Shown one piece after another: positions 1-64,000 of a DNA stretch of 64,000 nucleotides. Position numbers and translations under genes: made by a program. Position 1 is the first letter of the stretch. Every line of letters starts with the position of its first letter. The DNA is from Vulcanimicrobiota bacterium (GTDB taxonomy: Bacteria; Vulcanimicrobiota; Vulcanimicrobiia; Vulcanimicrobiales; Vulcanimicrobiaceae), in contig OY970223.1 of the NCBI GenBank assembly GCA_963714015.1, positions 3,200,001 through 3,264,000 of the forward strand, read 5' to 3'. The notes beneath the pieces were generated by a model. That model was not told the DNA's origin. It did no database searches and worked only from the letters and a program-made list of their open reading frames with translations.

Positions 1-2657
1 AACAGAATCGGCAGCGAGTCGTTGCCGTAGTTACCATTGTCGACCGGCGGCGAGCTGGAGAATTCCGAGATGTAGTTCATCGTAAGGAATCCGCTAAGGC
101 CCGTCGGGCGGTCCGGTGAGGTGAGCTGGAACTCGATGCCCGACGTCTTCTCGACGCCGTTTGCACGCGTGGTGAAAACGGATGCCGAGGTTTGGCCCGT
201 AATCGGGTTCGGCGGACCATTCGCGAGCAGCGTGTTCTCTTCAACGTTGTAGCCGCGGCGGTCGAAGCCGGTGAGCTTCATGCCGAAGCCGCTGAGAGCG
301 CCGTTCGTGAATTGGTGCGACCACTGGATATCCCAGTTGTTGTAGATTGGAGGACCGAATCCGCCGAGGTCGGGCGCATCAAAGAACTGATCGCCGAGCC
401 AGTACAGCGAGTCGGTGTAATTCGGGCACTTGAACAAGTAGCCCGGACCTCCGTTCGGAGGCGTCGGTGAAACCGGATACGTCGCGTTCCATCCGCTGCC
501 GCATCCGGGGTTCGCCGCCGTGTCCTTCGCCGGCATGGTGTTGAAGAACGACGGATAGTTCGACAAGTTGAACGGCGTACCGGCCGTCTGAGCAAAGAAG
601 AACTCTACCGAACGTCCATACGAGAAACGCAGCGCATCGTTCGCACCGAGTTGGTACGAAGCGGCGAAGCGCGGTTGGAAGATCCGCGGACGCAGGAAGG
701 CGTTGCCCAACGATGATGGTGGGACATCGGAGGGGTTTGCCAATGCCTGCGGCGAGGAGTTGAACGGGTTTTCGCCCCAGTCCAGATTGTCGAGGTCCAT
801 GCGGACGCCGTAGTCCAGATGCAGACGCGAACTTACCGTCCACTGATCGCGTAACCCTACGCCGGACTCATGGAAGATCGCGTGGTGATAGTCGAGTCCT
901 TGGGTCGGGATACGCGGCAGCGAGCTGATGCCGTTCCACAGGCCGTTCGCCTGCATGTAGCTGTAGATGTAACATCCACCGCTCACCGGACACGGGTTGC
1001 CCGCACTAACAGGCACGGTCGTGTTCGACGGCAGATACCAGTCACTGATGTTTGGTTCGTTCGGGAGACCGATCCCAAGCGTTTCGAGCGAGAAATACGG
1101 CGACTGCTGATCCCAGCGCGGAAGATCGTCTTCCAGGCGGAAAGCGAGCGTGGTCGTATGGTTGGCTCCGAACTGGTGCGTGAGGTCGGCTTCGCCGAAG
1201 ATGCGCTGACCGCCAAGGGCGACATACGACGGCTCGAAGTTGCCGCTCGTAAAGTTCGTGTTGATGGTTTGGTTGTAGAAATTCGCCCACTGCAAGTTCA
1301 GGAACGTCGTGGAGTTGATGTTCCACGTATAGCCGAGCTTATTGAAGGTGAGCGGTGTCGCGGCGATCTCTTCCGCCTGGGTCGGGGATAGACTGGTAGA
1401 TGGAATGCCCGGGAAGAGCCACACAGTACTCTGGTACTCTTGCAGCGGCGTTTGTATGACGTTGCCGCTGGGACCGGTGACTCCGGGGAATTCACCTTCC
1501 CAAGCAACGTACGAGAGCGGGTTGTAGGGATAGTAACCCGCTTGCGCGAGTCCGCCGTAGTTGCCGTACTGCCGCTGATCTTCTTCGCGAAGCAGCCATT
1601 GCAGCGACATGTTGTTGTTGTGGCCGAAGCGCAGGACCAGGTTGTTCTGGACGTCATCGTGGTCCACGCGGCTCGCCCCGTAGTACTGTCCTATCGTGGC
1701 GGCGTCGACGCCGTACGGTGCATATTGCGGAACCGTCCGGGATCCGTCGTACGAGAAGTAGTCCGAGATCCGGTTGTTGGGCGTCGCCCAAGCATAGTCG
1801 AAGTCGAACTTATGGTCGTACCACGGCTCGCCGACTTCGGCATTCAGCAGGCCGGAAGCCGGGTAGGTGCCGCGCGGCGGAACGATGTTGATCACACCGG
1901 CGCCGATGTTGCCTTGCGTCGCATCGCCGGAACCGGAAACGACCTGCAGCGAACCGCCGGAGCCGCCCGCGATGTTGTTCAGGTAGCCGCCGGTGCCGAA
2001 CGCGCCGCCGGCGCCGTTACCATCGAAGAACGGAATCGTGAAATTCACGCCGTCGTACTGGTAGCCCAGCTCGACGGAGTTCGAACCGCGAACCGTAATG
2101 TTGCCCTGCGAATCCTGCATTGCGCCCGGGGCAGCCAAGATCAGGTTCTGTTCGTTCGTCGATGCGGCATTACCCAGAGCCTGGGTGATACGTTGTCCGC
2201 TGATGGTCGTCACGTCTTGCGTTTGCGTCGGCTGGAATGCGCCGTTTCGCGCCCGCGCGTTGACGTGGACGATGGTCTTGAGCGATTTGTTCAGCCGGAC
2301 CGTGCCGGTGCTGTCGGTTTCATCACCGAACACCGCCACGCCGGGCTGGGAGATTGAGTCGTAGCCGGCCTTCGTGAACGACACGGTATACGTGTCGGCC
2401 GGAAGACCGAGCATGGTAAAGTGCCCGCCGGCATCCGTACTGGCCGAGAAGTTGCCCGAAGGCGATTCGGCCGTCACATGGACGTCTGCAAGGGGCGCTT
2501 GCGTACTCGCGTCGATTACCGTTCCGGTGAGATTTCCTTGAACGCCGCCCGCCGCAAATGACGGGGCCGCCACGGATAATACCATGGAAAGGGCAACAGC
2601 GACGCAGAGAATCGCGCGCGCGAACCTGGTTCGCGCAACCGCGAGTGAAAACCGCAT
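1..2657 (-). CDS. TonB-dependent receptor with N-terminal carboxypeptidase-regulatory-like domain (3' end runs off window)
   Basis: Manual translation from ATG 2657 (GGAGG SD upstream): signal peptide, GxLxGTVID...GHFTMLGLPADTYTVSFTKAGY domain, plug region (VRGS..ELGYQYDG), barrel strands (LRDQWTVSSRLHLDYGVRMD, QPRFAASYQLGANDALRFSYG). Absent from the ORF track, consistent with no stop in the window. Confidence 0.9.
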   Translation of the reverse strand, partial: MRFSLAVARTRFARAILCVAVALSMVLSVAAPSFAAGGVQGNLTGTVIDASTQAPLADVHVTAESPSGNFSASTDAGGHFTMLGLPADTYTVSFTKAGYDSISQPGVAVFGDETDSTGTVRLNKSLKTIVHVNARARNGAFQPTQTQDVTTISGQRITQALGNAASTNEQNLILAAPGAMQDSQGNITVRGSNSVELGYQYDGVNFTIPFFDGNGAGGAFGTGGYLNNIAGGSGGSLQVVSGSGDATQGNIGAGVINIVPPRGTYPASGLLNAEVGEPWYDHKFDFDYAWATPNNRISDYFSYDGSRTVPQYAPYGVDAATIGQYYGASRVDHDDVQNNLVLRFGHNNNMSLQWLLREEDQRQYGNYGGLAQAGYYPYNPLSYVAWEGEFPGVTGPSGNVIQTPLQEYQSTVWLFPGIPSTSLSPTQAEEIAATPLTFNKLGYTWNINSTTFLNLQWANFYNQTINTNFTSGNFEPSYVALGGQRIFGEADLTHQFGANHTTTLAFRLEDDLPRWDQQSPYFSLETLGIGLPNEPNISDWYLPSNTTVPVSAGNPCPVSGGCYIYSYMQANGLWNGISSLPRIPTQGLDYHHAIFHESGVGLRDQWTVSSRLHLDYGVRMDLDNLDWGENPFNSSPQALANPSDVPPSSLGNAFLRPRIFQPRFAASYQLGANDALRFSYGRSVEFFFAQTAGTPFNLSNYPSFFNTMPAKDTAANPGCGSGWNATYPVSPTPPNGGPGYLFKCPNYTDSLYWLGDQFFDAPDLGGFGPPIYNNWDIQWSHQFTNGALSGFGMKLTGFDRRGYNVEENTLLANGPPNPITGQTSASVFTTRANGVEKTSGIEFQLTSPDRPTGLSGFLTMNYISEFSSSPPVDNGNYGNDSLPIL

Positions 2658-2877
2658 AGCTTTCCTCCACATGTTGTGTGAATGGGTTTCCGGCCTCGCC
2701 CAGCGGTTTCCGCACGCCCTGTTCCTTGTTTCGAACATGCCGAAGCCATGGGAGCAGCCGCACCCGAAGTACGATTTATGTGGAGAAAGCTAAGTCCCTT
2801 CTTAGTCCAATTTTAATGAAAGAGGCCGCCCGAAGGCAGCCTCAACCGGGGACTATTGAGGAAGACCGGCGCGGCCG

Positions 2878-4188
2878 CTAGCAGTACTGCCCGTTACAGC
2901 CGGGATGCATGGCGGCCGGGTTGACGCTGAGCTGCGTCGACCAAAACGCCAGGTTGGTGTCAAGTTGGTGGTTTTTGGCAAAGTAGGCTGCTGAGGTAGC
3001 GAGCTTCGGATTGCCCTGCTTTTGTGCCAGGCCTGCGGCCTTGTAAGCATACTCGGTAGCGCGCTGGAGCTCGTCCATGTTGCCGGAGGCCGGGGCGTCC
3101 TCACCCATGGCGACGGCCGCCACGAAGTAGGCCATGGCGTAGTTGGGGTTTTGGGCAATGGCCTTTTCGGCTTCAAGGCGCGCTCCCTGAAGATTGGGAA
3201 TCGGCTCCGTCGCTTCGACGATCGCGGCCTTCGTGTACTCAGGACCCGCAGCCCACTGCGGGTCGGCCTGCGCGGCCTTCTCGTAGAGCGCAATCGCGTT
3301 GCCGGAGTCGTGCCGGTTCTGTGCCGCCGTGGCTTGCATGTCGAGCGTATACGCCATCATCTTGCCGGCGAACGTGGGATCCATTTTATTCACTTCCGCG
3401 GTAATGCGCTGAACGGTCGCAGTATCGCCCGTAGCCTGCGCCGCAGCGAGCAGTTCCTCGTCGATGTTTGCCAGCGTTTGCTGATCCGCTGCCGGGTTGG
3501 AACTTTGAGCCAGCGACTGCGCTTTCTGCAGGGATGCCAGCGCGGCGCTGTTGTCTTTGTTGTCGAATTGCGCAACGCCGAGCGCGTAGTACGCCGAGTA
3601 ATCGCCATGCAGCGAAACGGCTTTCTGTGCTTCTTGCAGCGCGGCTTGGGGCTGCGTTTCGGCTATGGAAACGGCATTGAGAGCATAAGCTTGCATCGCT
3701 ACGTTTTGATAAAGGTCCGGAACCGTTCCGGCTTTGTCGAAGGCCGCGACCGCTCCCGGAATATCGTGCATGAATGCGTCCGCGACCCCGAGTTGCGCCT
3801 GAACGAGCTTGTTGCCGGGATTTTGCGCAAGCGCCTGCGTCGCGGCTGCCTTGGCGCCGTTGAAATCGTTTTGGTGCAGCATCGCAGCGATCTGCGCGCC
3901 TACGCCGCTGACTGCTTCTTGACCAAAGACGACTTCAAAGTCGAACAGCGAGCGGGCCGGCTGACCGTTGCGCATTGCCGGCGCGTATTTTGAATGTTTG
4001 GCGATGTCGAGTGCTGCAGCGTTGTCTCCCGGATTCGTCGAGTGAATTACGCGCAAGACCTTGAACGAGCCGTCGGGATTGACCTGAACCTGTACCAGAA
4101 CGTGGCCGGACCCGGCGGGTTCGACGACGCTGTTGGCGCGGCTAACGAGCCTTGGCGGTGTGTAGGACTGGGGCGGTGCTGCGAGCAT
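2878..4188 (-). CDS. TonB C-terminal domain protein fused to TPR-like helical repeats
   Basis: G.VLVQVQVNPDGS...AALDIAKHSKYAPAMRNGQP resembles TonB_C; Ala-rich TPR-like repeats follow; AAGGAG SD; adjacent to the TBDR. Confidence 0.75.
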   Translation of the reverse strand: MLAAPPQSYTPPRLVSRANSVVEPAGSGHVLVQVQVNPDGSFKVLRVIHSTNPGDNAAALDIAKHSKYAPAMRNGQPARSLFDFEVVFGQEAVSGVGAQIAAMLHQNDFNGAKAAATQALAQNPGNKLVQAQLGVADAFMHDIPGAVAAFDKAGTVPDLYQNVAMQAYALNAVSIAETQPQAALQEAQKAVSLHGDYSAYYALGVAQFDNKDNSAALASLQKAQSLAQSSNPAADQQTLANIDEELLAAAQATGDTATVQRITAEVNKMDPTFAGKMMAYTLDMQATAAQNRHDSGNAIALYEKAAQADPQWAAGPEYTKAAIVEATEPIPNLQGARLEAEKAIAQNPNYAMAYFVAAVAMGEDAPASGNMDELQRATEYAYKAAGLAQKQGNPKLATSAAYFAKNHQLDTNLAFWSTQLSVNPAAMHPGCNGQYC

Positions 4189-5494
4189 CTTCTCTCCTTA
4201 TAACGTGGGCAAACGCGCGAACGGCGGCAATCGAGCGTTCCGCAAGCATGCGGCGCCGCTCCTTTTTGTCCCGTACGTTCGACGCGAGCGCCGGAAAAGG
4301 CGCCCACGTGACATTGGCCGGCTGGAAGTCGGCGGTTTGCGAATTCTGCAGATGCGCCACGACGGCACCGAACGCCGACTCGCGCGGAAAATCGACCGGC
4401 GGCAACCCAAGCATCGCGCGCGCGGCGTGGATTCCGGTCATCGCTCCGCAAGCCGACGCTTCGACGTAGCCTTCGGCGCCGGTAATTTGACCGGCAAAAT
4501 AGAGCTCGTCCTGACCGCGGAGCCGCAAATGCGAATCGAGCAGGCGCGGAGAGTCGATGAACGTGTTGCGGTGCATCACTCCAAGACGCAGCCATTCGGC
4601 GCGGTCGAGCCCGGGAAGCTTGCCGAACGCCTCCTTCTGCGCCGGCCAACTCAACCGGGTTTGAAAACCCACCAAATTGAACGCGGTGCCTTCCACGTTC
4701 TCCTTGCGCAGTTGAACGACGGCGTACGGCGTCTTCCCTGTGCGCGGGTCGCGCAGTCCCACCGGCTTGAGGGGACCGAACCGCAGCACGTCGTCACCGC
4801 GATCGGCCATCGCTTCAATCGGGAGACATCCCTCGAAATAGCGCGCTTCCTCAAACGCTTTCGTTTCATGCCTGGGCAGCGTACGCAAATCACTCAGTAG
4901 TTCGAGATACTGCTCTTTGGTGAGCGGAATGTTCAGATAGTCGTCGCCGTCGCCTTTTTCATACCGTGATTTGCGGTACATGTGCGTTTCGTCGATCGAA
5001 TCGGCGGATACGATGGGTGACGCTGCATCGTAATAGTGGAGTCGCGGACGAACTAGGGAGTCGATTGCTGCGAGCAGATCGTCGCTGGGTAAAGGACCGC
5101 AGGCGACGATCAGCGGTCGATCTGCGGGGATGTCGCGCACTTCTTCGCGGTGCACGCGGATCCGTGGATGCGAGGTTATGCGAGCTTCTATCGCGCTCGA
5201 AAAACGCGTGCGATCGACTGCCAGCGCGCCGCCCGCTGGAACCGCCGATTCGCGCGCTGCGGCGATGACGACCGAATCGAGAATCTCGAGTTCCGCCTTG
5301 AGCAACCCGACCGCGTTCTCGAGCGCAGCCCCACGGAATGAATTGCTGCAAACCAGTTCCGCGAGATCGCCGGTTTTGTGCGCGGGGCCGCTTTTGCTCG
5401 GACGCATCTCGTACAGAACGACGTCGACGCCGCACAACGCGGCCTGCCAAGCTGCTTCGCAGCCCGCAAGCCCGCCGCCAATGATCGTTAAGAT
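4142..5494 (-). CDS. trmFO: Folate/FAD-dependent tRNA (uracil-54)-methyltransferase TrmFO (start codon uncertain)
   Basis: IIGGGLAGCEAAW, AELVCSNS, VPAGGALAVDR, FGPLKPVGL, GVMHRNTF, FAGQITGAEGY motifs; classic position after topA. Confidence 0.95.
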   Translation of the reverse strand: MLTIIGGGLAGCEAAWQAALCGVDVVLYEMRPSKSGPAHKTGDLAELVCSNSFRGAALENAVGLLKAELEILDSVVIAAARESAVPAGGALAVDRTRFSSAIEARITSHPRIRVHREEVRDIPADRPLIVACGPLPSDDLLAAIDSLVRPRLHYYDAASPIVSADSIDETHMYRKSRYEKGDGDDYLNIPLTKEQYLELLSDLRTLPRHETKAFEEARYFEGCLPIEAMADRGDDVLRFGPLKPVGLRDPRTGKTPYAVVQLRKENVEGTAFNLVGFQTRLSWPAQKEAFGKLPGLDRAEWLRLGVMHRNTFIDSPRLLDSHLRLRGQDELYFAGQITGAEGYVEASACGAMTGIHAARAMLGLPPVDFPRESAFGAVVAHLQNSQTADFQPANVTWAPFPALASNVRDKKERRRMLAERSIAAVRAFAHVIRREDARSTAPVLHTAKAR

Positions 5495-7611
5495 GACACG
5501 AGTTCCGGTTCTTCGGATGGAGCTTGCAGAGCGGCGATGCTGCTGACGTCGTGTTCCTTGTCGGCGCTGCACTCGAGCGACACGACGCCGCCGCGGCGAT
5601 TCTTCGCAACCACATAGGAGCCGCACACCGGGCAGGGCTGCGGAACAACGCGATCCCACGAAACGAAGTCGCACTTGGGATAGTTCGCGCAGCCGTAAAA
5701 GACTCGGCCTTTGCGGGACTTGCGCTCGACGATCATGCCGCCGTCCTTGGGGCACTTCGCGCCGGTGTCTTTGAGAATCGGGCGCGTCGTCTTGCACTCC
5801 GGATACCCGGTGCACGAGATGAAGCGTCCGAAACGCCCCGTCTTGATCACCATCGGCCGTGCGCAATTGGGACAGATTTCGTCAGTCGGCTCGTCTTTGA
5901 TCTCCAGCCGCGGAAGCTTCTTTTCGGCCTCGTCCAGCTCTTTGACGAACGGGCCGTAAAAATTCCGCAACAGCCCGACCCAGTCTTCCCCGCCCACGGC
6001 GACTTTGTCGAGGCCGCCCTCCATTTGCGCCGTGAATTTCAAGTCGACGATATCCGGAAAGTGCTCGGCGAGCAGATCGTTGACCGCGATGCCGATCTCG
6101 GTCGGCGTGAAACGCCGGTCTACTTGCGTGACGTAGCCGCGCGCCTGAATCGTTTCGACGATCGTGCTGTAGGTCGACGGGCGCCCGATGCGGTTCTCCT
6201 CGAGGGCTCGCACCAGCGTTGCTTCGGTAAAGCGCGGCGGCGGCTCGGTGAAATGCTGCTTGGGATCGAGCTTTTGCAGGTCGAGGTTTTGGCCTTGCTC
6301 CAGTTTGGGCAGGCGGCGTTTTCCCTCGCTGTCGGCAGCCTCGTCGTCCCGCCCCTCTTCATAGATTTTGGTAAAGCCCGCGAACTTCATCACGCTGCCG
6401 GTGGCGCGGAACGTGTACTGCTTAGCCGAGATGTCCACCGTGGTCTGGTCGAACACCGCGGCCGACATCTGCGAGGCCACGAAACGGTTCCAAATCAGCG
6501 TATATAAACGAAGCTCGTCGCGCTTGAGCAGCGCCGCCATGTGCTCGGGCGTGCGATGAATCGAGGTCGGACGAATCGCCTCGTGCGCATCCTGCGCTCC
6601 CTCGCGGACCCGGTACGCGCGCCCCCCGTAAAAGTTCTCGCCGTAGGTCTGGACGATGTAGTCCCGAGCCGAATCGCGCGCCTGATCCGAAATGCGCGTG
6701 GAATCCGTGCGCATGTAAGTGATGAGGCCGACGGTGCCTTCGGCGCCGAGGTCGACGCCCTCGTACAAAGCCTGCGCGATCTGCATGGTGCGCCGGACGC
6801 GCAGTTTCAATTTGCGCGATGCTTCCTGCTGGAGCGTGGAGGTCGTAAACGGCGGGGCCGCATTCCGCCGGACCTCCCGCTGCTTTATCGAAGCAATGTG
6901 GTAATCGGCGCCGTTCAAATCGCTAAGCACCGCGTCGGCCTGCTCTTTGTTCTCCGGAACGAATTTCTCGCCGGAGCGCAGTAACAGGTCCGCGGGGAAG
7001 ATCAGCGCCGGCTCCTGCGATGCGGTCAGGTGCGCCGTAATCGTCCAATATTCGCGTGGAACGAACGCTTGGATTTCGCGCTCCCGATCGACGATGAGCC
7101 GAACCGCGACCGATTGCACGCGTCCGGCGGACAAGCCGCCGCGCACCTTAGCCCACAGCAAGGGTGAAATCTTATAGCCCACCAGGCGGTCGAGAATCCG
7201 GCGAGCCTGCTGCGCGTTCACGCGATCGATGTCGATCCGATGCGGCTGCTTGATCGCGGCGAGAGCCGCCTCTTTGGTGATCTCGTGCAGTTCGATCCGC
7301 TTCGGATCCTCCAGTTTCAGGAGCTCCGCCAAGTGCCAGGCAATGGCCTCGCCTTCGCGATCCGGGTCGGTCGCAAGGTACACGTCGCTCGCACCCTTGA
7401 CGGCCGCTTTGAGCTCCTTGATGACGTCGCCCTTACCCTTGATCGTAAGATATTTCGGCGCAAAACCGTTCTCTACGTCGACGCCGAGCGTGCTCTTCGG
7501 AAGATCTCGAACGTGCCCGACCGACGCTTTCACGACGTAGCGCGCCGGCAAAAACTTCTTGATCGTGCGCGCCTTGGTCGGCGACTCCACGATGATGACG
7601 GGCTTTTTCAC
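5488..7611 (-). CDS. topA: DNA topoisomerase I (type IA) with C-terminal Zn ribbons
   Basis: IVESPTKA, LATDPDREGEAI, SAGRVQS, ITYMRTDS (catalytic Tyr), QDAHEAIRPT, GRPSTY, C4 zinc ribbons; GTG start at 7611. Confidence 0.97.
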   Translation of the reverse strand: MKKPVIIVESPTKARTIKKFLPARYVVKASVGHVRDLPKSTLGVDVENGFAPKYLTIKGKGDVIKELKAAVKGASDVYLATDPDREGEAIAWHLAELLKLEDPKRIELHEITKEAALAAIKQPHRIDIDRVNAQQARRILDRLVGYKISPLLWAKVRGGLSAGRVQSVAVRLIVDREREIQAFVPREYWTITAHLTASQEPALIFPADLLLRSGEKFVPENKEQADAVLSDLNGADYHIASIKQREVRRNAAPPFTTSTLQQEASRKLKLRVRRTMQIAQALYEGVDLGAEGTVGLITYMRTDSTRISDQARDSARDYIVQTYGENFYGGRAYRVREGAQDAHEAIRPTSIHRTPEHMAALLKRDELRLYTLIWNRFVASQMSAAVFDQTTVDISAKQYTFRATGSVMKFAGFTKIYEEGRDDEAADSEGKRRLPKLEQGQNLDLQKLDPKQHFTEPPPRFTEATLVRALEENRIGRPSTYSTIVETIQARGYVTQVDRRFTPTEIGIAVNDLLAEHFPDIVDLKFTAQMEGGLDKVAVGGEDWVGLLRNFYGPFVKELDEAEKKLPRLEIKDEPTDEICPNCARPMVIKTGRFGRFISCTGYPECKTTRPILKDTGAKCPKDGGMIVERKSRKGRVFYGCANYPKCDFVSWDRVVPQPCPVCGSYVVAKNRRGGVVSLECSADKEHDVSSIAALQAPSEEPELVSS

Positions 7612-7618
7612 GGGCCCT

Positions 7619-7648
7619 AGTATACCCCCGCGGTCAAGGCCTGGGCAA
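7619..7648 (-). promoter_or_regulatory. Putative sigma70 promoter of topA (probably leaderless mRNA)
   Basis: TTGCCC-N18-TATACT, then 7 nt, then GTG start; no SD. Confidence 0.55.
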
Positions 7649-7817
7649 ATATGGTAGGCCGCGCGCACGCGCGTGATACCGGATCTCCACCGGCTCGTCA
7701 ACATCATTTCAAGGCTAGATTTGCAATTATTTCAAAAATTAACTATGATGCGCACAAAGCGCTAAATTGCGCTGTCCACCACTTCGAGTTCGTCCCCCGA
7801 GGACGATGGGAGGAAGA

Positions 7818-8293
7818 ATGGATTCCGATATGATGTCAAACGGCATGACGATGGGTGAAGAATCTTCGTCACGCCGCGGCGGACGCCGCAAAGGCGGTCG
7901 CAAGAAAGGCACCGGCGGTCGCAAAAAAGCTACGGGCGGCCGTAAATCTGCGGACGGCCGCAAGAGCGCGGGGCGCAAAGGCGGACGTAAAAAAGCTGCG
8001 GGCGGACGTAAGAAGCTGCCGGCGGACGCAAGAAGTCCTCAGGTCGCAAGAAAGCTACGGGCGGACGCAAAAAGGGCGGCCGCAAGAAAGGCACCGGCGG
8101 ACGCAAAAAAGCTACGGGCGGACGTAAAAAAGCTACGGGCGGACGCAAGAAGGCCGGTCGCAAGAAAGCCACCGGCGGACGCAAAAAAGCTGCGGGCGGA
8201 CGTAAAAAAACTACAGGCGGACGCAAGAAGGCCGGTCGCAAGAAAGGCACCGGCGGACGCAAAAAGGGCGGACGCAGAAAGAAAGCAGCGTAG
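7818..8293 (+). CDS. Lys/Arg/Gly-rich histone H1-like repeat protein (GGRKK repeats); one-base frameshift near 8012
   Basis: GGAGG SD + ATG 7818; about 20 GGRKK(A/G/T) units continue in another frame after ~8012 to TAG 8291-8293; followed by a terminator. Confidence 0.8.
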
Positions 8294-8307
8294 CAGCAGA
8301 TGAAATT

Positions 8308-8337
8308 GAAGAGCGGCGTAATCGCCGCTCTTTTTTT
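8308..8337 (+). terminator. Intrinsic terminator
   Basis: GAGCGGCG-TAAT-CGCCGCTC followed by T7. Confidence 0.85.
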
Positions 8338-8548
8338 ACGTTTGCGGAAGACCGTTCTTGTGCCGTGCGCAATCTCCGGGGTCCCATTCCCACAGTTGAT
8401 CGTCGAGTACCTTGGATGCTCCGCATCCGCAATTCCAACGCAGCACGCTCATTGGTTTCCCGGGTTCGGCTGACGTCGGCGGGACGTTTTCCTCGGCCGG
8501 TTCACCCAATTTTGCGATGAGATCTTCCTTCGAATAATGCACGTTCAC
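8336..8548 (-). CDS. Small hypothetical protein with CxC...C..H motif
   Basis: 70 aa ORF filling an intergenic gap; WNCGCGA...WEW..GDCARH; converges on the terminator. Confidence 0.55.
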   Translation of the reverse strand: MNVHYSKEDLIAKLGEPAEENVPPTSAEPGKPMSVLRWNCGCGASKVLDDQLWEWDPGDCARHKNGLPQT

Positions 8549-8750
8549 GTCGGAATCCGTGTTCCCGGTGCTGGGACCATCCTAACCGCCCGGCCCCCCA
8601 TTTACTACTAGTCCTCAAGCACCTTGTGACGCTTACAAGGTCCGCCTACACTAAGTAAGGACTGCCGGGCCGGATGCCGGATCTTGGCTCGGCACTCTGC
8701 TTTTGATCGGCGCCGGTCCTTCGGCGCCGATTGCGTTTTCGGGACATTTC

Positions 8751-9038
8751 GTGAGCGAGCATCACATTGAAATCGCCGTAGGACGAACGCACACGGTACG
8801 TCTGGCCGGCCTCGGATCGGCCGGATATTCGTGGAGCTGCAGTGCGGATGGCGAACCGTCCATCGTCGAGTTCTCGCGGGAGCCCGTTGCGGTGGAATCC
8901 GGAAGCGCCGACGAGCTGCTGCACATTCGCGGCGTTCGTCCCGGCCGGGTGCGCATCCGCTGCGTTCAAGGCCGCATCTGGGAAACCGCGCGCTCTCCGT
9001 TTAGCGAAGAGATCTTCGACGTTGTGGTTTCGGGTTGA
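8751..9038 (+). CDS. Chagasin-like (I42) protease inhibitor family protein
   Basis: ~95 aa beta-rich; L.G.GSAGYSW and Q.R.WE motifs typical of I42 inhibitors. Confidence 0.65.
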   Translation: MSEHHIEIAVGRTHTVRLAGLGSAGYSWSCSADGEPSIVEFSREPVAVESGSADELLHIRGVRPGRVRIRCVQGRIWETARSPFSEEIFDVVVSG

Positions 9039-9049
9039 AGATCGCTTCG

Positions 9050-10140
9050 CTATTTTACGATCGCGTGTTTGATCGAGCACCCGCCTTGCTTGTTGTTTGC
9101 CAGGTTCGACCATATGCCCTGAACGGCAAATGTTCCGGTCGTGAGCTGAATATTTTGAACGTGTCCGGGACCCGAGGGGTCCCATATACAGAGATCGCCC
9201 ACTTCCTCGCCGTTGTCCGCCGTCCAACCGCCCGCCGGAAACTGGTCGGTGATCGTCTCGGCCCATTCGTGTCCGTTGACAATCGAAACGCCGTCGAGCC
9301 TGTTTCCGGGATTCACGAATCCGGCGCCGCAATCGGCCCCGGCGTTCGGAACGTACGGCATGTTCGTAAAGGCGATGAAGGGGCCGCCGACTGCGCCGCC
9401 GCCGTCTAGACTACTGTCGCCGCTATAGTCGTGCCAGGCACAAAAACCGTTGCTTTTATAGCCGTCCGGGTCCGCTCCCGTAGGAGATATCACGTCGTAT
9501 TGCACGCTGCGGTTGGACCGCTGCGTGGTATTGCCGAAATGCGTCGCGGCGTTTTCAGACTTCTTGTGCGAGCTGATGCGCAGTGGCTTTCTGCGGTGCC
9601 GGACCCGACGCGTCTTCCCAAACGCCCGCGAGGGCACCGCCCGCCGGATAACCGACGTGCGTAACGTTGGAGGAACAGAACGTGGCGCCGGCCTTTACAC
9701 CCTGGCAATATTGCGTCATCACCCCGCTCCAGAGCCTCGTTGCCCGTGCCCAAGCCTGCGAAGAACGCCTGCACGTAAGGAGCCAGATTGTCGGGATCGT
9801 TGGAGAAGGTTGTATAGCCTTGGCCATTCTTGCCTTTTTTGCCCCATTGATTGCCCCAGAATACGAGGTAGATCTTGGGGGTGCCGGTGGTCACGCCTAC
9901 GCCGTCGATACCGCCGCGGAAACGGACGTCATACGAAGAGATCGCCTGCAGCGGCTCTCGCCTTCCTAGCATCGGTAGCAAACCGTGCCGATAGGAGCCG
10001 CTGAACTGTCCTTGCAGCTGCAATTGCGCGTCATGCTGTTCCGGGAGTACGCCGGCTGCCGACCCCCCGATTTTTCCGGAGCAGGCAGTAAGTGCCAGCG
10101 CCGCAATCAAAGCAGCGCCGGCGAAACGATTCAAAGTCAT
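9050..10140 (-). CDS. Secreted lipoprotein with HExxE motif (bacterial Phi-1/EXORDIUM-like); two frameshifts (~9735, ~9560)
   Basis: Lipobox LTAC; IYLVFWG, FCAWH, HEWAETITD, GEEVGDLC, FAVQGIWSN spread over three ORF-track frames. Confidence 0.7.
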
Positions 10141-10276
10141 CCGTTTCTCCTCGTTCCGCCATCGTAGCATCGGACGGCGTCCGCCGTTCTGGGCCGAATC
10201 TACCATTTCGCAATTTGCAGCCGGGCGAACGCCGCACGAGTTTGGCAACGGAATGCCTGCGGGTACTCCAGGCTCC

Positions 10277-11465
10277 ATGAAAGCTTTCGCAAGCATTGCC
10301 GCCGCTTGTTGCATCGCGGCGGCCTTCATGGGAAGCGGGCTCATCACGCCGCTGTACGAGCTGTACCGCAAGGCATTCGGCTTCGATGAGATTACGCTGA
10401 CGCTCGTCTACGCCGCGTACGCCGTCGGCAACGTTGCCGCGTTGTTGTACTTCGGGAGACTTTCCGACGCCGCCGGACGGCGGTTCGTCGCGCTCTCGAG
10501 CGTCGCCGTCGGCTGCGTCAGCATGCTGTTCTTTGTTTTTGCGACAGGTACGGTGTGGCTATTTGCCGGGCGAGTGCTGAGCGGGGTTGCCGTCGGGCTC
10601 GCATCCGGAACGGGTACTGCGTGGCTGTCCGATCTGAATGAGGACAAGAATGCGGCAACGGTGCTCGCGGTCGCGGCAAACTCGTTCGGATTTGCGCTGG
10701 GTCCACTCGCTGCCGGTTTTGCGGCGCAATATGCGGTCCCGCCCCTCGCGATTCCGTTTTACGTCTACATTCCGCTGCTGCTCGCGACCGGTGCGCTCAT
10801 AGCAGTCGCGTGCGAAACGGTCGATGTTCGTGAAAGACGCATCACTCTGGAAACCTTACGTCCGCGCGTCGGCGTTCCGGAAAGTATTCGAGGGCAGTTC
10901 GTCGCGCCGGCAGTGACGGCTTTCGGCGTCTTCGCACTGGTAGGCTTCTACGCCGCACTCGCACCGGAGGTACTGCGAAACGACTTACACGAAACAAACC
11001 TCGCCGTCGGCGGTCTCATTGTTTTCGAGCTTGCGTTCCTAGCCGGTTGCGCGACGATACTTTCACGCAAAATCGATTCGCGAACCTTGATGCTCGCGGC
11101 CCTGGTGCTGCTGTTGCCGGCCATCGCTCTTCTGCTGTTGGCAAGCGCCGAGCACTCGATGATAATGCTGATCGGCGCGTCGGCAATTAGCGCTCTCTGC
11201 TGGGGCTTTCGGTATCCGCGGATCGCTGCAGGTTATCAACGAGATCGCCCCGGCTGACCGCCGCGCCGAAGTGGCGTCCGGCTATTACATCGCGGGGTTC
11301 ATCGGCAACTCGATTCCGGTAATCGGGATCGGCGTCATCTCGGCAGCAAGCAGCGCCCAGATCGCAAGTTTGACTTTCGGCTGCACGATTGCGGCCTTTG
11401 CGGTGGCGGCGCTGCTGGCAGACTTCAAGTTCGGCGGAAGGCGACAGGCCCGGGCCGGAACCTAG
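10277..11465 (+). CDS. MFS transporter; frameshift near 11215
   Basis: Motif A FGRLSDAAGRR, many TM helices; C-terminus (APADRRAEVASGYY) in a second frame. Confidence 0.88.
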
Positions 11466-11542
11466 GCGGGCAGGCCACAGCCCGGCCGGAGCCCGCGCCG
11501 GGGCCTCAATCATCGAGCCCGACGGCCGATGTTCTGTAAAGA

Positions 11543-13045
11543 ATGAATCGGCTGTCGACGGCGCTCATCGTTGGGCTGGTCTTAACCTTGGGCGGCTTTG
11601 GGTTTTACTCGTGGGAGCTTAGCATCCTCAGCCTCACGCTTTTGGTGACGCTGCTCTACACCTCACGCGTCTACAGGCGCCGCGGGGAGCGGGCTCTGCG
11701 CGATCAGATGAAGCGGCTGGAACGCGCCGCATTAACGGACAGCCTCACTGCTCTAGGCAACCACCGCGCTTTCTACGATCAATTCGAACGTGAGGTTTCG
11801 CGGGCGCGCCGGCACGAGTTGCCGCTGACGCTGGCTTTGCTCGACGTTGACGATTTCAAGTCGCTCAACGACACGCAAGGTCACAAGCACGGCGATGAGC
11901 TGCTGCTGGCTCTGGCCGAATCCATTTCGAGAAACCGCACCGAAGACATCGCCTACCGGATCGGCGGCGACGAATTCGCCCTTTTGCTGGTGGAGACGGA
12001 CGCTGCGGGCGCACGCATCGTATGCGAGCGGCTGCGCGCGGAGCTCGAGCAAGTCATCGCACCGAGCACCGTTTCGATCGGCGTTTCGACGGTGAACGTC
12101 GAGCACGATCAGCATGACCTGTACGAGTTCGCGGACGCCGCGCTTTATTCTGCAAAAGCGCGCGGCCGCAACTTGACGGTCTACTTCGACGAAATGGGCA
12201 AGGACGCCGTCGTATTCTCGAACCGCAAGGCGTCCGCGCTTCGCACGCTGCTGGAAGCGGACCGCATCGAGATTGCGTTTCAGCCGATTTGGAGTCTCGC
12301 CCAATCGCACATCTTCGGTCTCGAAGCGCTGGCGCGACCGCCGGCGGGATCGGGCTTGTCCGGACCGCAAGAAGCATTCGACGTGTCGGAGCGCATTCGC
12401 CGAACCGCGGAGCTGGACGTGCTATGCGTTCGCAGCGTCTTCAACGCGGCTCGTGCATTACCGGACGACGTCTTTCTTTTCGTGAACGTTTCGCCGGACT
12501 CGCTGAGCCATCCGCTGCTCTCACCGGAGTGCTGGCTCCAAATGCTGACCGGCGCGAATCTTCGTCCCTCGCAGGTCGTCATCGAGCTGACGGAGCGCCG
12601 CATTACGCATCCCGACCACGTGATGAGAATGCTCGCCGCGTTACGCGAGAGCGGCATCGGCATCGCGCTTGACGATACCGGATCCGGCTATGCCGGCCTG
12701 AATTTGCTCACCCAAACCGCTTTTGATTTCGTGAAGGTCGATCGCTCGATCGTCGTCGGCGCCGAAACGAGCCAGCGAACCCGAGCGGTGCTGGCCGGCA
12801 TCATTGCCATCGCGCGCGAGTCCGGGAGCTTCGTGATTGCCGAAGGCATCGAGAATCCGCAACAGCTCGAGTTTTTGCGGCGTCTGCAGGAAGAGCGTCA
12901 AGACCGCTCGCTGGCCGTTCACGGAGCGCAAGGTTTCTTACTGGGACGTCCAACGATCGGCGATCCGCGGCCGGAAACGTTCTCGGAGTTCGCAGCTTTC
13001 CTAGACGCGCAACCTGCAGCACCACGGCAACTCAAAGCGGGATAG
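11543..13045 (+). CDS. Membrane-anchored diguanylate cyclase/phosphodiesterase (GGDEF-EAL)
   Basis: N-terminal TM segments; DxLTxLxN, GGDEF, EALAR, DDTGSGY, AEGIE motifs. Confidence 0.93.
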   Translation: MNRLSTALIVGLVLTLGGFGFYSWELSILSLTLLVTLLYTSRVYRRRGERALRDQMKRLERAALTDSLTALGNHRAFYDQFEREVSRARRHELPLTLALLDVDDFKSLNDTQGHKHGDELLLALAESISRNRTEDIAYRIGGDEFALLLVETDAAGARIVCERLRAELEQVIAPSTVSIGVSTVNVEHDQHDLYEFADAALYSAKARGRNLTVYFDEMGKDAVVFSNRKASALRTLLEADRIEIAFQPIWSLAQSHIFGLEALARPPAGSGLSGPQEAFDVSERIRRTAELDVLCVRSVFNAARALPDDVFLFVNVSPDSLSHPLLSPECWLQMLTGANLRPSQVVIELTERRITHPDHVMRMLAALRESGIGIALDDTGSGYAGLNLLTQTAFDFVKVDRSIVVGAETSQRTRAVLAGIIAIARESGSFVIAEGIENPQQLEFLRRLQEERQDRSLAVHGAQGFLLGRPTIGDPRPETFSEFAAFLDAQPAAPRQLKAG

Positions 13046-13051
13046 AGTCTT

Positions 13052-13465
13052 TCAGCTTTGCTGGATGCGATAACCGATCATCCACGTGACGCCGTATTTG
13101 TCATCGAGCATTCCGAATTTCTCGGCGAAGAACGTCTTGTCCATAGGCAGCGTGATTTCACCGCCTTCGGATAATTTGGAAAATGCGGCTTCGGCCTGGC
13201 TCTGGTCGTCCGTTTGCACCGATATCGAGAAGTTGTTTCCGGGATTCCCGGCGCGTCCCGGCGGCGCATCCATGCACGCAACCGTTCCCAACGGGGAGTT
13301 GAGCGACCCGTACATCACCTTACGGTTCATACTTTCATCAATCGGTTGACCGGGCGGGGCGTCTCCGTAGCGTGCGATTTGAATTTCGCCGCCGAGAGCG
13401 CTGCGGTAGTGTGCGAGCGCCTCTTCGGCGTTTCCGGTAAAGTAGAGACAGGGATGGAGCGGCAT
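13052..13465 (-). CDS. VOC/PhnB-like protein
   Basis: LYFTGNAEEALAHY...LSEGGEITLPM..TFF...FGML.DKYGVTWMI; AGGAG SD. Confidence 0.9.
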   Translation of the reverse strand: MPLHPCLYFTGNAEEALAHYRSALGGEIQIARYGDAPPGQPIDESMNRKVMYGSLNSPLGTVACMDAPPGRAGNPGNNFSISVQTDDQSQAEAAFSKLSEGGEITLPMDKTFFAEKFGMLDDKYGVTWMIGYRIQQS

Positions 13466-13721
13466 TGTTTCTCCTTGTGCACGATTATTTGGTAAAAAGG
13501 ACGTGGTTTGGCTCTCCATCGAGAACGGCCGCCCATTGCGGCCCCATGCGAACACTCTAACATGCGTAGTTGCTTTTTGCAAGTATGCTGTTTAATAGGA
13601 AGTCAACTTCCGCACGGGAACGGTTCGGCGGCCCTGGCTGAACGCGACTGTTCGATGCATCCTCCCTCTGTGGCGGCGGATTTTTAGTAAGGCGCCTGCC
13701 GGGGAACGAGTGCACGGGACG

Positions 13722-15857
13722 ATGGACTCCGTAGATACGCCATCCGCTATCGGCGATCGAACTGATTCCGGGGATCGCCTTGCGCGATTTCTCTTCGACG
13801 TTTCGGCGTTGCTCTCCATGTCGCTCACCAGCAGCGCCTTGGCCGAGCGCGTGGCGCGAGCGGCCTTGCGAACATTCAGCGATCTTTGCGCCGTCTACGT
13901 GCTGGGCGATGGCGGTTTGCTCAACGTGGCAGCAGTTGCGGCGCGGGATGACAAAACGCGTTCCAAGGCGGTCAGACCGTTAGAGTCCCTGGCTTCCTCG
14001 GGACAAGGCTTCGTTTACGAAGCGATGCGTTCGGGGCAGAATCTGACTTTTTCGAGCGACGGAGCCTCGGGTGACTTTATCAACGAAAGTGCCGCGCAAG
14101 CATTGCATGCCACCGGTATGCATGCGGCGATCGTCCTTCCCATACTCATCGGATCCTCCGCCGCCGGTGTGGTGTGTTTTTTTCGCGTCGCCGTTAGCTT
14201 CGAGCGGCGTGACGTTCGTTGTGCGCATGCCGTTGCGCGACAATTCAGCCTGGCCCTCGAGAACGCGTCGCTGCGCGAACGGCAGCAGCGCATAGAATCC
14301 CGGACCGCTTTGTTGCGGGACGCAACGGATCGGCTTTTTTCGACGCCCGAGGAGCATGAAATGCTCGAACAGCTGCTCGAGGTGCTCGTGCAGCAATTCG
14401 CCGAGCGCGCCGTAGCGGTAGAACTGCACGAGAATCAATTGCAGCCTATTGCCTCAGCCGGTGCCTGCGACGACGAACGGCTTTGCCCCGAAGGCGACGA
14501 GCGTGTCTTAATCGATGCGATTCGCCGGCAGCGGCCTTTCTTGGCAAACCCGATGTACTCCCAATCGTGGATGATGTCGCCCCTTTTCGTGACGGGCCGC
14601 CCGCGTGGGGCGCTGCTCTGTTATTCTAACGCGCGCCGATACGATAGCGAGGATATGGAGACTCTGCGCGAGCTTTGCCAGCGAACTTCGCTGGCGCTCG
14701 AATACGCGGACAGCTTTGCCCGCGAGCGGCGGCTCGCGCAAACGTTGCAGCGCGCGACGCTTCCGCCGAATTTAGCGAGGCTTCCGGGAGCGATTACCAG
14801 TGTGGTTTATCGCCCGGCCTCACAGGAAGAGCAGGTCGGCGGCGATTGGTACGACGTCTTTTCGCTCGACGAAGATCGCGTATTGGTGACAATCGGCGAC
14901 GTCACCGGGCATGGAGTACCGTCGTGGTCGATCATGTCGAAATTACGCCACACGATCAACGCGGTCGCGAAATATGAAGAAAATCCGGCACGGCTGCTGG
15001 ACGCCGTCGAGCCGATCGTGCAACAGCGGTACCCGGATGCAATAGCGACCGCATTCGTTGCGATCGTCAACCGGCGCCGCCGCTCCATAACCTATGCTAA
15101 TGCGGGACATCCGTCACCCGTGCTGCGCCGTAGCGGAAACACGATCGAACAACTGCGCGCCGAAGGACTACCCATCGGCTTGCGTCAGTTTTGTAAGCTC
15201 GAGCCCAGATCGGAAAGAACGAATCTGGACGGTATCGACTTGCTCGTATTCTACACCGACGGGCTGACGGAATCTACGCGCAATATCATCGATGGGGAAC
15301 GCCGGCTCGTGCATGCGCTCGAGCGCGAGGCTGCCGTGGTGACTTCCGATTCTGCTGAATTCATCAAGAGCGCGTGCCTGCGCGGGCCGTTACCGGACGA
15401 CGTCGCTATACTGGCCCTCAACTTCGTGCCGATGGACCGCTGGAAATTTGAGTCGAACGACCAGAGTGCGGCGCAGCAGGCTCGCCGCGAATTTTGCGAT
15501 CTTCTGCACCAAAAGGAGTACTGCGCGGAAGACTCCGCTGCAGGCGAACTCATTTTCGGCGAGGTCGTGAGCAACGTTGCGCGCCATGCTCCGGGAACCG
15601 TCGAAGCGGCGCTGGAATGGTCGGGCCGCCGGGCCGTATTGCACGTACTCGACCGCGGACCCGGCTATCATGCCGAAACGCCGACGCGAGCCGACGTTCT
15701 TTCGGAAAGCGGCCGCGGGCTTTGGCTCGTCAATCGCATCGGCGGGCAGATCGAAATCGAGCCGCTTCCCGGCTTCGGCATGCACACCCGCGTTGTTCTA
15801 CCCTTCAGCGATTCCTTAGTCTCGCACGTAGCACTTTCGTCCGAGATTCGAGCATGA
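13722..15857 (+). CDS. GAF-GAF-PP2C (SpoIIE/RsbU-type) phosphatase with C-terminal RsbW-like HATPase
   Basis: VGGDWYD, IGDVTGHG, NAGHP, YTDGLTE, DDVA; C-terminal E..SNVARH...ESGRGL. Confidence 0.9.
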   Translation: MDSVDTPSAIGDRTDSGDRLARFLFDVSALLSMSLTSSALAERVARAALRTFSDLCAVYVLGDGGLLNVAAVAARDDKTRSKAVRPLESLASSGQGFVYEAMRSGQNLTFSSDGASGDFINESAAQALHATGMHAAIVLPILIGSSAAGVVCFFRVAVSFERRDVRCAHAVARQFSLALENASLRERQQRIESRTALLRDATDRLFSTPEEHEMLEQLLEVLVQQFAERAVAVELHENQLQPIASAGACDDERLCPEGDERVLIDAIRRQRPFLANPMYSQSWMMSPLFVTGRPRGALLCYSNARRYDSEDMETLRELCQRTSLALEYADSFARERRLAQTLQRATLPPNLARLPGAITSVVYRPASQEEQVGGDWYDVFSLDEDRVLVTIGDVTGHGVPSWSIMSKLRHTINAVAKYEENPARLLDAVEPIVQQRYPDAIATAFVAIVNRRRRSITYANAGHPSPVLRRSGNTIEQLRAEGLPIGLRQFCKLEPRSERTNLDGIDLLVFYTDGLTESTRNIIDGERRLVHALEREAAVVTSDSAEFIKSACLRGPLPDDVAILALNFVPMDRWKFESNDQSAAQQARREFCDLLHQKEYCAEDSAAGELIFGEVVSNVARHAPGTVEAALEWSGRRAVLHVLDRGPGYHAETPTRADVLSESGRGLWLVNRIGGQIEIEPLPGFGMHTRVVLPFSDSLVSHVALSSEIRA

Positions 15858-16027
15858 AGATCGCCGCGCGCGCCGACATTGCCCCAACGCCGCACGAAGC
15901 CAGAATAAGCGTTTTGCATTCTTTAATGCTTCATATTTGGTGCTCACGCCGGACGACGACCTCAGACGCTGCACTTCCCGCCGCTTACGTGCCGGTGGAC
16001 GTTGAAAGCCGCCGCAAACAGCCATAG

Positions 16028-16061
16028 AAAAGTCGAAGCCCCCGTTTTCACGAGGGCTTCG
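16028..16061 (-). terminator. Terminator hairpin downstream of tRNA-Asn
   Basis: GAAGCCC...GGGCTTC stem with a minus-strand U-run. Confidence 0.6.
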
Positions 16062-16071
16062 GCGGTTGAAA

Positions 16072-16147
16072 TGGCTCCGGATGTTGGACTCGAACCAACG
16101 ACCCGCTGATTAACAGTCAGCTGCTCTACCAACTGAGCTAATCCGGA
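16072..16147 (-). tRNA. tRNA-Asn(GUU)
   Basis: TCCGGATTAGCTCAGTTGGTAGAGCAGCTGACTGTTAATCAGCGGGTCGTTGGTTCGAGTCCAACATCCGGAGCCA; cloverleaf with encoded CCA. Confidence 0.98.
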
Positions 16148-16204
16148 CCGCGCCTTTGGGCCGCCGACCCTGGTTCTGCGCCCGGGGTAGCGCCCCTCTT
16201 TTGC

Positions 16205-17039
16205 TCAGAGGAAGCGTACGGCAAGTACCGCCATGTCGTCGCGGACGTTTCCTTTACTGAATTGTAAAGCGTCTTGCAGCACCTCATCGGCAAGGCGCGA
16301 CATCGAATGTAGACGACCTCCATCTACTAGATTCAACAACCTTTCCTCGCCGTAGAATGCACCGGCCGGATCGCGCGCTTCGGTGATGCCGTCGGTTGCC
16401 AAAACCAGCACGCTGCCGGACGGCAGTTCCATAGAATCGCTGGTGGAACAGGTGCGACTGGTCTTCAAAAACGCCGATGATGGGCGCCGTAACCGGTAGT
16501 TGACGCGGACGCTCTGCGGGGCGTGCAAGGATTGCGAGATCGTGCCCCGCTGCCGAATAGCCGAGCGTGGCCCGCTCGGAATCGATCATCGCAAAGAATA
16601 CCGATGCGAACGATTCGCGTTTTTCGAATGCGCTGTTTTCCAGGTAGAGGCGATCGAGATTTCTCAAGACGATCTCCGGCGACATACCCGATGACGCGTA
16701 CGCACGAATCGAATACTTGATGAGCGCGGCGTTGGCGGCGGCCGCTGCTCCATGGCCGGAAACGTCCGCCGCCATGAAGCTCACGCTGCCGTTATCGTAG
16801 ACATAGACGTCGAGGACGTCGCCTCCCAAATGTGTGTCCGGAAGCTCGTATACGATCGCGTACTCGACCTTATCGACGATCTCGGCTTTTGGCGCGAAGA
16901 TGTCGCGAAGCACCGCGTTGGACTCGGCCGGATCCTTCGCATAGCCTCGCCGGCCGCGTACGTCGGCGCTTCCATCTTTTTGAAGAGCAGCTTCTTCAAT
17001 TGGCGCGGGGACTGTCTGCGGACGCCATTCGGAACTCAT
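16205..17039 (-). CDS. Stand-alone PP2C/SpoIIE-family phosphatase; frameshift near 16435
   Basis: LGGDVLD, ADVSGHG, AAGH in one frame; ATDGITEAR and DDMAVL in the next. Confidence 0.88.
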
Positions 17040-17116
17040 TGCGTGCGTTTTACCCTGGAAAACACGTGGCCGGCATCCGCTTGGAAGCCGGCCACTGCGC
17101 GCTAGGAGTGTGCTGT

Positions 17117-17710
17117 TTAGTACGGGCGAGAGGCCTGACGGCGAACCATGAGCGGACGCGTTAGCGTGAGCTGAACCTGGTCGCCGGAGCTGACCTGAAT
17201 ATTGGACTTCTTGTTGTAGCCGGTCAGGAAGCCGCCGACCGCACCGATAGCGCCGCCGGCGCCCGTATGGAAGATCGTCTTGCCGATGATGTTGCCGGCA
17301 ATCATACCGCCGATCGTGGTGAGCGCCACGTGGCCGCCGTTACGGGTTTGCGCTTTCGGTCCGCCGGTCGTCATCTCGGCGTTGAGCGGATAGCTCGCGC
17401 CGTTTTGCAACGTGACGGAATCCCACGATAGATGAAGCTCCGGATTGCGGCCCTGTCCCGCGGAAACCACTTTGATGACGGTCCCGTTGACGATCGCATT
17501 CGCAAACGTCGGATCGTCATTGGGATAGGGCGAGACGACTCGCGCCGTAAAGTGCTGACCGGCATAGGCGCTGCCCGAGTTCAGCGTGTTTTGAAACTGC
17601 ACGTTCAGCGTCTGGCCTTGCGACAGCGTCACCGTCTGCGCCAGAGCCGCGACCGGCACGATGAACGCGAGGAGCATCGCCAGCGCCGGGATTCTGCTTC
17701 GAAGGGTCAT
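17117..17710 (-). CDS. Exported protein with glycine-zipper-like C-terminal region
   Basis: Signal peptide ending ALA; GGMIAGNIIG...GGAIGAVGG; AGGAG SD. Confidence 0.75.
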   Translation of the reverse strand: MTLRSRIPALAMLLAFIVPVAALAQTVTLSQGQTLNVQFQNTLNSGSAYAGQHFTARVVSPYPNDDPTFANAIVNGTVIKVVSAGQGRNPELHLSWDSVTLQNGASYPLNAEMTTGGPKAQTRNGGHVALTTIGGMIAGNIIGKTIFHTGAGGAIGAVGGFLTGYNKKSNIQVSSGDQVQLTLTRPLMVRRQASRPY

Positions 17711-17877
17711 ACGTTCTCCTTAATCTTTCTGTAAGAACCGTGGAGTCGGTCCCATGTTACCCACGTTTGTTAGGCTGCTGAAGTGATAACGCAAAGGGGC
17801 CTCCATGTGTTGCATGGGACCCCTTGCTTCATCCTTCGATCGCGAGCGCCGGGTTTTTAGCGGCGTGCCGCGCCGCG

Positions 17878-19101
<1,224 letters not shown>

Positions 19102-19102
19102 G

Positions 19103-20453
<1,351 letters not shown>

Positions 20454-20492
20454 CTACAAGAGTTGCCGAGGCCGGGCCCTAATGCTTGCCCG

Positions 20493-21077
20493 GTGTTGAA
20501 TCTGGAGGGGTACCTGGACGCGCTGGCCTCGGAAGCGCCGGCTCCCGGCGGCGGAAGCGCCGCTATGGTGGTCGCCGCGGCAGGCTGCGCCTTGGTCGCT
20601 ATGGTGGCTCGAATCTGCGCATCCAGCAATAAATTTGCGGAGGTGCGAGCCCGCACCGTAGACTTGGCTGAACGGTCGGACCTTCTGCGTGCCCGCATGA
20701 TGCAACTCCGCGAAGCGGACGAGCACGCGTTCGACGCCGTCGTGGCGGCCCGCGGAAAACCCGAAGAGATGCAGCGAGCGCTGGCAACGGCTGCGGAGAC
20801 TCCGCTGCAAGGTGCGCAGGCCGCACTCGAAGCGCTGCTCTATGCCGGCGAAGCTCTCGAGCTGCACAACTCCAATTTGATCAGTGACGTCGGCTGCGCG
20901 GCCGAGTTCGCCTATGCGGCGCTTGCATCGTGCGCATTCAACGTGCGCATCAACCACAAGTTTATGAAGGATGCCGAGCTGGTTCGAATGCAGAGCCGCA
21001 AACTCGAAAAGATTGAGGTGGAAGGCAAGAATCGGCTCGAAGCGATCCGCGCGGCCGTAAGCGCCGCCTTGTCATGA
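20493..21077 (+). CDS. Formiminotransferase-cyclodeaminase C-terminal / cyclohydrolase family protein
   Basis: LAS.APAPGGGSAA, D..AF..V, N.NLISDVG.A, NVRIN. Confidence 0.88.
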   Translation: MLNLEGYLDALASEAPAPGGGSAAMVVAAAGCALVAMVARICASSNKFAEVRARTVDLAERSDLLRARMMQLREADEHAFDAVVAARGKPEEMQRALATAAETPLQGAQAALEALLYAGEALELHNSNLISDVGCAAEFAYAALASCAFNVRINHKFMKDAELVRMQSRKLEKIEVEGKNRLEAIRAAVSAALS

Positions 21078-21084
21078 TCCCGGC

Positions 21085-21888
21085 TTACGCCACCAAATCC
21101 AAAAAGGGGCGGAGGTCCTCCTCTTCTATCTCCACACCGACGCCGCGCGTATGATACCGGATGTCGTGAAAATCCGATCCGCCGGTCATCACCAATCCTA
21201 ATCGCGACGCTTGATCGCGAAAGTACTGCGTCTGGTTCCGGTCGTGCGAGGGATAGAATACCTCAAGACCGCGCAGGCCATTTTCCGCGAGCTCGTCGAC
21301 GATGGCGTAGTCTTTCAAGCGACCCGGATGAGCAAGCACCGGAACGCCGCCGGCCTGGGCGATTATGGTAATTGCGTCGTGCGGACCCATATGCGTGGAC
21401 GGCACGTACCCTGGTGCTCCGCGGCGCAAGAACCGGCGAAAGGCCGTTTCGATGTCGGGAGCGATGCCTCGCCGGATCAGCGCCTTGCCTACGTGCGGCC
21501 GCCCCAGCGAAGCGCGCTCGGCCGCTTCGGCTTGGACGTGTTCCATGCTGATGTCGTGCCCTGCCTCGCGAAGTTGCGAAACGATTCGGCTCACGCGGAT
21601 TCGGCGAGCTGCGCGATTGCGTTCCAAGACGGCGCCGAGTGCCGCATGCGCCGTCGGCAAACGATACCCCAAAATGTGGACTTCGCTGTCCTTATACGTG
21701 GTGTTGATTTCGATGCCGGTGACGACACGTACACCGGCGGGCGCCTCGAACCGGCCGTAGGCGCCCAATGTATCGTGATCGGTAATGGAAAAAACGCGCA
21801 CGCCCCGCCGCCCCATGAATTCGCAGAGAGCCTGCGGCGAGAGCGTTCCGTCACTCTCGGACGTGTGAGAGTGAAAATCAACGATCAC
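21085..21888 (-). CDS. PHP-domain phosphoesterase (TrpH/YciV-like)
   Basis: DFHSHT..SDG, ITDHD, HILGY, GRPH, LAHP, GGSDFH. Confidence 0.92.
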   Translation of the reverse strand: MIVDFHSHTSESDGTLSPQALCEFMGRRGVRVFSITDHDTLGAYGRFEAPAGVRVVTGIEINTTYKDSEVHILGYRLPTAHAALGAVLERNRAARRIRVSRIVSQLREAGHDISMEHVQAEAAERASLGRPHVGKALIRRGIAPDIETAFRRFLRRGAPGYVPSTHMGPHDAITIIAQAGGVPVLAHPGRLKDYAIVDELAENGLRGLEVFYPSHDRNQTQYFRDQASRLGLVMTGGSDFHDIRYHTRGVGVEIEEEDLRPFLDLVA

Positions 21889-21903
21889 CTATGCGCCGAT
21901 CAC

Positions 21904-22200
21904 CTAGGGACTTCGGCGCTCGATGGCGAGCGAAATCCCGGTCCGCTCGTTGCCGTTGATCTCCACGTCTATAAAGGAAGGAACGCAGGTCAGATCGATT
22001 TGACTGGTTTTTAGATAACTGCGTGCGATCGCCACCGCCTTAATCGCTTGATTGATGGCGCCGGCGCCGACGGCTTGAAGTTCCGCCTCGTCGCGTTCCC
22101 GTAACACTGCCGCAAGTGCGCCCGCCACGGAATTGGGACTGCTCTTCGCCGAGACCTTAAGGACGTTCGCGGTGATGTGCTTTTCCGGATCCTGTATCAT
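21904..22200 (-). CDS. spoVS: Stage V sporulation protein S homolog
   Basis: VLKVSAKSSPNSVAGALA...QAVGAGAINQAIKAVAIAR...ERTGI. Confidence 0.93.
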   Translation of the reverse strand: MIQDPEKHITANVLKVSAKSSPNSVAGALAAVLRERDEAELQAVGAGAINQAIKAVAIARSYLKTSQIDLTCVPSFIDVEINGNERTGISLAIERRSP

Positions 22201-22994
22201 GCTATGCCTCGCTGGAAGATGCGCTTGATTTCCGTAGCGCGGCCGGACTCCACATCGATGGTAACAACAGCGGCGCAGAACTGTTTGGTTCCGGCCTTCT
22301 GTACGCTGAAACGTTCGGAGAAACCGGTCGTAAACCGATCCAGGACCGGGCCCGCCTCCATTCCGATCACCCCGTCGGTCGGACCGGTCATGCCAACGTC
22401 AGTCAAGTATGCAGTGCCTCCAGGCAGAATCTGTTCGTCTGCCGTTTGAACGTGCGTGTGAGTACCGTAGATTACCGAGACGCGCCCGTCAAGGTAGCGG
22501 CCCAAGGCAACTTTCTCGCTGGTGGCCTCCGCGTGAACGTCCAGCACGATGACCTTTGAGCGGCCGGCGAGGTCTTCTAGGGCCTGATCCACTGCCCGGA
22601 ACGGGTCGTCGATGGGCGGCATGAAGGTGCGCCCCATCACGTTCATTACCCCCACGCTGGTGCCGTTTGCGGCAACGACGCCGGTCCCGCGCCCCGGAAC
22701 GCCGGGGGGGTAATTCGCGGGGCGGATAACGCGGTCGGTGGCGTCCAGATACGTCCGGAACTCGCGCTTGTCGAAGATGTGATTTCCGCTGGTGATGAAA
22801 TCGACGCCGGTCCCGAACATCTCCTCGGCGGTCTGGGCGGTCAAACCGAAACCGCCGGCGGCGTTCTCGCCGTTGGCAATGCAGAGATCGACGTTATATT
22901 GATCGCGCGCGAGCGGAACGCAGCGCTTGAGCGTATCCCTGCCCGGCGATCCGATAACGTCGCCGATGAGCAGCAGAGTGATTGAACGTGCTAT
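22197..22994 (-). CDS. ymdB: YmdB-like metallophosphoesterase (TIGR00282 type); start codon uncertain
   Basis: GDVIG.PG, NGENAAGG.G, TSGNH, RPANYP, DVHAEATSEK, GTHTHVQTAD. Confidence 0.92.
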   Translation of the reverse strand: MARSITLLLIGDVIGSPGRDTLKRCVPLARDQYNVDLCIANGENAAGGFGLTAQTAEEMFGTGVDFITSGNHIFDKREFRTYLDATDRVIRPANYPPGVPGRGTGVVAANGTSVGVMNVMGRTFMPPIDDPFRAVDQALEDLAGRSKVIVLDVHAEATSEKVALGRYLDGRVSVIYGTHTHVQTADEQILPGGTAYLTDVGMTGPTDGVIGMEAGPVLDRFTTGFSERFSVQKAGTKQFCAAVVTIDVESGRATEIKRIFQRGIA

Positions 22995-23539
22995 CGGCGC
23001 GCCGAAGCCTTCGCTTTCTTTTGAGATTTGAGGAAGTAGACCAGAACGCGCTTCTCCTCGCGAAAGCCGACGAGGCTCTTGGATTGTGCCGGGTCGCGCA
23101 ACGCCTCGATTGCCGATTCGACCAGTTCGTCCTGCCACGCCGGGTCTTCGTCGGGCTGATCTTCAGCGACGGGATTGCGCACAAGCGCGCTTCCGAAACG
23201 GTCGGCGAAAAGTTCGACGAGCATCGTCAGCTCGTCTTTGCTGAACGTCTCCAAATCGCGAGTGACGTGTACGAAGCTCATCACCCGATCGGACTCGCAT
23301 TCGACGCGAACTTCCCCACCGTCGCCGCAGAGCGTGAGAAAGCCCTGGACGTGGGATTCGATGTCGTCGATAAGCGCGCGCTGCCTCGCGCGGTCGAGCC
23401 GGCTTTGAACGGCGAACGAAAAACGAAGGGTCCCCTCACCGGGAGCGCTGCGCATGGAAGCGATCTCCGGATAGCGCACGAGCAATGCGCACACCAGACT
23501 CACTGTATCGCTGTTTTCGACAGGCAACCGGGCACTCAT
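22991..23539 (-). CDS. Hypothetical protein upstream of ymdB
   Basis: 182 aa globular-looking ORF (LLVRYPEI...RDLETFS..E...GFREE.RVLV) co-oriented with ymdB-spoVS-PHP. Confidence 0.8.
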   Translation of the reverse strand: MSARLPVENSDTVSLVCALLVRYPEIASMRSAPGEGTLRFSFAVQSRLDRARQRALIDDIESHVQGFLTLCGDGGEVRVECESDRVMSFVHVTRDLETFSKDELTMLVELFADRFGSALVRNPVAEDQPDEDPAWQDELVESAIEALRDPAQSKSLVGFREEKRVLVYFLKSQKKAKASARR

Positions 23540-23555
23540 GACATTCTCTACTTTC

Positions 23556-23695
23556 GAGGGTGGGCGCCCCTTATTAGACGTGGCCTGAAGAGCACCCCTT
23601 GTCTTTCACGACTCCCAACCCCATAGCAAGGCTGCCGGTTCCGGCGGTTGGGTCTAACGGCTCCCACGCCCTCCTTCATTCGGGGAGGTGAGGGG
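23556..23695. ncRNA. Candidate structured RNA (family not identified)
   Basis: Nested complementary segments: GTGGGCGCC/GGCTCCCAC, TTAGAC/GTCTAA, CCCAACC/GGTTGGG, GCCGG/CCGGC, CCTCC/GGAGG. Confidence 0.45.
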
Positions 23696-23747
23696 TGGAC
23701 TCGCGCACCTCTGCTCCTCCGTTCTGGGGGGCTAGGATGATGGCAAT

Positions 23748-24755
23748 ATGCGTCCTTTTCGGCTTCTTGGGGCTCTCGGTGCCCTCGTCGCTCTCTCAGC
23801 CGTCATTGCCTGCGGAGGCGGCGGCGGCACGTCGACACCTCCTGTCGGAGCTCCCTCGTCTAACCCGGGGGGGAGCCCCGGACCGGGCGGAAGCTCCAGT
23901 CCGCCCTCGTCCGGCTCGCCTTCGCCGACCTCCACACCGCGCGATACTCCGGTGCCGACGCGAACACCGATCTCGACGGCGACCCCAAGTCCCGTACCGA
24001 CCAGCACGGCGCCCCCTACACCCTATCCCTCGCCCTCGGGCACGCCCAACCCAACTCTCACCGTGACCACCGGTCATGGCGAAATCAATGGGACGGACGA
24101 TCAATTCACCGGCGGTATCGGTAAGGAAATCGGCGACGGCGACTATCCGGACGGCGGTCAAGGACCGGTCAACACCACATTCGGACCGGACAACGTGCCG
24201 TGTCTGGCGCAGATGTACGACGGACCGGTTCCACCCGGTTACCACGTTCACGCGTTCTTGGGCATCTATTACAACGGCACCGAAATTGCGATGCCGGACG
24301 GCGTCGGCATTGCCGACCCGGAAGGCGACATCACGTATCAGGGCATTCCGAATTGGACGCAGTACTCGTACGATCCCAATAACCCCGGAAAATCCGGCTG
24401 CTTCTATCAAATTCACACGCACGATCCGAGCGGTACGATTCACATTGAATCGTCGAATCCCAACAGCGTTCCGTTGACCGGCACGATATACACGCTGGGA
24501 GACGTGCTCGCGCTGTGGGGTATTCCGATTTCTTCCACGCAGTTTGGACCGTTCAGCGGCCAGATTCAAGTCTTCACCTCCGGCCAAATCCCCCGTTTCA
24601 AGCAAGGGGAGGTCGGATCCAACACGTACACGCTGTACAACGGCGACATGAGAAACATCGCGCTGTACACGCACGAAGTAATCTGGGTTCTGATTGGCAC
24701 GGGCAACCCGACGTACGCAGCGCTTCCCAACGTCGGTTTCTGGGATGAGTACTGA
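23748..24755 (+). CDS. Lipoprotein with Pro/Ser/Thr linker and His-motif domain
   Basis: Lipobox VIAC; HVHAFL...CFYQIHTHDPSGTIHIE. Confidence 0.8.
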   Translation: MRPFRLLGALGALVALSAVIACGGGGGTSTPPVGAPSSNPGGSPGPGGSSSPPSSGSPSPTSTPRDTPVPTRTPISTATPSPVPTSTAPPTPYPSPSGTPNPTLTVTTGHGEINGTDDQFTGGIGKEIGDGDYPDGGQGPVNTTFGPDNVPCLAQMYDGPVPPGYHVHAFLGIYYNGTEIAMPDGVGIADPEGDITYQGIPNWTQYSYDPNNPGKSGCFYQIHTHDPSGTIHIESSNPNSVPLTGTIYTLGDVLALWGIPISSTQFGPFSGQIQVFTSGQIPRFKQGEVGSNTYTLYNGDMRNIALYTHEVIWVLIGTGNPTYAALPNVGFWDEY

Positions 24756-24777
24756 GCCGGCAGCAATCTGACACTTA

Positions 24778-24809
24778 AAGGTTCGCTCGAAAGAGCGGGC
24801 CTTTTCTTT
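24778..24809 (+). terminator. Intrinsic terminator
   Basis: AGGTTCGCTC-GAAA-GAGCGGGCCT followed by TTTCTTT. Confidence 0.7.
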
Positions 24810-24826
24810 AACGAATACTGGAGAGG

Positions 24827-25363
24827 ATGAGACGAGCGCTCCCGCTGTGGATCGCCGCGGTGGTGCCGGCAACATTGGCTGGGCACAGCCTGGCGTATGC
24901 GCTCAACCGCCAGTCCGCTTCGGGCTCGCAGCACATGTGGATGCAACCCACGTGGGAGGCGTCGCTTTCGGTGTTGTCGGCAATCTGCGCTGTCTGCATC
25001 GGCGGCGCGCTGATTCGGGCCGGAATTCTGAGGCACAGCGCCGTGGAAGGGCGTTTCAATCTGCTGTGGCCCCGAATGGCCTTCGCCCAGGTCGTGCTTT
25101 TCGCACTAGCGGAGCATGCAGAAGGTGCGCGAGTCGGGCTATCCGCTCTCGCCGTACAAGTGCTCGTCGCCGCTTTCGCCGCCGCGCTCGTTGCTTTGTT
25201 CGCGCGTCTGCTGCGGCGCTGCATCGATGCGGCCGAAGAAGCGAGCCGGTATCTGGAACGCTTGCTGAAGTTCGGCTCTACCTTTGTGCCGCGCCGCCGC
25301 GTGCGGCCTTCATTCGCTTTGGAGATAAGCGCGGGAACCGCGCGCTTTCAACGACCGCCTCCG
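24827..25363 (+). CDS. Membrane leader protein 1 ending in RPPP (putative arrest peptide); in this sequence it reads in frame into the next gene
   Basis: GGAGAGG SD; ~4 TM segments with AGH.LAY, H.W, Q..LF...E..E; basic linker then ARFQRPPP; parallels 28611-29120. Confidence 0.7.
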
Positions 25364-25414
25364 TCCGAATCAGCTCGTTTCCGCCTTTTAGTCATCACCC
25401 AAGCTATTCGGAGG
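25364..25414 (+). promoter_or_regulatory. SD-sequestering hairpin after RPPP codons
   Basis: TCCGAAT(C)AGCT 25364-25375 pairs with AGCTATTCGGA 25402-25412, which overlaps the GGAGG at 25410-25414. Confidence 0.65.
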
Positions 25415-25420
25415 TTTTCC

Positions 25421-27193
25421 GTGTATCGCATGACGACAATGTTCGCGCGCGTGTTCGCAGGCGCAGCCCTTACCGTGATGCTGTGTACTGCGCGCGCATA
25501 CGCCGTGCCCGTCTTTGCAAACGGTCAGGGAATATCGTGTGAGACCTGCCACACGACCTTTCCCGGCATGACGCGCTACGGAATGATGGTCATGATGACG
25601 AATTTTCAGATATTGAACCGCCATCTCCAGGATCAGGCGCTTCCGATTTCGGCGCGCATATACATTCAGTCGCTTCTGGCAAACAAAGACCACCCGGGCA
25701 ATACCATGGTTTCCGATCTGTCGCTCCTGGGCGGCGGCTTTTTGGGACGCAACTTCACCTGGTACACGGAGCAGCACGTCATCGATTCCGGGGTTATCGG
25801 TCAGACGGAGCAGGTTTGGCTTTCGTGGAACGGCCTGCTGCACGGAACCAATTCGATCCAGGTCGGAAAGTTTCACACGCCGTTCCCATTCATGCCGGCG
25901 CACGCGTGGACGATCAGCCCGTATCTGCTTGCAGCGCAAACGACCGGCCAGAATGATTTCAATCCGAATGACGCGCGGTGGGGCGTTGCGTTCAACGGAA
26001 TGTCCAACGAGTTCATGTACAATCTCTCGTGGCTCACCGGAAGCGGATCGACCGGCGACGCGCTGGACTACAACCAAACGCGCAATCCACGAACAATCGA
26101 CGCAAACGTCTCCTACGGCGGCATGTCCATCCCCTGGAGCGTAGGGCTGGTCGGGATACGCGGCTGGGCGCCGCTAAGCGATACCGCAACCGGAGATTTT
26201 CTGGGCACCGATCCGTTCAGTCGCGAAGGCGTGTACTTCGGCTATCAGACCAACGCATGGCACTATCAAAGCATGTATTACCATGGATTCGACGCCAATC
26301 CGGACGTGGGCCTCGCCGACGTTCCGATGAACGGGTTTTTCTTCGAAGCCGAACGAGATTTGGGGTGGCAAAACCACATTCTGCTGCGCTATGACGTCGC
26401 ATCGAGCGATACGCTGAATCGCCAAATCGTCTTCGATCTCTCGCACAACGTGTTGCCGAACCTCGCGCTGATAGGCGAACTCGCGGGTTATCCCAACGCG
26501 CGTCCGCAGATTGCGTTTCAAATCGCATACGCAGGACCGTACCAATTCGGAAAGCGGTATCTCTCCAATCTGCACGTCGCGCCGGTGGGCGGAGAAGGCA
26601 CTTCAAACAGCGCCTCGGCAACAGCCGCACCCGCCGCAAGTTCAGCGCCCGCGGCGGAGAACTCCGCAGCACCGGGCAATGCGTCCGCCGGGGCCGCCTT
26701 GGTTCAGGCCAACGGCTGCGAAGGCTGCCATGGCGCGGCACTGAAGGGCGGCGGTGTTGGTCCGGCGCTCTACGGCGTCGAGCACAAACTTACGGCGGAT
26801 CAGATCGCGAACGCCATTCGGAACCCGAAAGCGCCGATGCCGAACTTCGGTTTCAGTCAGGCGCAGATCGCCGATCTGGTCGCGTATCTTTCGAATCTCG
26901 ACGGCGGTCAGACCGGACAGCAACCAGTAGTCACGTTCAATCCGGCGAAGCCGACGGATATCGCCACGATCTCAATTCGCTTCCCGGGAACTCCGCCGAA
27001 GTCGGTTCGCGTTCTGCCGATCATGCAGATGGGAAAAAGCACGATGCAGACGCGCGAGATAACGCTTCAGCCGTCATCGGGCGATCCGAACGTATTCACG
27101 GGACAAATCGTCTTTTCGATGGGCGGCCCGTGGACGGTGCACGTCGAGTACGACGGCAACACGATGGACGTTCCGTTGAACGTGGGACAGTGA
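25421..27193 (+). CDS. Cyc2-like cytochrome c-porin fused to a second class I cytochrome c and a YtkA/FixH-like domain
   Basis: Own SD + GTG; signal peptide ending AYA; AVPVFANGQGISCETCHTTFPGMTRYG; aromatic beta-barrel-like region (IQVGKFHTPFP); A/S/P linker; CEGCHG...GPAL...PMP; MQM...FSMGGPW. Confidence 0.75.
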   Translation: MYRMTTMFARVFAGAALTVMLCTARAYAVPVFANGQGISCETCHTTFPGMTRYGMMVMMTNFQILNRHLQDQALPISARIYIQSLLANKDHPGNTMVSDLSLLGGGFLGRNFTWYTEQHVIDSGVIGQTEQVWLSWNGLLHGTNSIQVGKFHTPFPFMPAHAWTISPYLLAAQTTGQNDFNPNDARWGVAFNGMSNEFMYNLSWLTGSGSTGDALDYNQTRNPRTIDANVSYGGMSIPWSVGLVGIRGWAPLSDTATGDFLGTDPFSREGVYFGYQTNAWHYQSMYYHGFDANPDVGLADVPMNGFFFEAERDLGWQNHILLRYDVASSDTLNRQIVFDLSHNVLPNLALIGELAGYPNARPQIAFQIAYAGPYQFGKRYLSNLHVAPVGGEGTSNSASATAAPAASSAPAAENSAAPGNASAGAALVQANGCEGCHGAALKGGGVGPALYGVEHKLTADQIANAIRNPKAPMPNFGFSQAQIADLVAYLSNLDGGQTGQQPVVTFNPAKPTDIATISIRFPGTPPKSVRVLPIMQMGKSTMQTREITLQPSSGDPNVFTGQIVFSMGGPWTVHVEYDGNTMDVPLNVGQ

Positions 27194-28614
27194 TGCGCCG
27201 ATCCGCCTTTTTGCGGATCGGTACGGGGACGATGGTTGCCGCGGCTCTTCCATCGATGTCGCGCCGCGCACTGGCGGCGGACGTTGTCGACTACAAGCTC
27301 ACCGCGTCGCCTCTGGCATTTGCGCCTGCGCCGAACATGCAGTTTCCGGGGCTGGCGTTCAATGGAACGATTCCAGGCCCCCTACTGCGCATCGTGCATG
27401 GTCAGCGCCTGCGGGCGCTCTTCATAAACAACTGCGGACAGCCGGCGACGATCCATTGGCACGGTATGATTCTTCCGAACAATATGGACGGCGTCGAAGG
27501 CGTGACGCAGGCCGCAGTTCCCGATCGGGAGACGTTTCTTTACGAATTCACGCCCGGTCCGCCCGGAACGCGCTGGTATCACGACCACGTCAGCGACGGA
27601 GTCGCCCGGGGGTTGTTCGGGCTGATCGTCGTCGAAGATCCAAAAGACGAGCCGGCCGACGCCGAATTCGCACTGGTCTTTCACGACGTGCCGAGGCTTG
27701 CCACGATTCAAGCGGCCATGATGGGCGTGAGCGCTGCACCAATGGTGGACCCCATCGGATCCCCCGAAATGACGTCGATGCAGCCCAACGACAAGATGGG
27801 CGACGAAGTGGCATACAGCGCGCACTGCATCAACGGGCAGACATATCCGAATACGCAAAAGCTTGCCGTAAAAGTCGGCCAGCGCGTGCGTCTGAGAATA
27901 TTGAACGCAAATCCGACGCAGACGCGCTATGTTCGGCTCGCCGGACATTCACTGACCGTGACGCACTGCGACGGCAACCTGATGGATCAGCCGGTTACGG
28001 TAGACGCGCTGCGCGTCGGAGTTGCAGAACGGTACGACGCGTGGTTTACCGTCACGGAACCGGGTGCGTGGCTGTTGCAAGGACTCTCCAGCGAGCCGCT
28101 CGCCTATCAGCAGGCGGCTGTCGTGCACACTCCGGGAATGGAAAACGCCCCTCCGCTTTCTTCGCCTGAGACACTCGAGGGCGTCCGGTATTTCACGTAC
28201 GAGATCGCCGGGGCCGCGCTCGGTCCGGGCACCGGTGACATGCTAGCGGCACATTCATTCGTTCTGGGCGGCGGCAAGTATGCCAGCAACAAGTGGACCA
28301 TAAACGGAAAGACCTACCCGAACACACCGAAAATTTACGTTCATCGCGGCGACCGGGTCACCGTGCACTTCAAAAACACTACCGATATGGACCATCCCAT
28401 GCATCTGCACGGTCACGTTTTTCGTTTAACCAGCGTAGATGGTAAGAGGCTGACCCGCCCGCTGCCCAAAGACACCTCGCTGGTCCGTTCCAACGGCGGA
28501 ACGGCGGAATGGGAGTTCGTGGCGGATTCACCCAAGGGACGTTGGCTGTTGCATTGCCATAACGAGATTCATATGATGGACGGGATGATGACGGAGGTAG
28601 TCTACCGCTCGTGA
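27193..28614 (+). CDS. Tat-exported multicopper oxidase
   Basis: MRRSAFL Tat motif; HWHG, WYHDH, HPMHLHGH, HCHNEIHMMDGMM copper motifs; TGATG overlap with upstream gene. Confidence 0.95.
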   Translation: MRRSAFLRIGTGTMVAAALPSMSRRALAADVVDYKLTASPLAFAPAPNMQFPGLAFNGTIPGPLLRIVHGQRLRALFINNCGQPATIHWHGMILPNNMDGVEGVTQAAVPDRETFLYEFTPGPPGTRWYHDHVSDGVARGLFGLIVVEDPKDEPADAEFALVFHDVPRLATIQAAMMGVSAAPMVDPIGSPEMTSMQPNDKMGDEVAYSAHCINGQTYPNTQKLAVKVGQRVRLRILNANPTQTRYVRLAGHSLTVTHCDGNLMDQPVTVDALRVGVAERYDAWFTVTEPGAWLLQGLSSEPLAYQQAAVVHTPGMENAPPLSSPETLEGVRYFTYEIAGAALGPGTGDMLAAHSFVLGGGKYASNKWTINGKTYPNTPKIYVHRGDRVTVHFKNTTDMDHPMHLHGHVFRLTSVDGKRLTRPLPKDTSLVRSNGGTAEWEFVADSPKGRWLLHCHNEIHMMDGMMTEVVYRS

Positions 28615-29120
28615 GGAGCCGCCTCGGCCGGAAAATCTGGACCGCAGCGCTGCTGGGATTGCCCGCAGCGTTGTTTGCGCACGTCATCGTATTCGGCGGC
28701 GAGCATACGCTCGGCGGCTCCGCACATTCGTGGCTGCTCGAGTTCGGCGGGGTCTTCGCATTCCTCGGCACGCTCGTTGCGGCGATCGGCGCCGTGCGAC
28801 GGTCGACGGCAGTCGTCCCGAAATTCGCGCCGATTCTCACAGGCGCCGCAGGCTGGTTCGGCATTATCGAGCTCTGCGAGAGCGCGCACGGTATCCCCAT
28901 TGCGGCGGTCATCGCTGCTCTCGTCTTCGCCGCGTGGATCGTCCGCGCCGTGCTTTCGGCATTCGCGCACACCGTCGCCGCTATCGCGGCAATTCTTCAA
29001 CTATACCTTAGAGCCGCCAAGCCTCCGGCACCGGCTCTAATAAAACGGGCCGTGCCGCGCGCGCATTCATGCGTGCACCGGCTGCGCTTGTTCTCTCGGC
29101 CGCCGCCTCTCTTCGCTTAA
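28611..29120 (+). CDS. Membrane leader protein 2 ending in RPPP (putative arrest peptide)
   Basis: ~4 TM segments with FAH...H......HSW and E.CE..HG; C-terminus HRLRLFSRPPPLFA*; directly upstream of the TBDR. Confidence 0.75.
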   Translation: MRSRLGRKIWTAALLGLPAALFAHVIVFGGEHTLGGSAHSWLLEFGGVFAFLGTLVAAIGAVRRSTAVVPKFAPILTGAAGWFGIIELCESAHGIPIAAVIAALVFAAWIVRAVLSAFAHTVAAIAAILQLYLRAAKPPAPALIKRAVPRAHSCVHRLRLFSRPPPLFA

Positions 29121-29192
29121 ACGCCGCGTCCACTGGGACGCCCGCGCGCAAGCTCTTGCGCGTTTCTTTCACATACAACTGCGTTTAAGGAA
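29112..29192 (+). promoter_or_regulatory. Multi-branch RNA structure sequestering the TBDR SD
   Basis: CTTAAACGC 29116-29124 is the exact reverse complement of GCGTTTAAG 29181-29189, which overlaps TAAGGA; encloses hairpins at 29126-29141 and 29145-29162, the latter followed by TTTCTTT. Confidence 0.7.
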
Positions 29193-29199
29193 AAATTTC

Positions 29200-31632
29200 A
29201 TGTCTAGAATTCTCGCGGCGCTGCTTGCCGCGTTTATCACAATCACGGCGCTGCCGGCGATGGCGGATACGATCGGTATCGTTCGCGGAACGGTCGAAGT
29301 CAACGGCAAGCCGGCGGCCGGCGTTAAAGTCACGCTCAGCGGCGAAGGCACCGTCGACCAGCGCAAGACCGACGAGGGCGGTACTTATATTTTCTCCGGC
29401 GTACAGTTCGGCAGCTATACGCTCACAGCCGACTATCCGGGCGTCGCGCCCCGTACGGTTCAACTGTCGGTTTCCTCCGATCAAGTTCTCACCGTCAACA
29501 TGGCGCTCGGCGAGCTCAAAACGATCGGAAGCGCAACCGTTACGGCTCACGCAGGCGTGAGCGGCACACCGGTCTCGGTAAACGACGTCACCAAGCAGCA
29601 GATCGCCGCTCTCCCCATCAACAACAGCCTGAATCAGCTCGTTCAGACTGTGCCCGGCGTCGTACGGTTCTCCTATAACGAGCCGGTCGCGCACGGGTTC
29701 CATGGCGTGACGTACGAAATGGACGGCGCGCCGATGCCGCTTGCGACCAGTTCGAACTTCGCCGAGATCATCGATCCCAAGAACATCGACTCTTTGGAAA
29801 TCTTCACCGGCGCGATTCCCGCCGAGTACGGCGGAAACCGCGAAGGTGCGGTCGTGAATATCATCAGCAACCGCGCGAGCGATCTGACGGCACCTTACGA
29901 GGGTTACTTCACGACCGGCGGCGGGAGCTTTGGTCAGGTGGTGAACAGCTTCGACAACGCATTCAAAACTGGCAAGACCGAGATCTTCCTGAACGCGAAC
30001 ACGCAGGTGGGCAGTCGCGGCCTGGACACGCCGACTGTCACCCCGATTCATGACGAGAACTCGCAGTCGGACGAGTTTCTGCGAACGATTACCACGTTCA
30101 ACGATCGGCAGTCGCTGGCGTTCGACGTCTCCAATCAGCTGGCGCAGTTCCAGATCCCGATGAACACGAACCCCAACGATCCGACCGACCCGCAATTCAA
30201 CGTTCCGGCTACGGACGACGTTCAGCGCGAATACGACCGCTATGCGAGTCTGAATTTCACGAGCTCGTCGAAAGACGGGAACGGCATCTTCCAGCTCATT
30301 CCTTGGGTCCGCTCCACACGCATTGCCTACGACGGCGACTTACAGAACGACGTTCTGGGCTTGACTAATCTGGGACCGTGCTCCGGTCAGAGCCCGGCGC
30401 CGTCGTTCTGCACGAGCGCCAATCCCGATGCTCCGGTTTACCAAAGCGCGATCGGGCTCAAGCAGGACCGCAAAGCCAACTACGTCGGCCTTCGCGTGTC
30501 GGACTTCCGGGCCACTTCGCACCACGCGTTCAAGGTTGGATTGGACGCGAACCGTGAAATCCTGACCGCGGACGAAACGTTCGCGTGCTACGACCCCACT
30601 TGCAATACGGTGGTACCCGGGTACCCCTTACCGCCGGCGGCTTCGTTCACGACGAACACCACGAACCAGGATCAGGCCGGGACGCAAGTGGGTCTCTATG
30701 CGCAAGACAAGTGGACGCCCTCGCAGCAGTTGTCCGTGGACTACGGACTTCGCTACGATCGCTCGACCGGTTACGTCGGCGGCGATCAATTGAGCCCACG
30801 CATCGGCGTAAACTATGCTCCCGACAGCACGAACGTCATCCATGCGTACTACGGCCGCTTCTACGCCGCACCGCAGCTCGAGGACGTCCGTCAAGCGTGC
30901 GTCGTTCTGCAAGGCTGCTCGGGAACCCCGACGTATGACCTCAAGCCGGAGACCGACTCGTATGCGGAGATCGGATTGTCGCACACGTTCTCACCGAGGC
31001 TGAGCGTCTACGTCAACCAGTGGGAACGCTACGTGAGCAACGTTTTGGATACCACGCAGCTCCTGAATACACCGCTGTTCGCCGTGTACAACAACGCGAT
31101 CGGCCGCGCGCGCGGAACCGAGGTCAGGATGCAGGCCAAGCTCCATAAGGCGGACACGTGGTTCATTTCGGGAACGTGGTCCAATTCGCTCGCGGCCGGC
31201 ATCTCGGGATCGACGTTCCTCTTCCCGCCCTCGCAGCAGACTGTTCCAGGGGTTCCGCTGATCGACCAGCTCTCGCCGGAAGATCACAGCGAAGCAGTCG
31301 CGGTGAATTCCGCCTACACGCATCGCTTCGGTTTGAATGAGGCGTATTACGCAACGATCGAGGGCGAGTACGGAACGGGGTTCCCCGTGAGCTTCGAGGG
31401 TCTCGTAAACGGCCAGCCCGTCGGATTCAGCGGCACGCTCCCGACGCACTTGACCGCAGACCTGGCTCTTGGGCGCGATCCGGGCCGCAACGGCGATCGC
31501 TCATTGGGCTACGATCTAAGCATCCAGAACCTGTTCAACGATCGGTACATCATCAAAATCGCCAACGGGTTCAACACGACGCAGTACTCGCAAGGGTTCA
31601 ACGCGCTCTTCCGCGTGACCGCGCCGCTGTAG
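29200..31632 (+). CDS. TonB-dependent receptor
   Basis: Signal peptide, carboxypeptidase-regulatory-like domain, plug (IDSLEIFTGAIPAEYG), LYAQDKW, GLRYD, LSPRIG, IQNLFN. Confidence 0.93.
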   Translation: MSRILAALLAAFITITALPAMADTIGIVRGTVEVNGKPAAGVKVTLSGEGTVDQRKTDEGGTYIFSGVQFGSYTLTADYPGVAPRTVQLSVSSDQVLTVNMALGELKTIGSATVTAHAGVSGTPVSVNDVTKQQIAALPINNSLNQLVQTVPGVVRFSYNEPVAHGFHGVTYEMDGAPMPLATSSNFAEIIDPKNIDSLEIFTGAIPAEYGGNREGAVVNIISNRASDLTAPYEGYFTTGGGSFGQVVNSFDNAFKTGKTEIFLNANTQVGSRGLDTPTVTPIHDENSQSDEFLRTITTFNDRQSLAFDVSNQLAQFQIPMNTNPNDPTDPQFNVPATDDVQREYDRYASLNFTSSSKDGNGIFQLIPWVRSTRIAYDGDLQNDVLGLTNLGPCSGQSPAPSFCTSANPDAPVYQSAIGLKQDRKANYVGLRVSDFRATSHHAFKVGLDANREILTADETFACYDPTCNTVVPGYPLPPAASFTTNTTNQDQAGTQVGLYAQDKWTPSQQLSVDYGLRYDRSTGYVGGDQLSPRIGVNYAPDSTNVIHAYYGRFYAAPQLEDVRQACVVLQGCSGTPTYDLKPETDSYAEIGLSHTFSPRLSVYVNQWERYVSNVLDTTQLLNTPLFAVYNNAIGRARGTEVRMQAKLHKADTWFISGTWSNSLAAGISGSTFLFPPSQQTVPGVPLIDQLSPEDHSEAVAVNSAYTHRFGLNEAYYATIEGEYGTGFPVSFEGLVNGQPVGFSGTLPTHLTADLALGRDPGRNGDRSLGYDLSIQNLFNDRYIIKIANGFNTTQYSQGFNALFRVTAPL

Positions 31633-31708
31633 GAAGCCCTAAACCTGCGGGAGCCGCGGCGAGGAAGGAATGTCCAGCCGCGGCTCCTGAACGTAGCGCC
31701 CCGATACA

Positions 31709-32725
31709 ATGCACGATCTCAATCGCGGCCGCATCGTCGTAACCGGTGGGGCGGGCCTCATCGGCAGCGCTCTCATTTGGGCCTTGAATCTCCGAGGGGT
31801 GGACGACATCTTGGTCGTCGACCGCCTCGACGCATCGGAAAAATGGAAGAACCTCGTTCCGCTCCGCTATCGCGATTATATGGACGCGGACACTTTCGAA
31901 CGCCTGGCGCTCGAGCGGTCGCCCGAACTTGCCGGCGTTCGGGCGCTCTTCCATTTGGGTGCGTGTTCGAGCACTACTGAGACCGACGCGGCCTACCTGA
32001 TGCGCAACAACTACGAATACACCAAGCACTTGGCGCACTGGAGCGTCGATGCGGGCGCGCGCTTCATCTATGCGTCCTCGGCGGCGACGTACGGCGCGCG
32101 CGAACGCGATCTGCGCGACGATGCAGACTTGGACACACTGCGCCCGCTGAACATGTATGCGTATTCGAAGCACCGCTTCGATCTCTACGCGCGCGATCGC
32201 GGGTTGCTCGATCGCATCACCGGAATCAAATACTTCAACATCTTCGGCCCGAACGAGCACCACAAGGGCGACATGCGAAGCCTGGTCGACAAGGCGTTTC
32301 ATCAAATTCGCGAATCGGGCGGCATCCGGCTATTCAAGAGTCACCGGGAAGAGTACCGCCACGGCGAGCAGCAACGCGATTTTTTGTACGTCAAAGACGC
32401 GGTCGCAATGACGATCCATCTGGCGCAGACCGACGCGTTCGGCTTGTATAACGTCGGCGCAGGCATGCCGCATACGTGGCTCGATCTGGTGCAGCCGATC
32501 TTCCGCGCGATGAACGTACCCGAGCGGATCGAGTTCATCGACATGCCGCCCACCCTGCGCGACAAATATCAATATTGCACCTGCGCTGCGATGGAACGTC
32601 TGCGCGCGACGGGCTACGACGAGCCCGTAACGCCGCTTGCGGACGCGGTCGACGACTACGTTCGCAACTATCTCATGCCGGGTCTACGGCTCGATCCGGG
32701 CCCTGCATTGAGCCGCAGGCTTTAA
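31709..32725 (+). CDS. hldD: ADP-L-glycero-D-manno-heptose 6-epimerase
   Basis: VTGGAGLIGS, HLGACSSTTE, YASSAATYG, PLNMYAYSK, YFNIFGPNE.HKG.M, RDFLYVKD. Confidence 0.93.
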   Translation: MHDLNRGRIVVTGGAGLIGSALIWALNLRGVDDILVVDRLDASEKWKNLVPLRYRDYMDADTFERLALERSPELAGVRALFHLGACSSTTETDAAYLMRNNYEYTKHLAHWSVDAGARFIYASSAATYGARERDLRDDADLDTLRPLNMYAYSKHRFDLYARDRGLLDRITGIKYFNIFGPNEHHKGDMRSLVDKAFHQIRESGGIRLFKSHREEYRHGEQQRDFLYVKDAVAMTIHLAQTDAFGLYNVGAGMPHTWLDLVQPIFRAMNVPERIEFIDMPPTLRDKYQYCTCAAMERLRATGYDEPVTPLADAVDDYVRNYLMPGLRLDPGPALSRRL

Positions 32726-32752
32726 AGCGAACGGCAGTCAACTAACGGGCGA

Positions 32753-33523
32753 ATGAGCCAGCCAACGCGCGCAGAACGCCGCCGGAACGCCCGCGGCGGG
32801 TCCACTCCGCCCCCGGCCAAACGCGATCCGATGACGCCGATTTATATCGGATTCGCCGTCGTGATCGTTTTGGTGCTTGCCGGGTTCGGCATCTCGAATT
32901 ACATCACGAATCACGCGCGAGCGCAGGCCATCGCCTTCGACCTTTCCACGCCGACGCCCGGACCGTCACCGACCACCAAACCCGTGCAGCTGCAACCGGG
33001 ACAAACGGTCGGAAAACCGATCTTCGGAATCCCCACGCCGAATCCGCAAAAAGGTATTCTCCCCGACACTGCGACCGGAGGCCACGGTCAAACCATCGAC
33101 GGCATTCCCTGCGAAGCAACCGAAGCCGTCGCATTGCACGTTCACAGCCATCTGTCGGTTCTGGTCAACGGCTCGCCGCTGCAGATTCCCGCCTACATCG
33201 GCATTGCGTTGAGCGGACCGCAGCAGTCGTGCCTCTACTGGATTCATACGCACGACGCCAGCGGCGTCATCCACGTCGAAGCCGGCGACGTCACCGCCCC
33301 GAACGGCGGCCCCTTCACCATCGGCAACTTCTTCGACATTTGGGGTGAACCGCTAACGAACGATCAAGTCGGGCCGTTCAAAGGCAAAGTCACCGCGTTT
33401 GTCAACGGACAGGCGTACAACGGCGATCCGCGCAGCATTCCGCTGCGCGCGCACCAAGGCATCGTCCTTGAAGTAGGCCGCGTCGTACCGCCGCCGACGT
33501 ATCTGATTCCCTCCGGGGAGTAA
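32753..33523 (+). CDS. Membrane-anchored His-motif domain protein, paralog of 23748-24755
   Basis: Single TM; HVHSHL...CLYWIHTHDASGVIHVE...FTIG.FF.IWG. Confidence 0.8.
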   Translation: MSQPTRAERRRNARGGSTPPPAKRDPMTPIYIGFAVVIVLVLAGFGISNYITNHARAQAIAFDLSTPTPGPSPTTKPVQLQPGQTVGKPIFGIPTPNPQKGILPDTATGGHGQTIDGIPCEATEAVALHVHSHLSVLVNGSPLQIPAYIGIALSGPQQSCLYWIHTHDASGVIHVEAGDVTAPNGGPFTIGNFFDIWGEPLTNDQVGPFKGKVTAFVNGQAYNGDPRSIPLRAHQGIVLEVGRVVPPPTYLIPSGE

Positions 33524-33549
33524 GCGCGCGGCGCAAGCGTAACGCAGCG

Positions 33550-34116
33550 TCAGCGGAGTGCCGATTCGATAGCCGCGGACAGTTCGCCGTATGGCGTTTC
33601 GCCGCTTCCGGCGTAGTCGATAGTTTTGTTGCGCGCGATGACGACGAGGGTCGGAAATCCGCTCTGGAGATACTCGCGCGCCACGGTAAGCGAGGGATCG
33701 TACGCGGCGGGATACTGAACGTTGAATCGCTGGATAAATGTAAGAACGTCCTGAGGACTTGACTGGCTTTGTCCGTCCATTGCCCTGTTGCTGCCGCTGA
33801 CGGCGACGAATTGGACGCGGTTCTTGTACGCTTGATAAAGCCGATCGATAATCGCGGTTTCACGCTGGCAGTGCGGGCACCACGTTGCGAAGATCTCGAG
33901 GAACACCGGACGGTTTGTTGCGGCGAGATTGAAATAGCCCCGATCTGTGGCCGCCGTGAATTGCGGCGCCTTCTGACCTTTCTGCAGCGCCGCTTGGGGC
34001 GGCGCCTGCACGGCGCTGGACTTTACGCCGCCATTGTTTGCATAACGGATCGCGGCGTAAATACCGATCGCGATGACGACCAGCGTAACGACGATCCACG
34101 TATTTCTGTTCTTCAT
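33550..34116 (-). CDS. TlpA/ResA-like thiol-disulfide oxidoreductase
   Basis: N-terminal anchor; FATWCPHC; cis-Pro GFPT. Confidence 0.9.
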   Translation of the reverse strand: MKNRNTWIVVTLVVIAIGIYAAIRYANNGGVKSSAVQAPPQAALQKGQKAPQFTAATDRGYFNLAATNRPVFLEIFATWCPHCQRETAIIDRLYQAYKNRVQFVAVSGSNRAMDGQSQSSPQDVLTFIQRFNVQYPAAYDPSLTVAREYLQSGFPTLVVIARNKTIDYAGSGETPYGELSAAIESALR

Positions 34117-34562
34117 GAGCTCCTCATGCGTCTATCGAGTGCGTATAGTCCTGGGGCTCCCCAAGCAACGACGACGCAAAGTGCCGCGAGCACCAAGTCC
34201 ACGGCAACGTGCGGCCAGTCCGCCGTCGCGCTGTCTTGCGGACCAAAGCATCCGCAATTTGCGGCAATATGGCGCACGACGGCGGAGGCGATAGCGGCCG
34301 CGTAGATCGTGAGTTGCAACGCGCCGACGGCTGCTGTCCAACGCGTGAAGAGTCCGGCGATCAAGTACAGGCCCAACAAAAGTTCGAAAAACGGCAGCAG
34401 CACGGCAATCGGACCTACGACGCTCGCCGGCAGGATGCGAAAGCCCGCGATAGCCGCTGCGAGCTCGTTGAAATGGCCGACCTTCAACGCACCGGCTGTA
34501 AGGAACAGCGCACCAATCAATACGCGCACTGCAAGGATGGCTGCGGCCTGCTTGCGCTCCAT
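34113..34562 (-). CDS. MauE/DoxX-family membrane protein
   Basis: R..IG.LFL.AG.LK, LP..E..LG, CGCFG. Confidence 0.85.
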   Translation of the reverse strand: MERKQAAAILAVRVLIGALFLTAGALKVGHFNELAAAIAGFRILPASVVGPIAVLLPFFELLLGLYLIAGLFTRWTAAVGALQLTIYAAAIASAVVRHIAANCGCFGPQDSATADWPHVAVDLVLAALCVVVAWGAPGLYALDRRMRSS

Positions 34563-34621
34563 CACGTCATAATCCGTCTCCTGCGCAGTTTTTCCTCGAT
34601 TTGCGGCGTAGACTACGGCGC

Positions 34622-35176
34622 ATGACCAAGTGCTGGCTGCCGGCGGCGCTTCTGCTGCTCGCCGCATGCGCCGCGCGCCCTGCTCTTCACGGCACGACGC
34701 TTTCGCCGCCGAAACCGGCCCCGAACTTCGTGCTGCGCGATCAATACGGGCACAGGTTCTCCCCGGCCCGCTCTCGGGGCTCTGCGATTGCCTTGTACTT
34801 TGGCTTCACGCATTGTCGCGACATCTGTCCGGCAACGCTTCGTCTGCTCCAACGAGCCCGTTCGCGCGCCCACCTGAGGGACACACAACTGCGGTTGGTG
34901 ATGATCACCGTCGACCCGAAGCATGACGACGCGCGTGCCTTTCAAAAGTTTTTTCGGCGGACGGGCGTACGGGCTTTGGGTTTGACCGGGCAGCGGGTGG
35001 AGCTGACGCGCGTCTACAAGGCTTACGGAGTGGCCGTTGAGCCGCGATCGCGCGATATCGTGCACTCCGACGTCGTCTACTTGATCGATCCGCAAGGAAG
35101 GCTGCGCGAGCTCATCACGCCCGACACTGCGCTCAATGACGTTGCGCAGGACCTGCGCACGGTCGTAGACTCGTAG
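34622..35176 (+). CDS. SCO-family copper chaperone lipoprotein
   Basis: Lipobox LAAC; FGFTHCRDICP, TVDP.HD, IVHS..VYLIDP.G. Confidence 0.92.
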   Translation: MTKCWLPAALLLLAACAARPALHGTTLSPPKPAPNFVLRDQYGHRFSPARSRGSAIALYFGFTHCRDICPATLRLLQRARSRAHLRDTQLRLVMITVDPKHDDARAFQKFFRRTGVRALGLTGQRVELTRVYKAYGVAVEPRSRDIVHSDVVYLIDPQGRLRELITPDTALNDVAQDLRTVVDS

Positions 35177-35177
35177 C

Positions 35178-36128
35178 ATGCTCTTGCCGCTGCTCGCGCT
35201 GCTGGCTTCCACCATCCCGGTGCACGGAACCGTGCTTGCGCCCGGACGCGCTGAAACGGTTATCGTCCGTTTGGATCAGGTGACCGGCATGGTGCCGGCT
35301 CAGACGAGAGCCGTGCGGCTCAGCCCGCCTTTGCAGGTGCCGGCCGGAACGGGAATCGATGCTTTCTTGGATCGTACCGCGACGCCGTGGGAGCTCTATG
35401 ACAGCACTGTTACGGGAAGATTCGTCGCGGGGTTGCCCGACACGGGCAAGGTCATTCCGATCGATCTCGGATCGCGCCTACCGGCAACGCAGCTCGTCGA
35501 CCAGCGCGGAGCGATGGTCGATCTAGCCTCGAGTTTCCGCGGTAAAGTCAACCTGATCAGTTTCGTTTTCACCAGATGCCCGGACAAAGACGAGTGCCCC
35601 CTCATCAGCGCAAAATTCTCGGAACTCCAGCGCGAGCTGGATCCGTCGCACTTTCACCTCATCGAAATTACGCTGGACCCCTCTTACGATTCGCCCGCAG
35701 TGCTCGCTGCCTATGCTCGCACGTTTCAAGCGCAGGCCGGTTCCTGGTCGATCGTCACCGGGCAGGGCCACCAGATCGCGCATCTGCTCAACGCGTTCGG
35801 CATCTCTTCATTGCGCGTGGGCGATGCGCAATTCGACCACAACGACAAAGTGTTCCTGACGGATCCGTCGGGAAGGGTGGCGGACATCGTCCAGACCGCT
35901 GCTTTCAGTCCTTCAAATCTGGCCGCCGAGGCAAAACATCTGGCAGGCCTGGCTTCCGATCCCTTCGGAAGGTGGGAGCTTTCGCTCATCGCCTCGGTGG
36001 CCGCTATGTGCGGCGGAAGTCAGTTTGCCGGCGTAGTGTTGTTGGAAACGATGCTGTTCTTGCTGATCGCGGTGGTTTCGTTTACGACTCTCGCCTGGGT
36101 TGCGCGTAAATTCTGGAAAAACGCGTGA
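35178..36128 (+). CDS. SCO-family protein with extra N-terminal domain and C-terminal TM
   Basis: FVFTRCPDKDECP, ITLDPSYD.P, DHN...L.DP.G. Confidence 0.85.
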   Translation: MLLPLLALLASTIPVHGTVLAPGRAETVIVRLDQVTGMVPAQTRAVRLSPPLQVPAGTGIDAFLDRTATPWELYDSTVTGRFVAGLPDTGKVIPIDLGSRLPATQLVDQRGAMVDLASSFRGKVNLISFVFTRCPDKDECPLISAKFSELQRELDPSHFHLIEITLDPSYDSPAVLAAYARTFQAQAGSWSIVTGQGHQIAHLLNAFGISSLRVGDAQFDHNDKVFLTDPSGRVADIVQTAAFSPSNLAAEAKHLAGLASDPFGRWELSLIASVAAMCGGSQFAGVVLLETMLFLLIAVVSFTTLAWVARKFWKNA

Positions 36129-36351
36129 GCGCAAAACGCACGCCGCGCGTCCCCGCGAGCGCGGACGCGTAAAAACCGAGCAGGCAGATCGCGAGCAACG
36201 CAAGGTTTGCAGCGAGCAGCATACCCACCAGCCGAGCATCTCCGCGATGGTACGTGACCGCCAGCCACGAAGCCCGCTCCAGCGGCACGCCCGCGAAAAA
36301 CATGAACATGTCGCAGACGACCACGAAACCGATGAGGTAACGGGTCCTCAT
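36082..36351 (-). CDS. Small membrane protein
   Basis: Two hydrophobic segments; ATGA overlap with upstream gene. Confidence 0.5.
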   Translation of the reverse strand: MRTRYLIGFVVVCDMFMFFAGVPLERASWLAVTYHRGDARLVGMLLAANLALLAICLLGFYASALAGTRGVRFALTRFSRIYAQPRRES

Positions 36352-37244
36352 TCGCCGGCCATCAGCGTCAGCGCGTAAGAGATTGCGGCGGACGTCTCGT
36401 CCGGACTCCCGAGCGTGAGCCGGTAGCAGCGAATATTTTGAATCGCGGCAATCGCTCGTGAGACGCGATCGACCATGTCGCCCCTTGCGTCGAACCAGCG
36501 GGAGACGGAAGGAAGCGCAGCCGCCGTATCCACCAGTTCAAGGGCTGCGCAATGGCCGCTTCCGGTAATCGTGAAGAGCGCGCGCAAAGGACCCGGCTGC
36601 GCAATTGCATCCCTTCCAAAACACGTTTTGATCGAGAGATCCGGACTCGTTCGCAACGGATCCGGCTCGGAGTCGCGATCCCCCAGCAGCAGCCGCGCGC
36701 CGGTGGCGCGGACCGAACAGCGCCGCAAAAACGGATAAACGACGTTGTCGCGCATCACTGCCAATTCATCCGAATAGATCCGCATTCCGCGGCGGGCGCA
36801 AGACAGCAGCGTCGTCGTCTTACCGGTGGTCGAGTGTCCGGCGATTGCTGCCGCGATGCCGTTGTGTTCGATTGCTGCAGCCTGCATCGAGCAGAGCGTT
36901 GCGTCGTAACGGATCAGCGCGCTCAAAGCCACTGAGTCCGCAAGGAACATGACCGCGTCGGCAGGCAGCACACCTTGCGTCCATCGCCACGTCGCCGCGT
37001 GCGCGCACCAAAAGGCGTAACCGCCGCGCACAGTAGCAACGAAATAGCGGAAATCAGGCCGACGCGTGGCCGGGTGATCCGCGTAACGCAGCGCAAACAG
37101 GCGTGCCACTTCAGGCATGTCCGTGCAAATCTGAACCGCGACGCCGGCGATCTCGCAGGTTGCCGTGAACGTGCAGTACCGCTCCATGGCGGTGGTGCCG
37201 TCGTTGACCGATCGCGTCAGTTGCTCCGCGCGTATCACGCGCAT
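36348..37244 (-). CDS. HPr-kinase-related P-loop protein
   Basis: AA...NG.A..I.GHSTTGKTT...G.RIYSDE. Confidence 0.65.
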   Translation of the reverse strand: MRVIRAEQLTRSVNDGTTAMERYCTFTATCEIAGVAVQICTDMPEVARLFALRYADHPATRRPDFRYFVATVRGGYAFWCAHAATWRWTQGVLPADAVMFLADSVALSALIRYDATLCSMQAAAIEHNGIAAAIAGHSTTGKTTTLLSCARRGMRIYSDELAVMRDNVVYPFLRRCSVRATGARLLLGDRDSEPDPLRTSPDLSIKTCFGRDAIAQPGPLRALFTITGSGHCAALELVDTAAALPSVSRWFDARGDMVDRVSRAIAAIQNIRCYRLTLGSPDETSAAISYALTLMAGE

Positions 37245-38125
37245 GCTGCAATCTCTTGCAACAGCAGCGACGCCGACTCTTCCGGCTTTCCGAGAACCAC
37301 GTCAAAAGATGCCACGCCGCGAAGCGCATGGCGCGCTGCCGCGATTTGCGCAAGTTCGCTTGGACGCGCGTAGGCACGCTGCAGTATCAGCGGAAGCGCT
37401 TGCGGGAACGCGAGCGCATTGACGGCACATTGCTCGCCTCGCCCGCTCAAAATACAGACGGCTCGCAAGGGCAATACCCGTGAAGACGGCTGCACTCCCA
37501 AAACGTCCTCGTTCAAACCGTACCAGAACCGCCCGCGATCGGTCTCAAAATAGTGGTCGCAGCCAATGACGCGGCCGGCGGTCGACTCCGGCAGGTAGTT
37601 CAGGGCGCTTTCACGCAGGGAAGGCCGCCGCGGCAGGGCCGAGATCTCGCCGTTGCCGAGCGAGAAGATCGCAGTTTCGTCTCCCAAGAACGTAGCGCCG
37701 TGTAACGTCATGTGCAGTGCCAGAATAGTCTTCCCAATTGCGGTCGGACCCAAGAGCAGCACGCCGCCGCGGGGTGTTCCGAGCAGGACGCCGTAGAGCG
37801 CCAGCGATGCGCCCTGCATCGCGGCGCACCGAGCAAAGATTTCCCTGGCCGCCAAGTACACGGCGGGCGCGTCGCCCGTCGAGCCGGCTATGGGAAGTGT
37901 TCGACGGCCCAACCGAACGTGCAGCCGGCCGTCGCCCAGACGTCGCATCGAAGCGGTGCAGTTGGGTGGACGAACCGAACTGCAGCGCAGAGGCCCATAT
38001 GCGGCCTCCAAGATTTTCAGGGCCGCCGGATCGTGAACTTCGAGCGCCAACACCTGGCTGCCCACGCGAAAAAGCAAGCGCTCGGAGCACTCGCCCTGCG
38101 ACGCCTCGGCAGCCGGCAGCAACAT
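37235..38125 (-). CDS. HPr-kinase-related P-loop protein
   Basis: GGVLLLGPTAIGKT.LA....GATFLGDE. Confidence 0.65.
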   Translation of the reverse strand: MLLPAAEASQGECSERLLFRVGSQVLALEVHDPAALKILEAAYGPLRCSSVRPPNCTASMRRLGDGRLHVRLGRRTLPIAGSTGDAPAVYLAAREIFARCAAMQGASLALYGVLLGTPRGGVLLLGPTAIGKTILALHMTLHGATFLGDETAIFSLGNGEISALPRRPSLRESALNYLPESTAGRVIGCDHYFETDRGRFWYGLNEDVLGVQPSSRVLPLRAVCILSGRGEQCAVNALAFPQALPLILQRAYARPSELAQIAAARHALRGVASFDVVLGKPEESASLLLQEIAACA

Positions 38126-38269
38126 GCTTCTATCGTAGTCTCGAGCGGACGAGAGAAACGACGGTCCCCGGGCCCGTCCGCCGCCAGTAAATAGGGCCCA
38201 CCCTTAGGCCCTTCGGCGCGGGAAATTACGGGAAACGCTCAAAGCAGTTCGGAATTGCCATCCCCTGGA

Positions 38270-38830
38270 ATGGGAGTGCCTCGAAAGCCGGTCGAGCCGC
38301 CGACGCCGCAGCAAACAGCCTTCTTGGAGCGGGCGATCGAGCAGTACGGTAAGGCGACTTATAACTTCGCCTACCGCCTGACCCGCAACGAGGCGGATGC
38401 TCGCGACCTCACCCAGGAAGCGTTCATTCGGGTCTACCGGGCCTGGCGCAGTTTCCAGCCGGGGACCTCGTTCTTGTCTTGGATTTATCGCATTGTAACA
38501 AATCTGCACCGGGACGAACTTCGGCGCAAGAAAGGACGTTATCAGGAGGAGATACCCGAGGACAACGCCCCGCAGGAGTTCGCGGGCGAACGGCCTCTGG
38601 CGGTGACGCCGATAGACGATTACGTGGAGGGGCAACTGAGCGAGCCGCTCGCGAAATCGCTCGATCAGCTCTCGGCGGATCAGCGCCAAGTCATCGTCCT
38701 TGCGGATATCGAGGAGTACAGCTACCAGGAAATTGCCGAGATTATGGGGTGCTCGATCGGAACGGTCCGCTCACGGCTCCATCGCGCTCGGGCGTTGCTA
38801 CGACGATTAGTACAGAGACAACAACAATGA
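38270..38830 (+). CDS. ECF sigma factor (RpoE-like)
   Basis: DA.DLTQEAFIRVY, F.SWIYRI..N, SYQEIAEIMGCSIGTVRSRLHRAR. Confidence 0.95.
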   Translation: MGVPRKPVEPPTPQQTAFLERAIEQYGKATYNFAYRLTRNEADARDLTQEAFIRVYRAWRSFQPGTSFLSWIYRIVTNLHRDELRRKKGRYQEEIPEDNAPQEFAGERPLAVTPIDDYVEGQLSEPLAKSLDQLSADQRQVIVLADIEEYSYQEIAEIMGCSIGTVRSRLHRARALLRRLVQRQQQ

Positions 38831-39345
38831 CGCATCTATCACACGAACAACTCATCGACTACATGCATGGAGCACTTGGGCCGGGGCAGGACGCTTCGGT
38901 TTACGAACATTTGGAGTCATGCGATCCGTGCCGGAAGCAGTATGACTCCGAGCTCGCGCTGACTGATCTGCTGCGCCAAGAAGCGGCGCGGGAAGAACGC
39001 GAGTTGCCCGCTATGCTAAAAGCGGAAATCTGGAGCCGCATTCGCACCGAGGAACCGCCGGCGTGGAGCCGCTTCTCTTCGTGGTTCCGCCTGAGTTTTG
39101 CGCTTCCCGTTGCGGCTGCGCTCGCCTTGGTCGCGTACTTCGGGAGCTCGTATCCCTGGTCGCCGGCGGGCCCTGCAATCGAGGCAGCCTATTATCTTCA
39201 GGACCACGCCGAACTCAACAGCACGGTTCCGTTCAGCGATCGCAATGCTACGCCGACGGACCTGATAAACTCAACCTCCGTCGACAATCAGCAATCTGCC
39301 GTTCCGGTAAACAGCGCTGAATATACGGCGGATGCTTCGCAGTAG
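38827..39345 (+). CDS. Zinc-finger anti-sigma factor (RseA-like)
   Basis: HLESCDPC (HxxxCxxC) plus one TM; ATGA overlap with the sigma gene. Confidence 0.9.
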   Translation: MTHLSHEQLIDYMHGALGPGQDASVYEHLESCDPCRKQYDSELALTDLLRQEAAREERELPAMLKAEIWSRIRTEEPPAWSRFSSWFRLSFALPVAAALALVAYFGSSYPWSPAGPAIEAAYYLQDHAELNSTVPFSDRNATPTDLINSTSVDNQQSAVPVNSAEYTADASQ

Positions 39346-40351
39346 CTTCAAGCGACTGTGGGCGGCGCTGCTCTGCGCCTCGCTTCTAGGTGCTGCGCCC
39401 GCTAATCCGGACCAGCTGCTGCGCGAAGCCGTTGCGGCTTATTCGGACTATTCGTATTCCGGACAGGTTCAGAACACCGACTTCGGCACCAACCGTGCCG
39501 AAGCGGTGCTTTTCCGGATCGAACATCGCGCGCCCGATCTAACGCGCCGGTGGTATCTGGCTCCCGAGTCGCTCTTCGGCGACTCCATCATTAGCCGGGG
39601 CGACACCAGCTACGACGTCGACGAGCACAATCACCGCATTATCTTCAGCAAAGACGACGCGCTGGACGACCAGGTCGCTGAAGACGACAACTTCGGACTG
39701 CTTCTGCACAACTATCGTCCGTTAATCGGACCCGACGAAAACGTGGCCGGCCGCGACAGCATCACCGTGCTGCTCGTCAACAAGTATACAGGCCAAACGG
39801 TCATGCGCATCTCGATGGACGCGCGGACGAAACTCGTTCTGCAGAAAGAACTTTACGCACCCAGCGGGGCCGTGTCGCATCAGATGCGATTCGAGGAAAT
39901 CTCCTACGCCAAAGACTTTCCCAAGGGGCTGTTCGCGGTTCCGGCTCAGGGCTACGCTCAAGTCCAAGGATCCGGACACGGGCTTCCTTCCAACGATCTG
40001 CGTGCCGTCGTGGAAACGGCGGGATTTCAAGCTCGGGGACCGCAGTATTTGCCCGACGGCTTTCTGCCGATCGCGGGCGACGTGAGCGAAATCAAAGGCG
40101 TCCGCACGCTGCATCTGCTGTATTCCGATGGTCTGCGCACCGTCTCGCTGTTCCAGAATGCGCGCGGAGCACCGGTCGACACGTCGCGCTATCAGGTGCA
40201 CAGTACCAAGGTCGGTTCCCACGACGCCACCTATTTTGAAGACGGTTCCACGATGCTCGTGGCCTGGGCCGCCGGCGATCTGCACTTCGCTTTAGTAGGC
40301 GAGCTCTCTCGCGCAGAGCTTTTGCGGATCGCTTCTTCCGTCGCTCCTTAG
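39332..40351 (+). CDS. RseB/MucB-like periplasmic regulator
   Basis: Signal peptide; VAGR, P.YLP.GF, HLLYSDGL.TVSLF, LVGEL. Confidence 0.85.
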   Translation: MLRSSFKRLWAALLCASLLGAAPANPDQLLREAVAAYSDYSYSGQVQNTDFGTNRAEAVLFRIEHRAPDLTRRWYLAPESLFGDSIISRGDTSYDVDEHNHRIIFSKDDALDDQVAEDDNFGLLLHNYRPLIGPDENVAGRDSITVLLVNKYTGQTVMRISMDARTKLVLQKELYAPSGAVSHQMRFEEISYAKDFPKGLFAVPAQGYAQVQGSGHGLPSNDLRAVVETAGFQARGPQYLPDGFLPIAGDVSEIKGVRTLHLLYSDGLRTVSLFQNARGAPVDTSRYQVHSTKVGSHDATYFEDGSTMLVAWAAGDLHFALVGELSRAELLRIASSVAP

Positions 40352-40394
40352 CGCCTCAGCCATTGAGCAGCGTCTCGGCATGAGGCTTGTTTCG

Positions 40395-41723
40395 TCATCT
40401 TCGGCGGACCGATCGGCGTACCACCGTTCCGGTGCCCATGGCATATGAAAACCGGTACAGCTGTTCGTACTGACCGGCACCGCCGGGATCGTAAGCGACG
40501 TAGATATAACCGGTCTGATCCGTCATCTCACTCGAGTTCTCGCCCGGAGACATTAACGTCGAATACCATGCGTACTTCGGACAAGGCTTACTGGTTCCGA
40601 CGCAGGCTACGAGCGCAGTCCCTACGTCTGCATTCGAAGGGCCGGGAGCATTGATGATTCGCGTTCCTGCCGACCAATGCACGAGGTCCGAAGAGGTTGC
40701 GAGATATATTCCGTCGTTTCCGACGATCAGAAGTACGTATGCGTTGAGGTAACGGTTAAACGATATCTCGGGGAATGCCATGTACTGCGTCGCCTCAACA
40801 GCACTAGGGCCGACATCAGTAAACGCCCCGCCGTGCAAAGCATCGGTTGAATACGAGCCGTTATAGTATTTCCTCCACGAACCCGGCGCGCCGTCGGCGG
40901 AAATCGGTGAGCGTGCAATCGCTAAGCCAAAATGATTCGTGCCGGGATCCGGATATTCGATGTAGGCGACATAGATATACCCGCCTACCGCGACTGCGGC
41001 AGGGTTGCATGCACCGTACCCGGCCGATGGCGGCGTGCCGGACGGTTTTGGATCCTCGCCCGCGATAATCGCCCCCGATTTCGTCCACGTGACGCCGTTG
41101 TCCGGCGAGGTCGCGAGCCCGACGGTACATTCGAAAGGCACTATGGGATAGTCCACGCCATTGAAGAGATGGTTCTCACCGTGATAGATCATCAGCAGAT
41201 TCGGCCCGCTTCCGACGGTAACGGTCCCCGGGCCGGCGTAGTCGGCGTCGAACGTTTCGGTGCCGGGACCGCTGTTCCCGATCACATACGCGGCGTTCGG
41301 CCCTGCTTGAGCGAGCGGCGCTAAATGCAGAAGGTCGCTCGTCGAGAACGCAAAGCCTCCATCACCCAAAACATCGTGCGCGTCACCCGTCATCCACGAA
41401 TTGTACGTCCCGTTCGACAGCTGCAAAAAGCTCATGACTTCATCGGGAACGCCCTGGACGCCGAATTGTCCCTGCACGAGCACGGGTTGAGGCGAGCCGA
41501 TCGCGATCGGCTGCGCGAGGTTGATCGCTCCGCCGGATGGCGCCGGCAGCGGCGTAAACACTACTTTCGCCGAGGCGCCGGATGGAGAGGCCGTCGGCGT
41601 CGGAGTTGGAGCGGCGGTGGGACCATTGCCCGGCGGGACCGTACTGCCGCCGCCTCCGCCGCCGCACGCAGCGATCGCAATAACCGCAGTAACGAGGAAT
41701 AATCTGCATCGCGGTAATCGCAT
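40395..41723 (-). CDS. Lipoprotein with beta-propeller glycoside-hydrolase-like domain
   Basis: Lipobox IAAC, Pro/Thr linker; YHGENH, GLATS.D.G.TW, ATS.DL.HW Asp-box-like motifs. Confidence 0.7.
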   Translation of the reverse strand: MRLPRCRLFLVTAVIAIAACGGGGGGSTVPPGNGPTAAPTPTPTASPSGASAKVVFTPLPAPSGGAINLAQPIAIGSPQPVLVQGQFGVQGVPDEVMSFLQLSNGTYNSWMTGDAHDVLGDGGFAFSTSDLLHLAPLAQAGPNAAYVIGNSGPGTETFDADYAGPGTVTVGSGPNLLMIYHGENHLFNGVDYPIVPFECTVGLATSPDNGVTWTKSGAIIAGEDPKPSGTPPSAGYGACNPAAVAVGGYIYVAYIEYPDPGTNHFGLAIARSPISADGAPGSWRKYYNGSYSTDALHGGAFTDVGPSAVEATQYMAFPEISFNRYLNAYVLLIVGNDGIYLATSSDLVHWSAGTRIINAPGPSNADVGTALVACVGTSKPCPKYAWYSTLMSPGENSSEMTDQTGYIYVAYDPGGAGQYEQLYRFSYAMGTGTVVRRSVRRR

Positions 41724-41901
41724 GACGTTCCTCCGGATCAGCTATTAGTACATTGAATGCACGAGAATCGATCGATAGTTATTTTTCATGAGCGCACGCA
41801 TCCGATGCTGCATGCGCGATCTCGGCGCATCGTACCGCGCCGCTGTTACAGAACGGTTAAATGCGGGCTCACCGAGCGAATAGGTCCATTGTCCCATAGC
41901 G

Positions 41902-44686
41902 GTGAGTTGCCGCAAGGCATACCATATCGAGGTGGCACAAGCAGTCGAACGAAACGACGTTCTCAACCGGGTTCGACGCTCGCAGCCGAAACTGACGCTG
42001 CTCGTCGCGCCGGCCGGTTTCGGTAAAACGACGATGGCGCGCGCGATTGCCGCGACCTGGCCGCGCAGCGCATACTGCGACGCTTTCGGAATACACTCGC
42101 CGAGCGCACTGGCACGGCGGCTTATCGCTGCGCTTTGCGATTTGGATCCGTCGCGTGCGATAGAGCTTGGGCAAAGCACAATCGGTGCTGCGGACGATGA
42201 AGCGGTCTTGCTCGAGGCCGCTCGCAGTTCGTGGCGCTCGACGACAGCCGATCGTTCCGTCGTGGTGCTCGATCACGTGGAGGAGGCGCTGCGCGACGAC
42301 AACGTTCGCGCGTTTATCGATTCGCTCTTCGATCGGCCGCATCCGAGCCAAGATTTGATCGTCTGCAGCAGAGAGCGCCCGTCGATGCGCGCAACGCGTT
42401 TTGCTGCTCCGCACGAATCTCTGCTCATCGACGCAGACGATTTGCGATTCACCTACGATGAAATATGCAAGGCGCTTCCGCCCGGCACGTCGAGCGCAGA
42501 TTGCGCGCTCGTGGAACGCGTGACGCAAGGATGGCCTGTAGGCGTGCTGTTCATGGCGCGCGCTGCATCGGAAGAGCGCCTTGAAGATGTTGCACACCGG
42601 ATAGACCGCTATGCCCCGGCGCTGATCGAAGATTACGTCGTACAGGAGGTGCTGACTACAGCTGACGGTTTGCTCCTCGAGACATTTCTTGCTTGCGCGG
42701 CCGTTCCGGACTGCACTTCACAAGACGTGGCTTATGCGGTTGGCTCAGATCTCCCGGAAGCGGCCTCGCGCCTTGCCGCATCTCCGTTCATCGTACGGAA
42801 CGAGGGCAAAGGCGTCTTCGAGCTCCACCCGTTGTTGCGGGCGACGATTCTGCAACGATATCCGGTGGAAGTTCGCGCGCTGATTGCAAGGACCGCTGCA
42901 TCTCACCGGGAGGGCGGCAACGCGGTCAGAGCGGCGAAATTGTATCAAACCGTCGAGGACCTTGCGAAGGCCGCGGACTGCTTAGACACTCTCGACAGAC
43001 TACTTTCTCGGCTCGCCTTCGGTTGAATTGGCGCAAATCGTGGCTGCACTGAGCACCGCTTTGATGGTGTCGCATCCGTCGTTATGGAGCGCGGCGACGC
43101 TGGCGCGCGTCTACAGTATCTCCCTCCAGCAATGGCTCAACGAAGCGCGCACGGTTTGGACTCGTCTGGAAGACGACGCCGATTTCATGCTGCGAGCCGG
43201 CGTCGTCGGAGCGTATGCTAATGCAACCGGCGTGCTGGGATTCTTCGAGGAAGGCTTTTCAGCGCTGAATCGTTTTGAATCGTCTCTTGCGCCCTCCGAG
43301 CGCGGACTGGGCGAGATGATTGTGGAATTGTGGCGTACGGCATTCGCCGTTTGGCAAGGCAAACCGGCCGACGTTGACGCCGCCAGCCTGCACATCGCGC
43401 CGCTGCTGCAGTCTCCGGCAACGGATGCGCTGTGGACGTATAACGTCGCTGCACGTCACCACCGAACGCAAGGCGCGCGACATGCGGAGGCAGCGGCCCT
43501 CTCTCACGCTCGACAGGCAGCGTACGCCTCGAGCCTCCCCTTCGTCAAAGTCCTGGTATTGACGGACCTGGTGATCCATCAGTGGCTTTGGGGCGAAGAC
43601 TCGGAGCTGCCCGCAACGCTGGACGAACTGGAGCGAACGACGACGCCGCCGATCTACGAGGGCGTGCGGCATTTTCTCGCATGCTGTCGCGGTGCGGGCC
43701 GCTACGAAGCAATCGGGTTCGAAAAACCTAAGATACGCGTATTCTCATATCTCATTGCTGCGGGCTGCGCAGACGATATCGAAAATGCGCGCTGGCTGAC
43801 CGCCGCCGCAGTTGCAACCGCCGATGAAGCGCACAGCATGTTTCATCAAGCGATCGCGCGCGTCGCGGCGGCACTGGTCGTCGAAGCGCCCCAGGCGCTA
43901 CGGCTATGGGACGAAGCCGAAGCGCTCGCGGCGCAAACGGCGTCGGACGCTCTTTTAGAATCCGTGAAGAAACTTCGAGCGGGCGATCAGACGGACAGCA
44001 TGCTCAGCGCCCTTTGGCGGCGCTTCGTGGACCGGCAAATGCTCTCGCCGATATCCGTGCGAGTATTTTCGCTGCAGCTCGACAAGGAAGGTACGCCGCT
44101 CGCCGTTCAGCGCCGCGAGCTCGAACTCGCGCTCGCGCTCGCGCTACATACAGGACCGCTTACGCGCGAACGCTTGATGGAAGCGATCTGGCCCGATCAG
44201 CCGGCGGAGCATGCGCAAAACTCGCTGAAAGTGTACGTCAACCGCCTTCGACACCGTCTGGGCCACAATTCGATCGTACTCACGTCGATGGGATATGCCC
44301 TAGCACCGACCGTTATGGTCGACATCGACGAAGCGGAACGCATTCTGCGAGCCGCGCACATTCACAAGACGTCGCTCAATCGATATCAGCGCGCAACCCT
44401 GCTGCGCGCATCGCAGGCCGACGTCGAAGCTATCGAGTCGGCGATGTCCGAATGGCAGTGGTCCGCGCCGCACGTGGCGCGCATCGAGTCCGTGGCGCGC
44501 GACGCTTGTTTGACACTGTCGCGATTAGCGCTGGAATCTCAAGAGTGGCGAGAGGCGCTCAATCACGCAAATCGTCTCCTGTCGCTCGACGGCGGAGATT
44601 TGGCCGCGCGCGACGTCGCCGTGAAAGCGCGCAAGGGCATGGGCGACATGCTCGGAGCTGCTCGCGCGATGAAACAGGGCAGCTAG
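41902..44686 (+). CDS. MalT-like NTPase transcription regulator with C-terminal winged-helix/BTAD-like region; frameshift near 43000
   Basis: APAGFGKTT, DLRF, T.GWP, HPLLR; C-terminal RERL.EAIWP....NSLKVYVNRLR.RLG. Confidence 0.8.
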
Positions 44687-44782
44687 TCTTGGTCGGGCGC
44701 GACCGCGCGCATCCCGGCGGCGAAACGCGGCGGTAATGAGCAAGGGAGCGTAGGCACTGGGGCGCCGGAGCAGCATGAACAC

Positions 44783-44807
44783 CATTACTTTGTATCACAA
44801 AGTAATG
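44783..44807. promoter_or_regulatory. Perfect AT-rich palindrome, possible operator
   Basis: CATTACTTTGT-ATC-ACAAAGTAATG. Confidence 0.5.
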
Positions 44808-44999
44808 CGTCCTGACAAAAGCGTTCGACTTTGGTGCGCGGAATTGCGCCGCTGCTGGAAGTTTTTCGGCATCGACCAGCCGCTCGAATTCTTCCGTGAT
44901 TGACTTGGCTTTAAACTGCTGAACTTCCGAGGGACGCGGTCGTATGTGGGCGCCGTATGGCGTACTGTAGGTCAATACCGCAGATCCGGGCGGCTCTGG

Positions 45000-45062
45000 T
45001 TTACGAACCCCGCCGACGGTTAATCGCTAACGCGCGATTTTAAATCGCGCCTGTCTGCCGCG
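45000..45062 (-). pseudogene. Degenerate tRNA-Leu(UAA)-like remnant
   Basis: Minus strand GGCAGACA-GGCGCGATTTAAAATCGCGC...GGGGTTCG mimics the D-arm end, UAA anticodon arm and T-loop; no acceptor stem seen. Confidence 0.4.
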
Positions 45063-45235
45063 CGACCAAGGTAATGAACGCCAGTATGCGCGCAGTACTA
45101 ACCGGTGCGCAATAGCACCTTCGTGCGGAAAAAACACTTAGTCACCAACGCTGCCCGCAATTATTTCGCCGTTGTCATCCGTTGCGTTCCGTCGCGCGTT
45201 CCATCACTGCCTTTGGGCAAGGAGGTAAGCTACCA

Positions 45236-46411
45236 ATGCGATCCAGACATATTCTCACGCCGGCAACGATTGCCCTCATTTCTTTGACTGCGTGCGCGGG
45301 CGGCATAAATTCAGCGGCGCCCACCGTACCCTCAACCGCAAACTCGAGTGCCGGATCGTCGTTTGCATCGACTGCTTTTTCAACCGGAGACGTGTTCACG
45401 ATGTCGAACGCGGCGAGCGGAAATGCCATTCTGCGTTTTCACCGCGGCTCGGACGGACATTTGTCGCCGGCCGGTTCTGTCTCGACGGGCGGATCGGGTT
45501 CCGGCAGCGGACTCAACGGCGCCTCGGATACCGTAAAGTACGGGCTGTTCGGCATGATGCTGTTCGCATCGGACGCCGGCAGTAACGATATCGTATCCGT
45601 CGAGGTCGGTGCTACCGGAATGAAGGTGCTCGATAAAGTCTCTTCGTTCGGCACTACACCCGCGAGTTTGGCGATCCGCAACAACTTGATTTACGTGCTC
45701 AATATCGGATCGAATACGATAACGGGCTTTACGGTTGACTCGAGCGGTAAGATGACGCACCTCGCCGGTTCGACCGTTTCACTGAGCGGCTCTCCGTCGG
45801 ACGATCCCGTCGACTTACACTTCGGGCCTGACGGGTCGACGCTGATAGCGACGCAAAAACTCTCAAATGTGATCGACGTGTTCACGGTCGATTCGCACGG
45901 CATCCCTCACGGTCCGGCCGCGCACACCTCGGAAGGCCTGGAGCCGTTTGGATTCGCGGTGACGGGGAACGGCCACGTCCTGATTTCGGAGGCATTCGGG
46001 GGCGCACCACACATGGCGGCGGTGTCTTCGTACGCGATCGCTTCGAACGGCGGGCTGACCGAAATCAGTGAGTCGGTGCGCAATCACCAGACCGCATCGT
46101 GCTGGCTCGAGCTCTCGCGCGACCAACAGTTTGCGTACACGGCGAATACCGGAAGCGGCAATGTGTCGGGCTATCGAGTCGCCGATAACGGTACCGTGTC
46201 GCTGCTGAACAAGAGCGGAATCGCGGGAACCGACGGAACCGGATCGGCGCCGATCGACCTGGGAATCAGCGGAGACGACCGTTTTGCTTACGTTCTCGCG
46301 AGCGGGACGCACGTCATCGATGAGTTCCGGCGGAATTCCGACGGAACGCTGGCGAGAATCGGAAAAGTATCCGGCCTCCCGGCATTCGCGATTGGCCTAT
46401 CGCTGCGGTAA
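45236..46411 (+). CDS. Lactonase-family (Pgl-like) beta-propeller lipoprotein
   Basis: AGGAGG SD; lipobox LTAC; V.TMSNA..GNAI..F, TGG.G, CW...S.D..FAYTANTGS. Confidence 0.85.
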   Translation: MRSRHILTPATIALISLTACAGGINSAAPTVPSTANSSAGSSFASTAFSTGDVFTMSNAASGNAILRFHRGSDGHLSPAGSVSTGGSGSGSGLNGASDTVKYGLFGMMLFASDAGSNDIVSVEVGATGMKVLDKVSSFGTTPASLAIRNNLIYVLNIGSNTITGFTVDSSGKMTHLAGSTVSLSGSPSDDPVDLHFGPDGSTLIATQKLSNVIDVFTVDSHGIPHGPAAHTSEGLEPFGFAVTGNGHVLISEAFGGAPHMAAVSSYAIASNGGLTEISESVRNHQTASCWLELSRDQQFAYTANTGSGNVSGYRVADNGTVSLLNKSGIAGTDGTGSAPIDLGISGDDRFAYVLASGTHVIDEFRRNSDGTLARIGKVSGLPAFAIGLSLR

Positions 46412-46519
46412 CCGGCTCACACGCGCACGATGGAATCGGGTTGTACCTGTGAACTTCAAAGGACTTTGCGCTTTACGCGACATCAGCGACGCCGGATCGG
46501 GCTCTGGTGAGCGAACTCG

Positions 46520-47533
46520 TTAGGGATATCCGCGGCGCACTCGCTCCAAAATCGCGCGTTGAGCCGGTGGAATCGCGCTAGCGTCGGCAGTCTCGCTGGG
46601 ACGAATCGCGTCGCGGTGCGTGTCGATGATGAGGCCGATCGACTCCGCAAGAGCGCGCGTGTCGTAACCGCCCTCTAAAACGTACGCGATTCGTCCTTCG
46701 CAATACGTCGCCGCAGCGTCGCGCAAAACGTTGGCCAAGTGCGCTGCGGCGAAGACGTCCACGCCCAAGTCGCCGACCGGATCGCCCGTGACGTAGTCGA
46801 AGCCCGCGCTTACGACGATCATCGCCGGCCGGAGGCGTTGCATTACGAGCGGAAGTGCGCGCGTCCAAAGCGCGACGAACGCTTCCGTCCCAAAGTGGTG
46901 CGGCGGAAGCGGAATATTTACGACCGCCGCATTTTGCGGCAGGGCGTAGTTTTCGCTTATGCCGCCGCTTCCCGGATAAGCGGGAAAAGCGTGCGTAGAC
47001 ATGTACGAAAGTCCCTCGCCGCTAACGGCCTGCGTGCCGTTTCCGTGATGGTAATCGAAGTCGGCGATCAACACCGACGCGCCGGTTCGATCTTGCACTG
47101 CGCGCGCCGCAATGGCGGCATTGTTGAACAAGCAAAAACCCATGCCGCGTGCAGGTTCGGCGTGATGCCCGGGCGGACGCACGATTGCAAAACTCGCCGT
47201 CTTGCGCTCGTACGACGCTTGCGCGGCGACGATTGCACCACCGGCGGCGCGAACCGCAACGGCCGGGGAGCCTTCGTCCAGCACGACGTCGCCCGTTGAA
47301 AGGTATCCCGCGCGGCCCCGAAGGGCTGCAGCTTCGGTCCGAACCAGATTCAGATAGCCTTCGCTGTGGACTCGCTCGATCTCGGCGGCCGTAGCGTCGC
47401 GAGCAGCAAGGGCGTCTTGAAGATCGCCCCGTTTGCGTAAGAATGCGGCGACCGCCTCGACGCGGTCCGGAGATTCCGGATGAGCTATCCCGCGCAGGTG
47501 GTCGCCGTAGATCTCGTCATAGACGAGCAGCAT
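46520..47533 (-). CDS. Zn-dependent histone-deacetylase-family amidohydrolase
   Basis: HPE.P.R, RPPGHHA, GFC.FNN, DFDYHHGNGTQ, SAGFD, LEGGY. Confidence 0.93.
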   Translation of the reverse strand: MLLVYDEIYGDHLRGIAHPESPDRVEAVAAFLRKRGDLQDALAARDATAAEIERVHSEGYLNLVRTEAAALRGRAGYLSTGDVVLDEGSPAVAVRAAGGAIVAAQASYERKTASFAIVRPPGHHAEPARGMGFCLFNNAAIAARAVQDRTGASVLIADFDYHHGNGTQAVSGEGLSYMSTHAFPAYPGSGGISENYALPQNAAVVNIPLPPHHFGTEAFVALWTRALPLVMQRLRPAMIVVSAGFDYVTGDPVGDLGVDVFAAAHLANVLRDAAATYCEGRIAYVLEGGYDTRALAESIGLIIDTHRDAIRPSETADASAIPPAQRAILERVRRGYP

Positions 47534-47536
47534 GGA

Positions 47537-49064
47537 TTACGAGCGTTTCGTCTTCTTCGTATTCGCCGGCTTGGCGTTCAGATCGGCAATCTCCGTCTGA
47601 ACCTGTTTGTACTGCGTCGTGCCGGGCTTGAGCATCTTCAGCAGGCGCTTATAGGCGTCGAGCGCCTTGCTCTTCTGGTTGTTGTGAGCGAACGAGTAGC
47701 CCATCATATACAGCATCTGCGGATTGTGATCCATGTATGGCCGCGCCTGCGTGTCGATGATACCGAAGATCTGCGAGGCTTCCTTGTAATTCTTCAGGCT
47801 GAAGTCCGATCCGGCGATGCAAGCCAGCGAATCGGGCGAGTGAGCGATCTGAAACGATTTGGCGCACGCGTCGCGCGCCTGACCGTAGTCGTGCAACTGA
47901 ATATAGCCTTGTCCGAGCAGACCGAACGTCTGCGCACTGGGTGCGACGCCGCTGAGTTGTCTGAGGTAGCTCACGGCGTCGCTGATGCGGCCCTGACCTT
48001 CCTTCAGCTGGGCCATGTCGAAGAGCGCGTTCACGTCGTTCTTGTCTACTTGAAGCGCAGCCTGAAATTGCTGTTCGGCGCGGCGCTGGTCGTGCTGACC
48101 CATGAAGTACTCGCCGTAGGCAACGTGCAGTGAAGAGACGGCCGGATATTTGGAGATTGCGTCGTCGAACGTGGCCTGCGCCTGCGGCTGCTGATGGGCT
48201 TGTGAGTACATCAGCGCCTTCTGCACCAAGACCTGTGCCTTGTCGGCGTCGCTGGATGCCGCGGCCGCTGCGTCGTCGTAAGCCGAAGCTGATTGAGCAA
48301 TGTTGTTCTGTTTGGCAAAAAGACCGGCTCGGAAGAGCAGCACCTGCACGTTCTTGGGATCGACTGCCAGCGCACGATCGACGACCGTCAACGCGTTGGG
48401 AATCGTGTTTTGCGCAACCCACGTTTGCGCTTCTTGGATCAGCGGCGCGACGTCTTTGGGATTCAGCGCGTACGCCTGCTCGAACTGTTTGCGCGCATCG
48501 TCCCACTTCTCTTCGGCGGCCAGCACCGTTCCCAAGGTGACGTACGCCTGCGGATCGCTCTTGTTGAAGGTTACGGCGCGATTTGCAATGCGCTCGGCAT
48601 CAGAGAAGCGATTCGCCCGAGCGTAGAGACTGGCCAGCGACGAAAGAACCGAGAGATTCGTCGGCTCGAGATTGCTGGCTTGCTCGAGATCGCCGATTGC
48701 GGCTTGCACGTTGTTGAGCGACTCTTCAGATGAGGCGTCCAGATAATAAACCTGGGCGGTCTTGGTGCCTAACTGGAGCAGACGCTGAGTGAGGTTGACG
48801 GCCGCTTCGGGATGGCCGATGACCAAGAACTCTTGAGCTCAGGCCGAGCATGGCATCCCGGTCGCCGGGATTGGCTTTGAGGCGTGCTTCGAGGCGCGGA
48901 ATCGCCACGTCCGGCGGCTCCGGCGAGGCGGTCGGCATCGGAAGCGGCGTAGGCGAGGCCGTGGGCGCCGGCGTCGGTTTAGCAGTGGCCGCGAGGGGGT
49001 TCGCAGCGTAGGCTAGGCCGCAGATGCCGAATAGAATTGAAGCAATTAGTACAAAACGTCTCAA
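47537..49064 (-). CDS. Exported TPR-repeat protein; frameshift near 48840
   Basis: Signal peptide and Pro linker in ORF 48726-49064; TPR repeats in ORF 47537-48826. Confidence 0.85.
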
Positions 49065-49110
49065 AGCTCTTGTCCTTTGAATAGTATCAACGCGCGAGAG
49101 GCCCGGATTA

Positions 49111-50094
49111 TTACGCGTGCGTCCTCGCGCCTTGGATCATGTTGGTCAACTCGGGAACGATCTGGAAAAGGTCACCGACGACCATCAGATCCGCAAATTC
49201 CGCTATCGGCACCGTGCCGTCGCGATTGATCGCCACGATCGTGCCCGCCGTTTGCATGCCGACTTTGTGCTGAATCGCGCCGGAAATGCCGACCGCGATG
49301 TACAGCTGAGGACTGACGATTTTGCCCGTCTGACCGATTTGAAGGCTGTACGGCACCCACCCGGCGTCCGCGGCAGCTCGTGAAGCGCCGACGGCGCCGC
49401 CAAGCGCGTCGGCAAGCGGTTTGAGCAGCGTCGTAAAGGGCTCCGGTCCGCCCAGTCCTCTGCCGCCGCTGATGACGACCGTGGCCTCTTCCAGGCCCAG
49501 CTCGCCGGTGGCTTCTTCGACCTCGTCCTCGATAACGAGGGCGTACGTTTTGCCCGCCGGTTTCTCCAGCATGCGAACCTCGGCGCCGGCTCCGCCCGGC
49601 TCGGTCGAAAACGCGTTCGGCCGAACTGTCACTACACCGTACTCCGTATTTTTGAAACCGCACGCAGTGATTGTCGAACCTTGAAGCTTCGGCGCTACGC
49701 TGACCGCTTTACCGCCCTCGAATTTGAAATCCGTCACATCCGAGGAAAGACCCGCTTCCAGACGCGCCGTAATCCGGCCGGCGACGTCGCGGCCTTGCAT
49801 CGTGTTGGGAACCAGAATCAGCGACGGCCCGACGGATCGCGCGACAGCTTCCAAATAATCGACCATAGGATCCAGCAAGAACTTGTCGACGTCGGCATCT
49901 TCGCTGACGTGGATGACCTCCAGCGGATAGTTCTTCAGCTGTTCGGCGAGAGCGGCGGCTCCGGCACCGACGACGACCCCATGGGCTTTTCCACCAAGGG
50001 CATCGGCAATTTTGCGCGCTTCGGTTGCGAGCTCGTACGTAACCTTGCGCGTTTGACCGCCTTTTTGCTCTACGAAAACGATGACGTTTTGCAT
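49111..50094 (-). CDS. etfA: Electron transfer flavoprotein alpha subunit
   Basis: SGGRG, VGASRAA.DAGW, QIGQTGK.V.P.LYIA.GISGAIQH.VGM. Confidence 0.95.
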   Translation of the reverse strand: MQNVIVFVEQKGGQTRKVTYELATEARKIADALGGKAHGVVVGAGAAALAEQLKNYPLEVIHVSEDADVDKFLLDPMVDYLEAVARSVGPSLILVPNTMQGRDVAGRITARLEAGLSSDVTDFKFEGGKAVSVAPKLQGSTITACGFKNTEYGVVTVRPNAFSTEPGGAGAEVRMLEKPAGKTYALVIEDEVEEATGELGLEEATVVISGGRGLGGPEPFTTLLKPLADALGGAVGASRAAADAGWVPYSLQIGQTGKIVSPQLYIAVGISGAIQHKVGMQTAGTIVAINRDGTVPIAEFADLMVVGDLFQIVPELTNMIQGARTHA

Positions 50095-50885
50095 CAAATG
50101 AGTTTTTTCTCTCGCAGGAAGTCGAAGACGGCTTTAGCGCCGGCTGCAGGGTCGGATGCATCGATGACGCGAGCTTTTTCACGCGGTTTGGGTGCGGAGA
50201 TCTCGAGGACTTCCGTCTTTGCGCCGTCGCTGCCGACGGCACGATCCAACGCCAAATCGCCAATCGTCATCGGCGCGATCGTCTTTTTCTTGGCACCCAT
50301 GATGCCTTTGAGCGACGCATAACGGGGTTCGCCCACCGCCATCGTTACGGTAATCAGCGCGGGCAGCGGGCCCGTAATGACTTGATAGCCTGAGTCGGTT
50401 TCGCGCTGCGCGCGAATCTTGCCGTCGGCCGCCGCTTCGATTTTGCGTACGTTCGTCAGAGCCGGTACGCCCAAGTACTCGGCGAGCGCCCCCGGCACGC
50501 CGCCGGTATTACCGTCGTCCGCGAGACCCCCTGCGATGATGAGATCGAATCCCGTTTTCTTTAGAGCCTGCGCCATTGCGTACGAGGTAGCCCAGACGTC
50601 ACTGCCCTCGAGGCCTGCATCGCTGAGCATGACCGCATCATCCGCTCCCATAGCCAGGGCTCTGCGCACGCTTTCCTTGCCCGTCTCCGGCGCCATGGTG
50701 AAAACGGTAACTGTCGTGCCCTCACCGGCCTTCTCCTTAAGCTGCAGTGCCGCTTCGATAGCGTATTCGTCGAAAGGATTGAGCACGGTTTCCAAACCGC
50801 TTCGGACGAGGCGCTTGGTCACCGGATCGATGCGCTTGACGGCATTCGTATCCGGCACCAATTTCACGGTCACCACGATCTTCAC
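50094..50885 (-). CDS. etfB: Electron transfer flavoprotein beta subunit
   Basis: MKIVV.VK.VPD, NPFDEYAIEAAL, RALAMGAD, EPRYASL.GIM.AKKK. Confidence 0.95.
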   Translation of the reverse strand: MKIVVTVKLVPDTNAVKRIDPVTKRLVRSGLETVLNPFDEYAIEAALQLKEKAGEGTTVTVFTMAPETGKESVRRALAMGADDAVMLSDAGLEGSDVWATSYAMAQALKKTGFDLIIAGGLADDGNTGGVPGALAEYLGVPALTNVRKIEAAADGKIRAQRETDSGYQVITGPLPALITVTMAVGEPRYASLKGIMGAKKKTIAPMTIGDLALDRAVGSDGAKTEVLEISAPKPREKARVIDASDPAAGAKAVFDFLREKKLI

Positions 50886-51040
50886 GTGGGGTCAGACCTC
50901 CAAGAATGGCTTCGGGGCTTAAACAAGGAGCGTCCCACGAGTGCGATGCACTGTGGGCGCTTTGCAACCCGGTGTGATTGCCCCAGCGGCAGCTTCACCC
51001 CTGCCGGAACGAGCCCCAATTGCGGGGGCGCTGAGTGTGT

Positions 51041-51262
51041 CTAGAGGTGCTCGTCCTGCTCCGCGCGGTGCGCGCTCGCTTGGTCATCCCGGTTTGGGTC
51101 CATGTCCGTGTCGCCGTAGACGGCAGTGCCACGCTCACGCGGCGGATAGGGATCGATCTCATGCATCACGCCGGGACCGGCGCGGCGCTCGATCTCGGTA
51201 TCCTTCTGCTCGTCTTCCAGTTCGTCTTGAGGTGCGCCGTCTTCGAATCGGTCGCGTTCCAT
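51041..51262 (-). CDS. Small acidic hydrophilic protein
   Basis: 73 aa, D/E-rich; GGAGG SD; TAAATG junction with corrected HAD gene. Confidence 0.6.
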   Translation of the reverse strand: MERDRFEDGAPQDELEDEQKDTEIERRAGPGVMHEIDPYPPRERGTAVYGDTDMDPNRDDQASAHRAEQDEHL

Positions 51263-51929
51263 TTATCGGACCTCCACGCCGGTCTCATGCAAATGCTGCA
51301 ACAGCTGGGCCGGATCGGAGAAAACTCGGTACGCGCCCGCTGCCGTCAGACTCGCTTTCCGCATACCCTCCGGTGAGCAAACCAACACCTAGAAAATGCG
51401 CGCGGCGCGCTGCGAGCATGTCCCAAACACTGTCGCCGACCACTATGGCCTCCTCCGGTCGCGCCTGCAATTTCTCGGCCGCGGCCAAAAAAAGCGACGG
51501 ATCGGGTTTCGGCTTTCCGGTCACTTCGCGCGTGATCACCGGAACGCCGGCGCGTAAATGCAGCGCTTCCACCAGTGCGTCCGTGTCCTGACGACTGCCC
51601 GTCGACGCGATGCCATACTTTACACCGCCGTCTTCCAACGCCGCCAGTAATTCCGGCACTCGAGCAAAGACTTGAATGCTCGAGCGGATCTTTGCGAACT
51701 CTTCGCCGTGAATTTTCTCCAACCGCTTGCACGTCGACTCGTCGAGATCTTGCTGTACTTCGATCGAAAGGGCGCGCATAAGGAGTCCACCGCTCATGCC
51801 GATCTTCCGGTGAATCCGCCACATCGGCAAATCGAGAGCCATCCGGTGCAGCGCGGTGTGCCATGCAGAGACATGCTGATACACGCTGTCGACCAGCGTT
51901 CCATCGAGATCGAAGATGAAAGCCGGCAC
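51263..51929 (-). CDS. HAD-family hydrolase; frameshift near 51350
   Basis: FDLDGTLVDS, KPKPDP.LF, VGDS.WD; corrected C-terminus ELTAAGAYRVF.DP. Confidence 0.9.
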
Positions 51930-51930
51930 G

Positions 51931-52128
51931 CTATTGCGGGCCGCTCTTCTCATTCATGCCGAATTTGTCGTCCTTCATCGCACGGTCCGCTTCTTGAGAA
52001 TCGACATCGGAATCCAGGTGAAGATCGTTCTCCGCCTCGTCCCTCACGGCGCCTCGCGCTTTGGATTCGTTTTCAGTAAGTTCGTCTTGGAAGATTTCGC
52101 CGCTGCGATCGCGTTGCAATTTGTCCAT
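51931..52128 (-). CDS. Small acidic hydrophilic protein
   Basis: 65 aa MDKLQRDRSGEIFQDEL...; ends immediately before the HAD start. Confidence 0.55.
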   Translation of the reverse strand: MDKLQRDRSGEIFQDELTENESKARGAVRDEAENDLHLDSDVDSQEADRAMKDDKFGMNEKSGPQ

Positions 52129-52198
52129 GCCTGCGTTGTACCCCGCCCGCTCGCATGACCGGAAGCAACCGGCGGACCGGATGCAGAACACGGCTCTC

Positions 52199-54104
52199 AT
52201 GAAAAACGCTTTGTTGACAGCAGTAATGGCAGCGGCGTGCGCGGTGCTCCCGGCCACTTCCTCGGCACAGGACGAGCCGAACGCGAATGCGGCCTCGCTC
52301 GCGACGCAGGCCAATCCGATGACGCTCGTATTGGACGCGCGCGAAGCCGGCCGCGGCATCATGTATTCGCACATGGTCATCCCGGCTAAGCCGGGCACTT
52401 TTACGATTGTCTACCCGAAATGGATTCCGGGTGAGCACGGCCCGACCGGACCCTTGAACGATCTGACGATGCTTCGCGTCACTGCGGGCGGACGCGACCT
52501 GAGCTGGCAGCGCGACAAGGTGGATCTCTATGCGTTTCACGTTGACGTACCGAGCGACGTCAACGCCATCGACGTCGACTTCAGCGTCATATTAAACGGC
52601 GGGAGCGGCGACACGATGGCGACGCGCAACCTTGCCGTCGTAAACTGGAACCGCGACATTCTTTACCAGAGCGACATCGACTCGCGGGAATACTACGTCA
52701 AACCGAGTATCATCTTGCCGCGCGGATGGAGCTACGGTTCGGCGCTGATGGGAGCGAAGCAAACCGGCGATCGCGTCGACTTTGCTACGACGACTCTCGA
52801 GATGTTCATCGACTCGCCGCTCGACATGGGACGCTTCTACAAGCACATCGTTTTGTGGCAAGGTCAAGGAACCGCGCAATGGCTCGACGTTTTCGCCGAC
52901 AAACCGCAGGATCTCGATTTTACGCCGGGGCTCATCGGCCACTACAAGCAGATGGCGCCGCAAGCGTTCAAACTATACGGCTCAAGGCATTGGTATTGGT
53001 ATCACGCACTGCTCACGCTGAGCGACGCCCTGGGCTTTCAAGGCATCGAACACCATCAGAGCAGCGACAATCGCGCCGACGACAGACTTCATGACCAACC
53101 CCACCGAGCAGCTCTCCGGTGGAGACCTGGTAACGCACGAGTTCTCGCATTCGTGGAACGGTAAATACCGCCGGCCATACGATCTGCAGCAGCCCAACTT
53201 CCAAATTCCCGAACGCACCGACTTGCTCTGGGTCTATGAAGGAATGAATCAATACTTGGGCGATCTGCTCTCGTTCCGCACGCAGATCCGCGAGCCGAAG
53301 AAGTATCCCGAGTACCTCGCGAGCATTTGGGCGCAAATGGACACCGAAACGGGGCGGGCGACGACGCCAATCATCGACCTGACGACGGGAGCGCCGTATT
53401 ACTACGTCGGCGCACGCGGTCAATATGGATCGATGCGCCGCAACGCGGGCGATTTCTATACCGAAGGCGAGCTGATCTGGCTGGACGTCGACACAATCAT
53501 CCGGGAGCAGACGGGCGGAAAGGAGTCACTCGACGACTTTCTCCATCTTTACAGCGCGCCTGCTTTCACGCCGCCCATGGTCAAGACGTACACGCGTGAA
53601 GACATCGAAAGCCTGCTCAACCAAGTTACTCCGTACGATTGGCACGGGTTTTTCCAACGCTGGGTCTATTCGGTCGCACCGCATCCTCCGTCAAACGACC
53701 TCGCGCGCGCCGGTTGGCGCTTCGTCTACACCGACAAGCCGAACGAGTTCGACGAAGCGAGTCAAGATCTGAATAAGTTCATCGAAGACTGGTATTCGAT
53801 CGGAATCAATCCTGGAAGCGACGGCGGCATCGGCGACGTTCGCCTCGGCTCGGCGGCTTGGAAAGCCGGGCTTTCAGCGGGAATGAAAATCGTCGCGGTC
53901 GACGGTCAGGAGTTCAGCGGCGAAACATTGCAATGGGCGATCAAGAACGCGCAGCATTCGAGTGAGCCGATTACACTGCTTGTCTCGCAGAACGGCTTCT
54001 ACAACACACTCAGTCTGAACTATCACGGCGGGCTCAAATACCCCCACCTCGTGCGCATTCCGGGCAAACCGGATATGCTGGCCAAGGTCATGGCGCCGCA
54101 CTGA
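52199..54104 (+). CDS. M61 glycyl aminopeptidase with PDZ domain; frameshift near 53085
   Basis: PKWIPG, DSP, GIEH..S, HEFSHSWNGK, LLWVYEG, PDZ (AWKAGL.AGM.IVAVDG). Confidence 0.92.
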
Positions 54105-54122
54105 CCGTAGGCTGCGCGTAAA

Positions 54123-54149
54123 CAAGGGGCGCCGAGATGGCGCCCCTTG
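54123..54149. terminator. Hairpin between convergent genes
   Basis: CAAGGGGCGCC-GAGAT-GGCGCCCCTTG. Confidence 0.7.
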
Positions 54150-54168
54150 CTCTTTGCGTGCTCGTAGA

Positions 54169-55989
54169 CTAGCAGGTTTTCTGATCGCCCGTCAGCACGT
54201 AATTGAGCGATTGAATCATCCGGCCGTAGCACTGACCGAACGGGAAGACCTCGTTGTATTGTTGGCTGCTCTTACCGTTCGACGGCGTAATGCCTCCGCT
54301 GCTGATGGTCAGCGTGTCGGACGAACGCACTTCGTCGTTGAGCGTGGAGAACGGTACGCTATTGGGCGGTGACCCGTTCATTTGCCCGTCCTTGGCGAAA
54401 TCGACGGACGTATTCTGCGTTTCCGTTCCGTTCGAGACGACGGCCTGATAGTTGAGGCGCAGCGGCCACGAGAGCGCCTTGTGCTCGCGCCGCGGCGTCT
54501 TGCCGGTGGTGGTGTAATCCGAAACGACCGTCCCTTGCTGGTGAATGATCTGACCGAATGCCGATCCGTTCGCGGGAACGTCGATAGTCTGATCGTTCTC
54601 GAATTGCAAGTTTTGGCTCACGACGGTCTCAATCCGGCCCTTAGAAGTATCGACGTACCCGTCCAGGCTTACGGCGTGGCTCGAAGTCGTCTTGATCGTG
54701 CCCTTCGCGTCGCCGTTCTTATCGAACTTGACGTTCTCGACCACCGTCTCCGAAGGAACGGCGGGCGTGCCGTCGCTCACGAGAGCGCCGGTGACCTGAG
54801 AGGACCCATGATCCTCGTACACGAGCAGCGCGGCGTTGGCTGAAAAATAGTTGCTGTCGTTGTACACGGAGACCGCGATCGTATGCGGATTCCCGTCATC
54901 GAATTTTGACGCGAACGGCGTAAGGTTCACGTGGTATGGCTTGAAGTTGAGCGTGTCGACGCCGACGATCGGAATCCACAAGAACGGATCGATCCCGCCC
55001 GTGAATATATACGGATACACGGGGGCGACGCCGGCAGGCTGTCCGTCGACGGTGACCTCGCCTTCGCGGAACGCCGTACCGCCGCAGTTGTTCAGCTTCT
55101 GCGCGAGATCGTTCGGGAAACAGGTGTACCAAAACTCGTCGTTGCTTTGTCCTTGCAAGAAGACGTCCAGATACGCCGCTTCGATATTCTTGGGGAATGT
55201 GAACGTTCCGGTCATTTGGTTCGAGGGTGAATCCAAATATACGTAACCGCCGTCCGGTCCCGAAGCCAGCGGATACACCGCATCAGCGCTGTTGCCCGCG
55301 GGGTATTGTTGCGATGCCGGATAGAAGTACAGCTTCGCAGTCCCGTAAATAACGCCCGTGTACTGCGAGTTCACGACGTTGTATACCGAAGCTTGTCCGA
55401 CGGACGCATTTGCGAAAATCGGTGCAATCTGCGTCACGTCGCGTTCGACGTCCCAATTGGGGCTCGCATTCGATAGCGGCTCGGAGGTCGTTCCGAAAAA
55501 GACGTTCGTACCGCCGACCCAGATGGCGCCGGTGCGATCGTATTGGACGCCCTTCGAGACATAGAAGTGCACTCTTAGAATGACCTTAGCGTACGGCCCC
55601 GGGCAATTTGCCGGAGGCGTGTAGTCGAATGGATGATCGCTATAGTCGTTAAACGTTCCGACGGGCGATTGACCCGGCTGCAACGGCGGCGTCGTAGGTG
55701 TAAAAAGCGTGTCCACGCACGGCGATTCGTTGGGATGGGTGACCGGAGGATCGGCGGTAACCGGCCATCCCGAGCCGTTCATCGGCGCGGCCCCATGCGC
55801 GCCTCCCGCGGGCGTCATTTGGCGGAGGCGCGCCGCACTGCGCTGCAGGGATAGCGCATGCAGCGGTCCTTGCGTGCTGCTCGCTCCCTGCGGAAGGACG
55901 GATGTACCGCTCCCGTGGCTGCATGAAGCCATCGCCAGGGACAAGAGGAGTGCCGCTGCGTTCCGGAAGCGTGGATGATGAGCTCGCAC
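54169..55989 (-). CDS. Peptide-N4-(N-acetylglucosaminyl)asparagine amidase A family lipoprotein
   Basis: G.QYDRT, GTTSEP, W.VERDVT, DEFWY, FRE, P.IFTGGIDP.LW.PI; lipobox MASC; GGAGG SD. Confidence 0.85.
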   Translation of the reverse strand: MRAHHPRFRNAAALLLSLAMASCSHGSGTSVLPQGASSTQGPLHALSLQRSAARLRQMTPAGGAHGAAPMNGSGWPVTADPPVTHPNESPCVDTLFTPTTPPLQPGQSPVGTFNDYSDHPFDYTPPANCPGPYAKVILRVHFYVSKGVQYDRTGAIWVGGTNVFFGTTSEPLSNASPNWDVERDVTQIAPIFANASVGQASVYNVVNSQYTGVIYGTAKLYFYPASQQYPAGNSADAVYPLASGPDGGYVYLDSPSNQMTGTFTFPKNIEAAYLDVFLQGQSNDEFWYTCFPNDLAQKLNNCGGTAFREGEVTVDGQPAGVAPVYPYIFTGGIDPFLWIPIVGVDTLNFKPYHVNLTPFASKFDDGNPHTIAVSVYNDSNYFSANAALLVYEDHGSSQVTGALVSDGTPAVPSETVVENVKFDKNGDAKGTIKTTSSHAVSLDGYVDTSKGRIETVVSQNLQFENDQTIDVPANGSAFGQIIHQQGTVVSDYTTTGKTPRREHKALSWPLRLNYQAVVSNGTETQNTSVDFAKDGQMNGSPPNSVPFSTLNDEVRSSDTLTISSGGITPSNGKSSQQYNEVFPFGQCYGRMIQSLNYVLTGDQKTC

Positions 55990-56518
55990 GGTGATACCCT
56001 CCGAGATCGAAAGAAAAAAGAAAACTAGCCGAGCCGTCCGGCTCTACTAGTTCTCATGCGACTTCCCCGAGGGCATGCAGCCTCCTAGGTTTTCATCGGA
56101 AAACCCCCAGAATTAGGGATGCCGATCTTGCACGAGGTCGCCGCGACCTCCCGGGTGACGTTTAAAGAAGCAGCGTCGCTCTAGAACTCGACATTCAAAG
56201 GAGACTACGCCATGGCAAGGTTCGCCTACGGGAGTTCCAACACCGAAAGGGCACATGCCGGCGAAGCGACGCCGCGGGCGATCTAGCCAATCGGATCGTA
56301 CGTCACTCGTGAACCATGCGGGGATTGAGCGTTCGCCATCCATTCCACGATAGCGGAGCCGCTCTGGAACGACTCAAAATAGAAGCCGCCCAATTTTGAT
56401 CGGCTAAGCCGCTCCGGATGCTGTTGCATGTCGAAGTACTGACCTAAGGAACCACGGCGGGTAGACCGCGCTCCACACCTCCACGATGTGCGCGTTACGT
56501 CGCCTGCACGCAAAGGTC

Positions 56519-57214
56519 TTAGCGATTAGATGATGGTCCGAACGCCCACTCTATCATCAGCGGGAACTCTTCTCGCCAGAATGCGCCACCGTGCGAGCCT
56601 ACGCGCTCGTTCATGATGATATCCGCATCTGCAGCGCTCAAGGCGTCCGCCCATCGCCTTGCGTTCTCAAGGAAGAACGGCTCCAGTGTGCCGGCGACGA
56701 GGTACGTTCGCGGAAGCGGGCTCGGCATAACGACAGGCGGCTTGTAACCGCCGCCAGGCGAAGCGCAGAAGACCGCGCCGTAGACATGTGGATGGCGCAG
56801 CCCAAGTGCGAGGGCCAGTTCTCCACCTGCCGAGACGCCGAATACCGCGGTGCGTTCAGCGCGCAACAGCACGCCGAACTGCGACTCTATCCATCGGCGA
56901 ACGTTCTCGACGAAGAACTTCTCGTGCGCCGCGAAGCGCTCCGGCTGAAAGCCGGGCGAGTACTCATGCAGCCGCAGCATTTCATCGGCCAGCCCATGTA
57001 CGCCGACGATCATTGTGCGCGGTATCTCGGCCTTCTCCAGCAACCGGCCCCACTTCGAGATTTGCTGGCCGTCACCGGCGAAGACGATTGCTTCAGGCGG
57101 ATCCGGTGGAACGTACACCGTGACCCGTCTTCCACCATCGTAGTCGAACGTCTCAGTGACAAACTCTCCCGAGATTGCGCCCCCGGGCTCGGCGGGCGTT
57201 CCGTCGGACTTCAC
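56519..57214 (-). CDS. Alpha/beta hydrolase (Fes-like putative esterase)
   Basis: VTVYVPP, GVSAGG nucleophile elbow, GT.E, GSH; GGAGG SD. Confidence 0.85.
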   Translation of the reverse strand: MKSDGTPAEPGGAISGEFVTETFDYDGGRRVTVYVPPDPPEAIVFAGDGQQISKWGRLLEKAEIPRTMIVGVHGLADEMLRLHEYSPGFQPERFAAHEKFFVENVRRWIESQFGVLLRAERTAVFGVSAGGELALALGLRHPHVYGAVFCASPGGGYKPPVVMPSPLPRTYLVAGTLEPFFLENARRWADALSAADADIIMNERVGSHGGAFWREEFPLMIEWAFGPSSNR

Positions 57215-57411
57215 TTAGCCTCCCCGGTTGACGGGATTACGTACTTGTCTCATGCGACTTCGCCTTGACTTTAGGACTTTGAGACTATGGCTCGAAACGT
57301 GCTTTCCCGCACGTTTCGTTAGAAAGTTGTTAGACGGTACTCGCATCGCGGCCAATGACGGTCCAGAGTATGGGCAATCCTTACCGCGACGTCCGTGTTT
57401 TGTGCCGGGAA

Positions 57412-58326
57412 TCAGAACGCCGCCGGCCTCACTGCAACGCCCCACGCATTCGAGATTCCGGAGACCGTTCCAAGCACGCGCTTCGAACGATAATCGATGA
57501 TTGAGATCGTCTTGATTCCGCCATAGATGTATCGATCCGTCTGGTCGAAACTCATCTCATAGATGCGCGGCGACTTGAAAGAAATGGGCGTTCCTTTGGG
57601 CGGGATGACTCTAATAAAACCCTTCCTAGACATGCTCCCAGGCGACGCAAACAAATCGCCGGCGGCGTTTGTCGTCAGTCCGCCGCCCATGTTGCCCGTA
57701 TCCGAAACAGAGAAATAGTTCGGCGACGCGTTCGGATACTCAACAACACCGACTCCGCAACACGCTCCGCCGCCTGTTACCACGAAGACGTCGTTTGACG
57801 CGTCCACTGTAATCGAACTCACTCCTACTGGCCCGTTGCCGAAATTTGGATTCGGTAATTGTTCCCACGGTTGGGTAGCCCTTGCCTTATACACGTCGAT
57901 ATTTCCGTCGAGGTTCACAAGGTAAAGCGTGTCGTCTTTGCCCGCGGCGATGTATCCTCCGGGGCCGTTCGGCGTGAAGGTGAGATTCGGTTTGGTTTGA
58001 CCAGGGGCGTATTCGTTAATCTTTCCGTACGGATAGCCGTAATTGTATACGAACAGCGTCCCTGAACCGCCGACTGCGATGCCTTGTGGATCGCTAATAC
58101 CGTCCGTTACGGCCACGCGGACTTTCGGGTTCGTCACGCCGGCCGGAAACGCTAAGATGGCGTTCTTCGTATCGTCTGAAACGAAAACAGTTGCTTTGGC
58201 CGTCTCCTGCAGTGAACCATGGCTGAATAAATCCGCGCGTGCAGTCTGCGGTACACCCGTCGAGCCGGCGCATCCGGCTAAAACTGAAATAGAAGCGAGC
58301 ACATAGAGGCGAACAGTGTAGTTCAT
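57412..58326 (-). CDS. Beta-propeller lipoprotein (NHL-like repeats)
   Basis: Lipobox LAGC; PQGIAV..SG.LFV.N, ITVD..NDVFV repeats; AAGGAG SD. Confidence 0.75.
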   Translation of the reverse strand: MNYTVRLYVLASISVLAGCAGSTGVPQTARADLFSHGSLQETAKATVFVSDDTKNAILAFPAGVTNPKVRVAVTDGISDPQGIAVGGSGTLFVYNYGYPYGKINEYAPGQTKPNLTFTPNGPGGYIAAGKDDTLYLVNLDGNIDVYKARATQPWEQLPNPNFGNGPVGVSSITVDASNDVFVVTGGGACCGVGVVEYPNASPNYFSVSDTGNMGGGLTTNAAGDLFASPGSMSRKGFIRVIPPKGTPISFKSPRIYEMSFDQTDRYIYGGIKTISIIDYRSKRVLGTVSGISNAWGVAVRPAAF

Positions 58327-58623
58327 GGCGGCACTCCTTGGCAATATTCTTGTCGTGGACGATGCTCAGTCCTGCAAGCGCCTGCACTTTGAACCTCGGT
58401 GGACCTACTGCGTTGCCGGCCATGTCGTCACGGAAACGGGCTTTTATAGGCAGTTCTGGAGCTTAACAGGTCGCAATGCGGTAGAATAAGTACGCGATTC
58501 CGCGAATACAGCCGGCGCTAAGGTCAAGCCAAGGAACTGAAGCGCCAGAGCAGCGCGACCTCTGATCGTTTTTAGAAAATGTCCGGTATCTGCCGGAACG
58601 ATACCTGCGGATGCTCTTCAACT

Positions 58624-58775
58624 TCAGGGAACTTTATATCGGTGGGCGGTGCTTACCCGTACCTTCTCAGAATGCGTAATAAGCCTCTTATCCGCAGTAA
58701 AGATGACGGGAACTTTCGCTTGAATCGCGCTTGCGACATGAATCGCGTCTTTGTGCTGAATGCGGTAGTCGGGTG
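58624..58775 (-). pseudogene. PIN/VapC-like gene remnant (C-terminal part)
   Basis: Translates DYRIQHKDAIHVASAIQAKVPVIFTADKRL. Confidence 0.65.
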
Positions 58776-58980
58776 CGACCTATGAATGCGGCTGCTTTAC
58801 CACCTTGTCCCGCTTCCACGCTAACGCCACAATCACAATGCAAAGGTACATGTCTTAGCGACCAAGACGGGAACGCCGCACGTGCGTTCGATGAATTTCG
58901 CGTCTTCGAGCCGTCTAGCGAATCAAAACGCTAGGTAAATACGGGGTTTTCGGATTGGAATGACTGGGCTCGAACCCGAC
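58687..58980. repeat. Left copy of imperfect direct repeat including degenerate tRNA-Leu 3' end (att-like)
   Basis: Near-identical blocks to 63430-63783 (CTTATCCGCAGTAAAGATGACGGGAAC..., CCGCTTCCACGCTAACGCCACAATCACAATGC...GAGCC); TTGGAATGACTGGGCTCGAACCCGAC vs tRNA TTGGGATGACCGGGACTCGAACCCGGAC. Confidence 0.9.
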
Positions 58981-59119
58981 ATAGTGGTCCAACCGGTACT
59001 AACCTGTACGGTTTTATTCGTAAATTGAGCGGTTTGGTACTAGCCAGGATGGCCTTGTTTTTTGCAACAGGGCCACCCCAATGGCCATCCCAAGTTCACT
59101 CAACTAGTTTTCAGTTTTC

Positions 59120-59482
59120 TCAACTTTGGCCGACGCGACACCCCCGGTCGGGCCCAGCGTCGATGAAAAGTTGAACATCGTAGACCTTTCGCTCACAATG
59201 CGGACAGATCCACGGCTCCGTTGGAAGTGCCTTAGGGTTACGATATTCGCCGCCGTGATAGCAGAACACGGGACTCAGCATGAACCGCACGGTAAAACAA
59301 TCTGCAAATTGCTTCGACGTCGATAATTTGTCGGTGGATTGATCGTGCGAATTCCAGATTTCGAGGTAGGAATCATCGCTTTCATCCGTCTTTACCGCTG
59401 TCTTAAAGTCATCGCCCGTTTTATTATTCGCAAACAACATCTCGGATAAGTAGCGTAGCGCCTCGGCGTCAGTTTGCTTCAT
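59120..59482 (-). CDS. Hypothetical protein with Cys motifs (possible zinc ribbon)
   Basis: 120 aa ORF; FC.H...W.CPHC. Confidence 0.5.
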   Translation of the reverse strand: MKQTDAEALRYLSEMLFANNKTGDDFKTAVKTDESDDSYLEIWNSHDQSTDKLSTSKQFADCFTVRFMLSPVFCYHGGEYRNPKALPTEPWICPHCERKVYDVQLFIDAGPDRGCRVGQS

Positions 59483-59525
59483 ATACGCTTCGTTCTTTTC
59501 AATTCGCGCACTAAATACTAAAACG

Positions 59526-60275
59526 CTAAAATTGGATTTTCTCGTCTAACGGATCGTCAAGGCTATCGCCATCCTTAATATCCAACGTGGTCGGCGGTTC
59601 AGCAGACGCCATAATTCGCACCAATTCCTCAATCGACGGTTCCGGATGCTCTGCCTTGTAACGCACTCTAAGGTCGTCAAGACGCGCCAGGCACGCCTCG
59701 GCCAATATCGTGCCCTTTTCTTCCGCCGTTGGCGCACGGCTGTAAACGTTATACGTTTCTTCGCCAAGAAGCGCTGCAAGGCCGTGCCGAATTGCACCGC
59801 CGTTCCAATGCGATTTTGCGCCTTTCGCTGATGCACGCGTTGGACGAGGTATTAGAGGCCGCAATTCACCGTCAACGTAACCCGCCGTAATGAGTCGCCA
59901 AAGCGTGTATTCGACCGCAGGCCGCTGATAGATGTTTCGTGGGTGCTTATGGTTATCGAGGGGCGCCTCCGAACTTTGGAGCAGAAAGCCTTTCGAGACG
60001 AGATTACTCAATGCGCGCGCGATCACGGATTTATTCGAGATGTTGAGGTCCGCTCGGATATTAACGTAAGTCGGATAGGCGACCCCATTCGGGTCCGTGT
60101 GGCAACAGACGTATCCGTAGACCATCCATTCGCGTGGCGTAAGGACCGTAAATACAAACCGCCTCCACCAACTCGGGACGGTGAAGAACGGCTCCGCGGG
60201 ACGGTATTGATTGCCGCCATCCCATATGAGAGCGGCGTTCCGCGCCAGCCTTTGCTCCCGTCGAGACAATTCCAT
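59526..60275 (-). CDS. Winged-helix HTH protein resembling phage/plasmid replication-initiator N-termini
   Basis: LTPREWMVY..VC.H....G.AYPT...IR.DL.IS....I.RAL..LV.KGFL. Confidence 0.65.
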   Translation of the reverse strand: MELSRREQRLARNAALIWDGGNQYRPAEPFFTVPSWWRRFVFTVLTPREWMVYGYVCCHTDPNGVAYPTYVNIRADLNISNKSVIARALSNLVSKGFLLQSSEAPLDNHKHPRNIYQRPAVEYTLWRLITAGYVDGELRPLIPRPTRASAKGAKSHWNGGAIRHGLAALLGEETYNVYSRAPTAEEKGTILAEACLARLDDLRVRYKAEHPEPSIEELVRIMASAEPPTTLDIKDGDSLDDPLDEKIQF

Positions 60276-60595
60276 AAGCGGTTACCTTCATGAGACCGAT
60301 AAAGGAAACCTGGATTACAGAAGACGCGCATGTTGTAGATATAGAACCGTGCGCAAAAGTGAGTAGCACTGGAACCGTACCGAGTCTCATATTTAAGACT
60401 GCCGCCAGTTTTGCCTTTCGCTTCGTCCGCAAGGTAATGTTTGACCCATGCTCCTTCTCGGAGCATCTGGACCGGCCGCAGCACGGGAGCCGGAAATGCG
60501 AAGGACGAGCCGCCTCGCAGCCCGTCCCCGCTCTGGTAGGCGATGGACTTCCGGACTCGGGGCAGGCTCCTCCTTCAGAACCGAAGGTAATCTCT

Positions 60596-61915
60596 ATGTC
60601 TGACCCCATCCGCGACAAGGTGGACATCGTAGGCGACCGCCTCGAAGTCCACGATTTTTCCATGACGGATCTCCCGACCGTCAGTTACCTAAGCACGTTT
60701 GAGGACAAGAAACGTGCCGGCGCCCTCAAGAACTGCATACAGTTGGGGGCTCGTGTCTCACAGTTCGCCAGCGACCGCATCGGCGCAACGGAGATTTGCG
60801 AGCGAATCGAGGCGGCGGCGGCTTCGGCGAAGTCGCTGCTCTCCGGCATTAGCGATGCAACGACGAAACGGATCGATACCACCATCGAGGCGGTTTTCGG
60901 TAACGACGGCAAAGGCGGCGCGTTTCAGCATCACGTCAACGCGCAACTTGCAAACCTGCAACGCGAACTTGAAGGCAAGTTAGACCCCGAAAAGACGAGT
61001 TCAATTACGCAGAAAATCCGCGATGCGATTCGGCGCGACGTCAATGGTGTTCTGGTTGAAGTCCGCAAGGAATTGAACCTTGCGGATCCGACAAGTCCCC
61101 TCGGCCTATTGCGCAACGAACTCGATCGCAAACACAAACAACTCGACGAGCGCATCACCCAGATCATTACGCAGGAGACCGTCAAAACCGCTGTTGGCAT
61201 CGAACGCGTCAAGGGAACTCAAAAAGGCGTCAAATTCGAGGACGCTTTGCATCCTGTCTTGGATCGGCTTTCGCGCCCCCGGCACGATAGCGTCGAACGC
61301 ACGGGAACGGAAGCGGGATTCGTAGGCAACCGGCTTCGCGGGGATTTCGTTGTCGAAGTCAATCCGAAAGACGCAGGTGGTAGCGGTCTTCGGATCGTTA
61401 TCGAGGCGAAAAATGACCACAAGCGTCTGCGCGATCTTATGCGCGAACTCGACGAAGCCAAGGAGAATCGCGTGGCGCAGGTTGCGATTGGTATTTCCAC
61501 AAATGCCGGTCTACTCGCTCCCGACTCACCGCCGATCATCTTTCCTTCCGAGGATAAGGTTGTTGTTTGCGTTCCGGATTACGACGAACGCGATGGAACC
61601 TTTGACGCGCTGCACGTTGAGGTCGCTCTTGAGGTTGCGCGGTTTTTGGCAGTCGCGATGCGCAAGGGTCAGGCCCGAACGTTCGATCTGCTCAAAGTCG
61701 ACGAACGGGTCGCGCAAGCCATAAACGTCCTGACGCGGCTAACGGAAGTCAAGAAGCGCCTTACGTCGATCGCGAACACGGCTAAGGAAACCGATACGCT
61801 ACTGGAAACCATCCGTTCCGAAGTTCGCACCGCGCTTAAAGCGGTACGCGATGCAATCGCGGACGAATTGGTTTCCGCTGTCGAGCCGACCACGACGCAG
61901 AACGAGGCGGCATAA
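60596..61915 (+). CDS. Coiled-coil protein with PD-(D/E)xK nuclease-like domain (RmuC/DUF2130-like)
   Basis: Long helical N-terminus, then KG..FE...GDFVV...IVIEAK; GAAGG SD before ATG 60596. Confidence 0.7.
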   Translation: MSDPIRDKVDIVGDRLEVHDFSMTDLPTVSYLSTFEDKKRAGALKNCIQLGARVSQFASDRIGATEICERIEAAAASAKSLLSGISDATTKRIDTTIEAVFGNDGKGGAFQHHVNAQLANLQRELEGKLDPEKTSSITQKIRDAIRRDVNGVLVEVRKELNLADPTSPLGLLRNELDRKHKQLDERITQIITQETVKTAVGIERVKGTQKGVKFEDALHPVLDRLSRPRHDSVERTGTEAGFVGNRLRGDFVVEVNPKDAGGSGLRIVIEAKNDHKRLRDLMRELDEAKENRVAQVAIGISTNAGLLAPDSPPIIFPSEDKVVVCVPDYDERDGTFDALHVEVALEVARFLAVAMRKGQARTFDLLKVDERVAQAINVLTRLTEVKKRLTSIANTAKETDTLLETIRSEVRTALKAVRDAIADELVSAVEPTTTQNEAA

Positions 61916-61923
61916 CCCCCGAA

Positions 61924-61958
61924 GCAAGAGGGAGCCCCATACGGCGGCTCCCCCTTGC
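61924..61958 (+). terminator. Hairpin after nuclease-like gene
   Basis: GCAAG(A)GGGAGCC...GGCTCCC(C)CTTGC. Confidence 0.5.
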
Positions 61959-62039
61959 TCCGCGGCGATTCCAAGCAGGAGGAGGGGAAACGGGCGGGTC
62001 GAGCAATGTTGCAAGTGATTACCCTCTTGGAGGGCTAGG

Positions 62040-62417
62040 GTGGCTATCAGGAGCAGCAAAAGATCGGCAGGCCGCAAGTCCGGCACACGCAAATCCGCCG
62101 CTCGAAAGTCAACGCGTAGAAAATCCGCTAGTCGCAAGGTGACGAGCCGCAAGAAATCCGCCGGGGGCAAAAAGGCCGGCGGACGCAAAAAGGCCATCGG
62201 CAGAAAGAAAACTACTGGCCGGCGTAAGGCGGGCGGTCGCAAAAAAGCCACGGGCCGTAAGGCGGGCGGTCGTAAAAAAGCCGCGGGCCGAAAAGCAGGC
62301 GCCCGGAAAAAGGGCGGGCGCAAGGTTGGGGGTCGCAAGAAGGCCGCTGGACGCAGACGTAAGGAAGCGGTTATTGTTGCGCCCAAGCGCAAGCGCAAAC
62401 GTAAGACAACGGCATAA
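62040..62417 (+). CDS. Histone H1-like GGRKK-repeat protein (paralog of 7818-8293)
   Basis: 125 aa K/R/G/A-rich; GGAGG SD; same GGRKKA(T/A)G units. Confidence 0.85.
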   Translation: MAIRSSKRSAGRKSGTRKSAARKSTRRKSASRKVTSRKKSAGGKKAGGRKKAIGRKKTTGRRKAGGRKKATGRKAGGRKKAAGRKAGARKKGGRKVGGRKKAAGRRRKEAVIVAPKRKRKRKTTA

Positions 62418-63029
62418 ATGAAGCCGGATGATGTACTCAAGGACGTGGGCACCGCCCTTACGTTCTTGCTGCTTTTTAGCCCGGGGTTTGTGGCGATGAA
62501 GGCCTACGATTTCTGGCATTCCGCTGAGCCACGGAAAGCATCGGACTATGTTTACGAAATCATTGGCTACAGTTGCGTAAATTATGCCGTTCTAACCCCA
62601 TACCTTATCTCAATCGTGCGGCAGCCGAAGTGGCAAGAAAACTACGACCTTCTAAAATATGCTGTGCCAATTTGCCTCATAGCGGTTCCGATCGCGCTGG
62701 GCACGCTTGTCAGCATCATTCAATGGGGAACGCAGAAGTTCTTAAACCGCAAGTTCGTTGCGTCAACGAAGACCGCGTGGGATTGGGCGTTCCAGCACGT
62801 CGGCGCCGTTGGCGCTATAGTCGAACTGAAAGACGGCGGAACCGTCGTTGGTTGTTACGAGGAGCCTGCCGCAGTATCGAATTATCCTTATGAGCGCGAC
62901 ATCTACCTAAAAGCGCTGTGGGAATTGGACATGGCGGGAAACTTTAAGAATGCGATTGCGGGTTCGCACGGCGCCTACATCCACGGAGATCAAATCAAGT
63001 CCATAAAGTTCCAAGAGTTGCCCGACTAA
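62418..63029 (+). CDS. DUF6338-like membrane protein
   Basis: PGFV, three TM segments, TAWDW.F, V.LKDG..V.G.Y, S.YP..RDIYL; TAAATG junction. Confidence 0.75.
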   Translation: MKPDDVLKDVGTALTFLLLFSPGFVAMKAYDFWHSAEPRKASDYVYEIIGYSCVNYAVLTPYLISIVRQPKWQENYDLLKYAVPICLIAVPIALGTLVSIIQWGTQKFLNRKFVASTKTAWDWAFQHVGAVGAIVELKDGGTVVGCYEEPAAVSNYPYERDIYLKALWELDMAGNFKNAIAGSHGAYIHGDQIKSIKFQELPD

Positions 63030-63121
63030 GACGAATGCGCTGCGAGCGCGGCTGCCGCATTCCGCAGAAACGGTACGTTAAAGGGCTAGCTATTTTTAGC
63101 AAAATCAGCTACGCAATGACT

Positions 63122-63420
63122 ATGAAACGGACGGTAGTTAGTCAAACGACGTTTCTCTATGTCCGCGTAAGCACCGAGGACCAAGCGCGCGGCGTTTCGC
63201 TCGCGGCGCAAGAGGAGCGGTTGCTACCGGACGTGATAACGTGCAAGTCATCGTGGACGGCGGCGCCAACGCCAAGACGCTAGAACGGCCCGGATTGCAG
63301 CAAGCGTTAGAAGCCGTCCGCAACGGACGCGCTGCAAGCGTCGTAGTTTTGAAACTTGACCGGCTTACCCCCCGCGTTCGGGACCTTGCGGACTTCGTAG
63401 CCCCGGTGCAGTTTCAAGTG
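63122..63420 (+). pseudogene. Truncated, frameshifted serine recombinase
   Basis: YVRVSTEDQA.G.SL.AQ then, in another frame, D.G...K.LERPGL...VVV.KLDRL. Confidence 0.85.
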
Positions 63421-63427
63421 GCCGCCG

Positions 63428-63616
63428 GGCTTATCCGCAGTAAAGATGACGGGAACTTTCGCTTGAAGCGCGCTTGCGACACGGATCGCGTCTTTGTGCT
63501 GAACGCGGTAGTCCCAGACGAGATCGCGGGCTAGAACGGCGAGATAATAAGGTGTGACCTATGAATAGTGACAATCGTCAGTTCGCCTTTCTCGGCCTTC
63601 TGGAGAAGCCGCTTCC
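63428..63616 (-). pseudogene. PIN/VapC-like gene remnant with internal deletion
   Basis: Fragments KRLLQKAEKGELTIVT and ARDLVWDYRVQHKDAIRVASALQAKVPVIFTADK. Confidence 0.65.
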
Positions 63617-63783
63617 ACGCTAACGCCACAATCACAATGCAAAGGTACATGTCTTTAGCGACCAAGACGGGAACGCCGCACGTGCGTTCGATGAATTTCG
63701 CGTCTTCGAGCCTTCCGGCGAGGGCGACGTCCTTGTAAGGCTATGGGTTTCAGGATTGGGATGACCGGGACTCGAACCCGGAC
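63430..63783. repeat. Right copy of imperfect direct repeat, ending in tRNA-Leu 3' half
   Basis: Matches 58687-58980 in three blocks. Confidence 0.9.
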
Positions 63784-63840
63784 GCTCTTTCGAGCAGCAG
63801 ATTTTAAGTCTGCTGTGTCTACCGATTCCACCATCATCCC
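63757..63840 (-). tRNA. tRNA-Leu(UAA), CCA not encoded
   Basis: GGGATGATGGTGGAATCGGTAGACACAGCAGACTTAAAATCTGCTGCTCGAAAGAGCGTCCGGGTTCGAGTCCCGGTCATCCCA; long variable arm. Confidence 0.97.
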
Positions 63841-64000
63841 ATACCCGTTTGCGCATTTAGGCAGGAAGCGCTAAATTACTGCGCGCCCCGCAAGGCGGGT
63901 ATACCCCATGGCAACCTATGCTCGAACCCAGCCATCAGCAAGAAGAACGAGCGCAAGTCGACCCGCATCGCTTGACGTTCGGAAATCGCATCCTCGATGC

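Follow-up and report, generated by a model that had tools for sequence, protein, structure and literature searches.

Arrest leaders that report extracytoplasmic conditions are a young topic, comprising CruR (2022), CutF (2023-2025) and a survey of RAPP peptides (2025). CutF of Rhodobacter capsulatus, a DUF2946 protein encoded upstream of the multicopper oxidase CutO, carries a C-terminal PPP stall motif, and a stem-loop lying between this leader gene and its downstream neighbour hides the neighbour's Shine-Dalgarno (SD) sequence; sensing on the periplasmic side has been proposed to occur with the chain still on the ribosome, and EF-P is expected to matter (PMC9973294; bioRxiv 10.1101/2025.02.05.636593). 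CruR of Bordetella pertussis, also a small DUF2946 protein, is encoded directly upstream of the TonB-dependent transporter BfrG and has R-A-P-P three residues from its end (PMC9426467; PMC12992588). Arrest at RAPP, established for ApdA/ApdP, has been demonstrated for CruR (PMC12992588). RAPP-like arrest peptides bear R-[A/G]-P-P, or RAPG/RAGP, at the C-terminal end, and their arrest depends on the Arg, the final two Pro codons occupying the P and A sites. Fujiwara et al. (2025) described small proteins, either secreted or in the membrane, that have RAPP/RGPP tails and are encoded upstream of TonB-dependent receptors and copper genes, and also of YcnI and PCu(A)C genes; SLIV_18480 of Streptomyces lividans has four transmembrane (TM) helices, three His and one Met, and its arrest was seen in vitro (PMC12992588). 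In SecM and MifM, the hairpin masking the next gene's SD is opened when translation arrests close to the C-terminus.

Two leaders in one operon

We analysed a 64,000-nucleotide stretch of a Vulcanimicrobiota bacterium genome (the window), for which the initial annotation had proposed two membrane leader proteins with RPPP tails, used in series within one operon and each coupled to an RNA stem over the next SD. We consider it probable that at this locus (Table 1) a programmed ribosome stall unmasks downstream translation, in the manner of CutF, of CruR and of the RAPP peptides. This principle was already in print in 2022-2025, and the leader family described here adds a variant of it, not a new principle.

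Table 1. Features of the two-leader locus in the window.
Feature	Position	Strand	Basis
Terminator-like hairpin then T-run, after the upstream gene (23748-24755)	24785..24800	+	consensus scan only
Leader 1: four-TM His/Glu membrane protein, tail ...ARFQ-RPPP-SE	24827..25369	+	39 homologues of ~180 aa, models, contig
Leader-1 R176-P177-P178-P179 codons (CGA CCG CCT CCG), proposed stall site; CCTCCG doubles as anti-SD	25352..25363	+	
Leader-1 switch, 5' arm: Pro codons and four following codons, including the questionable C at 25371	25358..25375	+	
Leader-1 switch, 3' arm, holding the cytochrome-gene SD GGAGG (25410-25414)	25402..25414	+	
cytP (name given here): signal peptide, N-terminal C-x-x-C-H, C-terminal cytochrome c domain, exported	25421..27193	+	
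Multicopper oxidase, RR-type (Tat-like) N-terminus; ATG overlaps cytP stop (TGATG)	27193..28614	+	
Leader 2: 169-aa four-TM His/Glu membrane protein, tail ...RLRLFS-RPPP-LFA-stop; GTG overlaps oxidase stop (GTGA)	28611..29120	+	
Leader-2 R163-P164-P165-P166 codons, proposed stall site	29097..29108	+	
Leader-2 switch, 5' arm: last two sense codons, TAA stop, four more bases	29112..29124	+	
Two inner hairpins inside the leader-2 long-range stem: 29126-29141, 29144-29163	29126..29163	+	
Leader-2 switch, 3' arm, holding the receptor SD AAGGA, eight bases ahead of ATG 29200	29181..29192	+	
TonB-dependent receptor: N-terminal CarboxypepD_reg domain, plug, barrel	29200..31632	+	

The hairpin behind the upstream gene probably marks the start of a new transcription unit. 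The GTG at 25421, six bases past GGAGG, is the likely start of cytP, whose product has about 400 aa without an assigned family between C-x-x-C-H and the cytochrome c domain; the 'porin' label of this protein goes back solely to Porin_O_P on 20% of a single cluster, a lead from the Atlas. The best NCBIfam similarity of the receptor, below the cut-off, is to haem/haemoglobin receptors, and the neighbours at the locus comprise a multicopper oxidase, two SCO1 proteins, a redoxin and a MauE/DoxX protein.

Both open reading frames that had been read from the window, 24827-25363 and 28611-29120, exist, but the end given for leader 1 did not hold, as leader 1 has no in-frame stop in the assembly and its frame stays open through the cytochrome gene to 27193 (788 aa). 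A single metagenome contig in Logan, from run X1 (252 nt, depth 4.7, 0 mismatches), on which the correction rests, lacks the base at 25371. Without this base the leader-1 frame comprises 181 aa and stops two codons past PPP, like its homologues, and the bulge is taken out of the leader-1 stem, which had been drawn in the right place but with this questionable C in brackets. One inserted assembly base that hides the leader-1 stop would thus lead to mis-annotation as a 788-aa fusion.

The expectation that homologues would lie upstream of TonB-dependent receptor and multicopper oxidase genes was borne out, with either TonB-dependent receptors or the cytochrome/multicopper-oxidase pair found downstream. 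The gene directly behind a leader encodes a TonB-dependent receptor or an outer-membrane protein with a haem motif: 17 of the 27 downstream genes scanned were CarboxypepD_reg/Plug receptors, 5 had a cytochrome c domain and another 3 shared the N-terminal haem-motif sequence. The twin arrangement recurs as well: all four of the other genomes that we picked for having two matches about 3.7 kb apart show the five-gene series of leader, cytochrome protein, multicopper oxidase, second leader and receptor. As in the RAPP-like class, the downstream gene runs in the same direction and falls into the classes enriched there (sec, TonB-dependent receptor, copper). A multicopper oxidase also belongs to the unit regulated by CutF; here, however, the cytochrome protein directly follows leader 1, and the oxidase is coupled behind the cytochrome gene.

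A membrane protein family with an R-x-P-P tail

Leaders 1 and 2 are members of a single family of inner-membrane proteins with four helices and about 170-185 aa, which matches no Pfam or NCBIfam model and on which a literature search found no paper. The suggestion that this leader family had not been characterised therefore stands for the proteins themselves, but not for this kind of system. At least 284 clusters match the family profile, nearly all from one order of Eremiobacterota/Vulcanimicrobiota, and the 'hypothetical protein' family is present in about three quarters (157/206) of the sampled genomes of one Eremiobacterota family. BLASTP aligned leader 1 with leader 2 at F-x-RPPP only (E = 0.1), and their kinship was visible only at the profile level (hhalign 84.9%, E = 6.5e-6); judged from their sequences, they are distant paralogues with about 20% identity.

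The layout that had been ascribed to both leaders was found in each of them: TM1 closes with a His (H20 in leader 1 and H24 in leader 2) and TM3 with an E-x-x-E (E96/E99 and E87/E90), and both have a basic linker and the terminal F-x-RPPP. Of the proposed H-x-W loop motif, the His is present in both leaders (H36 and H39), and the Trp is conserved in the leader-1 family but not in the leader-2 family. Invariant in both families are P18, H24, H39, F83, E87 and E90 (leader-2 numbering). Four TM helices are predicted in each leader, with four long hydrophobic helices in the AlphaFold2 models, and counts of Lys and Arg predict that the N-terminus, loop 2 and the tail lie inside and the His/Glu loops outside. 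No Cys is invariant in the aligned families, whose invariant positions hold Pro, His, Phe, Glu, Arg and Pro.

These features set the family apart from CutF, which is a Sec-exported soluble DUF2946 protein with a CxxxC site, and from CruR, which is described as having a signal peptide and CXXC. The window leaders had no match to the DUF2946 Pfam model at E <= 0.01, the 46 aligned members of the family gave none even at E <= 1, and the CXXC/CxxxC metal motif of DUF2946 is not conserved in the leader families. In place of the Sec signal peptide and soluble domain of DUF2946 proteins, we found the four hydrophobic helices of the AlphaFold2 models and a Lys/Arg distribution that predicts both ends to be cytoplasmic. 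The family shares with the DUF2946 leaders a Pro-rich or RAPP motif a few residues ahead of the stop and a position directly upstream of a metal-related gene. Shared with the S. lividans RAPP/RGPP set are small four-TM proteins, conserved His, an R-x-P-P tail, metal-related downstream genes and a proposed metal-sensor role, SLIV_18480 being compared here by its description only (PMC12992588). That survey extracted RAPP and RGPP alone, its main text contains 'RPPP' 0 times and 'Eremiobacter' 0 times, and the TonB-receptor leaders it describes nearly all have signal peptides, unlike the TM bundles found here. Motif surveys restricted to these two strings miss the present family because RPPP replaces them in it; RPPP was among the RAPP-like strings searched by Fujiwara et al. 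in 2024 (PMC10987492).

The tail motif of the family is [F/Y]-x-R-[P/A]-P-P, 0-9 residues ahead of the stop. Among the best 150 of the 284 profile matches, 147 have R-x-P-P at a distance of 0-9 residues from the end, in 141 cases as RPPP and in 6 as RAPP. FSRPPP is invariant in 27 proteins of the leader-2 family, and in the 40 aligned proteins of the leader-1 family R176, P178 and P179 are invariant, with position 177 being Pro, or Ala (RAPP) in 3 of them; RAPP also occurs in loci L014 and L016, so that a minority of the family carries the motif of CruR. The stop follows within eight codons of the motif in 18/20 leader-2-type genome loci and within four codons in 13/16 distinct leader-1-type loci. 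Homologues thus retain the His and Glu residues together with R-[P/A]-P-P beside the stop, as the initial annotation had expected.

By its sequence alone, the motif has the form of an X-PPP stall site, with three consecutive Pro and Arg at -1, and among the X-PPP sequences of E. coli the strongest stalling was that of RPPP (PMC4176338). We therefore infer that ribosomes arrest on the tail of this family. Since EF-P normally relieves PPP stalls and the genome encodes EF-P (efp, 79.8 bits, over the cut-off), a strong arrest is not guaranteed.

The distance from E-x-x-E to the motif Arg was 72-79 residues in all 167 proteins with both motifs, among 207 examined, which echoes the fixed spacing between CXXC and RAPP in DUF2946 (PMC9426467). 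Such spacing would place TM4 just outside the tunnel at the stall, and it is conceivable that a real arrest switch responds through pulling force to membrane insertion or folding, to the envelope or redox state or to haem, instead of to a metal. SecM and MifM respond to translocation or insertion force (PMC12992588; bioRxiv 10.1101/2025.02.05.636593), and a c-type cytochrome and a receptor with similarity to haem/haemoglobin receptors lie downstream. We nevertheless regard a non-metal cue as doubtful, as His and Glu, invariant here, typically serve as metal ligands, the locus lies among copper-linked genes, and its targets (receptor, cytochrome protein and multicopper oxidase) are outer-membrane and copper-related proteins, whereas SecM and MifM control the protein-localisation components SecA and YidC2.

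Predicted pairing of leader ends with the next Shine-Dalgarno sequence

The stems fell where they had been placed, 25364-25375 pairing with 25402-25412 behind leader 1 and 29116-29124 with 29181-29189 behind leader 2, each over the next SD. As in SecM and MifM, the next SD is thus predicted to pair with mRNA that a stalled ribosome would occupy. Taken alone, the leader-1 hairpin was at chance level (z = -0.97, 31/200 shuffles as good), and the leader-2 spacer fold was better than chance (-37.9 kcal/mol, z = -3.6, 0/200 shuffles). The more-than-chance support for the pairing comes from its recurrence across loci. In 27/32 related loci, the minimum free energy fold paired at least three SD-core bases with bases between -8 and +10 relative to the last Pro codon (in the other 5/32 the SD was not paired with the arm), compared with 41/203 (20%) of the other junctions of the genome, which derive from crude ORF calls. 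Duplexes between matched arms and SDs averaged -17.3 kcal/mol and mismatched ones -13.0 kcal/mol, and 0/20000 permutations reached the observed mean, although permutation, Fisher and binomial figures overstate independence because the loci are related. Genome junction duplexes averaged -14.1 kcal/mol, and 22% of them reached the mean of the leaders. Some of these counts take in loci of unpublished genomes (L009 of G030, L032 of G023 and L034 of G031). In line with the earlier view that sequence is not what recurs, SD-occluding pairing is found across loci whose sequences differ.

Covariation of the stems, which had been named as a check, was found to a degree. When the stem was imposed on 11 leader-2-type spacers, 84.8% of cells were paired, versus 77.9% in shuffled spacers, and four pairs (10 cells) were changed on both sides, which 0/500 shuffles reached. 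The core pairs of leader-1-type loci never vary, and the wobble base facing the A of the SD is U in 11/13 of these loci. This CCUCC:GGAGG core cannot covary because the constraint acts on both sides, and its pairing would be expected from any CCU-CCN Pro pair. The use of Pro codons as anti-SD also differs from CutF, whose anti-SD is a CTTC in the spacer (PMC9973294).

As CCUCC is inherently complementary to GGAGG and these core pairs never vary, the tail could act at the protein level, for instance in the docking or degradation of an ordinary membrane protein, and the SD pairing could be a by-product of anti-SD-like Pro codons. We consider this highly improbable, given that most leader-2-type arms consist of the codons after the Pro codons and the stop, differ in sequence and show pair changes on both sides, and that the motif uses the rare codon CCT about four times as often as the genome does (32/94 motif Pro codons versus 8.6% genome-wide). 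Nor would a protein-level role account for a motif that is always within nine residues of the stop and, in 31/32 loci, 47-91 nt from the next start (the exception, L010, has 232 nt).

A spacer of this length with a paired SD also differs from that of CruR, for which Rho-dependent termination over a 162-nt spacer and no EF-P effect are described. As CruR acts by this means upstream of a TonB-dependent transporter (PMC9426467), the main output here might likewise be transcriptional, with the lead ribosome deciding termination in the spacer (by a hairpin or Rho) and SD masking being secondary. The second inner hairpin of the leader-2 spacer (29144-29163) is terminator-like and is followed by the T-rich run TTCTTTCAC, and GC-rich hairpins, some with T-runs, were seen by eye in other spacers (for example L002, L018 and L028). 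However, the window hairpin begins 36 nt downstream, beyond the reach of a ribosome on the Pro codons, leader-1-type spacers, at ~50-65 nt, are short and in most cases free of a hairpin of this kind, and the terminator scan yielded consensus matches only (14 sites versus 7.6 expected from shuffles of the region). A transcriptional output is therefore unlikely in our judgement.

In most leader-2-type loci the stem lies beneath the stop codon, and a terminating ribosome would therefore open it anyway. This raises the question of whether plain translational coupling suffices, in which any finishing ribosome melts the stem and the Pro run widens the window, with no ligand and no regulated arrest. 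The remaining genes of the operon are joined by overlapping stop and start codons, and the EF-P of this organism would relieve PPP pauses. Coupling of this kind leaves unexplained, however, why [F/Y]-x-R-[P/A]-P-P is kept so widely among the best profile matches (147 of the best 150 of 284) with RAPP as its sole substitute, why outward-facing His and Glu are invariant, and why the two motifs are 72-79 residues apart, and we think it quite unlikely as a full account.

Proposed two-step control of the operon

The analysis has shown the family, its motif and where this motif lies, together with a predicted topology, the genes around the leaders, a recurrent predicted pairing of the SD and a bias among synonymous codons. 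We infer the arrest itself, how a programmed stall could act on downstream translation, which ligand could be involved and in which direction the response could run. Both ends of the four-helix leader would be cytoplasmic, with the invariant His and Glu on the periplasmic face. A ribosome translating the leader would pause or arrest at the [F/Y]-x-R-[P/A]-P-P tail, where the mRNA beneath it would form the 5' arm of the helix (either the CCUCC of the Pro codons, or the two to three codons and the stop after them), the 3' arm being the SD of the next gene. The SD would be free while the ribosome is present and hidden again, by return of the helix, once it is gone. Pause length on leader 1 would set the translation of cytP and, through the overlapping stop and start codons, of the oxidase and leader 2, and a second pause, on leader 2, would set that of the receptor. 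At the motif, all four helices would already be outside the exit tunnel, so that the His/Glu site could be in place and, on binding a ligand in the periplasm (copper being the most likely), could tune the pause. Such metal sensing is suggested by the conserved His and Glu and by the neighbouring genes.

It is not obvious that one control logic would make sense for both an oxidase (detoxification) and a receptor (uptake) of the same operon. As the two putative sensors have diverged (~20% identity), their thresholds could differ between the oxidase/cytochrome module and the uptake receptor, or their responses could be opposite. We tentatively propose, as a possible reading, that the operon contains two paralogous co-translational sensors, namely ribosome-tethered bundles with a periplasm-facing His/Glu metal site, in which the arrest codons or their neighbours serve as anti-SD and which exert a two-step control of metal balance.

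To the arrest leaders, the family adds a putative sensor fold unrelated to DUF2946, clear cases of Pro codons doubling as anti-SD and a natural tandem of two diverged putative sensors within one operon. It also gives a conserved 'hypothetical protein' of one Eremiobacterota family a proposed function, in a phylum whose regulation can at present be read from sequence alone because it has few cultured members. If the proposed reading is true, stall site and RNA switch would be one element, and this uncultured phylum would possess a two-step metal control that needs no protein in trans.

The five-gene operon and the end of leader 1

Leader 1 and leader 2, the two four-TM membrane proteins with RPPP tails, lie among five closely packed genes on the forward strand (24827-31632), together with genes for cytP (an exported cytochrome-domain protein), a multicopper oxidase and a TonB-dependent receptor. 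The order leader 1, cytP, oxidase, leader 2, receptor was found in four of four further genomes (G241, G099, G267 and G219, chosen for two family matches about 3.7 kb apart), in agreement with the initial annotation, which had placed two leaders in series within one operon. Because the stop and start codons of cytP and oxidase, and of oxidase and leader 2, overlap, translation of leader 2 may hinge on what leader 1 permits. The redoxin, MauE/DoxX and SCO1 genes beyond the receptor gene are copper- and thiol-handling genes, which supports a copper theme for the neighbourhood.

Features of the operon and its surroundings in the window
Feature	Position	Strand	Remarks
Flanking protein, upstream	23748-24755	+	no Pfam/NCBIfam match
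Terminator-like hairpin	24785-24800		5' of leader 1
Leader 1	from ATG 24827	+	four-TM protein, RPPP tail
cytP	GTG 25421 to 27193	+	exported; N-terminal C-x-x-C-H, C-terminal cytochrome c domain
cytP/oxidase junction	27191-27195		TGATG, stop/start overlap
Multicopper oxidase	27193-28614	+	ATG overlaps cytP stop
Oxidase/leader 2 junction	28611-28614		GTGA, stop/start overlap
Leader 2	GTG 28611 to 29120	+	GTGA overlap with oxidase stop
Terminator-like hairpin	29144-29163	+	leader-2/receptor spacer; 8 pairs, tetraloop, T-rich tail
TonB-dependent receptor	29200-31632	+	CarboxypepD_reg, plug, barrel
Flanking protein, downstream	32753-33523	+	no Pfam/NCBIfam match
Redoxin (-), MauE/DoxX protein (-), two SCO1/SenC proteins (+)	33550-36128	as marked	2 kb 3' of receptor gene

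The N-terminal 415 aa of cytP (25421-26665) had no Pfam match, and in the ESM Atlas this part lay beside unnamed Vulcanimicrobiota clusters and one cluster with Porin_O_P in 20% of its members; the earlier label 'porin' for cytP is thus only a lead. The two flanking proteins have in common a C-terminal I-H-T-H-D-x-S-G-x-I-H stretch, and in both a linker rich in Pro, Ser, Thr and Gly comes after an N-terminal hydrophobic segment. The gene of the downstream one, with its neighbouring epimerase gene, also adjoins the receptor gene in G241 and G267.

The initial annotation had given leader 1 an end of its own, but as assembled it has no stop codon, its frame running from 24827 to 27193 (788 aa). 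A soil metagenome contig from sequencing run X1 (depth 4.7) spans 25189-25441 with no mismatch and one base fewer, at 25371; the extra base is the C that had been bracketed as a bulge. Omitting that base shortens leader 1 to 181 aa, places its stop two codons past PPP and removes the bulge from the hairpin. All 39 database homologues of leader 1 are likewise about 180 aa long and end 0-6 residues past the R-[P/A]-P-P motif. On the strength of this contig and of the length and ending of the homologues, we take the extra base for an insertion in the assembly or a strain variant, a correction that depends on a single contig possibly from the same sample as the assembly. X1 contigs cover parts of the stretch only and are uninformative about the rest, and runs X2 and X3 gave short, unlike pieces only; no RNA run was listed for the stretch. 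The extra base would lead annotation to a 788-aa fusion. The closed window genome scores 89.6% complete, which would fit scattered indel errors. At a related locus, L019 (G011:C1:931851-932363), the leader stop lies 36 codons past PPP, within the receptor gene, and an out-of-frame TAA stands where close relatives have their stop; this displaced stop may be another assembly indel.

A family of four-helix leaders

Neither leader matched any Pfam or NCBIfam model. The sequences confirmed the layout first described for both: TM1 closes with a His, another His lies in a loop, TM3 ends in E-x-x-E, and a basic linker and F-x-RPPP are present. The H-x-W motif held in part, its Trp being kept in the leader-1 family but not in the leader-2 family. 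Leader 2 has 27 homologues (157-184 aa) with invariant H24, H32, H39, W82, F83, E87, E90 and S-R-P-P-P. In the 39 homologues of leader 1, E96, E99, G100, R176, P178 and P179 are invariant, and residue 177 is Ala in three proteins, which thus have RAPP, and Pro in the others. BLASTP aligned the two leaders at the tail only (E = 0.1) and was set aside as a test of kinship; it took profile-profile comparison to link the two families, over the N-terminal 77 columns (84.9% probability, E = 6.5e-6). Residues P18, H24, H39, F83, E87, E90, R163, P165 and P166 are invariant in the joint alignment of 46 sequences, as expected if homologues conserve His/Glu together with R-x-P-P.

The joint profile matched 284 representative clusters at E <= 0.001 among 1.84 billion proteins. 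R-x-P-P lies 0-9 residues from the C-terminus in 147 of the best 150 of these clusters (141 RPPP, 6 RAPP), and the other three look truncated. Within the phylum, 163 of 301 genomes have a family match: 157 of 206 in the window's own family, 3 of 3 in the sister family of the same order, and two weak matches only (E about 5e-4) among the 91 genomes of 19 other families, in tallies that include the unpublished genomes G023, G030, G206, G231, G248, G260 and G286. Named records are MAGs of Vulcanimicrobiaceae, Baltobacteraceae, Eremiobacteraeota or Vulcanimicrobiota, and the nine loci from a search with the leader-2 alignment are all MAGs labelled Baltobacteraceae, Eremiobacteraeota, Vulcanimicrobiota or just 'bacterium'. 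The ESM Atlas gave leads to unnamed Vulcanimicrobiota, Actinomycetota and Planctomycetota clusters (0.92-0.93) and to DUF6412 (0.82), at a query recognition of 2244, below the 2300 mark.

AlphaFold2 modelled leader 2 as four long helices (2-28, 37-63, 72-89 and 97-136; pLDDT 82, pTM 0.70) and leader 1 on the same plan (pLDDT 75, pTM 0.55), with low confidence in both for the tail past the last helix. The N-terminus, loop 2 and the tail are rich in Lys and Arg, unlike loops 1 and 3. The predicted topology fits cytoplasmic termini in both leaders, with the invariant His and Glu on the outer face. A Foldseek comparison of the leader-2 model with the PDB returned nothing at E <= 0.001, so no fold was assigned; helix bundles, globins among them, headed the list at E > 1. 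The idea that the leader His residues bind haem, in the manner of cytochrome b, was considered, and evidence turned up on neither side. The distance from the second Glu of E-x-x-E to the motif Arg is 72-79 residues in all 167 proteins with both motifs (207 examined), and the sequence of the linker between them is poorly conserved.

The downstream genes mostly agree with the context foreseen for homologues. Among 27 downstream proteins scanned, 17 are CarboxypepD_reg/Plug receptors, 5 have a cytochrome c domain, three have an N-terminal P-V-F-A-N-G-Q..C-x-x-C-H start and two are other proteins. Each leader type was found with each target type.

A third candidate arrest leader lies outside the window at 996680-997243 (+) of the same genome (L052:1181-1744); it is hydrophobic, 187 aa long, ends K-R-G-P-P-L-stop and is without a Pfam-independent NCBIfam match. 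An ORF of 902 aa (L052:1793-4501) follows 49 nt 3' of it and, from its sequence, reads like a TonB-dependent receptor. In a crude ORF set of the window genome, only this candidate and leader 2 have R-[APG]-P-P within 12 residues of the end.

Predicted pairing of the leader ends with the next Shine-Dalgarno sequence

Both stems proposed to hide a Shine-Dalgarno (SD) sequence are present, at the places first given, in the sequence and the predicted fold. We compared 32 related-genome loci in which the motif and the next start codon could both be placed, leaving out L012, L035 and L036 (motif not found), L027 (motif near the start of a short locus, missed by the filter) and L037 (which coincides with L032). 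Between the end of the Pro run and the next start lie 47-91 nt in all loci but L010. In minimum free energy folds, at least three SD-core bases paired with positions -8 to +10 of the last Pro codon in 27 of 32 loci, as against 41 of 203 (20%) other same-strand junctions of the window genome, taken from crude ORF calls. Duplexes between the 36-nt region of the arm (the leader-end mRNA) and its own SD region averaged -17.3 kcal/mol, compared with -13.0 for other loci's SD (31 loci, L010 omitted), and none of 20000 permutations reached the mean of the own-SD duplexes; for the 24 nt past the Pro run alone the values were -12.6 and -9.8 (0/20000). Duplex energy alone is unexceptional, since genome junctions average -14.1 kcal/mol and 22% of them reach -17.3. 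Against shuffled sequences, the fold of the leader-2 spacer stood out (-37.9 kcal/mol, z = -3.6, 0/200 shuffles) but the leader-1 hairpin alone did not (z = -0.97; 31/200 shuffles as good).

The two leader types pair differently. In the leader-1 type, CCUCC of the Pro codons pairs with GGAGG, and the flanking pairs vary by locus, the first post-Pro base forming AU, UA, CG, GC or GU in 7 of 13 loci. At 11 of 13 loci of this type, U is the last base of the middle Pro codon and faces A of GGAGG. Overall, CCT, a rare codon (8.6% of Pro codons genome-wide), makes up 32 of 94 motif Pro codons. In the four further genomes, all leader-1 tails have a stop two codons past PPP and CCUCC paired with GGAGG; L048 and L049 show a clear leader-2 stem and L050 a weak one, and no leader-2 junction was picked up in L051. 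In most leader-2 types the arm consists of the last two or three codons and the stop, and its sequence varies by locus (folds of L001, L005, L008, L013 and L007). GC-rich inner hairpins occur in several related spacers (e.g. L002, L018 and L028).

The predicted covariation was borne out in part. RNAalifold found no consensus structure (0 pairs) in 11 leader-2-type spacers, owing to register shifts between the arms and to inner parts of unequal length. Imposing the window stem thereafter was a choice favouring the structure; it gave 84.8% paired cells compared with 77.9% in shuffled spacers, and sliding the partner by 1-3 columns lowered this to 29-60%. Four pairs and ten cells had changed on both sides, which none of 500 shuffles reached; these numbers are flattered by the origin of the imposed stem, taken from a member of the set of 11, and by the relatedness of the loci.

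A proposed programmed pause and its relation to known arrest systems

These observations fit a programmed pause or arrest at R-[P/A]-P-P that frees the SD of the next gene. The paused ribosome would hold the anti-SD inside it, and the SD would therefore be free. If its P and A sites contained the last two Pro codons, it would by toeprint convention extend about 15 nt beyond the P-site codon. Its footprint would then take in the bases that would hold the SD: 29112-29119 for leader 2 and, for leader 1, the arm in full. In the part of PMC4176338 consulted, RPPP is the strongest X-PPP staller of E. coli, where it is also under-represented. The only replacement observed among the leaders is RAPP, an established arrest motif, and CruR stalls on it with the P and A sites occupied by the two Pro codons (main text of PMC12992588). 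The window genome encodes EF-P, so the pause may be EF-P-sensitive, as is that of CutF in the portion seen of bioRxiv 10.1101/2025.02.05.636593.

The ribosomal exit tunnel holds roughly 30-40 residues. With the ribosome at the motif, TM4 would have just emerged, and the complete bundle could therefore already sit in the membrane. A periplasmic metal, copper first, would be the most likely modulator of the pause, given the copper-linked neighbours and the outward His and Glu, which are invariant and stand at a fixed distance from the motif. The terminator-like hairpin of the leader-2/receptor spacer, which the long-range SD stem encloses, could allow control at the level of transcription as well, as in CruR (PMC9426467, in part).

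The same SD-freeing pause logic has been shown for CutF/cutO and SecM/secA, whereas for the leaders the evidence is comparative. The leaders resemble CutF in PPP, SD stem and oxidase, CruR in an R-x-P-P tail 5' of a TonB-dependent transporter gene, and the Streptomyces lividans arrest proteins of PMC12992588, in its main text, in being four-TM and His-bearing. They are outside DUF2946, whose model matched 0 of 46 aligned family members and whose signal-peptide/soluble architecture and conserved Cys they do not have. The survey in PMC12992588, as described in its main text, extracted RAPP and RGPP only and found TonB-dependent receptor leaders almost all with signal peptides, and neither 'RPPP' nor 'Eremiobacter' is present in that text. 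A full-text literature search, in which the papers listed for broader themes were judged on title and the start of the abstract, found no paper on the leader family or design among them, in keeping with the first impression that the family is uncharacterised.

By comparison across loci, the proposed mechanism appears well supported overall, with metal as its cue a reasoned guess. The leaders are real and conserved, and they form a new family of a kind of regulator that has been described only recently. They are distinguished by the RPPP tail, putative arrest codons that double as anti-SD, a putative His/Glu four-helix sensor and two diverged copies in series.
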